Positions 1 to 48,901 of a stretch of DNA of 48,901 nucleotides are shown here, one piece after another. The DNA comes from Segetibacter koreensis (lineage in GTDB: Bacteria; Bacteroidota; Bacteroidia; Chitinophagales; Chitinophagaceae): NCBI GenBank assembly GCA_044463445.1, contig JBIQMJ010000001.1, positions 1 through 48,901 on the forward strand. The letters run 5' to 3'. The first letter of the stretch is position 1. Every line of letters starts with the position of its first letter. The translations under genes and the position numbers were made by a program. The notes beneath the pieces were generated by a model, which was given only the letters and a program-made list of their open reading frames with translations, searched no databases and was not told the origin of the DNA.

Positions 1-2
1 AG

Positions 3-428
3 GATTATATTGTAGGAAGAATTTTAAAACCCGAGGCGAGAAGGGATATCATCGAATTTTTTGCAGAAAAAGAAATTCAGCCCACTTCCATGATCGACAT
101 CAGCGACGGCCTCAGCAGCGAAATTTTGCACATTTGCAAAAAGAGCGAAGCGGGTTGCGTTTTATATGAAGAAAAAATTCCGGTAAATGAAATGGCGCGT
201 CAATTTGCCTATAAACTCGAATTGGATCCTACCGCCTGCGCCTTAAGCGGCGGCGAAGATTATGAATTGCTTTTTACCGTAGATCAAAAAGATTTTGATA
301 AGATCTCCGAAAATCCCAACATCAGTATTGTCGGTTATATTACTGAAAAGGAAAAGGGATCTGTTATTATTACAAAAGGAGGAAACACGTATCCCATTAC
401 TGCCCAGGGATGGAATGCGCTGAAATAA
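3..428 (+). CDS. thiL: thiamine-monophosphate kinase, C-terminal part (5' truncated by window edge)
   Basis: Frame open from base 3 (DYIVGRILKPEARRD...); motifs MIDISDGL and ALSGGEDYELLFT are typical of ThiL. Confidence 0.92.
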   Translation, partial: DYIVGRILKPEARRDIIEFFAEKEIQPTSMIDISDGLSSEILHICKKSEAGCVLYEEKIPVNEMARQFAYKLELDPTACALSGGEDYELLFTVDQKDFDKISENPNISIVGYITEKEKGSVIITKGGNTYPITAQGWNALK

Positions 429-479
429 ATTCAACATTTAAATCAAAATTATCGTAACACTTTTACAGGATTATTCATC

Positions 480-1961
480 ATGAGGCGACATTATCTTTTG
501 CTTATTCTTCCCTTTTTATTTTCCTGTTCCGCCTCCAGAAATTACAATCCAAACAAAAAATATTCAAAGCAAGAGCTGCAACAAGACTACACTTTGTTAC
601 GGAATGTTTTAGAAAAAAAACATCCTTCGCTTTATTGGTACACATCCAAAGACAGCATGGATTATTATTTTAATGCGGGATACAATGCCATCCAGGATTC
701 GATGACAGAGCTGCAATTCGGGTGGAAGATCATAGCGCCACTTACTTCTGCAATCCATTGCGGCCATACCAGTTTCAACATGAGCAAAGGGTGGAATCAT
801 TTTATAAAAAACAAAATCATTCCTTCTTTTCCTCTTTATCTGAAAGTATGGAAAGATACCATGATGGTGGTGGGCAATCTTAATTACCAAAATAAACTGA
901 TAAAAAACGGGGCATTTATTTCTTCCATCAACGGCATCAATAACCGGGAAATGATCAATTACATGTTCCATTTCCTGGTAGAAGACGGCTATTCCCAAAA
1001 TATCAATTACATACGGCTAAGCGCTGATTTTCCCTATTATCACCGGAACATTTTTGGATTGTATAAAAGTTACCTGGTCAGCTACACTGACAGTTCCGGC
1101 AAACCTAAAAACGCTGTCATTCCTTATTTTGATCCGGGCGCAGATACGCTCCGAAAAAAAAGAGCGCTCAAGAAAAGAGATAAGGTAAGATATACCCGGC
1201 AGGAAAAAATGGAGCGCGTTCGTTCTTTAGAATTTGATTCTTCCTTTACCCTGATGACTGTGAACGGTTTTTCAAAAGGTCACCTGAAAAGTTTTTTTCG
1301 GCGTTCATTTCGCGAATTAAGAAAAAGTCAGGCAAAAAATCTTGTCATTGACCTGAGGATTAATGGGGGCGGAGATATTATCAATTCTGTTTTTCTGACC
1401 AAATTCCTGCGCAATACTCCTTTTAAAGTGGCAGATACGGCTGTGGCCATCAGCAAGAATCTGGCACCCTATACCCGTTATATTTCAAAAGGTCTTTTAA
1501 ATAATATCGGATTATTTTTTGTTACTCATAAAGAGAAAGACGACAAATATCATTTCGGCTATTGGGAGCGGCATACATTTAAACCAAAGCACAGAAACCA
1601 TTTCAACGGCAATGTTTATATTCTCACCAACGGCCTTACTTTTTCTGCATCATCCATTTTTTGCAGTGCCTTAAAAGGCCAGGATAACATCAAGCTGGTG
1701 GGCGAGGAAACCGGCGGAGGCTGGTATGGCAATTCCGGAATTATGATTCCTGATATTACCTTACCCAATACAAAGCTAAGAGTGAGGTTGCCTTTTTTCC
1801 GGTTGGTGCAATACCAACATATTCCGGTGAAAGGAACGGGAGTAATGCCTGATGTTTTTGTGGGCCCGGACTGGCGCGATATTTTGAATGGCGTTGATAC
1901 CAAAATTGAAAAAGTAAAAGAATTGATTCAGCAGCAGAACGAAGCAGAGAATGAAGATTAG
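480..1961 (+). CDS. S41 family peptidase, lipoprotein
   Basis: Lipobox LFSC; LVIDLRINGGG, TFSASS and VGEETGG S41 motifs; C-terminal GVMPD. Confidence 0.85.
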   Translation: MRRHYLLLILPFLFSCSASRNYNPNKKYSKQELQQDYTLLRNVLEKKHPSLYWYTSKDSMDYYFNAGYNAIQDSMTELQFGWKIIAPLTSAIHCGHTSFNMSKGWNHFIKNKIIPSFPLYLKVWKDTMMVVGNLNYQNKLIKNGAFISSINGINNREMINYMFHFLVEDGYSQNINYIRLSADFPYYHRNIFGLYKSYLVSYTDSSGKPKNAVIPYFDPGADTLRKKRALKKRDKVRYTRQEKMERVRSLEFDSSFTLMTVNGFSKGHLKSFFRRSFRELRKSQAKNLVIDLRINGGGDIINSVFLTKFLRNTPFKVADTAVAISKNLAPYTRYISKGLLNNIGLFFVTHKEKDDKYHFGYWERHTFKPKHRNHFNGNVYILTNGLTFSASSIFCSALKGQDNIKLVGEETGGGWYGNSGIMIPDITLPNTKLRVRLPFFRLVQYQHIPVKGTGVMPDVFVGPDWRDILNGVDTKIEKVKELIQQQNEAENED

Positions 1962-2253
1962 AGATGCATTTTCGTTTATACGTGACCGTTATGCACAAGA
2001 TATACAATATAAATCCTCACTTTTTATTAATTCACTGGCAAATGCTTTTCTTCATTTAATTTAAAATAATTTCCCCGCTGCTGGCCATGGAAAAAGCAAA
2101 CAGGTTTTCTTAATTAATCCAGGCATTCTTAAATGAAAATTCAGATTATTCCTTAGCCCACTGTATTCATCAAAAAATAAAGAAGGCTATTTTGTCCCAC
2201 ACTATATTTGCTTTTATTTACTAAAAGGAGAAAATAAATAGTCCCCAATTTTA

Positions 2254-4176
2254 ATGAGAAAGAATTTTACAATTTCATTCTATTCTTTAATAATTCTGTT
2301 GATCTTTTCTTCAGAATTGTCTGCACAACTTTGTGAAGGAAGTCTTGGAGATCCTGTGGTAAATATCACTTTCGGCTCAGGAAACAATCCGGGTCCTTCG
2401 ATCGGTTCCACTACTAATTATTCCTACGTGCCCAATGGTTGTCCCAATGATGGAAATTATACGATTGCCAATAACATCACCAGTTGTTTTAATAATACAT
2501 GGCACTCAACCACTGATCACACGGGCGATCCTAATGGCTATATGATGGTGGTGAATGCCTCCTACACTCCGGGAGATTTCTTTGTAAAAAAAGTGGATGG
2601 ACTTTGTCCCAATACTACTTATGAATTTGCTGCGTGGATATATAACCTGCTCGAATCTTATGCCTGCTTCGGCAATGGAATAAAACCCAATATTACTTTT
2701 AACATAGAAACACCAACCGGACAGGTTCTTCAAACTTATTCCACCGGTGATATTCCAATGAATTTGGGATGGAAACAATATGGATTCTTTTTTTCTACCA
2801 CCACAGAGATCAACTCAGTGGTTTTAAGAATGACCAACAATGCGCCGGGTGGATGCGGAAACGATTTATTATTAGATGATATAACCTTCAGGGCTTGTGG
2901 GCCGCTGGTTTCTGCAGGTATAAACGGATTATCGGATTCCGTTGATGTTTGTACAGGAGACACTTCTGTATTTACGATTCATGCAGAGGTTTCGCCCGGG
3001 TATTCTGATCCGGTGTATCAGTGGCAGGAAAGCCTGGACGGAGGCGTAACCTTCGCCAATATCGACGGAGCTACCCATCTTATTTATGAAAGACCTGCAA
3101 CCGCTTCGGCCGGAAAATATTTATACAGGTTAGCCGTTTCGCAAAGACAAAATAAAGATGTTTCCTCCTGCTCCATTTATTCAAATTTGGTTTCAATAAG
3201 TGTAAATACATTCCCGGTTATAAATGCCTCAACAATAGGCCATTGCTTAGGAGATTCTCTATTCCTGATTGCCCATGATGCAGTACAATTTATGTGGAAA
3301 GGGCCTGCAGGATTTTCCAGTAATGAACAAAATCCTTTCATCTCAATTAGCACGGCTGCCAATAATGGCAAATATTATGTAACCGGAACTTCTGCTAAAG
3401 GCTGTACCAGCAAGGATTCTTCCGTTGCTTCGCTGTATAGCCGCCCGGAAATCAGTGCAGGAAATGATCAGGAAATTTGCCAGGGCAATTCGGTGAAATT
3501 GAAAAGCACCGGAAACAATATTACTTCTTATCAATGGTTTCCGCAATCAGAACTTTCCAATTCGCAGATTGCTGATCCGGTAGCATCGCCATCTCATACC
3601 ACATTATATGTACTCCAGGTTGCCAATGTTGATTGCAGGGTTTACGATTCTGTTTTGGTTACGGTAAATATCAATCCTTCTGCAAATGCAGGCCCTGACA
3701 AAGTAATTATCAGGGGCCAATCCACAAATCTCGAAGGTGTAGCCGAAGGGACAGATATAACGTATTTATGGACACCCGGAAATAACATCACCACAAATGC
3801 ATCTCTCACACCTGTTGTTAATCCCTTGGCTTCACAAATTTATGTGTTGAATGTTTTTTCAGGAAAGGGTTGTGAGACAGCGAGAGACAGCGTGTTAGTA
3901 AAGGTCTACCAGCAATTGTATGTTCCCAATGCTTTTTCGCCCAATGGAGACGGAATCAACGACACATGGTTCATTGAAACACTAAAAGCCTATCCCGGCG
4001 CCGAAGTGAAAGTTTTTAACAGGCTGGGGCAAAAGATTTTTGATAACAACGGACAGAATATTTCATGGGATGGAAAATTTAAAGGCGAGTTGCAAAATGC
4101 CGGCATCTACGTATACCTCATTGATCTAAAAAATAATGGCCCGGTCATAAAAGGAAAAGTCCTTCTTATTTTATAA
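2254..4176 (+). CDS. T9SS type-B sorting (gliding motility-associated C-terminal) domain surface protein with Ig/PKD-like repeats
   Basis: Signal peptide; C-terminal VPNAFSPNGDGINDTW...IF...WDG...GIYVY; AGNDQEIC and AGPDKVI repeats. Confidence 0.9.
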   Translation: MRKNFTISFYSLIILLIFSSELSAQLCEGSLGDPVVNITFGSGNNPGPSIGSTTNYSYVPNGCPNDGNYTIANNITSCFNNTWHSTTDHTGDPNGYMMVVNASYTPGDFFVKKVDGLCPNTTYEFAAWIYNLLESYACFGNGIKPNITFNIETPTGQVLQTYSTGDIPMNLGWKQYGFFFSTTTEINSVVLRMTNNAPGGCGNDLLLDDITFRACGPLVSAGINGLSDSVDVCTGDTSVFTIHAEVSPGYSDPVYQWQESLDGGVTFANIDGATHLIYERPATASAGKYLYRLAVSQRQNKDVSSCSIYSNLVSISVNTFPVINASTIGHCLGDSLFLIAHDAVQFMWKGPAGFSSNEQNPFISISTAANNGKYYVTGTSAKGCTSKDSSVASLYSRPEISAGNDQEICQGNSVKLKSTGNNITSYQWFPQSELSNSQIADPVASPSHTTLYVLQVANVDCRVYDSVLVTVNINPSANAGPDKVIIRGQSTNLEGVAEGTDITYLWTPGNNITTNASLTPVVNPLASQIYVLNVFSGKGCETARDSVLVKVYQQLYVPNAFSPNGDGINDTWFIETLKAYPGAEVKVFNRLGQKIFDNNGQNISWDGKFKGELQNAGIYVYLIDLKNNGPVIKGKVLLIL

Positions 4177-4287
4177 AAAATGGAAGTAAACCAATAAATA
4201 ATTCTCTTTTTTATTTCACCGGAATTAAGGACACCTGTTCATTTTAAATCCTGATCAAAATATTTATGATTAATAAAAAAGTTTTTC

Positions 4288-4324
4288 TACTTTTGTTAAC
4301 CAGTTAGTTAAATCATATGGTTAA
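4288..4324 (+). promoter_or_regulatory. Bacteroidota -7 promoter element (TACTTTTG) followed by two overlapping palindromic putative TetR operators
   Basis: TACTTTTG 4288-4295; TTAACCAGTTAGTTAA 4296-4311; TAAATCATATGGTTAA 4309-4324 overlapping the ATG. Confidence 0.6.
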
Positions 4325-4925
4325 AGAAAAATCTACAGAAGAAAAAATTCTCGCGGCAGCAAAAAAAGTTTTTGTATCAAATGGAATGGCAGGCGCCCGT
4401 ATGCAGGATATTGCTGATGAGGCCGGGATCAATAAGGCATTACTCCATTATTATTTCAGGAATAAAGAAAAGTTGTTCGAAGTAGTTTTTATGGAAGCCG
4501 CACAAAAGTTGTTTCCAAAGATCAATTCCATTTTTGAATCGGATGCTTCCTTATTTGATAAGATTGAAAATTTCAGTGAGGAATATATCACTATTATGTC
4601 GGAGAACCCTTACCTGCCTTTGTTTGTATTGAATGAGATCAGCAAGGATCCTGAAAATTTTTTGCAAAAATTCTTTGACGAAAAGAGTTTTCCAAAACCT
4701 CAGAAATTTCTTGAGCAGATAGAAAAAGAAGTGAAGAAAGGAACTATAAAAAAAATAAGCCCTTTGCATTTGCTCATCAACCTGATCTCTATGTCTATTT
4801 TTCCTTTTGTCGGAAAGCCGATGATCCAGTTTACAATGGGGCTGGATGAAATGCAGTTCCGGAATGTGATGAATCAAAGAAAAAAAGAAATCCCAAAATT
4901 TATTATTGATTCAATAAAAAAATGA
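4317..4925 (+). CDS. TetR/AcrR family transcriptional regulator
   Basis: EKILAAAKKVF..GMAGARMQDIADEAGINKALLHYYFRNKEKLF helix-turn-helix. Confidence 0.95.
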   Translation: MVKEKSTEEKILAAAKKVFVSNGMAGARMQDIADEAGINKALLHYYFRNKEKLFEVVFMEAAQKLFPKINSIFESDASLFDKIENFSEEYITIMSENPYLPLFVLNEISKDPENFLQKFFDEKSFPKPQKFLEQIEKEVKKGTIKKISPLHLLINLISMSIFPFVGKPMIQFTMGLDEMQFRNVMNQRKKEIPKFIIDSIKK

Positions 4926-6235
4926 CTCTTTACATGTATAAATTATCCATTTGGTTAAGAAGTATATTCTTTTTGAATCTGATTATCCTTGTCATCCTGC
5001 CAACAGGTTCGCAATTGCATGCACAACCGCAAACGCTGTCCATCGAAGAAGCGTACCAACTGGCAAGAAAAAATTATCCACTGGTTCAGCAAAGAGATTT
5101 AATTGCTAAGACAAAAGACTATTCAGTTTCAAATGCGGCAAAAGGATACTTGCCGGTATTTTCTGTAAACGGGCAGGCGACGTATCAATCAACAGTAACC
5201 AGCTTTCCATTCCAGGTTCCGGGTTTTGCAATTCCCGAGTTCAGCCGGGATCAATATAAATTGTATGCGCAGGCAGACCAGGTGATTTATGATGGAGGTG
5301 TCATTAAAAATAAAAAGGAAACTGCAAAAGCCAGTGAAGAGGTTCAACAACAAAACCTTGAAGTAGAATTATACGCATTATACGACCGTGTCAACCAGCT
5401 TTTTTTTGGTGCGCTGTTGATAGATGAACAATTAAAGCAAAACGATTTATTGCAACAGGATATACAAAACGGAATTGAAAAGGCAAAAGCTTTGGTGACC
5501 AATGGCGTGGCTTACAGAAGCAGTGTTGATGAATTGTCGGCGCAGCTTCTGCAGGTGCAGCAATCAAAAGTTGAATTTCTGGCTGCGAAGAAATCATATT
5601 TAGATATGCTTGGCCTTTTCATTAATTCCCCGCTTAGTGACAGCACTATCCTTGAAAAGCCTGCTGCGCCTGTATTGGCGGGCAATATTACCCGGCCTGA
5701 ATTACTGGCTTTTGAATATCAGAAAAAAATTTTCGACCTGCAGGAAAAGTTGCTCCAGGATCAGTTAAAACCGAGGGTAAGTTTTTTTGTCCAGGGTGGA
5801 TATGGCCGACCCGGGCTTAATTTTTTGAGTAACCATTTTGAATGGTATTATATGGGCGGAGTGCGATTAAGCTGGAATTTCGGAAGCCTCTATTCTTTAA
5901 AAAACAATCAGCATTTACTGGATATCAATAAAAATTCACTCGATATACAAAAAGAAACTTTTCTTTTTAATACAAAAATTTCGCAAATGCAGCAGAATCG
6001 CAATGTTCAAAAATATGACAGCCTCCTTGAAAAGGACAATGCAATCATTGGCCTGAGAGCCTCGGTAAAGAAAGCAGCCCTTGCCCAACTGGAAAATGGA
6101 GTGCTCAGCGCGCATGATTACATCAGCCAGGTAAATGCAGAAGACCAGGCAAGGCAAAGCAGGATTCTTCATGAAATGCAGTTGTTGCAGGCGCAATATA
6201 GTTATCAGAATATTGTAGGAAATATCAAAAAATAA
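4922..6235 (+). CDS. TolC family outer-membrane efflux protein
   Basis: Signal peptide, LSIEEAYQLARKNYP start, coiled-coil pattern, position in efflux operon. Confidence 0.9.
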   Translation: MTLYMYKLSIWLRSIFFLNLIILVILPTGSQLHAQPQTLSIEEAYQLARKNYPLVQQRDLIAKTKDYSVSNAAKGYLPVFSVNGQATYQSTVTSFPFQVPGFAIPEFSRDQYKLYAQADQVIYDGGVIKNKKETAKASEEVQQQNLEVELYALYDRVNQLFFGALLIDEQLKQNDLLQQDIQNGIEKAKALVTNGVAYRSSVDELSAQLLQVQQSKVEFLAAKKSYLDMLGLFINSPLSDSTILEKPAAPVLAGNITRPELLAFEYQKKIFDLQEKLLQDQLKPRVSFFVQGGYGRPGLNFLSNHFEWYYMGGVRLSWNFGSLYSLKNNQHLLDINKNSLDIQKETFLFNTKISQMQQNRNVQKYDSLLEKDNAIIGLRASVKKAALAQLENGVLSAHDYISQVNAEDQARQSRILHEMQLLQAQYSYQNIVGNIKK

Positions 6236-6258
6236 TACAAATTTTAAAGTAATATAAA

Positions 6259-7200
6259 ATGAAAATTCGGATCCTCTTGTACGTTGGCCTGATGAGCCTG
6301 GTGCTTTTCGCATGCGATAACAATAAGCCCGATTTTGATGCTTCAGGAACATTTGAAGCAGATGAAGTAGTGGTTTCTTCAGAAGTGGCAGGGCAAATAA
6401 AAGCCCTCGACATTAGGGAAGGTTCTGTTTTGGCAAAAGACAGCATCGTTGGATTTATTGATTCTATACCGCTGTCGCTACAAAAAGAGCAGATCGAAGC
6501 GAATATCAGCGCCCTGCAGGAGAAGACCACCAATGTAGCACCACAGGTAAAACTTTTACAAGACCAGATATCCGTATTAAAAGTGCAGATGGAACATGCT
6601 GTTCATGAAAAGGAAAGAACCGAACGTTTAATAAAGGCGGATGCGGCCACCCAAAAACAATTGGATGATCTTAACAACCAAATCAAAATATATCAAAAGC
6701 AAATTGCTGTAAATGAGCAACAGATTAAAGTACAGGAATCAGCGACCGGAACCCAAAACAGAAGTATTCTCAGCGAATCCAAGCCGTTGAAAAAATCAGT
6801 TGCCCTGATCGAAGACCAGTTGAAACGCACATTGATAAAAAATCCAATCAACGGCACAGTACTTACCAAATATGCAATGGAAGGAGAATACACTACTCCG
6901 GGTAAGGCATTGTACTCTATAGGCGACCTTTCCGTAATTACATTAAGAGTATATGTAACAGGAACCCAGTTTGCTCAGATCAAATTAAACCAACCGGTAA
7001 AAGTGTTTGTGGACAGTACCGCCAACAGCTCTAAAGAATATCCGGGCGTGATCACATGGATTTCTGATAAAGCAGAATTCACTCCAAAAACGATTCAGAC
7101 AAAGGATGAAAGAGCCAATCTCGTGTATGCGGTGAAGATTCATGTAAAAAATGATGGCCTGCTTAAGATTGGGATGTATGGTCAAGTAAAATTTAATTAA
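6259..7200 (+). CDS. HlyD/YbhG-like efflux periplasmic adaptor lipoprotein
   Basis: LFAC lipobox; SGTFEADEV; AEFTPKTIQT..ER..LVYAVK; LKIGM. Confidence 0.92.
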   Translation: MKIRILLYVGLMSLVLFACDNNKPDFDASGTFEADEVVVSSEVAGQIKALDIREGSVLAKDSIVGFIDSIPLSLQKEQIEANISALQEKTTNVAPQVKLLQDQISVLKVQMEHAVHEKERTERLIKADAATQKQLDDLNNQIKIYQKQIAVNEQQIKVQESATGTQNRSILSESKPLKKSVALIEDQLKRTLIKNPINGTVLTKYAMEGEYTTPGKALYSIGDLSVITLRVYVTGTQFAQIKLNQPVKVFVDSTANSSKEYPGVITWISDKAEFTPKTIQTKDERANLVYAVKIHVKNDGLLKIGMYGQVKFN

Positions 7201-7205
7201 ATACA

Positions 7206-8129
7206 ATGCAACCGGTATCTGTTGAAAATATTATAAAAACTTACCGCTCTAAAAAAATGAAAGCAGAAGCATTGAAGGGTATTTCCTTTTCTGTGGACAG
7301 AAGCGAAATCTTTGGAATAATCGGGCCGGATGGCGCGGGCAAAACCTCTCTGTTCCGGATCCTGTCGACTTTATTATTGGCAGACAGTGGCAAGGCATTA
7401 GTGGATGGCTTTGACGTGGTAAAAGATTATAAACAAATTCGAAATCGCGTGGGTTATATGCCGGGAAAATTTTCTTTGTACCAGGATCTATCCGTACAGG
7501 AAAATCTTGAATTTTTCGCAACCATTTTCGGAACTACCATCCAAAAAAATTATGACCTGATCAAAGATATTTATCAGCAGATAGAGCCTTTTAAAAACCG
7601 GAAAGCGGGCCAGTTGTCCGGCGGTATGAAACAAAAGCTGGCGCTCAGTTGTGCTTTGATACATAAACCATCTGTATTGTTTTTGGATGAGCCAACTACC
7701 GGCGTAGATGCAGTCTCAAGAAAAGAGTTCTGGGAAATGCTACATCGACTTAAAGAGCAGGAAATTACCATCCTGGTTTCAACCGCTTATATGGATGAAG
7801 CCAATTTATGTGATAGAGTGGCATTGATCCAAAAAGGAAAAATACTTTCTGTTAATACTCCCGAAGGAATCACCAAAGAATTTAAAAAGCCTTTGTGGGC
7901 CATCAAAAGCGACGAGATGTTTGCGTTGATGAATGCAATTAAAAAAGATCCGCGGGTAGAGAGTTGCTATTCATTCGGGCAATATCATCATGTGGTTTTT
8001 AAATCAGAAAAAAATAATAAAGAGGATCTTGAAAACATTTCAGCCAAAGGAAATTTTTCGGGTGTTGAAATACGCGCTATTCAACCGGGCATTGAAGATT
8101 GTTTTATGGCATTAATGGCTGATAGCTGA
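7206..8129 (+). CDS. ABC transporter ATP-binding protein (YbhF N-half-like)
   Basis: Walker A GPDGAGKT, LSGGMKQK, DEPTTGVD. Confidence 0.95.
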   Translation: MQPVSVENIIKTYRSKKMKAEALKGISFSVDRSEIFGIIGPDGAGKTSLFRILSTLLLADSGKALVDGFDVVKDYKQIRNRVGYMPGKFSLYQDLSVQENLEFFATIFGTTIQKNYDLIKDIYQQIEPFKNRKAGQLSGGMKQKLALSCALIHKPSVLFLDEPTTGVDAVSRKEFWEMLHRLKEQEITILVSTAYMDEANLCDRVALIQKGKILSVNTPEGITKEFKKPLWAIKSDEMFALMNAIKKDPRVESCYSFGQYHHVVFKSEKNNKEDLENISAKGNFSGVEIRAIQPGIEDCFMALMADS

Positions 8130-8159
8130 TAGCTGACAACTGATACCTATTAGCCGTTA
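8118..8159 (+). repeat. degenerate heptamer tandem repeat (GCTGATA)x6
   Basis: GCTGATA GCTGATA GCTGACA ACTGATA CCTATTA GCCGTTA; it supplies the stop codon of the upstream gene. Confidence 0.8.
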
Positions 8160-8179
8160 GCACAAAATTAATTAGTAAG

Positions 8180-8923
8180 ATGAAAGATGACAAAGTGATC
8201 ACCGCAAACGAACTCACCAAAAAATTTGGGGATTTTACTGCTGTTGATAAAATATCTTTTAAAGTTCAGCGGGGAGAGATTTTCGGATTTCTTGGTGCCA
8301 ACGGTGCAGGCAAAACTACGGCAATGCGTATGTTGTGCGGATTATCTTTACCTACGTCAGGAGAAGCTACTGTAGCGGGTTATGATGTATATAAACAAAA
8401 TGAACTGATTAAAAAAAATATTGGCTACATGAGCCAGAAATTTTCTTTGTATGAAGATCTGACGATAAAGGAAAATATTCGTTTTTATGCAGGTATATAT
8501 GGATTAGCAGATAAAGAAATAAAGGAGAAAATTCAATTATTAGTGAAGCAACTTCACCTTGAAGGAGAAGAAAAAACATTGGTAAGATCGTTACCGCTGG
8601 GATGGAAACAAAAATTGGCTTTTTCTATTGCTATTGTTCATGATCCGGCAATTGTTTTTCTGGATGAGCCCACAGGGGGTGTTGACCCGATAACGCGGCG
8701 GGAATTCTGGACATTGATCTATGAAGCATCGGCAAGGGGTATCACTATTTTTGTAACCACTCATTATATGGACGAAGCAGAATATTGTAATCGTGTATCC
8801 ATTATGGTTGATGGCAGAATTGAGGCACTGGATTCACCGGCAAATTTACAGAAAAATTATTCTGCAAAATCAATGGATGAAGTGTTTTTGCATTTGGCGA
8901 GGAAGGCGGTTAGGAGTGAATAG
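8180..8923 (+). CDS. ABC transporter ATP-binding protein (YbhF C-half-like)
   Basis: GANGAGKT, LPLGWKQK, DEPTGGVD, TTHYMDEAE. Confidence 0.95.
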   Translation: MKDDKVITANELTKKFGDFTAVDKISFKVQRGEIFGFLGANGAGKTTAMRMLCGLSLPTSGEATVAGYDVYKQNELIKKNIGYMSQKFSLYEDLTIKENIRFYAGIYGLADKEIKEKIQLLVKQLHLEGEEKTLVRSLPLGWKQKLAFSIAIVHDPAIVFLDEPTGGVDPITRREFWTLIYEASARGITIFVTTHYMDEAEYCNRVSIMVDGRIEALDSPANLQKNYSAKSMDEVFLHLARKAVRSE

Positions 8924-8997
8924 ATGGTAGCTGATAGCCGTTAGTTCAGGACATTAAAATATTTGCTTAGAAGGCTATAGCTAACGGCTGAAAGTTA
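8923..8997. repeat. inverted pair of heptamer repeat tracts
   Basis: GATGGTA GCTGATA GCCGTTA then GCTATA GCTAACG GCTGAAA; AGCCGTTAG (8936-8944) is the reverse complement of CTAACGGCT (8981-8989). Confidence 0.7.
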
Positions 8998-9004
8998 AAA
9001 AACC

Positions 9005-10111
9005 ATGAACCAATTTTTCATTTTTGTAAAGAAAGAATGGCTCCATATCTGGAGAGACAGGCGGACTTTGTTTATCCTGGTATGGATGCCTATAGTGCAG
9101 ATTATTTTGTATGGATTTGCTTTGACCAATGAAGTGAAGAATGCTAAAATTGCTGTTTTTAATCAGTCAAATGATGCAGCAACCACCACTATTATTAATG
9201 AAATTAATGCGAGCCGTTATTTTAAAATTGTAAAAGATCTTCATTCGTATGACGAAATAGGCGCCACATTCCGTGAGGGAATAATAAGGCTTGCAGTTGT
9301 TTTTCCGCAAAATTTCCAGTACCATCTGCTGCATAAGAATTATGCACAAATACAATTGATTGCAGATGCTTCCGATCCCAATACAGCTAACACTCTCACT
9401 TATTATGCCACTGCGATCATTCATGATTACCAGCAGTCTCTGAATCAAAATAAAGACCTTCCTTACACGATAAAAACAAACTTACGCATGCTTTACAACC
9501 CGGAATTAAAATCATCTTACAGCTTCGTGCCGGGTGTAATGGCTTTAGTGCTCATGCTGGTGTGCGCCATGATGACCTCAATTGCTATTGTAAGAGAAAA
9601 AGAATTGGGCACTATGGAAGTGATATTGGTTTCTCCCTTAAAACCTTTCCGGATAATTATCGCCAAGACCATTCCTTATCTCGCCGTATCCATATTTAAT
9701 ATAGCCTGCATTCTTTTGCTTAGTGTATATGTTCTTGGTGTACCTATAAATGGCAGCCTGGCCTTATTGGTAATGGAAAGTATTTTGTTTACCATCACTG
9801 CGCTGGCCATCGGCATCTTAATTTCAACTACGGCTTCCACACAGCAGTCTGCTATGTTTACATCGTTGCTGAGTTTGTTTTTGCCCACTTTATTATTCAG
9901 CGGTTTTTTATTTCCTATTGAAAGCATGCCCTGGCCCTTGCAGTTAATTTCAAATATCGTTCCGGCAAAGTGGTATTATATCATTGTGGAATCTGTAATG
10001 ATAAAAGGATTGGGTTTCTGGGCAGTGTGGAAAGAAACATTGATCCTGGTAGTAATGACCTTAGTGTTATTAGGCATTAGTATCAGAAATTTTAAAATCA
10101 GGCTGGCATGA
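9005..10111 (+). CDS. ABC-2 type permease (YbhS-like)
   Basis: KEWLHIWRDRR, LYNPEL, AIVREKELGTME; several TM helices. Confidence 0.93.
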   Translation: MNQFFIFVKKEWLHIWRDRRTLFILVWMPIVQIILYGFALTNEVKNAKIAVFNQSNDAATTTIINEINASRYFKIVKDLHSYDEIGATFREGIIRLAVVFPQNFQYHLLHKNYAQIQLIADASDPNTANTLTYYATAIIHDYQQSLNQNKDLPYTIKTNLRMLYNPELKSSYSFVPGVMALVLMLVCAMMTSIAIVREKELGTMEVILVSPLKPFRIIIAKTIPYLAVSIFNIACILLLSVYVLGVPINGSLALLVMESILFTITALAIGILISTTASTQQSAMFTSLLSLFLPTLLFSGFLFPIESMPWPLQLISNIVPAKWYYIIVESVMIKGLGFWAVWKETLILVVMTLVLLGISIRNFKIRLA

Positions 10112-11226
10112 GAGTACTTAAATTTTTATTGCAAAAAGAATTCCGGCAAATATTCCGCGATCCTTCTATTTTCAGGGTATTGTTTATTGCGCCTATCGCC
10201 CAGCTACTCATATTGCCATTGGCAGCAAATTATCAAATAAAAAATATTAACCTGGCTGTGGTTGATCATGACCATTCACAATATTCACAAATATTAATCA
10301 ACAAAATAGTTTCTTCCGGATACTTCAGGTTAAAAGATTACAGCGCTACCTTTCCACAAGCCTTACATTCTGTTGAACTGGATAAATCAGATATTATCCT
10401 GGAAATTCCTGATCATTTTCAAAAAGATCTGGTAAAAGACAGCAAGGCCAATTTATTTATTGCTGCCAATGCGATCAACGGAATTAAAGCCGGGCTTGGC
10501 TCAGCCTATATTCAACAGATCATACAGAATTATAATCAAACAGTAAGGATGCAATGGATTCAATTTCCGCGTTTTGATCCGCAACCCGTTATTGATGTTG
10601 AATATTCTGATTGGTACAATCCTAATATGGACTATCCTTATTTTATGGTTCCCGGCATTCTTGTAATGTTGATCACAATCATCGGTTCTAATTTTGCGGC
10701 ACTCAATATCGTAAAGGAAAAAGAATTGGGGACTATAGAACAGATCAACGTGAGCCCTATTAAAAAAACCTATTTTATCCTGGGCAAATTAATTCCTTTC
10801 TGGATATTGGCATTGGTGGTATTGACAGCAGGCCTCATCATTGCCTATTTGGTGTATGGGATCATTCCGCTCGGCCATTACGCGACGATTTATCTTTTTT
10901 CTGCCATTTATTTATTGGCAATCCTGGGCCTCGGCTTACTGATGTCCACCTATGCTCACACGCAACAACAGTCGTTCCTGGTAGCTTTTTTTGTAATTAT
11001 GATCTTTAATTTGATGAGTGGCTTATTCACACCTGTTGAAAGCATGCCGCACTGGGCACAGGTAGTCACCTGGTTTAATCCGGTCACTTATTTTATCGAA
11101 GTAATGAGAATGGTAATCTTAAAGGGAAGTGGCGTAGCCGATATAAAAAAACAAATATTTGCTGTAATTGGCTTCGCCATTTTCTTTAACGGATGGGCGG
11201 TTTTAAATTACAGGAAAAGATCATAG
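10108..11226 (+). CDS. ABC-2 type permease (YbhR-like)
   Basis: KEFRQIFRD, WYNP, IVKEKELGTIEQ; TM helices; overlaps the previous stop (ATGA). Confidence 0.93.
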   Translation: MRVLKFLLQKEFRQIFRDPSIFRVLFIAPIAQLLILPLAANYQIKNINLAVVDHDHSQYSQILINKIVSSGYFRLKDYSATFPQALHSVELDKSDIILEIPDHFQKDLVKDSKANLFIAANAINGIKAGLGSAYIQQIIQNYNQTVRMQWIQFPRFDPQPVIDVEYSDWYNPNMDYPYFMVPGILVMLITIIGSNFAALNIVKEKELGTIEQINVSPIKKTYFILGKLIPFWILALVVLTAGLIIAYLVYGIIPLGHYATIYLFSAIYLLAILGLGLLMSTYAHTQQQSFLVAFFVIMIFNLMSGLFTPVESMPHWAQVVTWFNPVTYFIEVMRMVILKGSGVADIKKQIFAVIGFAIFFNGWAVLNYRKRS

Positions 11227-11736
11227 TATCCACCCTGCTTGCCCCACGATCATCTGCGAATACTACAGTGAACCAATAAATTTCCTCTATTTTCATTTAA
11301 CGAATTGTGCGGCAAGACTCCTTATTAAAATATAATACAAAATCCGGCAACGAATCTTTAAAACAGTATTCACCTTGCTACCTAAAATAAGATTTCTTTT
11401 TATTTATTGCCTTACTGCTATTTCAGAAATGAGAAATTTCTTTTCCAGGCAGGACATTTTTAAAATCATAAAAGGTTTACATTTACTAAGCGGTTTTTCA
11501 AACTATTTTTAAGGTTGGAAGACGCATCAAAAGAATTGTTGCAACCATTCTTTTGATGGTAGAAAGGATAACTGTAATTATTTAAAATCTGTACACTATA
11601 AAATCAAGATACCATTGGTTTTATAATGCTTCTCCCGATTGAAAACTGGCGTTGGCCTAGTTTTCTTGGTTTTATTTATAAATTATTTTCATTAAGAAAT
11701 ATTGAGTACCTGAATCCAAACTGTAATAGCCTTTCA

Positions 11737-12672
11737 ATGAAATCACAAAAGAAAAAAAGTTCACTGGTTATTCTTTTTTTTCCCGCAATGGTTGCACTAT
11801 TGCTTTACGGAGCGTCTTGCGTTTCAACAAGAAATCATTCCGGAAAAAACTTATTTATATCGTCAGAATTCACCCTTCCAAACAGTTTCACTAATGGCGT
11901 GGAAGGGCCTGCAGTAGATAGATCCGGCAATGTGTATGCGGTGAATTTTTCCAGGCAAGGCACTATTGGAATAATTACGCCACCCGGCGAACCCTTCCTT
12001 TTTGTAGAACTTCCTGACAGCAGTATTGGAAATGGAATCCGGTTTGACAGCCACGGTAACATGTTAATTGCAGACTATAAAATGCACAACGTTCTTAAGG
12101 TGGATATGAAAACAAAAAATATCAGTGTGTATGCGCATGAATCAAGGATGACGCAACCTAATGATCTCGCAATTGACAGCAAAGACAGGGTTTATGCCAG
12201 CGATCCAAATTTTAAAGCACAAACAGGCCGTGTGTGGAGGATTGACACGGATGGTCATGTTATCTTATTGGATAGTTTGCCAGCCGCAGCAAATGGGATA
12301 GAAGTTAGCCCGGACGAAAAGAAGTTATATGTAGGAGCCGGAAGAGATGTTTTTTCTTATGATTTATCAGCAAACGGAGAATTAAGCTATAAAAAATTAC
12401 TGATTGAATTTCCTGATTTTGGTACTGATGGCATGCGTTGCGATGCAAATGGAAACTTATATGTGGCACGTTTTGGAAAAGGGGTGATTGCCAAAGTTTC
12501 TCCTACCGGCAAACTATTACGGGAAATTGAATTAACCGGCAAAAGGCCCACCAATGTAGCATTTGGAGGGAAGGATGGATGCACGGTGTACGTAACATTA
12601 ATGGACAGGGGAAACCTGGAAAGTTTTCGTGTAGGCGTACCCGGTAGAGAGTGGAAAATGAAAAAACTGTGA
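11737..12672 (+). CDS. SMP-30/gluconolactonase/LRE family lipoprotein
   Basis: EGPAVD, GNG, QPND, ANGI, DGMRCD and PTNVAFGG propeller motifs; start moved to ATG 11737, giving MKSQKKK + hydrophobic stretch + GAS-C lipobox. Confidence 0.88.
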   Translation: MKSQKKKSSLVILFFPAMVALLLYGASCVSTRNHSGKNLFISSEFTLPNSFTNGVEGPAVDRSGNVYAVNFSRQGTIGIITPPGEPFLFVELPDSSIGNGIRFDSHGNMLIADYKMHNVLKVDMKTKNISVYAHESRMTQPNDLAIDSKDRVYASDPNFKAQTGRVWRIDTDGHVILLDSLPAAANGIEVSPDEKKLYVGAGRDVFSYDLSANGELSYKKLLIEFPDFGTDGMRCDANGNLYVARFGKGVIAKVSPTGKLLREIELTGKRPTNVAFGGKDGCTVYVTLMDRGNLESFRVGVPGREWKMKKL

Positions 12673-12709
12673 TGAAAAATTTATTATCTAAGTAATAAAA
12701 TAAATAGAA

Positions 12710-13945
12710 ATGAAACGCAGAGATCTTATTAAAGGAATAACCCTTCTTCCAATAGGAGGAGGTTTTATAGGAAGCGTTCTTCCCGGTGAAATAATTGCAG
12801 GCGCCTCAACAAAGCCAGGTAACAAGCGGAACCTGGTGAAAGAATTGGGCATTCGAACTTTTATAAATGCTGCCGGAACATATACTACTATGAGCGCTTC
12901 ACTGATGCACGAGGAAGTAATGGACGCGATCAGTCAAAGCTCCAAAGAATTTTGTATGCTGAATGAAGTGCAGGATAAAGTGGGAGAAAAGATTGCCCAA
13001 ATGGTACATGCAGAAGGGGCAATGGTTACAGCGGGTGCTTTTTCTGCCTTAACCCTGGGGATGGCTGGAATCCTGACAGGCACAGACCCAGAAAAGATAA
13101 AAAGATTACCGCATCGCTTGCAGGAAGCCGGCATGAAATCAGAAGTATTATTGCAGAAAGGCCATTTTGATGGCTACGAACAAGCGCTGCATAACACAGG
13201 TGTGACTCTGATCCCGGTAGAAACAGCAGAGGATGTGGAAAGATCTGTCAATGAAAAAACTGCTTCAATGCATTTTCTAAATTGCAATGCACAGGAAGGA
13301 AAAATTATGCACGAAGAATGGTTGCAATTAGCCAACAAACACCATCTTCCGGCTACCATTGATATTGCAGCAGATGTGCCGCCGGTGTCCAATTTATGGA
13401 AGTACAATGATATGGGTTTTAGTTTCGTTGCGCTCTCCGGAGGAAAAGCCATACGTGGCCCGCAAAGCACAGGAATACTAATGGGCAAAAAAGATATCAT
13501 TGCCGGGGCGCTGCTAAATAATTCTCCCAACGGAGTCACCATTGGCCGCGGAATGAAGGTGAATAAAGAAGAAATTTTGGGGATGTATGCCGCATTGGAT
13601 AAATATATTAACCAGGACCATGATAAAGAATGGAAAATGTGGGAAGATAATATCGGGTTTATCAACGATGCTGTCAAAAAAATTAACGGTATTACCACAG
13701 AAATAACTGTTCCACCCATTGCCAATCATACGCCGAAGCTGACGATCAGTTGGGATAAAAATATTATTAAAACCACCCGGAAAGATTTAGGAGAAAAGTT
13801 GCGAAACGGAGATCCTTCTATAGAAGTGATCTCATGGGGAGAGCCGGATAATAGTATCAGTCTTACAGTATTTATGTTGAAAAAAGGAGAGCATAAGATA
13901 GTGGCCAAAAGGATTCAGGAAGAATTTTTAAAGGCTTCAGTATAG
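12710..13945 (+). CDS. SelA-like/DgaE-like PLP-dependent enzyme with Tat signal (paralogue 1)
   Basis: INAAGTYT, DIAAD, PLP-lysine motif SGGKAIRGPQSTG, IGRGMKVNKEEI; N-terminus MKRRDLIKG. Confidence 0.88.
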   Translation: MKRRDLIKGITLLPIGGGFIGSVLPGEIIAGASTKPGNKRNLVKELGIRTFINAAGTYTTMSASLMHEEVMDAISQSSKEFCMLNEVQDKVGEKIAQMVHAEGAMVTAGAFSALTLGMAGILTGTDPEKIKRLPHRLQEAGMKSEVLLQKGHFDGYEQALHNTGVTLIPVETAEDVERSVNEKTASMHFLNCNAQEGKIMHEEWLQLANKHHLPATIDIAADVPPVSNLWKYNDMGFSFVALSGGKAIRGPQSTGILMGKKDIIAGALLNNSPNGVTIGRGMKVNKEEILGMYAALDKYINQDHDKEWKMWEDNIGFINDAVKKINGITTEITVPPIANHTPKLTISWDKNIIKTTRKDLGEKLRNGDPSIEVISWGEPDNSISLTVFMLKKGEHKIVAKRIQEEFLKASV

Positions 13946-14025
13946 TAAACAAAGTTTTTTCGGTTCTTTTTAATTGGTAATAAAAATTGATTCTGTCAGC
14001 TCATTTTATTGTAAACACACTTTTT

Positions 14026-15756
14026 ATGAGATTACGTGGCTTGCACTTTCTTCTTTACTGCTTATTGACCATAAGCCTCATACAATGCAGAAGGCATGGC
14101 CTTCCCCCAGGCGATACCAACAACGGCGGCCTTATATTACCTGGTGGGTTCGAAGCGGTAGTAGTGACAGACAGTATAAAAGGCGCTGCAAGGCACATTG
14201 CTGTTGGGGATAACGGTGATGTGTATGTGAAATTAAGGTTTCCCTATTCAGAAAGGGGAAATGCAGTTTTGAGAGATTTGAACAACGATGGCAAGGCCGA
14301 TACAATTGCGTACTTCGGCAATTATCCTGATAAAAGTGGCGGTTATGGTACAGAAATGAGAATTCACAACGGTTATTTATGGTTCAGCTCTGTAACACAG
14401 GTTTACCGGCAAAAATTAACGACCGGCAAATTGGTTCCCGATAGTAAAATAGAACTGATGTTGACAGATACACAACCTCCGCGCCAGCATGATACCAAAC
14501 CAATCGCTTTTGACGATAAAGGAAATATGTATATTCCATTTGGAGCGCCATCCGATTGTTGCCAGTTTGAAGACCGGACTCCTTTTTCGCCCGGCATGGA
14601 TCCTTGCCCTATTCTCGAACTAAGAGGGGGTATTTGGAAATTCGATGCCAACAAGCCAAATCAATTTCAAAAAGATGGAAAAAAATTTGCCACAGGGCTC
14701 CGAAGTATTGTAGCCCTTGAATGGAATGATAAAACCAATAATTTATACACCATTATGCACGGGCGGGATTACTTGCATTCAACCTGGCCTGAATATTTTT
14801 CCGAATGGGAAGGGGCGGTGCTTCCTTCGGAAGAATTCCTGTTATTAAAAGATGGATCTGATGCAGGCTGGCCTTATTATTATTATGACCACATAAAAGG
14901 AAAATTATTTCTCAATCCCGAATACGGAGGTGATGGAAAGAAGGAAGGAAAAGGTTCTGAATATACACAGCCAATTGTAGGTTTCCCCGGCCATTTTGCG
15001 CCTAATGATTTATTGTTTTATCGCGGCAGTCAGTTTCCTGAACATTATAAAGATGGCGCTTTCATTGCCTTTCACGGATCTACCAGCAGCGCGCCTTATC
15101 CGCAATCCGGTTACTTCGTTTGTTTTGTTCCATTTAAAAATGGCCAACCTTCCGGCCCCTGGGAAGTTTTTGCCAACGGGTTTGCAGGAGTAGATACTGT
15201 CGTGAATACCAGTGATGCCATGTACAGACCCATGGGTTTGGCAATAGGGCCTGACGGTTCGTTATACATTTCCGATTCAGAAAAAGGTAAGATATGGCGT
15301 GTGATGTATAAAGGAAATAAAGCTAAATTCGGAGAGGCGCAATTAGCCGAAATGGCAACAATAAAAAAGAAGGCAACCAATATTAAAATACCCGATGAAA
15401 TCGCAGATAATCTTGATAAAGGAAATGTAAATGCAGGTGGGAGATTATACAATACCTATTGCGGGGTTTGCCACCAACGGGACGGAATGGGCAATGACCG
15501 TTTTCCCCCTTTAAGTGGATCTGAATGGGTCACAGGCAATAAAATGGTTCCAATTAGTATCATACTGAATGGGCTTGAAGGCGAATTGCACGTAAAAGGA
15601 AAAATGTATAATAATAAAATGCCGCGGCTTCATCTTTTGTCAGACGGAACTATAGCGGAAATAGTAACGTATATCCGACAGAATTTTAATAATAATGCAA
15701 GTGCTGTTTCTACTGAAGATGTTTTAAAAACACGGAAGGAATTGAGTAGTAAATAA
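14026..15756 (+). CDS. sorbosone/aldose dehydrogenase-type (PQQ-dependent family) beta-propeller fused to C-terminal cytochrome c, lipoprotein
   Basis: LILPGGFEA, FATGLRSIVA, GWPY, AFHGS, RPMGLAIGPDGSLYISD; CGVCH heme motif with distal KMP; LIQ-C lipobox using ATG 14026. Confidence 0.85.
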   Translation: MRLRGLHFLLYCLLTISLIQCRRHGLPPGDTNNGGLILPGGFEAVVVTDSIKGAARHIAVGDNGDVYVKLRFPYSERGNAVLRDLNNDGKADTIAYFGNYPDKSGGYGTEMRIHNGYLWFSSVTQVYRQKLTTGKLVPDSKIELMLTDTQPPRQHDTKPIAFDDKGNMYIPFGAPSDCCQFEDRTPFSPGMDPCPILELRGGIWKFDANKPNQFQKDGKKFATGLRSIVALEWNDKTNNLYTIMHGRDYLHSTWPEYFSEWEGAVLPSEEFLLLKDGSDAGWPYYYYDHIKGKLFLNPEYGGDGKKEGKGSEYTQPIVGFPGHFAPNDLLFYRGSQFPEHYKDGAFIAFHGSTSSAPYPQSGYFVCFVPFKNGQPSGPWEVFANGFAGVDTVVNTSDAMYRPMGLAIGPDGSLYISDSEKGKIWRVMYKGNKAKFGEAQLAEMATIKKKATNIKIPDEIADNLDKGNVNAGGRLYNTYCGVCHQRDGMGNDRFPPLSGSEWVTGNKMVPISIILNGLEGELHVKGKMYNNKMPRLHLLSDGTIAEIVTYIRQNFNNNASAVSTEDVLKTRKELSSK

Positions 15757-15801
15757 GATAGAGGATATTAGTTCTTTGAAAGTAAAGAAAGAAATAAAAA
15801 A

Positions 15802-16920
15802 ATGGGAATGGTAAAAAATTTGTCTGCAATTTTTCTTGTAATCGTTTCATTGTTTTACGGAGCAGTTTACGCGCAAGGCACCGATTTTGATTATAACAGG
15901 CTTTTGCAAATTCCTTTGCAGTATACAGTTTTGAAAACAACCGAAAAGATGGTTATTGATGGAAAAGATGATGAAAAGGATTGGAGCAAAGCGCCGTGGA
16001 CACCGGCATTTACAGATATCGCCACCGGCAGAAAAATTAATTCAAAGCAAGAGGCTAAATGCAAAATGCTATGGGATAAGGATTTCTTATACGTGTATGC
16101 AAAGTTTAGCGAGCCGGATTTGTGGGCCTCAATCACTAAACACGACGAGTCAGTTTTCCAGGATAATGCATTTGAAATGTTTATTGCTCCTGGTGGAAAA
16201 ACTTACGACTATTTTGAATTCCAGATAAATGCTTATGGAACTGTGTGGGATTTATTTATGCCTAAACCTTATCGCAACGGAGGAATGGGCTTAACCAATT
16301 GGGATATAAAAGGATTGCAAAAAGCGGTTTATTTAGATGGAACATTAAATAATCCTGCGGATAAAGACAAAGGCTGGAGCATAGAATTAGCCGTACCTTT
16401 CAGTTCGGTTCAGATGAATAGCGGTCATCATCCGGCAAGTGGAACCATTTGGCGTATGAATTTTTCCCGTGTACAATGGCAGCTTGATACATTAAATGGA
16501 AAATACTTTCGGCAAAAAGATAAGGCAACAGGTAAATTATTGCAGGAACATTATTCAGTATGGTCGCCGCAGGGAATCATTAATTTACATTATCCTGAAA
16601 GATGGGGATATATTCTGTTTTCAGATACGTTATCAACGAAAAGTTTTCTTTCTGCAGAAGATGAAAAATCGAAATTGTTGCTTTGGAAATATTATTACCT
16701 GCAACAGGAATTCAAAAGGAAAAATGGAAAATATGCGACTCGTTTAAAACATTTGGATAAACTTTTTACCGGTAAGGCAAGCCTGGCAAAAAGCAAATCT
16801 AAAATTAAAATGCATGCAGATGAACGGCAGTTTTTGTTAGAGGTTTTTTTGGCATCCACCAATGAAATGATGTCTTTAAATGATGAAGGCGAAGTTCATT
16901 TTGAGAAACAAATGCACTGA
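15802..16920 (+). CDS. carbohydrate-binding family 9-like (DOMON-fold) exported protein
   Basis: IDGK.DE..W..A.W, KMLWD..LY, D..EMFI, YFEFQINA.GT.WD, WSIELAVP, WRMNFSR; signal peptide VYA-Q. Confidence 0.82.
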   Translation: MGMVKNLSAIFLVIVSLFYGAVYAQGTDFDYNRLLQIPLQYTVLKTTEKMVIDGKDDEKDWSKAPWTPAFTDIATGRKINSKQEAKCKMLWDKDFLYVYAKFSEPDLWASITKHDESVFQDNAFEMFIAPGGKTYDYFEFQINAYGTVWDLFMPKPYRNGGMGLTNWDIKGLQKAVYLDGTLNNPADKDKGWSIELAVPFSSVQMNSGHHPASGTIWRMNFSRVQWQLDTLNGKYFRQKDKATGKLLQEHYSVWSPQGIINLHYPERWGYILFSDTLSTKSFLSAEDEKSKLLLWKYYYLQQEFKRKNGKYATRLKHLDKLFTGKASLAKSKSKIKMHADERQFLLEVFLASTNEMMSLNDEGEVHFEKQMH

Positions 16921-17059
16921 CAGGAAATGTACACTGAGGAGAATATTTTGTAGAGTAAATGAATAAATAACGGCGATTTTTATTTTACAGCAAACAAGCA
17001 AATAACAGTAATTCTTATTTTAAAATTCACCTTTTATAAACCCTTAAAAAAATCAATTT

Positions 17060-17524
17060 ATGCAAACAGAAAGAAGATCAGCTATTAAAAAATTATTAGC
17101 TTCCGTAACAGCTATCGCGGGATTCGGATTAGCCGCCAAAGCAAAAGCAATTACAGGCAAAGAAAAGCAAGTTGGAAATATAACGACTTCACAGGATGTG
17201 CCTTTATTCTCAGGGCATACCATACACGGCGACCTGGTTTATATTGCCGGCAAAGGGGCTCATGTTGCCCCATTTGAGATAAAAGCTCACACAGAAATTG
17301 TGCTCAAAGAGCTGGAGAAAGAATTAATCAAAGCGGGATCTTCAATGGAAAAGGTTTTGAAAGTAAGCGTATTTCTGAATGACATTGCCGATTACCAGGG
17401 AATGAATGAAGTGTACAAAGGCCGCTTTGGAAAGAAGCCACCGGTGCGTACTACCGTTGCAGTAGCAAAGGGAGGAGTGCCCGGCGATTCTTTAGTGGAA
17501 ATGGATTGTATCGCCTATCTGTGA
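17060..17524 (+). CDS. RidA/YjgF family imine deaminase with Tat signal
   Basis: LVYIAG, KVSVFL, MNEVY, PPVRTTV (catalytic Arg), LVEMDCIA; N-terminus ERRSAIKK + hydrophobic stretch + AKA. Confidence 0.9.
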   Translation: MQTERRSAIKKLLASVTAIAGFGLAAKAKAITGKEKQVGNITTSQDVPLFSGHTIHGDLVYIAGKGAHVAPFEIKAHTEIVLKELEKELIKAGSSMEKVLKVSVFLNDIADYQGMNEVYKGRFGKKPPVRTTVAVAKGGVPGDSLVEMDCIAYL

Positions 17525-17674
17525 TCGGGTATAAAATATAGATTTCTTTATTTTATCAGAGGTCTGAACGGATTATTTTGTTGGTGTCAGAATTAAAAGA
17601 GAATTGATCAAAGGATTATAAAAATTAAATCTTTGATTGCTGAATTAAATTTTTAACCCCGATAAATTTAAAAC

Positions 17675-18901
17675 ATGAAACGTAGAGATGTAATAAAAGG
17701 GCTTAGTTTATTGCCCCTGTCCGGCGGAGTAATAGGAGGGGCGCTCTCTTCCGAATCCGTTTTTGCTGCACAAAAAGAAAAAGGAGCAAAGCGTGATTTG
17801 TTTGAGGAATTAGGAGTTACCCGCGTCATCAATGCAGGCGTAACGATGACTTTTCTGTCCGGTTCGCTGATGATGCCGGAGGTAATGGATGCCATCAATT
17901 CAACAAGCCATGACTTTGCCAATATGTATGAGCTTCAGGATAAAGTAGGAGCAAAAATGGCAGAGATGCTGCAATGTGAAGCTGCCATGGTAACTTCCGG
18001 AGCTGCGTGTGCATTGTTGTTGGGAACCGCTGCCGCAATCACCGGCAAAGATTCGGAAAAAATAAAGTTAATTCCTAACCTGCCGGGACCGCGGCCCGAA
18101 GTGATCATGCAAAAGAGTCATCGTTACCTGTTTGATCAGGCCATTACCACTACCGGAGCAAAAATTATAGAGATAGAAGGCGCCGATGAAATGGATAAAG
18201 CTTTTAACAGCAATACAGTGCTCGCGCTTTTCTTTAATGCAGCAGAGAAATCAAGTGTTACCCGCGAAGACTTTGTTGCAATTTGCAAAAAGCATAATAT
18301 TCCCTCTTTCATTGATGCGGCGGCTGACGTACCGCCGGTAGAGAACCTGTTTGTGTTTCAAAAAATAGGGTTCGACCTCGTCACCTTTTCCGGTGGCAAA
18401 ATGATTCGCGGTCCGCAAAGCGCCGGGTTATTATTCGGGCGGAAAGATTTGATTGGAGCGGCCAAACTGAACCACAGTCCGTACGAAGCCCCGATCGGAA
18501 GGCCCATGAAAGTAAACAAAGAAGAGATATTTGGAATGTATGCGGCATTGAAATCGTATCTTGAACGCGACCATAAAAAAGAATGGAACGACTGGCTAAA
18601 TCGTATAGAACGAATTAGAAAAAAAGTGGAGCAAGTGCAAAGTGTAAAAGGAGAAACACATATAGAACCCGGGCCTGCCAATGCTTTTCCTTCACTTTAT
18701 CTTACCTGGGACCAGGAAACAGTAAAGATGACTGCAAATGATGCACAATCGGCACTTCAGAAGGGTAACCCCAGTATTGTAACCAACGTAGCCAACAAAG
18801 ATGGCAACAAAGTGTTGAGTGTGGGTGTAGTGTTGTTGAGGCCCGACCAGGTCGATATCGTAGCCCGGCGTGTGAAAGAAATTCTGGAACACGCTATTTA
18901 A
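17675..18901 (+). CDS. SelA-like/DgaE-like PLP-dependent enzyme with Tat signal (paralogue 2)
   Basis: VINAG, VTSGAA, DAAAD, FSGGKMIRGPQSAG, IGRPMKVNKEEI; N-terminus MKRRDVIKG. Confidence 0.88.
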   Translation: MKRRDVIKGLSLLPLSGGVIGGALSSESVFAAQKEKGAKRDLFEELGVTRVINAGVTMTFLSGSLMMPEVMDAINSTSHDFANMYELQDKVGAKMAEMLQCEAAMVTSGAACALLLGTAAAITGKDSEKIKLIPNLPGPRPEVIMQKSHRYLFDQAITTTGAKIIEIEGADEMDKAFNSNTVLALFFNAAEKSSVTREDFVAICKKHNIPSFIDAAADVPPVENLFVFQKIGFDLVTFSGGKMIRGPQSAGLLFGRKDLIGAAKLNHSPYEAPIGRPMKVNKEEIFGMYAALKSYLERDHKKEWNDWLNRIERIRKKVEQVQSVKGETHIEPGPANAFPSLYLTWDQETVKMTANDAQSALQKGNPSIVTNVANKDGNKVLSVGVVLLRPDQVDIVARRVKEILEHAI

Positions 18902-18950
18902 TATCTTACTGAAAGAAATAATATCTTAATAGTAAAACAAAAATCAATCA

Positions 18951-20750
18951 ATGAAAAAATCATTACTGCTTCTAATTACATTAACCGCCTTTTCTTTTAA
19001 TTCTTCTTTTTCCCAAAACTATAGTATTGTCATTAAAGGAGGCCATGTGATTGACCCAAAAAATAATATTGACGAAGTAATGGATGTGGCTATTGACAGC
19101 GGAAAAATAAAATTGGTGGCAAAAAATATCAGCGCTGCCAATGCATCGCAGGTTGTCAATGCCGAAGGAATGTATGTTACACCCGGATTAATAGACATTC
19201 ATACCCACGATTTTTGGGGCACAGAACCCAACCATCAATATGAAAATGGAAACCTGGCCATACAACCCGATGGATTTACATTTCGCAATGGCGTAACTAC
19301 TATTGTAGATGCCGGAAGTTCCGGCTGGCGCACCTTTCCCACTTTTAAAGCACAGACCATCGATGTATCGCAAACGAGAGTTCTTGCTTTTCTAAATATC
19401 GTAGGCGAAGGCATGCGGGGCGGTTATGAACAAAACGAAAATGACATGGATCCGAAGATGTCGGCACTGGTTGCGAAACAATATAAAAATATAATTGTTG
19501 GATTTAAACTGGCCCACTATGAAGGTTATGACTGGACACCAACCGACCGTGCCGTTTTAGCCGGAAACCTGGCGGGTGGCCTTCCGGTAATGGTGGATTT
19601 CGGCGGAAGTAAACCGCCTCTTTCCCTGGAAGAATTATTTTTAAATCATCTGCGCCCGGGCGATATTTTCACCCACTGCTTTGCACAATTAAGCAGCAGG
19701 GAATTTATTGTAGATACCGCCACCAATAAAGTAAAACCTTTCGTGTGGGAAGCCCACAAAAAGGGAATTATTTTCGATGTAGGCTATGGCGGAATCAGCT
19801 TTGCCTATTCGCAGGCCATCCCCGCGATCAAAGAAGGTTTTTATCCCAATTCCATCAGCACTGACCTGCATGTAGGCAGTATGAATGCCGCCATGAAGGG
19901 AATGCTTACTACCATGTCAAAATTCCTTGCAATGGGAATTGATTTGAAAACGGTTATTACTGAGAGTACCTGGAATCCGGCCAAAGAAATCAACCACGAA
20001 GAATTGGGAAACTTATCAGCAGGCGCAGGTGCAGACGTGGCCATACTTAGTATGAGAGAAGGCAAGTTCGGCCTCTTTGATTATACCGGCTATAAACAGG
20101 AAACCGATAAAAAGCTCGAGTGCCAAATGACGATCCGCGATGGCAGAATTGTTTATGACCTGAATGGAATTGCCAACCCCATAATTGCACCGCATCATCC
20201 TTTGCCTGTTGTGGCGAATGCCACCAATAATTTTTCGGAATGGTTTAAAACAATTCCTTCAAAAAATGGCTTACCACTTACGCCCAGCAAAAGCATTAAT
20301 GAAGAGGAATTCTTCAGGCAATATCGTAAAAATAACACCTGGTGGGAGGAAGCTTTTACCTTCTTGAAAACAATGGATTTGGCCCAGCTCAAGCCCGGCG
20401 TGTATGTGATTGATTCAGGAAATGTAATAGCAACCGTTTCGCAAGGCCCGACTAAAAATAAAGAAGAGGTGCAGTGGGAGGCTCATCGCAATTTTAATGA
20501 TATTCAATACATCATAAAAGGAAAAGCCCAAATGGGTGTAGCACCTAGCGCTGACATCAGGGCTGTGCTCACCCATCCCTACACGAATGCAAAAGATAAC
20601 ATGAATTTTACCAATGATGGCGGCGAATATTTTGAGGCAGATCCATCCACGTTCTTTATTTTTTCACCGCAGGAAATGCACAGGCCTGCTATCAAAGTTC
20701 CGGGAAGTGATAATGTGAAAAAAATAGTGATCAAGGTAAGGGTTCCATAG
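18951..20750 (+). CDS. exported metallo-amidohydrolase/deacetylase (EF_0837-like) fused to C-terminal YhcH/YjgK/YiaL domain
   Basis: PGLIDIHTH, GVTTIVDAGSSG, GFK, GDIFTHC, ISTDLH; C-terminal WEAHRNFNDIQY and FFIFSPQEMHRP...KKIVIKV; Sec signal SFS-Q. Confidence 0.85.
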   Translation: MKKSLLLLITLTAFSFNSSFSQNYSIVIKGGHVIDPKNNIDEVMDVAIDSGKIKLVAKNISAANASQVVNAEGMYVTPGLIDIHTHDFWGTEPNHQYENGNLAIQPDGFTFRNGVTTIVDAGSSGWRTFPTFKAQTIDVSQTRVLAFLNIVGEGMRGGYEQNENDMDPKMSALVAKQYKNIIVGFKLAHYEGYDWTPTDRAVLAGNLAGGLPVMVDFGGSKPPLSLEELFLNHLRPGDIFTHCFAQLSSREFIVDTATNKVKPFVWEAHKKGIIFDVGYGGISFAYSQAIPAIKEGFYPNSISTDLHVGSMNAAMKGMLTTMSKFLAMGIDLKTVITESTWNPAKEINHEELGNLSAGAGADVAILSMREGKFGLFDYTGYKQETDKKLECQMTIRDGRIVYDLNGIANPIIAPHHPLPVVANATNNFSEWFKTIPSKNGLPLTPSKSINEEEFFRQYRKNNTWWEEAFTFLKTMDLAQLKPGVYVIDSGNVIATVSQGPTKNKEEVQWEAHRNFNDIQYIIKGKAQMGVAPSADIRAVLTHPYTNAKDNMNFTNDGGEYFEADPSTFFIFSPQEMHRPAIKVPGSDNVKKIVIKVRVP

Positions 20751-20832
20751 AATTTTAAGACAATGATTTGCAGCAAAAACCTGAATAAAAATCTTTGGTA
20801 TTTTTTTGTTTCCTGTCAAATTAATTATAACC

Positions 20833-21762
20833 ATGCAATTTTATAAAACCATTATCGGGCTGCTTTTATCATGCGTTTTTTCTTTCGTTGGTGCCCGTGC
20901 CCAAACCATTTCGAGAGATGAAATGATTTTTCTTACTTCCCAGTGGAAAGGCGAACGATTTGCCGATGGCCGTCCCAAGGTTCCGGATGATCTGCTAGTG
21001 AGGGCGCGAAATATTGGTATTGATGATGCCTGGACCGTGTTGAAAAACTTAGGATACACCAATCAGTTTGAAGGCGGCTGGAAAATGGTAAATGATAGTA
21101 TTCCTGTTATTGGCCGGGCAGTTACGGCCATGTTTCTTCCTTCCCGCCCTGATGTAGAAAAAAATATTAAAGAGCGCGGTATAAAGGAAGGCCGTAAAGG
21201 CAATACCAATTCATGGCCGATTGATATACTTATCAAAGGGGACGTGTATGTGGCAGACGGCTTTGGAAAAATTGCAGGGGGCACACTCATTGGAAGTACA
21301 CTTGGAAATTCCATTTACAGCAAATCCGGCAATGGCGTAATTTTTAACGGTTCAGCCCGCGACCTGGAAGGCCTGTCCGAAATAAAAGGATTTAATGCTT
21401 TTGTGCGCGATTTTCATCCATCCTTTTTGGAAAATATGGTGTTGATGGGACTTAATACCCCAATTTGTATCGGGCAGGCCATCGTCTTGCCCGGTGACCT
21501 GGTGATTGCAGACCGGGAAGGAGTTCTTTTTATCCCCGCTCAGTTGGCTGACCTGGTTATCAGCACTTCAGAATTTGTGGTTTTAAAAGATAAATTTGGT
21601 TTTGAAATGGTCAAAACCAATAAATATTCAACCGGCCAGATCGATAGCCAATGGACAGAGGATATCAAAGCAGATTTCCTAAAATGGCTGGGCCAGCATC
21701 CTGAATTAGGAAAAATGACCAAAGAAAAACTGGATGAAATTATGAGTAAAAGAACGTGGTAG
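20833..21762 (+). CDS. RraA-like/HMG-CHA aldolase family exported protein
   Basis: GRAVTA, GDVYVAD, IGSTLG, GSARD, PGDLVIADREGVLFIP; signal peptide ARA-Q using ATG 20833. Confidence 0.85.
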   Translation: MQFYKTIIGLLLSCVFSFVGARAQTISRDEMIFLTSQWKGERFADGRPKVPDDLLVRARNIGIDDAWTVLKNLGYTNQFEGGWKMVNDSIPVIGRAVTAMFLPSRPDVEKNIKERGIKEGRKGNTNSWPIDILIKGDVYVADGFGKIAGGTLIGSTLGNSIYSKSGNGVIFNGSARDLEGLSEIKGFNAFVRDFHPSFLENMVLMGLNTPICIGQAIVLPGDLVIADREGVLFIPAQLADLVISTSEFVVLKDKFGFEMVKTNKYSTGQIDSQWTEDIKADFLKWLGQHPELGKMTKEKLDEIMSKRTW

Positions 21763-21994
21763 CTTGTTATAAAATTTCTTACCTGTAACCGAAGAAATTC
21801 CCGGAATTCCTTTACTAAAAAATAAACGATAAGGAAAACCTTCTATTATTTTATACTTATTTGAACAGATTCTCCGGCCTTAAAGCAATAACTTTGGCCG
21901 CCAGCTTTCAGTTAAGGTGTGGTTTATTTTTAAATTAATAACTTGGCGGAAATAGTAGGAAAAAAATTTATTTAATAACTCAAAAATTATAACA

Positions 21995-22867
21995 GTGAAA
22001 ATTAATGTCAGTTTAATTATTGCGGCTGCAGTAATGGTTTGTACTACCAGTTGTGTAAGTACGAAAAAATTTAACGCACTCTATTCCAATTACAATAAAG
22101 TAATGGACAGGAATAGCGAGTTAACCCGCGAAAGCGAAGAATGTAAAGGCAATCTGGATCATGCAAATGTGGTAATTTCAGGTTTGCGCGATCAGCTAAA
22201 TGCCGAACGCAATCACGTAAAATCATTACAGAACGCCCTTGATAAATGCCTTACCTCTGCCAGCCAGGGCAATGTGAATGTTTCCAAACTGGTGGATGAG
22301 ATAAACGCCTCCAACAAATACATCCAGGAACTCATCGCCTCAAAAAGCAAAAGCGATTCATTGAATATGGTTCTTACTAATAATCTTACAAGATCGTTAA
22401 GCAGAGATGAAATGCAGGATGTAGATGTAAAAGTGCTGAAAGGTGTAGTTTACATTTCTTTATCAGACAATATGCTTTACAAATCCGGCAGCTATGAAAT
22501 TTCAGATAAGGCAAATTCTACCTTGTCAAAAATTGCAAAAATCATTACCGATTACAAAGACTATGACGTTTTGATAGAAGGTAACACTGATAATGTTCCC
22601 ATCTCAAAACCCAACATTCGTAACAACTGGGACCTCAGCACTCTGAGAGCCTCTTCTGTGGTACAGGCCTTACAAAATAATTTTGGTGTAGACCCCAAAC
22701 GTCTTACTGCCGGCGGCCGTGGAGAATATAATCCTATCGCTTCCAATGCCACACCTGAAGGAAAGTCTCAAAACAGGCGTACCGAAATTATCATTACACC
22801 TAAGCTTGACCAGTTCATGGATCTGATTGGAAAAGCGCCCGTTTCCGATTCAACCAGTACCCAATAA
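21995..22867 (+). CDS. OmpA/MotB-family lipoprotein
   Basis: TSC lipobox, coiled coil, IEGNTD, NWDLSTLRA, NRRTEIII. Confidence 0.9.
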   Translation: MKINVSLIIAAAVMVCTTSCVSTKKFNALYSNYNKVMDRNSELTRESEECKGNLDHANVVISGLRDQLNAERNHVKSLQNALDKCLTSASQGNVNVSKLVDEINASNKYIQELIASKSKSDSLNMVLTNNLTRSLSRDEMQDVDVKVLKGVVYISLSDNMLYKSGSYEISDKANSTLSKIAKIITDYKDYDVLIEGNTDNVPISKPNIRNNWDLSTLRASSVVQALQNNFGVDPKRLTAGGRGEYNPIASNATPEGKSQNRRTEIIITPKLDQFMDLIGKAPVSDSTSTQ

Positions 22868-22895
22868 GCATTCAATTTAATAATTGCTAAAAGCG

Positions 22896-22934
22896 AAAAA
22901 GCATTTATGATCCTTAAATCATAAATGCTTTTTT
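22896..22934. terminator. bidirectional intrinsic terminator
   Basis: Perfect 16-bp stem AAAAAGCATTTATGAT / ATCATAAATGCTTTTT with a 6-nt loop, between convergent genes. Confidence 0.85.
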
Positions 22935-23007
22935 ATTAAAATGAGGTTTACCTGCCGTTTTTCGCAGTAAAGCAATAAATAAAAACAATTTTTATTTCCG
23001 GATTTTT

Positions 23008-23652
23008 TTACAAAAGATCGTAATCCAAAATACGCCGCAGGTATCTCCTGTCCTGTATGATCCAGGTTACTTCATAGCTTCCTTTCCTGTCTCTTGAAAA
23101 CAAATAAATATATACGCGCTGTCCTGTTGTTGAAATATAAACCGCGTCAGTAGTGCGTTCTACGCCTTTATCCAGGTAGGTAAAATTTAAATTGAACAAA
23201 TCTTTATACGCCGTTTCAGGAATGGCAATGGTGTCGCCACGAATGATCAGCATGACATTGCTAATCTCCGTTTTGGGAATTTTTCCAAATTCCCCGCCAT
23301 AATAGGGTTTCCGGTCAATTCTTACTAAATATTTCTCATCATAACTCAATTTGTGTTTGGAAGGATCGAATGCGGCAGTGGTCACTTTTGCTTTTATTCC
23401 TTTGCCTTCAAAAACTATAGAATCTTTTCCCAGTGAAGTATAAGAAACTTTTTCCAAAGGCGTGGTGGGCGCTCCTTCGCCGATTCCGGCTAATGTAAAT
23501 GTGGCCAGCTCGGCCCTGATGCCCGGAGTACGAAATCTTTCAAAAGATTCAGTTTTTCTGCGCGAATCCGGAATTTCATCACTCTGTGCAAATGCCTGTG
23601 CCGCAAAAAAAATTGCCGAGGTTATAATGATCAGTGGTTTGGCTCTCTTCAT
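23008..23652 (-). CDS. hypothetical exported protein
   Basis: 214-aa ORF with signal peptide AFA-Q; family not recognised. Confidence 0.75.
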   Translation of the reverse strand: MKRAKPLIIITSAIFFAAQAFAQSDEIPDSRRKTESFERFRTPGIRAELATFTLAGIGEGAPTTPLEKVSYTSLGKDSIVFEGKGIKAKVTTAAFDPSKHKLSYDEKYLVRIDRKPYYGGEFGKIPKTEISNVMLIIRGDTIAIPETAYKDLFNLNFTYLDKGVERTTDAVYISTTGQRVYIYLFSRDRKGSYEVTWIIQDRRYLRRILDYDLL

Positions 23653-23670
23653 CGATTAATTCATTGAAAA

Positions 23671-24120
23671 TTATTGTTCCACCTTTGGATAGCCCTTTGC
23701 GATCCAGTCAGTTTTAATATTGTGAGGAAGGTTGAGCAAATGATAATTGGTAAATTTCATTTCCTTCAACAAAGCTATCGCAGGCCTTACATTCGGGCAA
23801 TGATTAAAAGGGCAACATCCGCAATAAATAACAATGTTGGCGTCGCGGGGGACATTGGTTAAAGAATCTTTTAATTTTTCAACATTCTCTTTATGTTCTG
23901 TCATTCCAATATTTATCGAATGCGGAATAACCACACCGGGTCCTACACAATAAATAAGAGGAACATTTTCGTTGGTCTCAAGCGTTTTCGCCAGGTCAGC
24001 CGGTTCAATTAATTGTTCTATCGTCCAATTTTCAGGTTGGGGTTGTTGCGCTTTACATTGCTGAAAACCAAAAAGAAGAAAGGCGAATACAACAGGAAGA
24101 AAGTTTTTTCTTGTTTGCAT
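23671..24120 (-). CDS. rhodanese-like domain exported protein
   Basis: Signal peptide; LIEPADLA, IPHS, IVIYCGCCPFNHCPN, W..KGYP. Confidence 0.75.
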   Translation of the reverse strand: MQTRKNFLPVVFAFLLFGFQQCKAQQPQPENWTIEQLIEPADLAKTLETNENVPLIYCVGPGVVIPHSINIGMTEHKENVEKLKDSLTNVPRDANIVIYCGCCPFNHCPNVRPAIALLKEMKFTNYHLLNLPHNIKTDWIAKGYPKVEQ

Positions 24121-24196
24121 AAAAGGCTTTTTTCAAAAATAAAATAATTTTATTTGGAATTTGGTCAATTAACTTTTTTGAAAAACGAGGCCAATG

Positions 24197-25228
24197 CTAT
24201 TTTGAAATAGTATCGCTACTTTCTATTTGAGCTTTTTCTTTTGGAGCTGCTTTTTCAGCTTTGGCTTTTTTTCTGAAAAAACCCCGAAATAAAAAATTGT
24301 GCTGAACTGCTTCAAGATCATCGTTCAACTTTATACTTGCTGATTGCAGGTTGTGCATAGTGGTCTTTAAAGAAGTGGCGGTTTTTTCATCTCCCAATAA
24401 CATTCCCACAGGGGTATTAGGATTCTTTAAGCCTTCGTTTACGGTATTGGCTGCTCCCTGCAGGCTGCTGATCACTTCATTGGATTTATCAGCCATCTGC
24501 TGCAATTGACCGACTGTGTATCTTAATTTGCTAAAGATCATTGTGTCACTCACCAGGTCGTTGGCTAACGTTCCGGAATCGTTTAGGCGGGCCGTATAAT
24601 GGTTTACATTGGCGGATAATTGCTGAAGATTGGCGGAGGCGTTTTTTAAAATCATCACTGTCGTGGTAAGTTCATCAGCGAAAGTCTCATCTTTCAATAA
24701 CTTGCCAACAGAGCCCTTTCCTTCAGCCATTTGGGTACTAATAATTTTCAGGTTATCGGTAATGGCAAGCAGGTTATCATTGTTCTTCGAAAGAGTAGCC
24801 ATCATTTCGTCGGTGCTTAGAAGCTCATCATTATTAAGGACGTCGCCATCAGATATTTGGGGAGCCTTAGAGTTACCGCCATAGATCTCAATTATTTTAT
24901 TTCCAATCAGCCCGTCTGTAGAAAGTTTGGCTTTTGCATTTTTATGAATGTAAGGAACAGATCTCTCATTGATATTCATATCCACTTCCACCTTGCCTGT
25001 GCCGATCAGGGTTACATTTTCTATCGTGCCGACCTTCACCCCTGAAAACCAGATGTTGTTGCCCTTTTGCAAGCCATTTACGTTTTGAAAAAAAGTTTTT
25101 ATGGCAATCGATCTTTCAAAGGTGTTTTTTTGAGAACCAAGTGTAAGAATGGTCCAGATAAATATGGCGAGGCCAATGACAATAAATATCCCCACAATAA
25201 TTGCTCTTCTGTTTCCGGTTGATCTCAT
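24197..25228 (-). CDS. mlaD: MCE/MlaD family protein
   Basis: N-terminal TM; VNGLQKG..IWFSGVKVG, TDGLIGNKII; long helical tail. Confidence 0.9.
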   Translation of the reverse strand: MRSTGNRRAIIVGIFIVIGLAIFIWTILTLGSQKNTFERSIAIKTFFQNVNGLQKGNNIWFSGVKVGTIENVTLIGTGKVEVDMNINERSVPYIHKNAKAKLSTDGLIGNKIIEIYGGNSKAPQISDGDVLNNDELLSTDEMMATLSKNNDNLLAITDNLKIISTQMAEGKGSVGKLLKDETFADELTTTVMILKNASANLQQLSANVNHYTARLNDSGTLANDLVSDTMIFSKLRYTVGQLQQMADKSNEVISSLQGAANTVNEGLKNPNTPVGMLLGDEKTATSLKTTMHNLQSASIKLNDDLEAVQHNFLFRGFFRKKAKAEKAAPKEKAQIESSDTISK

Positions 25229-25230
25229 AA

Positions 25231-26004
25231 TTAGGTAATAAAATTATATTTATAAAAATGTTGAATTCTTTCATCATCACTGGCAAACACCTCCTCAAAT
25301 GTGCCTTTTTTAATAAATTTTCCATCATATAGCATTGCCACCTTGTCTCCTGTTGTCTTTGCGCACGTAAGATCATGGGTAATTATGATCGAAGTAGTAT
25401 TGAAATTATGTTTAACCTGGTTAATAAGATTATTGATCTCAATACTGGTAATAGGATCCAGGCCGGATGTTGGTTCGTCATACAACATAATTTTCGGTCT
25501 CAGGATCAGCGTTCTTGCAATTCCGATTCTTTTCCGTTGCCCACCTGAAAGCTCCGACGGCATTTGATTGATGGTTTGTGCAAGCCCCACTTCATTTAAC
25601 ACTCTTTCAATCTGTTCTTCAATTTCTTTTTTAGTTAAATGTTTGGCATGCCTTACTAATGGAAAAGCCAGGTTTTCTCTCACGGTCATGCTATCATACA
25701 AAGCGCTGTTTTGAAAGGAAAATCCAATCTGCAACCTAAGTTCCTGCAATTGCTTCCCATTCAGCAATTCTACTTCCTGCCCCAGTACATTTACCTCACC
25801 CCGGTCAGGTTTAAGAAGCCCGCAAATTATTTTGATCAAAACAGATTTCCCGGTTCCTGACCTTCCCAGCACTACTACATTCTCTTTATTATGCACTTCA
25901 AGATCCACGCCGCAAAGCACCTCATTATCACCAAAAGCTTTGTAGAGGTTTTTTATAGAGATCACCAGCTCACCGGAATCATAATTTTTCTTATCCAATT
26001 CCAT
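25231..26004 (-). CDS. mlaF: MlaF-type ABC ATPase
   Basis: GRSGTGKS, FQNSALYDSMTV, LSGGQRKR, DEPTSGLDP. Confidence 0.92.
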   Translation of the reverse strand: MELDKKNYDSGELVISIKNLYKAFGDNEVLCGVDLEVHNKENVVVLGRSGTGKSVLIKIICGLLKPDRGEVNVLGQEVELLNGKQLQELRLQIGFSFQNSALYDSMTVRENLAFPLVRHAKHLTKKEIEEQIERVLNEVGLAQTINQMPSELSGGQRKRIGIARTLILRPKIMLYDEPTSGLDPITSIEINNLINQVKHNFNTTSIIITHDLTCAKTTGDKVAMLYDGKFIKKGTFEEVFASDDERIQHFYKYNFIT

Positions 26005-26798
26005 CAGTATCGTATGCTATTTGTAATTTGTACAATAAGAATTTCTTCGATAAAAATCAGGAACATGGAGAGGACAACAGATAAATTGGCAGCCTTTCCC
26101 ACGCCCTCTGTTCCGTTTTTTGCATGAAACCCCTTATAACAACCCACAATTCCTATGGTGAATCCATACACGATGCTTTTGATCAGCGAGGAAAAAATAT
26201 CCAGAAAAGAAATTTTTTGAAATGCCTGCTGGAAAAAAGTTATAAAGCTGGTCATTTCATTTTGGTGTACATTCAAAAAAGCCCCCATCATGGCCACGAA
26301 ACCGGTGTAACACATGAGCAAAGGAATCATGATCGTTGTAGCCAAAACACGGCTCACCACCAGGAATTTAAAAGGATTTACTGCTGAAACCTCCATAGCG
26401 TCTATCTGTTCGGTTACTTTCATGGAGCCAAGCTCAGCGGCAATATTGGAGCCTACTTTACCCGCACAGATCAACGCAGTAACCAATGGTGCCAGGGCGC
26501 GGATGATTGCAATGGCCACCAGGCTTGGCAACCATGAAGTAGCGCCAAATTCAGATAAAGAAGGCCTCGATTGTTTGGTAAAAACCAGGCCAGTGATAAA
26601 ACCTGTTAATGAAATCAGGAATAAAGATTTATATCCTACCTCATAACATTGTTTAATAACCTCTTTAATTTCATAAGGAGGAACAAAAAGCTCTTTAAAA
26701 AACCTGGCTATAAACTGAAAAGCGGAATAAAAATCAAGAAAGATGGCATCTATCTTTTTTGAAATCAAATTTTTTTCGACCGGTTTAGTATTCATCAT
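26004..26798 (-). CDS. mlaE: MlaE-type ABC permease
   Basis: AELGSMKVTEQIDAMEVSAVNP, GTEGVGKA; start probably ATG 26798. Confidence 0.92.
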   Translation of the reverse strand: MMNTKPVEKNLISKKIDAIFLDFYSAFQFIARFFKELFVPPYEIKEVIKQCYEVGYKSLFLISLTGFITGLVFTKQSRPSLSEFGATSWLPSLVAIAIIRALAPLVTALICAGKVGSNIAAELGSMKVTEQIDAMEVSAVNPFKFLVVSRVLATTIMIPLLMCYTGFVAMMGAFLNVHQNEMTSFITFFQQAFQKISFLDIFSSLIKSIVYGFTIGIVGCYKGFHAKNGTEGVGKAANLSVVLSMFLIFIEEILIVQITNSIRY

Positions 26799-26981
26799 GC
26801 TGACTCTTTCTTTTCTTATTTGCAAAGATGGCTTGTGAAAATTAAAATATAGAAACTTTTTATGTCAGGTCAAAGATCAGGCTAAAAAAATTGTATTATC
26901 TTTTTAAATCAACTAAAAAATAATCGGCTGTTTTTTTGCTATATAAAATAAAACTAATTCAAAAATTAAAAATCAACCATT

Positions 26982-27266
26982 ATGACTCTTTTTGGATTTC
27001 TCATCCTTCTGTTGATTGCCGCTATTTGCGGAGGAATTGGCCAATCCATTGCCGGATACAATGTAGGCGGATGCCTTGTCTCTATTGTTGTAGGTTTTAT
27101 AGGTGCTTATATCGGCCTGTGGGTGGCCACAGAATTGGGGTTGCCCGATTTTTTTACCATAAATATTGAAAGAAAACCCTTCCCTGTTATATGGGCTATT
27201 ATCGGATCAGCAATATTTACCTTTATTGTTGCTTTACTGAGAAGGGCTTTTATAGGACGGCCATAA
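26982..27266 (+). CDS. GlsB/YeaQ/YmgE family small membrane protein
   Basis: Gly-rich 3-TM protein, IVVGFIGAYIG, AIIGS. Confidence 0.85.
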   Translation: MTLFGFLILLLIAAICGGIGQSIAGYNVGGCLVSIVVGFIGAYIGLWVATELGLPDFFTINIERKPFPVIWAIIGSAIFTFIVALLRRAFIGRP

Positions 27267-27269
27267 ATT

Positions 27270-27710
27270 TTATTTTTCTTCCTTTTCAAAACCCAGTACT
27301 ACCGAATTAATACAATACCGCAAACCGGTAGGCAGCGGGCCGTCTTCAAAAACGTGCCCCAGGTGTGAATGGCATTTCCCACATTCAACCTCAGTACGTT
27401 TCATTCCGAAAGAATTATCAGGAAGATAAATAAGGCTTTCTTTTGAGATCGGCTCAAAAAAACTGGGCCATCCGCAACTGCTGTTGAACTTACCATTACT
27501 CCTGAATAATGGATTTCCGCAAACTGCGCAATAATAAGTTCCTACCTCATTATGTTGATAATATTTCCCCGAACCAGGTCTTTCGGTTCCTTTTTCGCGG
27601 GCGATATGATATACCTCTTTTGGTAAAATATTTTTCCAGTCTTCTTTTTTAATTGATGTGGGATTCTGGTCTTCGGTCAAAAATCCTTTTGCATTTTTTT
27701 CTTTTTCCAT
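27270..27710 (-). CDS. msrB: peptide-methionine (R)-S-oxide reductase
   Basis: GTERP, CAVC, GWPSF, CGKC.SHLGHVFEDGP, RYCINS. Confidence 0.97.
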   Translation of the reverse strand: MEKEKNAKGFLTEDQNPTSIKKEDWKNILPKEVYHIAREKGTERPGSGKYYQHNEVGTYYCAVCGNPLFRSNGKFNSSCGWPSFFEPISKESLIYLPDNSFGMKRTEVECGKCHSHLGHVFEDGPLPTGLRYCINSVVLGFEKEEK

Positions 27711-27868
27711 TTGTATTTTTTAAAAAATTGAAACCCAAAATAGCTTTTTGTAAAATTACGAAATCAAAAAAGAATGGTTTTTTAAAAAATATCCTGCTTT
27801 TTATCATACTGTGTGAATTTTTAAAAAGCATCAAGTATATTTGAGGCTCACAAGGATTTTTATAGCCA

Positions 27869-28462
27869 ATGTTTAATCTTATTTTATTTGGCCCACCGGG
27901 CAGCGGAAAGGGAACCCAGTCAGAAAAACTGGTTGCGAAATATCACCTTAAACACATATCTACCGGTGATTTATTAAGAAGTGAGATTTCAGGAAAAACC
28001 TCTTTAGGCCTGGAAGCAAAAAAATATATGGACAAAGGCTTTCTTGTTCCTGACGAGGTGGTAATCGGAATGATCAACGATGCTTTGGATAGCAATCCGG
28101 ATGTTGCAGGATTTTTATTTGACGGCTTCCCCCGCACCGCCATCCAGGCTGAAGAATTGGATGATTTATTAGCCCAAAAAGATACCTGTATCGATGTAAT
28201 GCTTGCCCTTGATGTCAGTGAAGAGGAACTGATAAAAAGGCTGGTAAAACGGGGCCAAACCAGTGGCCGGTCTGATGACAGCAATGAAATGGTAATCAAA
28301 TCCCGGATTGGGGAATACCATAAAAAAACGGCTGCGGTGGCTGATCATTACAAAAAAAAGAAGAAGGTGGAAATGGTAAAAGGAGAGGGAACCATAGAAG
28401 AAATTTTCGCTCGGCTTACCCATGAAATAGACCGGTTAATGAAAACTGATAATTGCATCTGA
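27869..28462 (+). CDS. adk: adenylate kinase (short LID)
   Basis: GPPGSGKGTQ, HISTGDLLR, LVPDE, DGFPRT, GRSDD; TATATTTG -7 element at 27836-27843. Confidence 0.97.
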   Translation: MFNLILFGPPGSGKGTQSEKLVAKYHLKHISTGDLLRSEISGKTSLGLEAKKYMDKGFLVPDEVVIGMINDALDSNPDVAGFLFDGFPRTAIQAEELDDLLAQKDTCIDVMLALDVSEEELIKRLVKRGQTSGRSDDSNEMVIKSRIGEYHKKTAAVADHYKKKKKVEMVKGEGTIEEIFARLTHEIDRLMKTDNCI

Positions 28463-28711
28463 AACTATAAATTTTCCGGTGCGATCTGCCAATAATGATT
28501 GTTTGAAAAAAACCATCGCTTTGAAATTGTTGTTGGAATTTGGTCAATGTTTACTTCTACTATTTTTCCTGCCGCTTTATAGTTTAACACTATTATTCTG
28601 ATAATTTTTCCAGGTAATTTTTTTTAACGGGTAAAATTCTACTAATATGCAATGGCAGCATTTGCTTTGCCCTGTTTAATTTCAAATAACTTTGATTAAA
28701 ACCGTTATTAA

Positions 28712-30781
28712 ATGAAAATAGGAAATTATGTTCTTGGTAAATGGATTGAAGGCGATGGAGATGGGCAACCCTTATACAATGCAGTGAACGGAGAAATAAT
28801 CGGAAATGCTACTACAGAAGGCCTGGATTTTGCTTCTATACTCGATTATGGAAGAACAACAGGAAGCCATGCTTTAAGAAAAATGACTTTCCAGGAAAGG
28901 GGAAGAATGTTGAAGGCGCTGGCGCTTCATCTCCTGCAAAAAAAAGAAAAATTTTATCTCATAAGCTATAAAACTGGCGCCACCCGCGCTGATAGCTGGA
29001 TTGACATAGAAGGCGGAATCGGAAACCTGTTTTCAAATGCTTCTTTACGAAGAAAACTTCCCAATGAAATTTTTGCTCTAGATGGAGAAAATATTGGCCT
29101 CAGCAAAGGCGGAACTTTTTCTGCCCAACACATTTTATTGCCGAAAGAAGGAGTTGCTTTACATATTAATGCATTTAATTTTCCGGTTTGGGGAATGTTG
29201 GAAAAAATTGCAGTAAACCTGTTGGCCGGAGTGGCAGCAGTAGTGAAGCCCGCTTCCATTACTTCTTTTTTGACCGAAGATGTGGTACGGGAAATAATCG
29301 CGTCAAAAATATTACCGGAAGGCGCTTTGCAATTACTTTGTGGAAGCGCCGGAGATATTCTTGATCATGTTGGCTCACAGGATGTGATCACTTTTACAGG
29401 CTCAGCTTCCACGGGTTTACTGCTAAAATCAAACTCAAATGTTCTCCGTGAAAATGTTCCTTTTAACCTGGAAGCCGATTCTTTAAATTGCATTGTTTTG
29501 GGCGACGACATTGATCCTGATATGCCCGAATGGGATATTTTTATAAAAGAAATAAGGAAGGAAATGACTTCCAAAGCCGGGCAAAAATGTACCGCCATTC
29601 GCAGGATTTTTATTCCGGAAAATAAAATGGAACAGGTATGGAAGGATTTAAGTAAATCATTATCGCAGGTAAGCATTGGCAATCCTGAAAATGAAAAGGT
29701 AATGATGGGAGCGCTTGCGGGTCTGTCTCAAAAAAAAGAAGTGATTGGCCAGGTTCAAAAATTATTAGCTTCTTCCCAAATCATTTATGGAAGCCTTGAC
29801 AGCGTAGAGGTGATTGATGCCGATGAGAAAAAAGGCGCTTTCCTCAGCCCGTTATTATTAAAAAATGAATGTCCTTTCTCTTCTGATGAAGCACATAATG
29901 TGGAAGCTTTCGGACCGGTAAGCACGATAATGCCTTACCAAAATATTGAGGAAGCGATTCAATTGGCAAAGTTGGGCAAAGGCAGTCTTTGCAGTTCTGT
30001 GGTGACAGTAAACCAACAATTTGCCAGGAATTTTATTTTGGGCTCGGGAACCTATCATGGAAGAATCCTGGTACTGAACCGGGATTGTTCAAAAGAAAGT
30101 ACGGGCCACGGATCGCCTTTGCCGATGCTCACTCATGGAGGTCCAGGCCGTGCCGGCGGGGGAGAAGAAATGGGGGGATTGCGCGGTATAAAACATTATA
30201 TGCAACGCATGGCGCTACAAGGTTCTCCGACCATGCTCACTGTGGTTTCTAATGTTTATCAGCCGGGCGCTAAAGCAAATACCCGCACCATTCATCCTTT
30301 TAAAAAATATTTTGAAGAATTGCAAATTGGCGATCAACTGATCACAAAAAAAAGAATGATCACGTCAGAAGATATTGACCAATTCGCTGATCTGAGCGGT
30401 GATCATTTTTATGCGCATTGCAACTCCACCGATTTTGCGGATACCATGTTTGATGAAAAGGTGGCTCATGGCTATTTTATCATAAGCGCTGCGGCTGGCC
30501 TGTTTGTTGATAGTTATGAAAAAAATCCGGTATTGCTCAATTATGGAATTGAGGAATTACGTTTTACAAAACCTGTTTATCCGGGAACGGCGATTTATAT
30601 TAAACTGACCTGCAAAGAAAAAATTGAACAGGAATTAAAAGAAATTACTCCTGAAACAAAAAATGTAAAGGGAATCGACATTCCCAAAGGAATTGTAAAA
30701 TGGTATGTAGAAATTATGGATGATACAGATGAAATTACAGGGGTAGCAACAATATTAACGATGGTCAGAAAGAAATATTAA
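28712..30781 (+). CDS. paaZ: bifunctional aldehyde dehydrogenase/MaoC hydratase PaaZ
   Basis: HINAFNFPVWGMLEK, EADSLN, KAGQKCTAIRR, GHGSPLP, C-terminal SGDHFYAH; TAACTTTG -7 element at 28687-28694. Confidence 0.92.
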   Translation: MKIGNYVLGKWIEGDGDGQPLYNAVNGEIIGNATTEGLDFASILDYGRTTGSHALRKMTFQERGRMLKALALHLLQKKEKFYLISYKTGATRADSWIDIEGGIGNLFSNASLRRKLPNEIFALDGENIGLSKGGTFSAQHILLPKEGVALHINAFNFPVWGMLEKIAVNLLAGVAAVVKPASITSFLTEDVVREIIASKILPEGALQLLCGSAGDILDHVGSQDVITFTGSASTGLLLKSNSNVLRENVPFNLEADSLNCIVLGDDIDPDMPEWDIFIKEIRKEMTSKAGQKCTAIRRIFIPENKMEQVWKDLSKSLSQVSIGNPENEKVMMGALAGLSQKKEVIGQVQKLLASSQIIYGSLDSVEVIDADEKKGAFLSPLLLKNECPFSSDEAHNVEAFGPVSTIMPYQNIEEAIQLAKLGKGSLCSSVVTVNQQFARNFILGSGTYHGRILVLNRDCSKESTGHGSPLPMLTHGGPGRAGGGEEMGGLRGIKHYMQRMALQGSPTMLTVVSNVYQPGAKANTRTIHPFKKYFEELQIGDQLITKKRMITSEDIDQFADLSGDHFYAHCNSTDFADTMFDEKVAHGYFIISAAAGLFVDSYEKNPVLLNYGIEELRFTKPVYPGTAIYIKLTCKEKIEQELKEITPETKNVKGIDIPKGIVKWYVEIMDDTDEITGVATILTMVRKKY

Positions 30782-31112
30782 ATTTACGTTATGGAGATAA
30801 AGAATGTAAAGCAACTTCTGAAAAAATAATTTTATATTCAAAATATTATCATACCGCTGAAGAATTTTTATTCAAAAAAAATAGAAGCAAATAAAAAATG
30901 TCAGAAATAGAGTAGCCCATAATTATGTGAATATTGATAGCTTGATTGTGTTTTCAATAATTAAAAATGATCTGTCTTTTTTGGTATCACAAATAAGCCA
31001 ATGTATTAAAGAACAAATTCAAAATAATATTTTTAGTGAGAATGAATTAGAAATATCAAAAGGAAGCCTTTTTTATCAGCACATAAACTTTTCACTTTTA
31101 CAATAAGTTTTT

Positions 31113-31898
31113 ATGATAGACGCATTAAAAGATGGTTTCGTTACTTCCCACACAGAGCACGGAATTACAACCATTGAATTTTTTCACCCACAAGGAAATT
31201 CTTTGCCAGGCAGGCTTTTGAGCGCTTTAGCCCAGGAAATCCATTATGCAGGAACTCATGATACCAAGGTGGTGATTCTAAAAAGTGGTGGTGACGGTGC
31301 CTTCTGCGGAGGAGCCAGTTTTGATGAACTGATCGCAGTAACGAATGAAAAAGAAGGAATGGAATTCTTTTCAGGATTCGCCAATGTGATCAATGCAATG
31401 AGAAAATGCACTAAATTCATAATAGGACGAATACATGGAAAATGCGTAGGCGGCGGTGTCGGCCTTGCTGCAGCGGTGGATTATGCTATTGCTGTAAAAG
31501 AATCCGAAGTGAAACTGAGTGAATTATCCCTTGGTATCGGGCCTTTTGTAGTAGGTCCCGCAATTGAAAGAAAAATTGGAACTTCCGCCTTTGGCCAGCT
31601 TTCCATTGATGCTACTCTTTGGAGAAATGCAGATTGGGCAAAACACAAAGGACTTTTTGCAGAAGTGCACCAGTCAGTTCAAAACATGGATGAAGCAGTG
31701 TACCGGCTGGCAGAATCTTTAGGGCATTCGAACCCGCAGGCAATGGCAGAAATGAAAAAAATGTTTTGGAGTGGAACCGAAAATTGGGATTCCCTTTTAA
31801 AAGAAAGGGCTGCCATAAGCGGCCGTTTGATTTTAAGTGATTTCACCAAAAATGCCATTGAGAATTTTAAAAAAAGAACCAGGAGATCAGCGGAATGA
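31113..31898 (+). CDS. enoyl-CoA hydratase/isomerase family protein
   Basis: AFCGGASF, GKCVGGGVGL, LSELSLGIGP. Confidence 0.9.
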   Translation: MIDALKDGFVTSHTEHGITTIEFFHPQGNSLPGRLLSALAQEIHYAGTHDTKVVILKSGGDGAFCGGASFDELIAVTNEKEGMEFFSGFANVINAMRKCTKFIIGRIHGKCVGGGVGLAAAVDYAIAVKESEVKLSELSLGIGPFVVGPAIERKIGTSAFGQLSIDATLWRNADWAKHKGLFAEVHQSVQNMDEAVYRLAESLGHSNPQAMAEMKKMFWSGTENWDSLLKERAAISGRLILSDFTKNAIENFKKRTRRSAE

Positions 31899-31935
31899 TT
31901 TTTTTTAATAAATTTTTAATCTAAAAAATACAATT

Positions 31936-32781
31936 ATGCAATGGCAGGGAAGAAGAGAAAGCAGTAATGTAGAAGACCGCCGTGGCATTTCAGGAGGAGG
32001 GCTGGCGATAGGCGGAGGAGTGATTGGGGTAATATTTATTCTTGCTAAATTTTTATTGGGTGGAGGTGATCTCAATGACCTTCAGCAATTGGTGCCTCCA
32101 CAACAACAGGAAATGACACAGGAACAAAAGGCAGCCCAGGATCAGGAAGCTTCCTTTGTAAAAGTGGTGCTCGCGGATACAGAAGACGTGTGGTCCAAAT
32201 TGTTTTCAGAAATGGGAAGAACTTATACTGATCCAACTTTAGTGCTTTTCAACGGGGTGACCACTTCAGGATGTGGAAATGCAAGCGCTCAAACAGGTCC
32301 CTTCTATTGTCCCGCTGATGGAAATCTTTATATTGACCTTTCTTTTGCACAACAACTCAGGGATCAATTTGGCGCTTCCGGCGAGTTTGCTATGGCTTAT
32401 GTGGTGGCGCATGAAGTAGGGCACCATGTCCAGGATTTGTTAGGCGTAACCCAAAAAATGGAACGGCTCCGGCAACAGGTAAGCGAAACCCAATACAATA
32501 AATATTCAGTCCGCCTTGAATTACAGGCCGATTTTTATGCAGGCGTTTGGGCACATTATGATCAGAAAATGAAAAATGTAATTAAACCCGAAGATATACA
32601 GGAAGCTTTAACGGCCGCCAATGCCATCGGGGATGACCGTTTGCAGCAGGAATATCAGGGGACTGTTACACCCGATTCTTTTACGCACGGAACCTCTGCC
32701 CAAAGAATGTACTGGTTCAAGAAAGGATATGAAACAGGAGACCTGAACCAGGGAAATACTTTTGCTTCAGATATCGAATAG
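31936..32781 (+). CDS. YpfJ-like neutral zinc metallopeptidase
   Basis: RESSNVEDRR, GPFYCPAD, AHEVGHHVQ, ELQAD, FTHGTS. Confidence 0.93.
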   Translation: MQWQGRRESSNVEDRRGISGGGLAIGGGVIGVIFILAKFLLGGGDLNDLQQLVPPQQQEMTQEQKAAQDQEASFVKVVLADTEDVWSKLFSEMGRTYTDPTLVLFNGVTTSGCGNASAQTGPFYCPADGNLYIDLSFAQQLRDQFGASGEFAMAYVVAHEVGHHVQDLLGVTQKMERLRQQVSETQYNKYSVRLELQADFYAGVWAHYDQKMKNVIKPEDIQEALTAANAIGDDRLQQEYQGTVTPDSFTHGTSAQRMYWFKKGYETGDLNQGNTFASDIE

Positions 32782-32791
32782 AAAAATTTTT

Positions 32792-33532
32792 CTAATTTTT
32801 ATGACCATACAAATGCTGGCAATTCGTGCAAAAAAAACTTCGCCGGTTGGTTTTTCCCAAATATTTTTTTTCAAAAGACAGGTTGCATTTCAGGCAAATT
32901 TTTTTAGTGTGCACCAGCCAGTGTTTTTTTAAAACAAATTGTTTTTTCCAATTCAGGAATTCAAAACTGTAATCCCTGGCTTCCTTAATTAATTCATTGA
33001 TCTTTTTTGGAGGCAGATCGCCAACTTTTGTTTCAGGATGCACATGAATTCTATAAAGTACTTCATTCTTTATAATATTTCCCACACCGGCAAAAATATG
33101 TTGGTCTAACAATGCATCACAAACCATCATCTCTGGTTTTGATTTCAATTTCTTCTTCGCTTTCTCAGGATTCCATAATGGATTCATTACATCGCTGCTC
33201 CAATCATAAACTTCATTCACGTTTTCTTCAATAAATTTCATTGAACAGGCATAAAAATTTAACTCGCCATCTTCAAAAATCAATTGTAGCCTGGGTACGG
33301 ATTCTTTCCTATCATTCACCCTGTAACTCCCAAACAACATAAAATGAATTCTTACGGTAAGATCTTTAAAAGAAATTAAAAAATGTTTACCCCAGCTTTT
33401 AAAATCAATTACTTTTTTACCGGATAATCTTTGTAGGTCCAGCTTGCTATTCCCCTCTGCTTTTAAAATTTTTTTTCCTTTAAAAGACCGGACTTCTTCT
33501 TTCAATATTACTATGGTAGGCCCTTCGGGCAT
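32792..33532 (-). CDS. Fpg/Nei family DNA glycosylase
   Basis: N-terminal PEGP, GKH, LLDQ.IFAGVGNI H2TH motif, CxxC...CxxCQ zinc finger. Confidence 0.92.
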   Translation of the reverse strand: MPEGPTIVILKEEVRSFKGKKILKAEGNSKLDLQRLSGKKVIDFKSWGKHFLISFKDLTVRIHFMLFGSYRVNDRKESVPRLQLIFEDGELNFYACSMKFIEENVNEVYDWSSDVMNPLWNPEKAKKKLKSKPEMMVCDALLDQHIFAGVGNIIKNEVLYRIHVHPETKVGDLPPKKINELIKEARDYSFEFLNWKKQFVLKKHWLVHTKKICLKCNLSFEKKYLGKTNRRSFFCTNCQHLYGHKN

Positions 33533-33666
33533 TGATCTGATTTTTTCTTTTTATTTCAAAAGTTGCACCAATTCCGGATTTCAATTTCTAGATAAGAATT
33601 CGCATTATTTATTTGTTCACTATACTATTCTTTTAAGGAAATTTACATGATTGAAAAATTTTTTCC

Positions 33667-34248
33667 ATGAACAAATCTATCCAACCGGTTTATTTTAAAA
33701 CTACCGGTGATTTCAGAAAGTGGTTGAACCGAAATTATGATAAAGCAGCCGAATTATTGGTAGGTTTTTACAAGGTAAAAAGTAACCAACAAAGCATCAC
33801 CTGGAGCGAATCGGTTGACCAGGCTCTTTGTTTTGGCTGGATAGATGGCGTAAGAAGATCAATTGATGGAGAACGATATTGCATCCGGTTCACTCCAAGA
33901 AAAGCCACAAGCACCTGGAGCGCTATAAATATTAATAAGGTAAAAGATCTGAGCGCAAGAGGCTTAATGCACCCGGCAGGAATAAGCGCTTTTGAAAAAA
34001 GGAAAGAAAATAAATCCCGTATTTATTCCTACGAAAAGGAAACGGTTACGCTTCCTGACAAATTAGAAAATATTTTCAAATCCAATAAAAAGGCCTGGCA
34101 ATTTTTTTCCAAAATGCCGGCGTCTTATAAGCGTCCCGCAATTCACTGGGTAATGTCTGCCAAAAGGGAAGATACCCGGCAAAAGAGATTCAATGAATTA
34201 GTCACTGACAGCGAAAAGGAGAAAAAAATAAAAATATTAAGCTATTAA
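33667..34248 (+). CDS. YdeI/OmpD-associated family protein
   Basis: ALCFGWIDG, RFTPR, SAKREDTR. Confidence 0.9.
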   Translation: MNKSIQPVYFKTTGDFRKWLNRNYDKAAELLVGFYKVKSNQQSITWSESVDQALCFGWIDGVRRSIDGERYCIRFTPRKATSTWSAININKVKDLSARGLMHPAGISAFEKRKENKSRIYSYEKETVTLPDKLENIFKSNKKAWQFFSKMPASYKRPAIHWVMSAKREDTRQKRFNELVTDSEKEKKIKILSY

Positions 34249-35439
34249 ATGATTTACAATACCATTATAATCGGACGTGGATTAATCGGGAGCGCCACTG
34301 CTAAATATATAAGCCGGTCGCAAAAAAATGTTGCATTGATAGGACCGGATGAGGCAACAACCGCTAAAGAGAAAATTGTTTTTGCAAGCCATTACGACCA
34401 GGCAAGAATTCAAGGCATTGTGGGCAAGGATGCCGTCACAACGATGCTTAACCAGCAATCTGCCAATGAATACGTTTCTCTTGAAAAGGAAACCGGGATT
34501 CTCTTTCACACAAAAGAAGGCTGCCTCACTGTTTTTCCGGAATATGCAATTGAATATTTTGACAATTTTAAATACCTGGCAAAAAAATTTGACGTAAAAA
34601 TCTCTTTTTTTGAAAACGGAGATTCTCTTAAAAAATGCAATGCTTATTTTAATTTTCCTTCTTTGTCCAAAGGTGTTTATGAACATTCTCCCGCCGGCCA
34701 TATTAATCCACGGCTCCTGATCCAGGCACAGGAAAAAGTGTTTAAAAAAAATACTGGTGAAATTTTTAATAAGACCGTGAAAGAAATTTACCGGGAAAAG
34801 GAACTTCAAAAAGTCACCACTTTTGATGGACAAACTTTTTACGCAAAAAAAATTATAATAGCAGCGGGAGCCTTTAGCAATTTTTTTAATCTGCTTAAAC
34901 AAAAGATGGTTCTAAAATTAAAAAGCGAATCAACGATTTGGTTGAAAGTAAATGAAAGTGAAGCCCTCCGTTTGCAATCTCTTCCTTCGCTTTTATATAA
35001 AATTAACGAGCCCGAAGTGCAGGATATTTATTTAATTCAACCCGTAAAATACCCCGATGGAAATTTTTACCTTAAAATAGGGGCGAACATTCCGGAAGAT
35101 ACTTACTTTACCAATCTGACAGAAATACAGCAATGGTTTAAATATAAAAGAGAAATTAACATTTCTCCCTTACGTAACGCCTTACAACTAATTCTTCCTG
35201 GCCTTTCCGTTTCTGATTGTTTTGAAAAGCGGTGCATCGTTTGCTATACTTTACATGGCAAGCCTTATATAGGGCCAATTGAAGATAAAAGTTTGTATAT
35301 CGCTGCTGGCGGTAACGGTTATGCGGCCATGAGCAGCGATGCTTTGGGCAAAATAGCAGCGACTGTTTTAATGGAAAATGTTTTTCCTAATGGCTTTTTT
35401 GAAGAAGATTTTAAGCCGGTTTTTGAAAAAGGATTTTAA
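34249..35439 (+). CDS. FAD-dependent oxidoreductase (sarcosine oxidase/DAO-like)
   Basis: IIGRGLIGSA Rossmann motif, AAGA, PYIG, GGNGYAA. Confidence 0.8.
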   Translation: MIYNTIIIGRGLIGSATAKYISRSQKNVALIGPDEATTAKEKIVFASHYDQARIQGIVGKDAVTTMLNQQSANEYVSLEKETGILFHTKEGCLTVFPEYAIEYFDNFKYLAKKFDVKISFFENGDSLKKCNAYFNFPSLSKGVYEHSPAGHINPRLLIQAQEKVFKKNTGEIFNKTVKEIYREKELQKVTTFDGQTFYAKKIIIAAGAFSNFFNLLKQKMVLKLKSESTIWLKVNESEALRLQSLPSLLYKINEPEVQDIYLIQPVKYPDGNFYLKIGANIPEDTYFTNLTEIQQWFKYKREINISPLRNALQLILPGLSVSDCFEKRCIVCYTLHGKPYIGPIEDKSLYIAAGGNGYAAMSSDALGKIAATVLMENVFPNGFFEEDFKPVFEKGF

Positions 35440-35496
35440 TTTTTAACTCATCCATTTCTTCGGTACACGATTTGACTATAAAAATAAATTTAATTA

Positions 35497-36975
35497 ATGC
35501 CACAAGGAACCATGCTCCAATATTTTCACTGGTATCTTCCTAACAACGGAAGTCTGTGGAAACAAATAAAATCTGAAGCGGCCCGCTTAAGGGAAATCGG
35601 TTTCACTTCCATTTGGTTTCCTCCGGCTTATAAAGGTGCTAACGGCGGCTACAGTGAAGGATACAATCCATACGATCTTTATGATCTCGGTGAATTTGAC
35701 CAAAAAGGTTCGGTCAGAACCAAGTATGGAACAAGGAATGAATACCTGGAGGCGATTGATGCTGTACACGCCGCTGGAATGCAGGTGATTGTTGATATTG
35801 TACTCAATCACAAAGCCGGCGGCGATGAAATTGAAAGAGTTCCCGTTGTAAAAGTAGATCCCGACGATCGCACAAAAAATATTTCTGAACCCATAGAAAT
35901 TGATGCTTTCACCAAGTTTACCTTTCCGGGAAGAAATAAAAAGTACACCAATTTTGAATGGAACTTTATGTGTTTCACAGGGGTAGATTATGCTCATAAT
36001 ACAGGAGAAAAAGCTATTTATAAAATCCTAAACGGATATGGCGATTCGTGGCAGGATCTGATAACAGACGAAAAAGGAAATTATGATTATCTCATGTACA
36101 ATGATATTGATTTTAGGAATCCTGCCGTAAAGGAACACCTTATCAATTGGGCAAAGTGGTATTGGTACCAGCGTAATTTTGACGGAGTAAGACTGGATGC
36201 AATAAAACATATTCCTACATGGTTTTATAAAGACTGGTTAAAAGAAATTCGTGAATATACCCAAAAAGAAATTTTTACGGTTGGGGAATACTGGGCTCCT
36301 CATTCACTCGATCTTCTGCTAAAATATATCGATGAAACCGATCATGGAATGAGCCTTTTTGATTGTTGCCTTCAAAATAATTTTCATCATGCATCCCGAG
36401 CTGGCAGGCATTATGATATGCGAAAAATTTTTGACAATACCTTATTAAAAGTTCATCCTGAAAAAGCGGTAACGATTGTCTCCAACCATGACACGCAGCC
36501 ACTCCAATCCCTTGAAGCCCCGGTAGAAGCGTGGTTCAAACCAATTGCCTATTCTTTAATTCTCTTGCGTTTTGAGGGTTATCCCTGTATTTTTTACCCG
36601 GATATTTATGGGGCGCACTACCGGGATACCGGCGAAGATGGTAATGAATACGAGATATGGCTCTCAAAAGTAGAGGAATTGGAAATGCTGATGCAGGCAC
36701 GGCACAACAATGCCTTTGGACCAACACGCGATTACTTTAATCACAAAAACTGTATCGGTTGGATAAGGGAAGGAGACGACCAACATGTGGGGTGCGCCGT
36801 ATTGTTATCAAATGGTGAACATGGCTATAAAAATATGGAAATAGGAAAACGGTATGCAGGAAAAATTTTTATTGATCTTTTGCATAAAAGAAAAGAAGAA
36901 ATAAAAATAAACAAAGACGGTTGGGGTAAGTTTTTATGCAACGGGGGTTCCGTTTCTGTCTGGGTTCAAAAATAA
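35497..36975 (+). CDS. amyA: cytoplasmic alpha-amylase (GH13_5)
   Basis: TMLQYFHWY, YDLYDLGEFDQKGSVRTKYG, RLDAIKH, GEYW, NHDTQP; no signal peptide. Confidence 0.93.
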   Translation: MPQGTMLQYFHWYLPNNGSLWKQIKSEAARLREIGFTSIWFPPAYKGANGGYSEGYNPYDLYDLGEFDQKGSVRTKYGTRNEYLEAIDAVHAAGMQVIVDIVLNHKAGGDEIERVPVVKVDPDDRTKNISEPIEIDAFTKFTFPGRNKKYTNFEWNFMCFTGVDYAHNTGEKAIYKILNGYGDSWQDLITDEKGNYDYLMYNDIDFRNPAVKEHLINWAKWYWYQRNFDGVRLDAIKHIPTWFYKDWLKEIREYTQKEIFTVGEYWAPHSLDLLLKYIDETDHGMSLFDCCLQNNFHHASRAGRHYDMRKIFDNTLLKVHPEKAVTIVSNHDTQPLQSLEAPVEAWFKPIAYSLILLRFEGYPCIFYPDIYGAHYRDTGEDGNEYEIWLSKVEELEMLMQARHNNAFGPTRDYFNHKNCIGWIREGDDQHVGCAVLLSNGEHGYKNMEIGKRYAGKIFIDLLHKRKEEIKINKDGWGKFLCNGGSVSVWVQK

Positions 36976-37033
36976 CAGTAGGAGTAAACGAAGTTTTAAA
37001 ACCATTTTTTGTTTTTATCCAAATAGAAAATGG

Positions 37034-37540
37034 CTACTTCTTTTTATAAATCGGAACCGTGCTGCAAGGCTCGCCGTACATAATGCTTTTAACTACAGGA
37101 CGAAGAATTTTTGTGATCTCCACATAGGCAATTTCAGGAATTGACTTGTCTCCGCAGCCTTTTACTACCACTTTTTTATCTTCGAATTCTTTGGGATCCA
37201 CTTGCTCCAGATTTTTTAAAAACAAAAATTTAAACACTTCTTCTGAGTTGCCAAATTGAATGTCTTTTGCAAAGGGCTGCAAATACGTTACCGCCAACAT
37301 ATACGCCCAAAGAGGAATAATGGCATCCGCAGAGCAGGTAAGTGCAACCACTTTATTTTCATAAATTTTCCAGTCAAGATTTTTCAAGGTGTCCCGATAT
37401 TCCTTTTCTTTTAAAATCAATTCCATGTACAAATAATCCTTTACATCAAAAGTTATTATTTCTTCTGCAGGATAAAATTTTTCCAGGTCAAAAGTTACCA
37501 AGGCGCTCTGAGCCACTTTATTTATTATGACATCTTCCAT
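37034..37540 (-). CDS. DUF2480 family protein
   Basis: IINKVA.S.L.TFDLE, DAIIP.WAYML, SIMYGEPCSTVP. Confidence 0.85.
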   Translation of the reverse strand: MEDVIINKVAQSALVTFDLEKFYPAEEIITFDVKDYLYMELILKEKEYRDTLKNLDWKIYENKVVALTCSADAIIPLWAYMLAVTYLQPFAKDIQFGNSEEVFKFLFLKNLEQVDPKEFEDKKVVVKGCGDKSIPEIAYVEITKILRPVVKSIMYGEPCSTVPIYKKK

Positions 37541-37598
37541 TAATTTGTATTTGAGTAAAGTTACAAAATCCTTTTCTGGCGCTTGCCAACTTTCATGT

Positions 37599-37630
37599 AA
37601 AAAAAACCACCGTTTTCTAACAGTGGCTTT
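37599..37630 (-). terminator. intrinsic terminator of ppiD
   Basis: Minus strand AAAGCCACTGTT-AGAA-AACGGTGGTTTT followed by a T run. Confidence 0.7.
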
Positions 37631-37648
37631 TCCAGATCTTTTTATATT

Positions 37649-39790
37649 TTAGAAGAACTTACTTCTGTAGTCTTTTATATCAGCTGTTTTTCTTAATTCC
37701 TGGAATGATTCGCTAAGGGCCGACTGAATGTTTTTATTTAGCTCATCACTCATTTGTAATTTTTGTAAAGATTCATTCACAGGGCCTTTGGAAAACACAC
37801 CATTCACTTTTATAACAAATACTCCTGAATTCCCTGCAATAATCGGCGATATTTTGGTCTGATAAGTCTTGTTGAACGCTGCTCCTGCTACCTTTGGTTC
37901 ATGCCCTATACCATTTATTATTGGCGCATCAAATGTAAGTGTGGAATCCTCACCTGTTGTTAAAACCTGCAAATTATACGCTGCTGCTGCTGCTTCCAAT
38001 GTGGAAGGGTTGCCGAGTTTCTTTTTGATCACATCCGCTTTTTTGTTGTTCAGAATAATTCCTTCCACCATTGGGCGTGCGGTTTCAGGATCAGGAAGAC
38101 CTTCTTTCAATCTTTTATCAACAATAGCTACTATGAAATTATCCTTTATTGAAAACGGTTCAGATACCTGGCCTTCTTTTGCATCAAAAGCCCATCTCAC
38201 CACCGTTCTGGCATCCTGAAGCTGGCCAAGCTGGTAATCATTTTCTTTTACTTCGGTAGGGACCTCCACTTTTTTCAAACCATTTTTAGCTACATACTCA
38301 TTAAACGATTTTTCATCTTTTGCATAGCCCGATAATTTTATAGCCTCGGTATTTGCATTATTGATTGTTTCATCGCTTGGTGCAATTTCTTTGGCCATGT
38401 AAGCAATTTGATAACTCGGCTGAAAATCTTTCTTTTCAAGAATTTCGATGTAGTGCCATCCGAATTGAGTTTTTACTACCTTCTTTGTTTCACCCTGGTC
38501 ATTTAATAAAAAGTCACCAAAAGGCCTTGCAAAATTGTCGCTTTGAATAGTTTCCAGGTCAAATGTCATCACGCCATTGGTTTGTTTAGCCGCTTCATCA
38601 GTGGAATATTTAGCATCGAGCGAATCAAAGTTGGCTCCGTTTTTTATTGCAGTTGCAATACTGTCTGCCAGCCTGTGAGCTGTGCTGTCATCCATTAAAG
38701 GTTGTTGAGTTTGAGGATTAATGGTCCCTAATAAAATATGACGACATTTGATTGAATCCGGTAAAACTTTACTGCCTATTTTTTTTGCAAGTACATAATT
38801 TCCTCCATCCAGGTAAGGTCCGACTACACTTCCGTTGGGCAAAGCTATAATTGAATCTTTCATGGGAGACTGAATTTTAGATTGAGGAACATATTCGCCC
38901 GAATAAGGAATTACAGAGGAGTTTCTGCCAAGGAAAAATTTTGCATTGGAATCAAGAGCAAACTGAGGCTTCAAATCTTCCAAAGCTTTCAGGATTTTTG
39001 CGCTGTCTTCTGCATTGGCAGCCGCGCTAAAAGAAACATAAGATACCATTACTCCCGGTTCCTGTTTATACTTTATTTTATTATTGTTCAAATAAGTTTT
39101 GATATCTTCATCAGTAACTTTTACCAAACTATCGCTCACCTGGGAATAAGGAACTGCCACATAAGAAATCTTTGCAAACTGATTTTTTTCCTCACTCTGC
39201 TCCTTTACCAGCCATTTGGGTTGATACATACTTCCAGCAATCAGTGAAGTATATTTAGTATAAAGCGAATTCAAACGCATCGGATCAATTATCTGTGAAA
39301 TAACTGCATTTCTCTGCTCTTCATTTTGGTTCTTTTTTGTTTGAGCCCACCATTGCTTTGCCTGTTCTATGTCATATTCGCCTGTTTCCTTATTAGTGAA
39401 AGCCTGTTTCAATTGTTGAGGTGCCTCGTCGCTGAACATAATAGAACTCATTTCCTCTGGCGTAAATGTGATACCTAATTTCTGAAACTGGTCATCCACA
39501 ATTTTTTCGGCCACCATTTGGTTCCAGACAGATTCCATAATCTGGTTGTTCTGCGAAGAACCAGCATTTGGATATTGTTGTTGAACTTCCTTCACCCGGT
39601 CGTTAAAAGTATTAATATTAATTTTTTCTCCGTTCACTACACCTACCGACGTAGTGTTTCCTCCGCCGAATAATGAACTGCCCCTCCCGCTGCTCATAGA
39701 GTCCATTAATATAAAAGCAACAAGGCTTATTCCGATGAGCGCAATTACGATAACAGTGCCTTTTTCACGAATCGTCTGAATGATTGACAT
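37649..39790 (-). CDS. ppiD: PpiD-like SurA-N/parvulin peptidyl-prolyl isomerase
   Basis: Start at MSIIQTIREK (ATG 39790), TM anchor, RHIL, KYSTD, KTQFGWHYI. Confidence 0.88.
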   Translation of the reverse strand: MSIIQTIREKGTVIVIALIGISLVAFILMDSMSSGRGSSLFGGGNTTSVGVVNGEKININTFNDRVKEVQQQYPNAGSSQNNQIMESVWNQMVAEKIVDDQFQKLGITFTPEEMSSIMFSDEAPQQLKQAFTNKETGEYDIEQAKQWWAQTKKNQNEEQRNAVISQIIDPMRLNSLYTKYTSLIAGSMYQPKWLVKEQSEEKNQFAKISYVAVPYSQVSDSLVKVTDEDIKTYLNNNKIKYKQEPGVMVSYVSFSAAANAEDSAKILKALEDLKPQFALDSNAKFFLGRNSSVIPYSGEYVPQSKIQSPMKDSIIALPNGSVVGPYLDGGNYVLAKKIGSKVLPDSIKCRHILLGTINPQTQQPLMDDSTAHRLADSIATAIKNGANFDSLDAKYSTDEAAKQTNGVMTFDLETIQSDNFARPFGDFLLNDQGETKKVVKTQFGWHYIEILEKKDFQPSYQIAYMAKEIAPSDETINNANTEAIKLSGYAKDEKSFNEYVAKNGLKKVEVPTEVKENDYQLGQLQDARTVVRWAFDAKEGQVSEPFSIKDNFIVAIVDKRLKEGLPDPETARPMVEGIILNNKKADVIKKKLGNPSTLEAAAAAYNLQVLTTGEDSTLTFDAPIINGIGHEPKVAGAAFNKTYQTKISPIIAGNSGVFVIKVNGVFSKGPVNESLQKLQMSDELNKNIQSALSESFQELRKTADIKDYRSKFF

Positions 39791-39849
39791 ATTGTATTTT
39801 CTCTTAGATTTGAAATGAGGCGGCAAAAATAGTGTAAAATAAAATAGGA

Positions 39850-40335
39850 ACAAACTGTGGATAACCCATTGAAATTAGCGCTGGCATTGTTTTTTAAATA
39901 TGCACCAATTTAAAAAATCCTTCTGCCCTAAAAATCCAAAAATAGTTTTCAACAATTGGCTGTGGGAAAATTGTTTTTATTGTGAGAAAACCGGGTTTTC
40001 ATAAATTCTTTTGTTGAATAAGTTTTAATAACCTGACTTATTTTTCATCATTCCTTTTTTGAGGGTAAAAAAAACACATTTTATCCAAATCAGACTCACA
40101 AATATTTTAAGAAAACGTTTCATAAATTTATCAACGTTATAATTTATCAACAGACTGTTAAAAAAGCCAATTTTATCATTATTGTGATGAATTACGTCTT
40201 GTTGGAACTTTGTGGATTGATGGGGATAAGAAGGATAATTTAATTTTGCCTCAGAAATAAAAAATAATCTATCCACAAATTCACATACCTAATAATAATA
40301 GGCGTTTAAATTAAAAAGTATTAATAATAAATATT
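39850..40335. other. probable chromosomal replication origin (oriC)
   Basis: DnaA boxes TGTGGATAA 39856-64, TTATCCAAA 40081-89, TTATCAACA 40144-52, TGGGGATAA 40221-29, CTATCCACA 40269-77 plus AAATTCACA 40277-85; then TACC and trios TAA TAA TAA TAG 40290-301 and an AT-rich tract. Confidence 0.75.
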
Positions 40336-41346
40336 ATGGCAGATATTAACATTCAGGAAGCAAAAAAAAATTTAAAGAAAAAAGGTTTTTTGGATTTGGA
40401 TATTGATCCTAACTTGGACCTGTTCTCGGAAATTGAACGCTTAAAAATTGAAAAAAATGCCATCGTACTTGCCCACTATTACCAGGAACCAGACATCCAG
40501 GATATTGCCGATTTTATTGGAGACAGTCTTGCCCTTGCTCAAAAAGCTCAGTCCACCACTGCGGATATGATTGTGTTTGCCGGTGTGCATTTTATGGCTG
40601 AAACTGCAAAAATTTTAAATCCCAATAAGAAAGTTTTATTGCCTGATTTGAATGCTGGTTGCTCACTGGCTGATTCAGCTCCGGCCGAAGCCTTCAGGAA
40701 ATTTAAAGAAGCTCATCCGGGTCATGTAGTAATAACTTACATAAATTGTTCCGCAGAAACAAAGGCGTTAAGCGACATTATCTGCACTTCATCCAATGCC
40801 GAAGCGATTATAAACAGTTTGCCTAATGATCAGAAAATTATATTTGCACCGGATAGGAACCTTGGCGCCTATTTGATTAAAAAAACAGGAAGAGACATGG
40901 TGTTGTGGAACGGAGCCTGCCAGGTTCATGAATTATTTAGCCTTGAAAAGATCACCAAATTAAAAATAAGGCATCCAAATGCCAAAGTAATAGCCCATCC
41001 TGAATGCGAAGAGGCTATTTTAAAAGAAGCCGATTTTATCGGAAGTACCAGCGCTTTATTGAAATACAGTTCTCAAAATCCTGCCACTGAATTTATCGTA
41101 GCTACCGAAGCTGGTATCATTCATCAGATGCAGCTACAATCGCCTTTAAAAACATTTATTCCCGCGCCTCCTGATAATTCATGCGCATGCAACGATTGCC
41201 CGTTTATGAAACTGAATACGCTCGAGAAATTGTATCTGTGTATGAAATATGAAGAGCCGGAAATACTTTTGGATGAAAAGTTGATAGAAGCTTCCAAAAA
41301 GCCAATCATGAAAATGCTGGAGATAAGTAAGAAATATGGTTTATAA
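40336..41346 (+). CDS. nadA: quinolinate synthase
   Basis: [35 protein letters not shown]. Confidence 0.97.
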
Positions 41347-41402
41347 ACTAAAATTTACCATAGAGGAGTAAACGAATAAATAGTTTAATTTTTATTTTGC
41401 TC

Positions 41403-41434
41403 AAAAAAAATTGCCTGTCCGAAAACAGGCAATT
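41403..41434 (-). terminator. intrinsic terminator of recA (possibly bidirectional)
   Basis: AATTGCCTGT / ACAGGCAATT 10-bp stem, 6-nt loop, T run on the minus strand. Confidence 0.85.
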
Positions 41435-41463
41435 CCCTTTACAAATTTTAAACTGGTCTGTAT

Positions 41464-42480
41464 TTAAACTGTTCCCTCAGCAATTTTTGCTTTTATTTTA
41501 TTTTCGAGTTCATTTGCCAAATCAGGATTATCAATTAAAAGTTGCTTTACTGCTTCGCGGCCCTGACCAAGTTTGGTAGTATCATAACTAAACCAACTTC
41601 CACTTTTTTGAATAATTCCCAAATCGACCCCCATATCAATGATTTCACCCACTTTTGAAATTCCACCTCCAAAAATTATATCAAATTCGGCAACACGAAA
41701 AGGAGGAGCCATTTTATTTTTAACCACTTTAACTTTTACACGGTTTCCTACAGATTGATCTCCATCTTTTATTTGAGCCATTCTGCGGATATCCAAACGA
41801 ACTGAAGAATAAAATTTGAGCGCATTTCCACCGGTAGTGGTTTCGGGGTTTCCAAACATAACCCCTATCTTATCCCTGAGCTGATTAATAAAAATACAAC
41901 AGCAATTAGTCTTACTTATTGTCGCGGTTAATTTTCTCATTGCCTGGCTCATTAAACGAGCCTGAAGTCCCATTTTGCTGTCTCCCATTTCTCCTTCCAA
42001 CTCGCCTTTTGGCACCAATGCTGCCACTGAATCGATAACAACTACGTCAAGAGCCCCGGAAAGAATTAATCTATCTGCTATTTCTAATCCTTGTTCTCCA
42101 TAATCCGGCTGGCTTATTAAAAGATTGTCGACGTTTACTCCTAATTTTCTGGCATATGTACTATCAAACGCATGTTCAGCGTCAATTATAGCACACATTC
42201 CACCTTTTTTTTGGGCTTCCGCAATCACATGAATGGCTAAGGTGGTTTTACCTGAAGATTCCGGCCCGTAAATTTCAACTACTCTTCCTTTTGGAAGACC
42301 GCCGATTCCAAGCGCTACGTCTAATCCAAGCGATCCGGTAGAAATAGTTTCATGAGGTTCCTGCGAACGCTCATTCATCATCATCACACTTCCTTTACCA
42401 TAATCTTTATCTATTTTATCAATAGTTAGTTTTAAAGCTTTTAATTTTTCGGACAATTTATCCGGGGTATTTGCTGCCAT
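41464..42480 (-). CDS. recA: recombinase A
   Basis: [38 protein letters not shown]. Confidence 0.99.
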
Positions 42481-42525
42481 AAATATTTTTTAATTGAGTA
42501 TTATTGTGTAAAGTTATCCCTTGCA

Positions 42526-42590
42526 CAAATATAGAAATTAATATTTATTAACACTAACAAATTTAGTACTTATCTGGTAAATTTTTTAGT
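42526..42590 (-). promoter_or_regulatory. recA promoter with two CTAA-N5-TTAG-type putative SOS boxes
   Basis: -7 element TATATTTG (minus strand, 42526-42533); ACTAA-CAAAT-TTAGT 42553-42567; GTAA-ATTTT-TTAG 42577-42589. Confidence 0.65.
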
Positions 42591-42627
42591 GGCAGATTAA
42601 AGATGGAAATCAAAGAGTTTTTAAAAA

Positions 42628-42663
42628 ATAGATGAATTGAAGAGAATAGGTGAATTGAAGAGA
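42628..42663 (+). repeat. 18-bp direct tandem repeat x2
   Basis: ATAGATGAATTGAAGAGA / ATAGGTGAATTGAAGAGA. Confidence 0.8.
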
Positions 42664-42670
42664 GGCAATT

Positions 42671-42697
42671 AAAAAAAGGAGGCCAATCAGCCCCCTT
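42671..42697 (-). terminator. intrinsic terminator of the DUF4142 gene
   Basis: Minus strand AAGGGGGC-TGATTG-GCCTCCTT followed by Ts. Confidence 0.6.
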
Positions 42698-42712
42698 ATT
42701 TATCCCGGGTTT

Positions 42713-43306
42713 TTACATTTTGTCTTTTATAGCTTTAGCTGCATCTAAATGTTTTTGAAGCACAGGTAGGGCTTTTGTAATTAAATCTTTGTACTCCTGA
42801 TCTTTGATATCATCACCTGCTTTTTTAAAGGCATCAATATCCTCTTCATGGTCCTTAACCATCATTGAAATATAATCTTTATCAAATTTGGATCCTGTTT
42901 CTTTACCAAGTTTGGAAGTATCATCTTTTTGATTATTGGTTATTTCTGTTGGCAGGGGAACATTTTTTTTGTTAGCAAGAGCCTGAAGTTCCTGGTTAAG
43001 TTGAGTATGATCATCCACCATCATTTTCCCAAAATCTTTTACAGCCTTGCTGCTTGCATTTCTTTGTGCAATTGCACCCATTTCCGCTTCAAACAATCCA
43101 CCTGCTGCTGCTTCATTTGTAAATTTTTTGGCATCTTCGCCCACCATGATCTGGCTCGTGTCTGTATTATTCATAGTTGTCATGGTGGTGTCATTTGAAT
43201 TCATTGTATTGGTACTATCGGAATTACCGGGTGAATTTGAGTTTCCGCTACAGGCTGAGATAAACATGGCCCCTGCAATAATTATTACAATACTTAGCTT
43301 TTTCAT
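42713..43306 (-). CDS. DUF4142 domain lipoprotein
   Basis: ISAC lipobox; AA.GG..E, VKDFGKMMVDDH, FDKDYISMMVKDH, LPVLQKHL. Confidence 0.88.
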   Translation of the reverse strand: MKKLSIVIIIAGAMFISACSGNSNSPGNSDSTNTMNSNDTTMTTMNNTDTSQIMVGEDAKKFTNEAAAGGLFEAEMGAIAQRNASSKAVKDFGKMMVDDHTQLNQELQALANKKNVPLPTEITNNQKDDTSKLGKETGSKFDKDYISMMVKDHEEDIDAFKKAGDDIKDQEYKDLITKALPVLQKHLDAAKAIKDKM

Positions 43307-43469
43307 AAAATTTTTTATTTAAGATTAATGATAGTCAGAAAAGGACAAAATATGTTCCATGAAGGCTTGATAGTAGTAATGGTTTAAGATGACTGACTAA
43401 AATGTTCAAATTGTTGAATATTTTACCTAAGAGAGAAAGAATTACCCAAATAAGTAAGTTAAAGAAGGA

Positions 43470-44627
43470 TCACTCATTTTGAAAAGAAAGAAGCCTGTCC
43501 ACCGCTTCATCCAGAGTTGATTTTTTTTTGGCAAAACAGAATCTTAAAACATTATTTTGATGGCCATTTTGGTAAAAGGCCGAAACCGGAATACCGGTTA
43601 CTCTTGCCTTTTGTGTCAGCTTTTTGGCAAACTTAAATTCATTTTCATGGCTTAAATCAGAAAAATCATAAAGTTGGAAATAGCTTCCGTTAGAAGAAAT
43701 GGGTTTAAATTTTGTTTCCGACATTAATTTCAAAAAATAATTCCGTTTCTCTTCAAAAAAGATCCTGAGCCGGAGATATTCATCTCTCTTATAGATAAAT
43801 GATGAAAGCGCGATTTGAATGGGAGTGTTACAACTAAAGCAATTGTATTGATGGATCTTTAAGAATTCTTCCATAAGTTTATCAGGAGCTACACAATAAC
43901 CCATCTTCCATCCGGTGCACTGATACACTTTACCAAAAGAAAAAATCACAAAACTCCGGTCATAAAGTTCAGGATATTTTAAAATGCTTTCGTGTTGGTT
44001 GCCATCAAAAATAATATGCTCATACACTTCATCGCTCAACAAAATTATATCTGTTCCTTTTATAATTTCTTTCAGTTGATCCATATCTCTTTTACAAAGG
44101 GTTTTCCCTGTGGGATTGTTGGGAGAGTTAAGAATGATCATTTTGGTGGCGGGAGTTATTTTCTCTTTTACTACTGACCAATCAATTTTATATTCGGGAT
44201 AATCCAGAGGAATTAATACAGGTGTAGCTCCGTTGACGATAATACCAGGAACATAACTATCATAGGCCGGTTCAAAAACGATTACCTCGTCTCCTGGATT
44301 TAAAACAGTAGTAAGAGCGGTATAAATGCCGTAAGTAGCCCCGGGAGTTATGGTGATCTCGGTTAGAGGATCCACCTTTTTGCCATATAGAAAATGAATC
44401 TTTTCAGCAATGGCTTCTCTTAAAGATAATAGACCATTTCGATGTGCATATTGATTATGTCCATCTCTCATTGCTCTGGCCACAAGATCGATTAATTCTT
44501 CACTTATATCGAAATCCGGTGTTCCCTGCCCAAGGTTTATAGCCTTATGTTCTGTAGCCAGCATGCTCATTACGGTGAAAATGGTGACTCCCGTATTAGG
44601 TAATTTACTTGAAAGGAAGGTTGGCAT
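43470..44627 (-). CDS. ybdL: class I/II PLP aminotransferase, methionine aminotransferase YbdL-like
   Basis: SKLP..G.TIFT.MS, INLGQG.PDF, NNPTG, SDEVYEH, SFGK, GWKMG, RFCFAK. Confidence 0.85.
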   Translation of the reverse strand: MPTFLSSKLPNTGVTIFTVMSMLATEHKAINLGQGTPDFDISEELIDLVARAMRDGHNQYAHRNGLLSLREAIAEKIHFLYGKKVDPLTEITITPGATYGIYTALTTVLNPGDEVIVFEPAYDSYVPGIIVNGATPVLIPLDYPEYKIDWSVVKEKITPATKMIILNSPNNPTGKTLCKRDMDQLKEIIKGTDIILLSDEVYEHIIFDGNQHESILKYPELYDRSFVIFSFGKVYQCTGWKMGYCVAPDKLMEEFLKIHQYNCFSCNTPIQIALSSFIYKRDEYLRLRIFFEEKRNYFLKLMSETKFKPISSNGSYFQLYDFSDLSHENEFKFAKKLTQKARVTGIPVSAFYQNGHQNNVLRFCFAKKKSTLDEAVDRLLSFQNE

Positions 44628-44647
44628 AATTATAATTTTTTTGGTAA

Positions 44648-45736
44648 TTATAAGTACCTATCTCCTTTATTTCTTTTTATTTCAGTAAGATATTCTTTGA
44701 TATTCTGTTCGTTTTCTTTCCTGCAAACCAGGAGAGCATCTTTTGTGTCCACCACAATATAACCATCAAGGCCCTGTAATAAAACTAGCTTGTCACCTGT
44801 GGTATGAACAATATTTTTGTAAGAATCAAAGAGAATGATATTATTACCAGCGACAGCATTTTCGTGATAATCTTTTTCCAGGTTTTCATAAGCGCTGCCC
44901 CAGGTACCCAAATCGCTCCAGCCAAAGGATGAAGGAATTACATACACATTATCGGCCTTTTCTAAAATACCGTAATCTATTGAAATATTTACGCATAATG
45001 GATAGATTATCTCTATTGCTTCTTTTTCCTGGTCTGAATTCATCGCATTTTTAGCTCCATGAAAAAGTTCATGAATTTCAGGAAGATATTTTTCAAAAGC
45101 GGCGATAATACTTTTGGTTTGCCAAACAAAAATTCCGGCATTCCATAAGAAATCTCCGCTGGCAATGAAAGTTTTTGCTAATTCCAGATCTGGTTTTTCT
45201 GTAAATGTTTTTACTTTAAAAATATTATCGCTTACTGATGGTTGCTCATATTGAATATACCCATAACCCGTATTAGGTTGAAAAGGTTTGATACCCAATG
45301 TAAGAAGCGCGTTATTCTTTTTGGTGAATGCCAAAGCTTCTATGCTTGTTTTAATAAAAGCTACATCATCCAAAATCAGATGATCCGCGGGAGCACAAAT
45401 AAGATTGGCTTCAGCATTTAATTGTTGAATTTTATACGAAATGTAAGCGATACAGGGAGCTGTATTTTTTCGGGAGGGTTCACAGACAATATTTTCTTCC
45501 GGCAAATCCGGCAATTGGCTATGCGTAATATCTTTGTATTGATGGGAAGTTACGATGTAAATATTTTCAAGAGGAATAAATTGGACAAACCTCTCAAAAG
45601 TGGATTGGATAAGAGTTTTTCCTGTATTTAAAATATCCAGAAATTGCTTGGGAAGATCAACCCGGCTCACAGGCCAGAAACGGCTTCCGATTCCTCCGGC
45701 CATTATGGCAACGTAGTTATTTTTATTATTAATCAT
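44648..45736 (-). CDS. manC: mannose-1-phosphate guanylyltransferase
   Basis: MAGGIGSRFWP.SR..PKQF, PADH, TGYGYI, FTEKP, WNAGIF, WSDLGTW. Confidence 0.93.
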   Translation of the reverse strand: MINNKNNYVAIMAGGIGSRFWPVSRVDLPKQFLDILNTGKTLIQSTFERFVQFIPLENIYIVTSHQYKDITHSQLPDLPEENIVCEPSRKNTAPCIAYISYKIQQLNAEANLICAPADHLILDDVAFIKTSIEALAFTKKNNALLTLGIKPFQPNTGYGYIQYEQPSVSDNIFKVKTFTEKPDLELAKTFIASGDFLWNAGIFVWQTKSIIAAFEKYLPEIHELFHGAKNAMNSDQEKEAIEIIYPLCVNISIDYGILEKADNVYVIPSSFGWSDLGTWGSAYENLEKDYHENAVAGNNIILFDSYKNIVHTTGDKLVLLQGLDGYIVVDTKDALLVCRKENEQNIKEYLTEIKRNKGDRYL

Positions 45737-45745
45737 TGTTTTTAA

Positions 45746-46708
45746 TTAAATGATCCCTTCTTTAATCAGGTCGTGTAAATGTATAATTCCCAAATACCGG
45801 TGGTTTTCTGTAACCACCAGTTGAGTTATATTGTTATTCCGCATGATGTCAAGCGCATGAACCGCCAATGATTTACTATCGATTGTTTTTGGGTTAGAAG
45901 TCATTATATCTTTTGCTTTTACCTCTGCATGATACAAATCTTTTTCAAGCATTCTTCTAAGATCTCCATCAGTTATGATGCCGGCTATTTTATCAGCATC
46001 ATCCAATACAACGGTTACTCCCAAACGTTTTTTTGTAATTTCAATGATCACCTCTTTTAGTAAGTTGCCGGTTTTTACTGATGGCTTTTCATTATTTATT
46101 GAAAGTTCACCCACACGTAAATACAATCTTTTTCCCAAGGTTCCTCCGGGATGAAATTTAGCAAAATCTTCCGGATTAAATCCACGCAATTCCATCAGGC
46201 ACACACAAATCGCATCCCCCATCACTAATTGGGCGGTAGTGCTGCTGGTAGGCGCCAGGTTATAAGGTGAAGCTTCTTCCTCAACAGTGGTATTCAAAAC
46301 AATATCAGCACATTTTGCCAGGTAACTTTGCATGTTTCCACAAATGGCAATCAATGGATTTCTGAAATTTTTTATAAGTGGAACGAGAACCTTAATTTCG
46401 GGACTGTCGCCACTTTTGCTAAGAATCATTACGATATCTTCGGGCAGCACCATCCCGATGTCTCCATGGATAGCATCAGCGGCATGTAAAAAAAGAGAAG
46501 GGGTCCCTGTACTATTAAGTGAAGCAACAATTTTTTGCGCAATGATAGCACTTTTGCCAATTCCGCTGATTACCAATCTTCCTTTTGATTCGAAAATTTG
46601 TAATACTGCTTTTTCAAAATTTTCATTTATATTATTTAAAAGCGCGGCTACAGAATGAGATTCTGCAATAATTGTTTGTTTACCGGTGCTTATTATATTA
46701 ATGGCCAT
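45746..46708 (-). CDS. kdsD: arabinose-5-phosphate isomerase (KpsF/GutQ, SIS plus CBS domains)
   Basis: GIGKS, STGTP, HGDIG, APTSSTT, FHPGGTLG, ITDGDLRR; TACGTTTG -7 element (minus strand) at 46773-46780. Confidence 0.93.
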   Translation of the reverse strand: MAINIISTGKQTIIAESHSVAALLNNINENFEKAVLQIFESKGRLVISGIGKSAIIAQKIVASLNSTGTPSLFLHAADAIHGDIGMVLPEDIVMILSKSGDSPEIKVLVPLIKNFRNPLIAICGNMQSYLAKCADIVLNTTVEEEASPYNLAPTSSTTAQLVMGDAICVCLMELRGFNPEDFAKFHPGGTLGKRLYLRVGELSINNEKPSVKTGNLLKEVIIEITKKRLGVTVVLDDADKIAGIITDGDLRRMLEKDLYHAEVKAKDIMTSNPKTIDSKSLAVHALDIMRNNNITQLVVTENHRYLGIIHLHDLIKEGII

Positions 46709-46955
46709 TAATCTGATTCAAAAAGGTATATGGTTTCTGGTTTTCAAATATGGATAAATCCTGGAAAAATTGCAAACGTACTGGAAAAGTATGGTTGAAC
46801 AAAGGGAATGAATTTTGTTTTAGTAATCCAAAATCTTCGTATCTTAACCCATTATCTTAAAAGGGTGAAATTAAGAATTATAACTTTAACCTTAATTTTC
46901 ATTTAAAGAATTAACTTTGAAATCCTTTTAGATTGAATAGTAGAAAAGAAAAACA

Positions 46956-48901
46956 ATGCCCACAACAAAAAATCCAAGAATCCAAAAATCAAAAACTTTA
47001 AGTAAAAGTAATAATACGGAATTAGCAAATGACATTCTTCTTTCCGAAAAACTTCAAAATCATTTTGGTTTTAAATCTTTTAAAAAACCTCAAAAGGAAA
47101 TAATCAAAAGCCTTCTTTCCGGACGAGACACATTTGTGATTATGCCTACCGGCGGAGGGAAAAGTCTGTGTTATCAATTGCCAGCTATAATTAGTGAGGG
47201 TTGCGCCGTTATTGTTTCGCCCTTAATAGCATTAATGAAAAACCAGGTTGACCTGGTTCGTGGATATAGCAGCACTGATAATATAGCTCATTTTTTGAAC
47301 AGTTCACTGAACAAGGGACAACAGAAACTGGTTAAGGACGATCTTCTTTCTGGAAATACCAAACTCTTGTATGTTGCTCCGGAGACTTTGACAAAAGAGG
47401 AAAATGTTGAATTCTTAAAAGAGTTGAAAATTTCATTTTTTGCAGTGGATGAAGCCCATTGTATTAGCGAATGGGGACATGATTTCAGACCGGAATATCG
47501 CAGATTAAGAGAAATAATGGACGATATAGATAAAACACGGCCGGTTATTGCACTCACCGCCACTGCCACACCCAAGGTTCAAAATGATATTATAAAAAAT
47601 TTAGGACTTCGCAATCCTGAAATTTTTATTTCTTCTTTTAACCGGTCAAACCTTTATTACGAAGTGGTTCCAAAAGTTAAAAAGGACCAGGCCATAAAAA
47701 GTATTGTAAAATTCATTTCTCACAATAAAGGCAAGAGTGGAATTATTTATACGCTGAACCGTAAAACGACCGAAGAACTCGCTGAGACATTAATGGCAAA
47801 TGGTATCCAGGCTGTTGCTTATCATGCCGGCCTTGATACCAAATTAAGAGCAAAAAGGCAGGACCAGTTTTTAGGTGAAGAAATACAGGTTATTGTGGCT
47901 ACGATTGCTTTTGGAATGGGAATAGATAAGCCAGATATCCGGTTTGTAATTCATTATAACATTCCTAAATCAATAGAGAATTACTACCAGGAAACAGGCC
48001 GGGCCGGGCGTGATGGTTTGGAAGGAAAATGTCTTCTTTATTATTCACACAAAGATGTAGCTAAACTTGAGCATTTAATGCGGGATAAGTCGTTGAGCGA
48101 AAGAGAAATTGGTGCTCAGTTGATTAATGAAACGGTTGCTTATTCTGAAACCAGTGTTTGCCGCCGCAAAATGTTGATGAATTACTTTGGAGAAAAATAC
48201 GAACATGAGAATTGCGGAGGGAAATGTGATAACTGTAAAAATCCCAAAGAGTTGATCGAAGCGATGAATGAAGCCACAATAGCTTTAAACGCTATCAAGG
48301 CATTGGAAGAACGATTCCCAATTACTTATATGATTCCGGTGATCATTGGTAAATTGAATCCTCAAATAAAAATGTACCATCATGAAGAAAGGCCAGAGTT
48401 TGGTTCTGGTAAAGGGAAAGATGAACATTTTTGGAACTCACTGATCAGGCAGATGCTTCTTGAAAATTTAATTCAGAAGGATATTGAGGATTACGGAGTT
48501 TTAAAAATCACTAAAGAAGGGGATGCTTTTTTAAAGAAGCCAACCTCATTTAAAATAGCCTTAAACCATATTTATGAAACTGATGGGGAAGAAGAGGAAG
48601 ACGCCATTGATTCCGGTGAAGCAGGCGCTGCAGATGAAAGGCTTATAGGATTATTAAAAGACCTGCGGCAACAGGAAGCAAAAAAACGAAACTTGCCACC
48701 TTTTGTTATATTTCTTGAAAACAGCCTTATAGATATGGCAACACTTTATCCCACCACCCTGAAGGAATTAGAAAAATGCCAGGGAGTAAGTGTTGGGAAA
48801 GCGATGAAATTTGGAAAACCTTTTGTGAGATTGATAGAGAAATATGTAGAGGAGAACGAAATTGAAAAGCCGGATGACTTTGTAATGAAAAGTGTAGTCA
48901 A
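46956..48901 (+). CDS. recQ: ATP-dependent DNA helicase RecQ (3' truncated by window edge; absent from the supplied ORF track)
   Basis: Translated by hand from ATG 46956: MPTGGGKSLCYQLP, VDEAHCISEWGHDFRP, ATIAFGMGIDKPD, YYQETGRAGRDG, CRRK zinc region; TAACTTTG -7 element at 46912-46919. Confidence 0.96.
   Translation, partial: MPTTKNPRIQKSKTLSKSNNTELANDILLSEKLQNHFGFKSFKKPQKEIIKSLLSGRDTFVIMPTGGGKSLCYQLPAIISEGCAVIVSPLIALMKNQVDLVRGYSSTDNIAHFLNSSLNKGQQKLVKDDLLSGNTKLLYVAPETLTKEENVEFLKELKISFFAVDEAHCISEWGHDFRPEYRRLREIMDDIDKTRPVIALTATATPKVQNDIIKNLGLRNPEIFISSFNRSNLYYEVVPKVKKDQAIKSIVKFISHNKGKSGIIYTLNRKTTEELAETLMANGIQAVAYHAGLDTKLRAKRQDQFLGEEIQVIVATIAFGMGIDKPDIRFVIHYNIPKSIENYYQETGRAGRDGLEGKCLLYYSHKDVAKLEHLMRDKSLSEREIGAQLINETVAYSETSVCRRKMLMNYFGEKYEHENCGGKCDNCKNPKELIEAMNEATIALNAIKALEERFPITYMIPVIIGKLNPQIKMYHHEERPEFGSGKGKDEHFWNSLIRQMLLENLIQKDIEDYGVLKITKEGDAFLKKPTSFKIALNHIYETDGEEEEDAIDSGEAGAADERLIGLLKDLRQQEAKKRNLPPFVIFLENSLIDMATLYPTTLKELEKCQGVSVGKAMKFGKPFVRLIEKYVEENEIEKPDDFVMKSVV

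Follow-up and report, generated by a model that had tools for sequence, protein, structure and literature searches.

Eight adjacent genes of Segetibacter koreensis may encode a periplasmic pathway for the breakdown of amino-sugar compounds. On the reading that we slightly favour, an N-acylated amino sugar or acid would be converted to a 2-keto-3-deoxy acid in the periplasm, followed by import and a cytoplasmic finish. The conversion at its centre, from an amino-aldonate to a keto-deoxy-aldonate, is judged probable, and GlcNAc or GlcN as the main substrate is a tentative assignment. The initial annotation, which proposed a complete oxidative route outside the cytoplasm, is partly supported.

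Gene content of the cluster

The window, meaning the whole analysed stretch of 48,901 nucleotides, contains eight open reading frames between positions 11737 and 21762 (11737..21762), all on the + strand:

11737..12672, + strand: SMP-30/gluconolactonase-family lipoprotein, predicted aldonolactonase (PF08450, E=3e-36; lipobox)
12710..13945, + strand: SelA/DgaE-like PLP enzyme, paralog A, twin-arginine signal (TIGR01437, 172 bits, cut-off 385)
14026..15756, + strand: lipoprotein in which a six-bladed, AA12-type PQQ dehydrogenase is joined to a c-type cytochrome (predicted model, Foldseek, CxxCH)
15802..16920, + strand: CBM9-like protein, Sec signal, accessory (PF06452, E=3e-8)
17060..17524, + strand: RidA-family imine/enamine deaminase, twin-arginine signal (PF01042)
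17675..18901, + strand: SelA/DgaE-like PLP enzyme, paralog B, twin-arginine signal (fold of DgaE 7LC0 and Cap15 8T7J)
18951..20750, + strand: PRK09237 (COG3964-type) metallo-amidohydrolase/deacetylase, Sec signal, C-terminal YhcH/DUF386 domain (NF006689, 439 bits; PF04074, E=3e-32)
20833..21762, + strand: RraA/HMG-CHA aldolase-like protein, Sec signal, aldolase activity uncertain (PF03737)

As first described, the genes are co-directional and each product has an export signal, read from its N-terminus: two lipoprotein, three twin-arginine and three Sec signals with Gln at +1. Profile matches revealed no kinase, PTS, transporter or regulator inside the eight-gene block. The earlier statement that transporters and regulators are lacking therefore holds within these genes; it does not extend to the system, as related loci include SusC/SusD, ECF/FecR and carriers. 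The CBM9-like protein and the anomerase-type YhcH/DUF386 domain of the deacylase had no place in the pathway first drawn.

Scans of the cluster for promoters (33 versus 31.8 expected by chance, with sigma-70 patterns that are unsuited to Bacteroidota) and terminators (12 versus 12.5) remained at chance level. In three RNA-labelled soil runs, the cluster and its flanks were covered only by scattered short contigs at a depth of 2-4, and the E. coli DNA search returned no real match.

Export signals

Signals were called by sequence pattern for all eight proteins and their relatives. The lactonase and dehydrogenase begin with lipoboxes (LYGAS-C and SLIQ-C, respectively), both lyases with MKRR and an h-region, and RidA with MQTERR, an h-region and AKA. 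The Sec sites with Gln at +1 are AVYA-Q in the CBM9-like protein, SSFS-Q in the deacylase and GARA-Q in RraA. An RR pair occurs in the leader of 198/202 lyase and 117/117 RidA relatives, which include kin and duplicate loci and are thus non-independent. As background, M-x(0-6)-RR matches only 47 of the 2130 ORFs in the genome that reach 200 aa, by a position test stricter than that used on the relatives. This comparison indicates that the RR leaders are not due to chance. A hydrophobic leader is present in 128/129 deacylases (in 127 of them a small residue precedes Gln), 61/61 RraA proteins, 53/53 dehydrogenases, 40/40 lactonases and 13/13 CBM9-like proteins, a test that is weak by itself, being passed by 1054 of the 2130 genome ORFs.

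Additional observations bear on the leaders. The solved relatives begin at the catalytic domain, and the three other Rid proteins of this genome have no leader. All 36 representatives of the RR-bearing lyases fall in one 46-leaf clade (FastTree support 0.97; 110 full-length sequences). Tat export of PLP-loaded enzymes has precedents in PvdN and PtaA, as described in the available part of the source (PMC6206403). Four of the enzyme types exported here are normally intracellular.

From these sequence patterns, the eight enzymes are very probably exported from the cytoplasm. It is highly improbable that the leaders are non-functional and the enzymes cytoplasmic, a view to which the pattern-based calls and the departure of the RR motifs (RRDVIKG, RRSAIKK) from the canonical RR-x-F-L-K lend some weight. 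Against it, RR is near-invariant among relatives while the remaining leader drifts, the +1 Gln recurs in 127/129 deacylases, tatC is present in the genome, and the c-type cytochrome partner has to face the periplasm, as c-type cytochromes do.

Conservation and transport at related loci

The core, consisting of the SelA/DgaE-like lyase, RidA and the PRK09237 deacylase, is found in 41 of 47 full-length loci across Bacteroidota, which bears out the expectation that these genes co-occur in other genomes. The lyase was found in 9 of 400 genomes, and some lyases, such as those at L037, L043, L058 and L103, have no partner. RidA occurs in 42/47 full loci and the CBM9-like protein in 10/47, while RraA is missing from 15/47. 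RidA, the deacylase, RraA, the AA12-type dehydrogenase and the lactonase stand together in only 17/47, which makes oxidation, lactone opening and aldol cleavage accessory parts of the route. Lactonases of two folds appear among the repeated neighbours. The richest clusters belong to Bacteroidales/Draconibacterium genomes, some adjoining rnf genes, and Bacteroidales loci include paralog sets with up to five deacylases.

SusC/SusD is encoded at 18/47 related full loci and an ECF sigma factor at 17/47; FecR is also found. The SusD of these clusters has its closest PDB match in 5J5U (E=1e-65), which we take to be the SusD of a Flavobacterium chitin locus; beta-glucan binders also match (1e-53). 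Hexosaminidases and chitinases are not among the recurrent neighbours; GH18 occurs at one locus, GH29-like at three and GH92 at three genome loci. SusC/SusD is absent from the window and has no near counterpart in this genome, which is 94% complete; the best matches reach 33% and 29%.

An inner-membrane acid carrier is encoded at 29/47 full genome loci. Carriers are of BASS, ACS-MFS or KdgT type; a KdgT gene (452 bits, cut-off 454) ends the cluster in L204, one locus beyond the 29. The near-syntenic relative L029 has an MFS gene at a slot that is empty in the present window. On another contig, S. koreensis keeps an MFS gene 78-89% identical to those of related loci, and kdgK-eda is present elsewhere in the genome. 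The distant MFS gene (C196) cannot be taken for the exact translocated orthologue: its identity to the L026/L027/L040 proteins (88-89%) exceeds that to L029/L074 (82%), which are the nearest relatives. Given the carriers of related loci, together with the retained MFS and kdgK-eda, the earlier proposal that electrons, ammonia and acetate are gained without sugar uptake is not supported.

The PLP lyases

DgaE is the closest structural match of the lyase. Paralog B superposes on DgaE 7LC0 with Z 37.0 and an rmsd of 2.5 A over 353 residues; in Foldseek, DgaE ties with Cap15 8T7J at TM 0.87, and in the profile comparison DgaE (2e-49) ranks above Cap15 (1e-43). Both paralogs fall below the family cut-offs, with 143 and 138 bits against 600 for NF047797 and 187 and 172 against 385 for TIGR01437. 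Selenocysteine synthesis was rejected (TIGR00474, 50 versus 268 bits; Z 24.7 versus 37.0 for DgaE); this large family is at present labelled 'selenocysteine synthase' in databases.

The PLP lysine and the GRxMK arginine are present in 112/112 lyase sequences (Lys246 and Arg280 in paralog A, Lys242 and Arg276 in paralog B). Paralog A lacks the His pair and Arg cluster of DgaE, and paralog B has A190/E191, S340 and V386 at the DgaE His/Arg positions. Among the 112 sequences, His162 and His163 were found in none, Arg301 in one, and Arg332 and Arg346 in none; the Arg332 column is gapped in 74/112, with no Arg within two columns. A PTS-linked control of the DgaE family retains all five residues. 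In the available text on DgaE, the substrate phosphate docks on Arg301/332/346, and the H163A variant is proposed to release an enamine (PMC9529869). The loss of these arginines and of His162/163 is consistent with a substrate that carries no phosphate and with dependence on RidA, in line with the non-phosphorylative chemistry first proposed. Exported enzymes are not alone in lacking the His pair and Arg346: among 70 signal-less relatives His-His occurs in only 2 and the Arg346 motif in 2, while Arg301 is kept in 33. Moreover, Cap15 retains all three DgaE arginines and acts on an unphosphorylated substrate, which makes the Arg cluster an imperfect marker of phosphate binding.

The likeness to Cap15 also raises the idea that the PLP enzymes are O2-dependent decarboxylases of the Cap15/PvdN type, turning a 2-amino acid into an amide one carbon shorter, which the amidohydrolase would cleave before a dehydratase and RraA process the aldonate. 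The equal TM scores agree with this, as do the best PDB match of the deacylase (8JE0, labelled 'Amidase'), the galactonate-/mannonate-dehydratase homologues with RR leaders at three loci, and the amide formed through decarboxylation by Tat-exported PvdN in the available account (PMC6206403). We nevertheless regard it as quite improbable, because DgaE outscores Cap15, RidA, which acts on released enamines and imines, accompanies most loci, and the richest clusters, some with rnf neighbours, point to low-oxygen habitats.

RidA and the deacylase

Arg130 and Glu147 of the cluster RidA are invariant (70/70) and presumably correspond to Arg105, the catalytic Arg, and Glu120 of RidA. The deacylase scores above the NF006689 cut-off of 371 bits, and its metal-site residues H84, H86, K186, H242 and D305 are conserved, with Asp216 replacing one usual His. 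The YhcH/DUF386 fusion is found in 12/100 members of its family. YhcH opens the ring of 2-keto-3-deoxy acids for an aldolase (PMC8141875).

On a Niallia plasmid, consecutive genes specify PTS IIC, MupG, the PRK09237 amidohydrolase, a lyase of the DgaE family whose score exceeds the cut-off, DgaF and a kinase resembling KdgK. This cluster, the Ong pathway described below and the joint occurrence of deacylase, lyase and RidA speak for the proposed order of deacylation before deamination, a route that resembles amino-sugar-acid catabolism.

The same core could instead be a periplasmic deamination module, with the sugar genes loosely attached, whose substrate is no sugar derivative but an N-acylated D- or beta-hydroxy amino acid such as peptidoglycan or peptide natural products might supply. 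Some Bacteroidales loci do combine the core and up to five deacylases with a CocE/NonD hydrolase, lacking dehydrogenase and RraA; signal-less rhizobial relatives lie beside peptide-type ABC transporters, RidA and the same deacylase; and OngC, a known deaminase discussed below, also acts on D-Ser and D-Thr. However, the recurrent neighbours are sugar-acid genes (lactonases, PQQ dehydrogenases, aldonate dehydratases, KdgT, YhcH and SusC/SusD), and the PTS-linked twin cluster ends in DgaF and KdgK, so that this alternative seems improbable.

Dehydrogenase, lactonase and RraA

The predicted dehydrogenase model (pLDDT 85) has TrAA12 (6I1Q) and CcPDH (6JT5) as its closest Foldseek matches (E~4e-19). 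CxxCH and the distal Met of the cytochrome are invariant. Four residues (the catalytic His, the GLR Arg and two PQQ His) have directly aligned partners in TrAA12, and the equivalents of Arg273 and Arg621 are assigned by motif only. The nearest characterised AA12 relative oxidises L-fucose and not D-glucose, according to the available part of its description (PMC6881810). Beside the lyase, either of two unrelated PQQ dehydrogenase types may stand, together covering 27/47 loci, and L050, L141 and L155 are minimal ECF-FecR-SusC-SusD-lyase-PQQ dehydrogenase loci. No PQQ synthesis gene was detected in the genome, in a search in which pqqC matched no control genome and pqqE stayed below cut-off in all controls. 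In the lactonase, E93, N179, N223 and D268 (348-aa ORF numbering) are invariant in 32/32 relatives.

Arg185-Asp186 of RraA (318-aa ORF numbering) corresponds to Arg123-Asp124 of 3NOJ and is kept in 41/41 sequences. The HMG/CHA aldolase motif is D-x20-R-D and includes Asp102; Ser164 occupies that position in the window, with Asp in 27/41 relatives. Arg123-Asp124 are named as HMG/CHA aldolase residues (PMC5065237). A split between Asp-type RraA with BASS (24) and Ser-type RraA with MFS (14), counted on genome-locus RraA proteins having a carrier, was set aside as evidence. It follows phylogeny, three Ala-type RraA proteins occur with BASS, and L204 joins KdgT to an intact RraA motif.

These features bear on the original view that the entire route, including aldol cleavage, is extracytoplasmic, yielding electrons, ammonia, acetate, pyruvate and an aldehyde with no sugar-acid uptake. 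A leader is found in every RraA, even one fused behind a BASS carrier, the Arg-Asp pair is invariant and Asp102 frequent, and YhcH supplies aldolases. Furthermore, no PfkB-type kinase was seen among the neighbours scanned, and BASS members carry small 2-keto acids: the BASS neighbour matches PanS, and the plant pyruvate carrier belongs to this family. Nonetheless, galactonate-type MFS or KdgT carriers lie within the clusters of many relatives, the RraA of the window has Ser in place of Asp102, RraA is often missing, and a carrier is nearly always there regardless (29 of the 32 loci with RraA). Full cleavage outside thus appears unlikely.

Proposed pathway and significance

The preferred reading, with periplasmic conversion followed by import, can be set out in five steps, which together with their order we infer. 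SusC/SusD, in the fuller loci, would carry the substrate over the outer membrane under ECF sigma/FecR control. The PQQ dehydrogenase-cytochrome c would then oxidise C1 and pass electrons to the respiratory chain, the lactonase opening the lactone, after which the PRK09237 deacylase would strip the N-acyl group. The DgaE-like lyase, exported PLP-loaded through Tat, would eliminate the C3 hydroxyl of the unphosphorylated 2-amino acid and, since His163 is missing, would set free an enamine, which the co-exported RidA would turn into the 2-keto-3-deoxy acid and ammonia. Finally, the keto acid would enter through ACS-MFS, BASS or KdgT and be taken over by KdgK/Eda. With an active RraA, YhcH may instead open the ring of some of this acid, allowing cleavage outside and import of the pyruvate. 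A 2-keto-3-deoxy acid product and its uptake are favoured by the inner-membrane carriers and KdgT of related loci, the RR-bearing galactonate- and mannonate-dehydratase homologues inside three of them, the ring-opening role of YhcH, and the MFS and kdgK-eda of this genome.

Any named substrate is hypothetical, and the AA12-type dehydrogenase resembles L-fucose-preferring enzymes. A bolder and rather doubtful version has ATP-free periplasmic catabolism of amino sugars from microbial cell walls and surface glycans, with aldol cleavage outside and paralog sets (up to five lyases and five deacylases) each serving a different stereoisomer: GlcN, GalN, ManN, or L-6-deoxy sugars such as L-fucosamine, at which the AA12-type dehydrogenase and the GH29-like neighbours hint. 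In that version, soil Bacteroidota and Acidobacteriota would share an Entner-Doudoroff-like chain that is the first to use a lyase/RidA pair exported through Tat.

Amino sugars of chitin and dead microbes are a large soil pool of nitrogen and carbon, and the amino-sugar routes known to us are cytoplasmic. If correct, the proposed pathway would release ammonia and acetate and gain electrons at no cost in ATP or PEP, while the toxic enamine would stay outside the cytoplasm. The family labelled 'selenocysteine synthase', the PRK09237 amidohydrolases and an exported RidA would thereby acquire a function. Cultured, non-pathogenic carriers (Mucilaginibacter, Hanamia caeni, Ginsengibacter hankyongi and Chondrinema litorale) make it directly testable.

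Comparison with known systems

No description of this periplasmic layout was found in the literature searched. The closest chemistry is that of the Ong pathway of Pseudoalteromonas prydzensis, described in the available part of its report (PMC9537276). There, a PLP enzyme forms KDG and ammonia from unphosphorylated GlcNAc1A once this has been deacetylated; RidA is required, import is TonB-dependent and KdgK acts downstream. However, OngB, OngC, OngD and KdgK act in the cytoplasm after inner-membrane import of GlcNAc1A, whereas the enzymes here bear export signals by pattern. OngB is of D-aminoacylase type, matching the PRK09237 enzyme only over residues 21-88 (E=6e-6); OngC is of fold type III and the present lyase a SelA-like fold type I; and oxidation relies on an LPMO there and on a linked PQQ dehydrogenase here. 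An OngC-like gene lies beside the cluster once, at L059.

The Dga system of Salmonella (DgaE/DGL, PDB 7LC0/7LCE) shares the lyase fold, the PLP Lys and the GRxMK Arg. From what is available of its description (PMC9529869), it is cytoplasmic, PTS-fed through DgaABCD, uses a 6-phosphate substrate and proceeds through DgaF. In contrast, the present lyases score 138-187 bits against cut-offs of 385/600, bear Tat signals and have a RidA partner. The Firmicute PRK09237-DgaE-DgaF-KdgK cluster (L234) combines the same deacylase family and lyase.

Cap15 (PDB 8T7J) shares the SelA-like fold at equal TM, its chemistry being biosynthetic tailoring. PvdN and PtaA are PLP enzymes exported folded via Tat, as proposed here; they too serve biosynthetic tailoring, and the available part of the source (PMC6206403) reports no RidA, deacylase or SusC/SusD context for this group. 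The AA12 enzymes TrAA12 and CcPDH, as far as their available descriptions go (PMC6881810, PMC6881789), have in common with the cluster dehydrogenase the six-bladed propeller, the catalytic His and several PQQ residues. They are fungal, 18% identical and equipped with cytochrome b or none, unlike the bacterial lipoprotein with its C-terminal cytochrome c and Ser at Asn431.

Many relatives also show the ECF-FecR-SusC-SusD header and inner-membrane carrier of Bacteroidota polysaccharide utilisation loci (PULs), although glycoside hydrolases are few, the cargo consists of central-type catabolic enzymes and the window is without SusC/SusD. The system is best read as a periplasmic counterpart, organised like a PUL, of the cytoplasmic Ong and Dga pathways.

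The locus and its setting

The window is contig C1 of a Chitinophagaceae genome that is 94% complete, and the sequencing runs that match the window are, for the most part, soil metagenomes. The locus under study is organized as follows:

11737 to 21762, + strand: eight-gene cluster flanked by an ABC-2 efflux operon and an OmpA-family gene; in order, SMP-30 lactonase, SelA/DgaE-like PLP enzyme (lyase A), propeller dehydrogenase-cytochrome c, CBM9-like protein, RidA, second PLP enzyme (lyase B), PRK09237 amidohydrolase with a YhcH tail (the deacylase), RraA-like protein

Positions 21995-48901 have plain housekeeping content (OmpA-family lipoprotein, Mla-type ABC, MsrB, adenylate kinase, PaaZ-like, SurA-like, NadA, RecA, KdsD-like and RecQ, some of these names being drawn from Pfam domains).

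Conservation and neighbours

Of 400 Bacteroidota genomes with a completeness of 90% or more, 9 were found to encode the lyase; within the window's own genus, for which many genomes are incomplete, it turned up in 6 of 36. Eighty genome loci were picked by similarity to lyase B, 47 of which, with about 10 kb on each side, served as full loci; neighbour families were defined by BLAST clustering. The neighbourhood conservation called for by the initial annotation was confirmed, as RidA and the deacylase both occur with the lyase in 41 of the 47 (RidA in 42, deacylase in 43). RraA (32), the lactonase (26), a PQQ dehydrogenase of either type (27) and the CBM9-like protein (10) are accessory, while uptake and regulation are represented by an inner-membrane carrier (29), SusC and SusD (18) and an ECF sigma factor (17). 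Among 21 full metagenome loci the frequencies drop to 10 for RidA and deacylase, 10 for the carrier and 7 for SusC/SusD.

The most frequent full layout is ECF-FecR-SusC-SusD-RidA-lyase-deacylase-RraA-BASS; Chondrinema litorale has the ECF-FecR-SusC-SusD header and the same four enzymes without a carrier. The closest relatives of the window's locus are found in Hanamia and Ginsengibacter. The window's cluster is a reduced copy of a fuller locus, since the related locus L029, with the same flanks, carries a second deacylase, a third lyase and an MFS transporter after RraA.

Several variants accompany this picture. In the near-identical loci L082 (11755-13776) and L167 (11632-13653), BASS and RraA are fused in frame, with the signal-like segment of RraA retained internally; the fusion may have arisen only once, or through loss of a stop codon. 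A Bacteroidales version (L087, L095, L096, L098, L100, L168, L175) has three lyases, three to five deacylases, often a CocE/NonD hydrolase, and Tat DUF362 proteins with a FlgD-Ig-type tail; rnf genes mostly adjoin, and neither PQQ dehydrogenase nor RraA occurs within the fetched stretch. In another related locus (L059:6389-9071), a signal-less trio of YjgF, an OngC-like fold-III enzyme and an M19 peptidase separates SusD/GH29 from the exported cluster.

Export signals

All eight products had been said to carry export signals, and the same tally was obtained by pattern from their N-termini: two have a lipobox, three a twin-arginine leader and three a Sec leader with Gln directly after it. Signals were judged by conservation of pattern among relatives in 160 loci and the window, leaving out proteins that were short, truncated at a locus end or without the anchor motif. 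The leader contains RR in 198 of 202 lyases and 117 of 117 RidA proteins, against a background of 47 in 2130 genome ORFs under a stricter test; relatedness, along with a few loci entered twice, raises these signal counts. Of 129 deacylases, 128 have an h-region and 127 a Gln following a small residue; by itself the h-region criterion is weak, as 1054 of the 2130 background ORFs also pass it. Structurally solved relatives begin at the catalytic domain, the remaining Rid proteins of the genome lack a leader, and tatC is encoded. It is thus highly improbable that the leaders are not export signals and that nothing is exported.

A tree was built from 110 full-length sequences, drawn from the best 150 of 1363 representatives (E up to 1e-30) and supplemented by three annotated proteins. 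In it, every one of the 36 RR-bearing lyases belongs to a single clade of 46 (support 0.97), together with four bearing other extensions and six signal-less members. The clade takes in Acidobacteriota proteins labelled "selenocysteine synthase". A further unannotated protein of 415 aa, on the + strand of contig C178 of the window's genome, has an MKRR leader closely resembling those of the lyases.

The PLP lyases

The lyase model (pLDDT 91) has DgaE as its best structural match (Z 37.0). According to an excerpt of PMC9529869, the DgaE substrate phosphate lies near Arg301, 332 and 346, His162/His163 are strictly conserved in DGL, and loss of His163 is proposed to release the enamine; the PLP lysine is 217 there and 213 in the 7LC0 sequence. 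Of 130 exported lyases, 112 full-length ones were aligned (18 were partial or lacked an ATG-RR start). The PLP Lys and the GRxMK Arg are invariant, whereas His162, His163, Arg301, Arg332 and Arg346 are kept in 0, 0, 1, 0 and 0 sequences, respectively; a PTS-linked Niallia control lyase retains all five. This pattern fits an unphosphorylated substrate and would account for the co-exported RidA, whose Arg is invariant among relatives. It is suggestive only, because most signal-less relatives also lack the His pair and Arg346, and Cap15 retains the arginines. Foldseek ties the model between DgaE and Cap15, and Tat export of PLP enzymes has precedent in PvdN and PtaA (PMC6206403, in part); oxidative decarboxylases of the Cap15/PvdN type are nevertheless improbable. 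Paralogs of about 530 aa (L025:3586-5214, L087:16023-17627 and others) are extended at the C-terminus by about 125 aa with no match to any Pfam family.

Substrate and product clues

The amidohydrolase was placed in PRK09237 by profile search; no established natural substrate of this family was found in the literature searched. In a Niallia PTS/MupG cluster, a PRK09237 member directly precedes a DgaE-family lyase, DgaF and a KdgK-like kinase. This unannotated Niallia taxi plasmid locus (L234:4266-11903) encodes PTS IIC, MupG, a regulator, the deacylase, lyase, DgaF and kinase, and appears to be a phosphorylative twin, possibly for an N-acyl-amino-aldonate phosphate.

The dehydrogenase is of the AA12 type by model and alignment. 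Among characterised enzymes, the closest relative acts preferentially on L-fucose and not on D-glucose (PMC6881810, in part), so that GlcNAc is not favoured as a substrate by this analogy. Some loci have an unrelated eight-bladed PQQ dehydrogenase instead of the AA12-type enzyme, and this alternation speaks for a functional link between oxidation and the lyase. The genome also encodes two further exported AA12-type paralogs (C70, 44%; C148, 41%) and several eight-bladed PQQ dehydrogenases. No PQQ synthesis gene was found there, in searches whose controls fell short of the cut-off.

YhcH opens cyclic 2-keto-3-deoxy acids for aldolase (PMC8141875, in part), one related locus terminates in KdgT, one has an added seven-bladed lactonase, and aldonate dehydratases with RR leaders occur in three loci; together these point to a 2-keto-3-deoxy-aldonate product. 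The dehydratases are in-cluster galactonate- and mannonate-dehydratase homologues (L044:1373-2869, L056:5748-7022, L116:2991-7022), suggesting a wider exported sugar-acid catabolism. A non-sugar amino acid as substrate might be read from rhizobia, where a PRK09237 member with RidA and a SelA-like gene lies beside peptide-type ABC transporters; with the sugar-acid clues considered, it is quite unlikely.

Proposed route

Each catalytic step is predicted from family, fold and context. In the periplasm, the substrate would be oxidised, its lactone opened, the acyl group removed, beta-elimination carried out by the lyase and hydrolysis assisted by RidA; the keto-deoxy acid would then be imported. 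This route is given slightly better than an even chance. That the whole route, cleavage included, takes place outside the cytoplasm is unlikely, though the RraA-like protein carries an export signal; it keeps Arg-Asp and has Ser at the Asp102 position. The proposal that no sugar is taken up reflects what is missing locally, because related loci hold carriers and the genome has a galactonate-type MFS (78-89% identical to those of relatives, C196) and a kdgK-eda pair (C125).

Comparison with known systems

The literature searched, with subscription papers mostly outside it, yielded no account of this Bacteroidota locus or of a DgaE-like lyase or RidA being exported, nor any mention of glucosaminate in the Bacteroidetes literature among the matches listed. 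The single paper in it to mention RidA, twin-arginine, periplasm and pyridoxal together deals with nicotine. A glucosaminate route via a DgaE homologue is predicted in haloarchaea (PMC12343721, in part). The proposed route shares chemistry with the cytoplasmic Ong pathway (PMC9537276, in part) and with the Dga pathway, which is phosphorylative. Overall, the cluster is a real, conserved and uncharacterised system whose proposed chemistry is that of known pathways and which is set apart from them by compartment and enzyme families.
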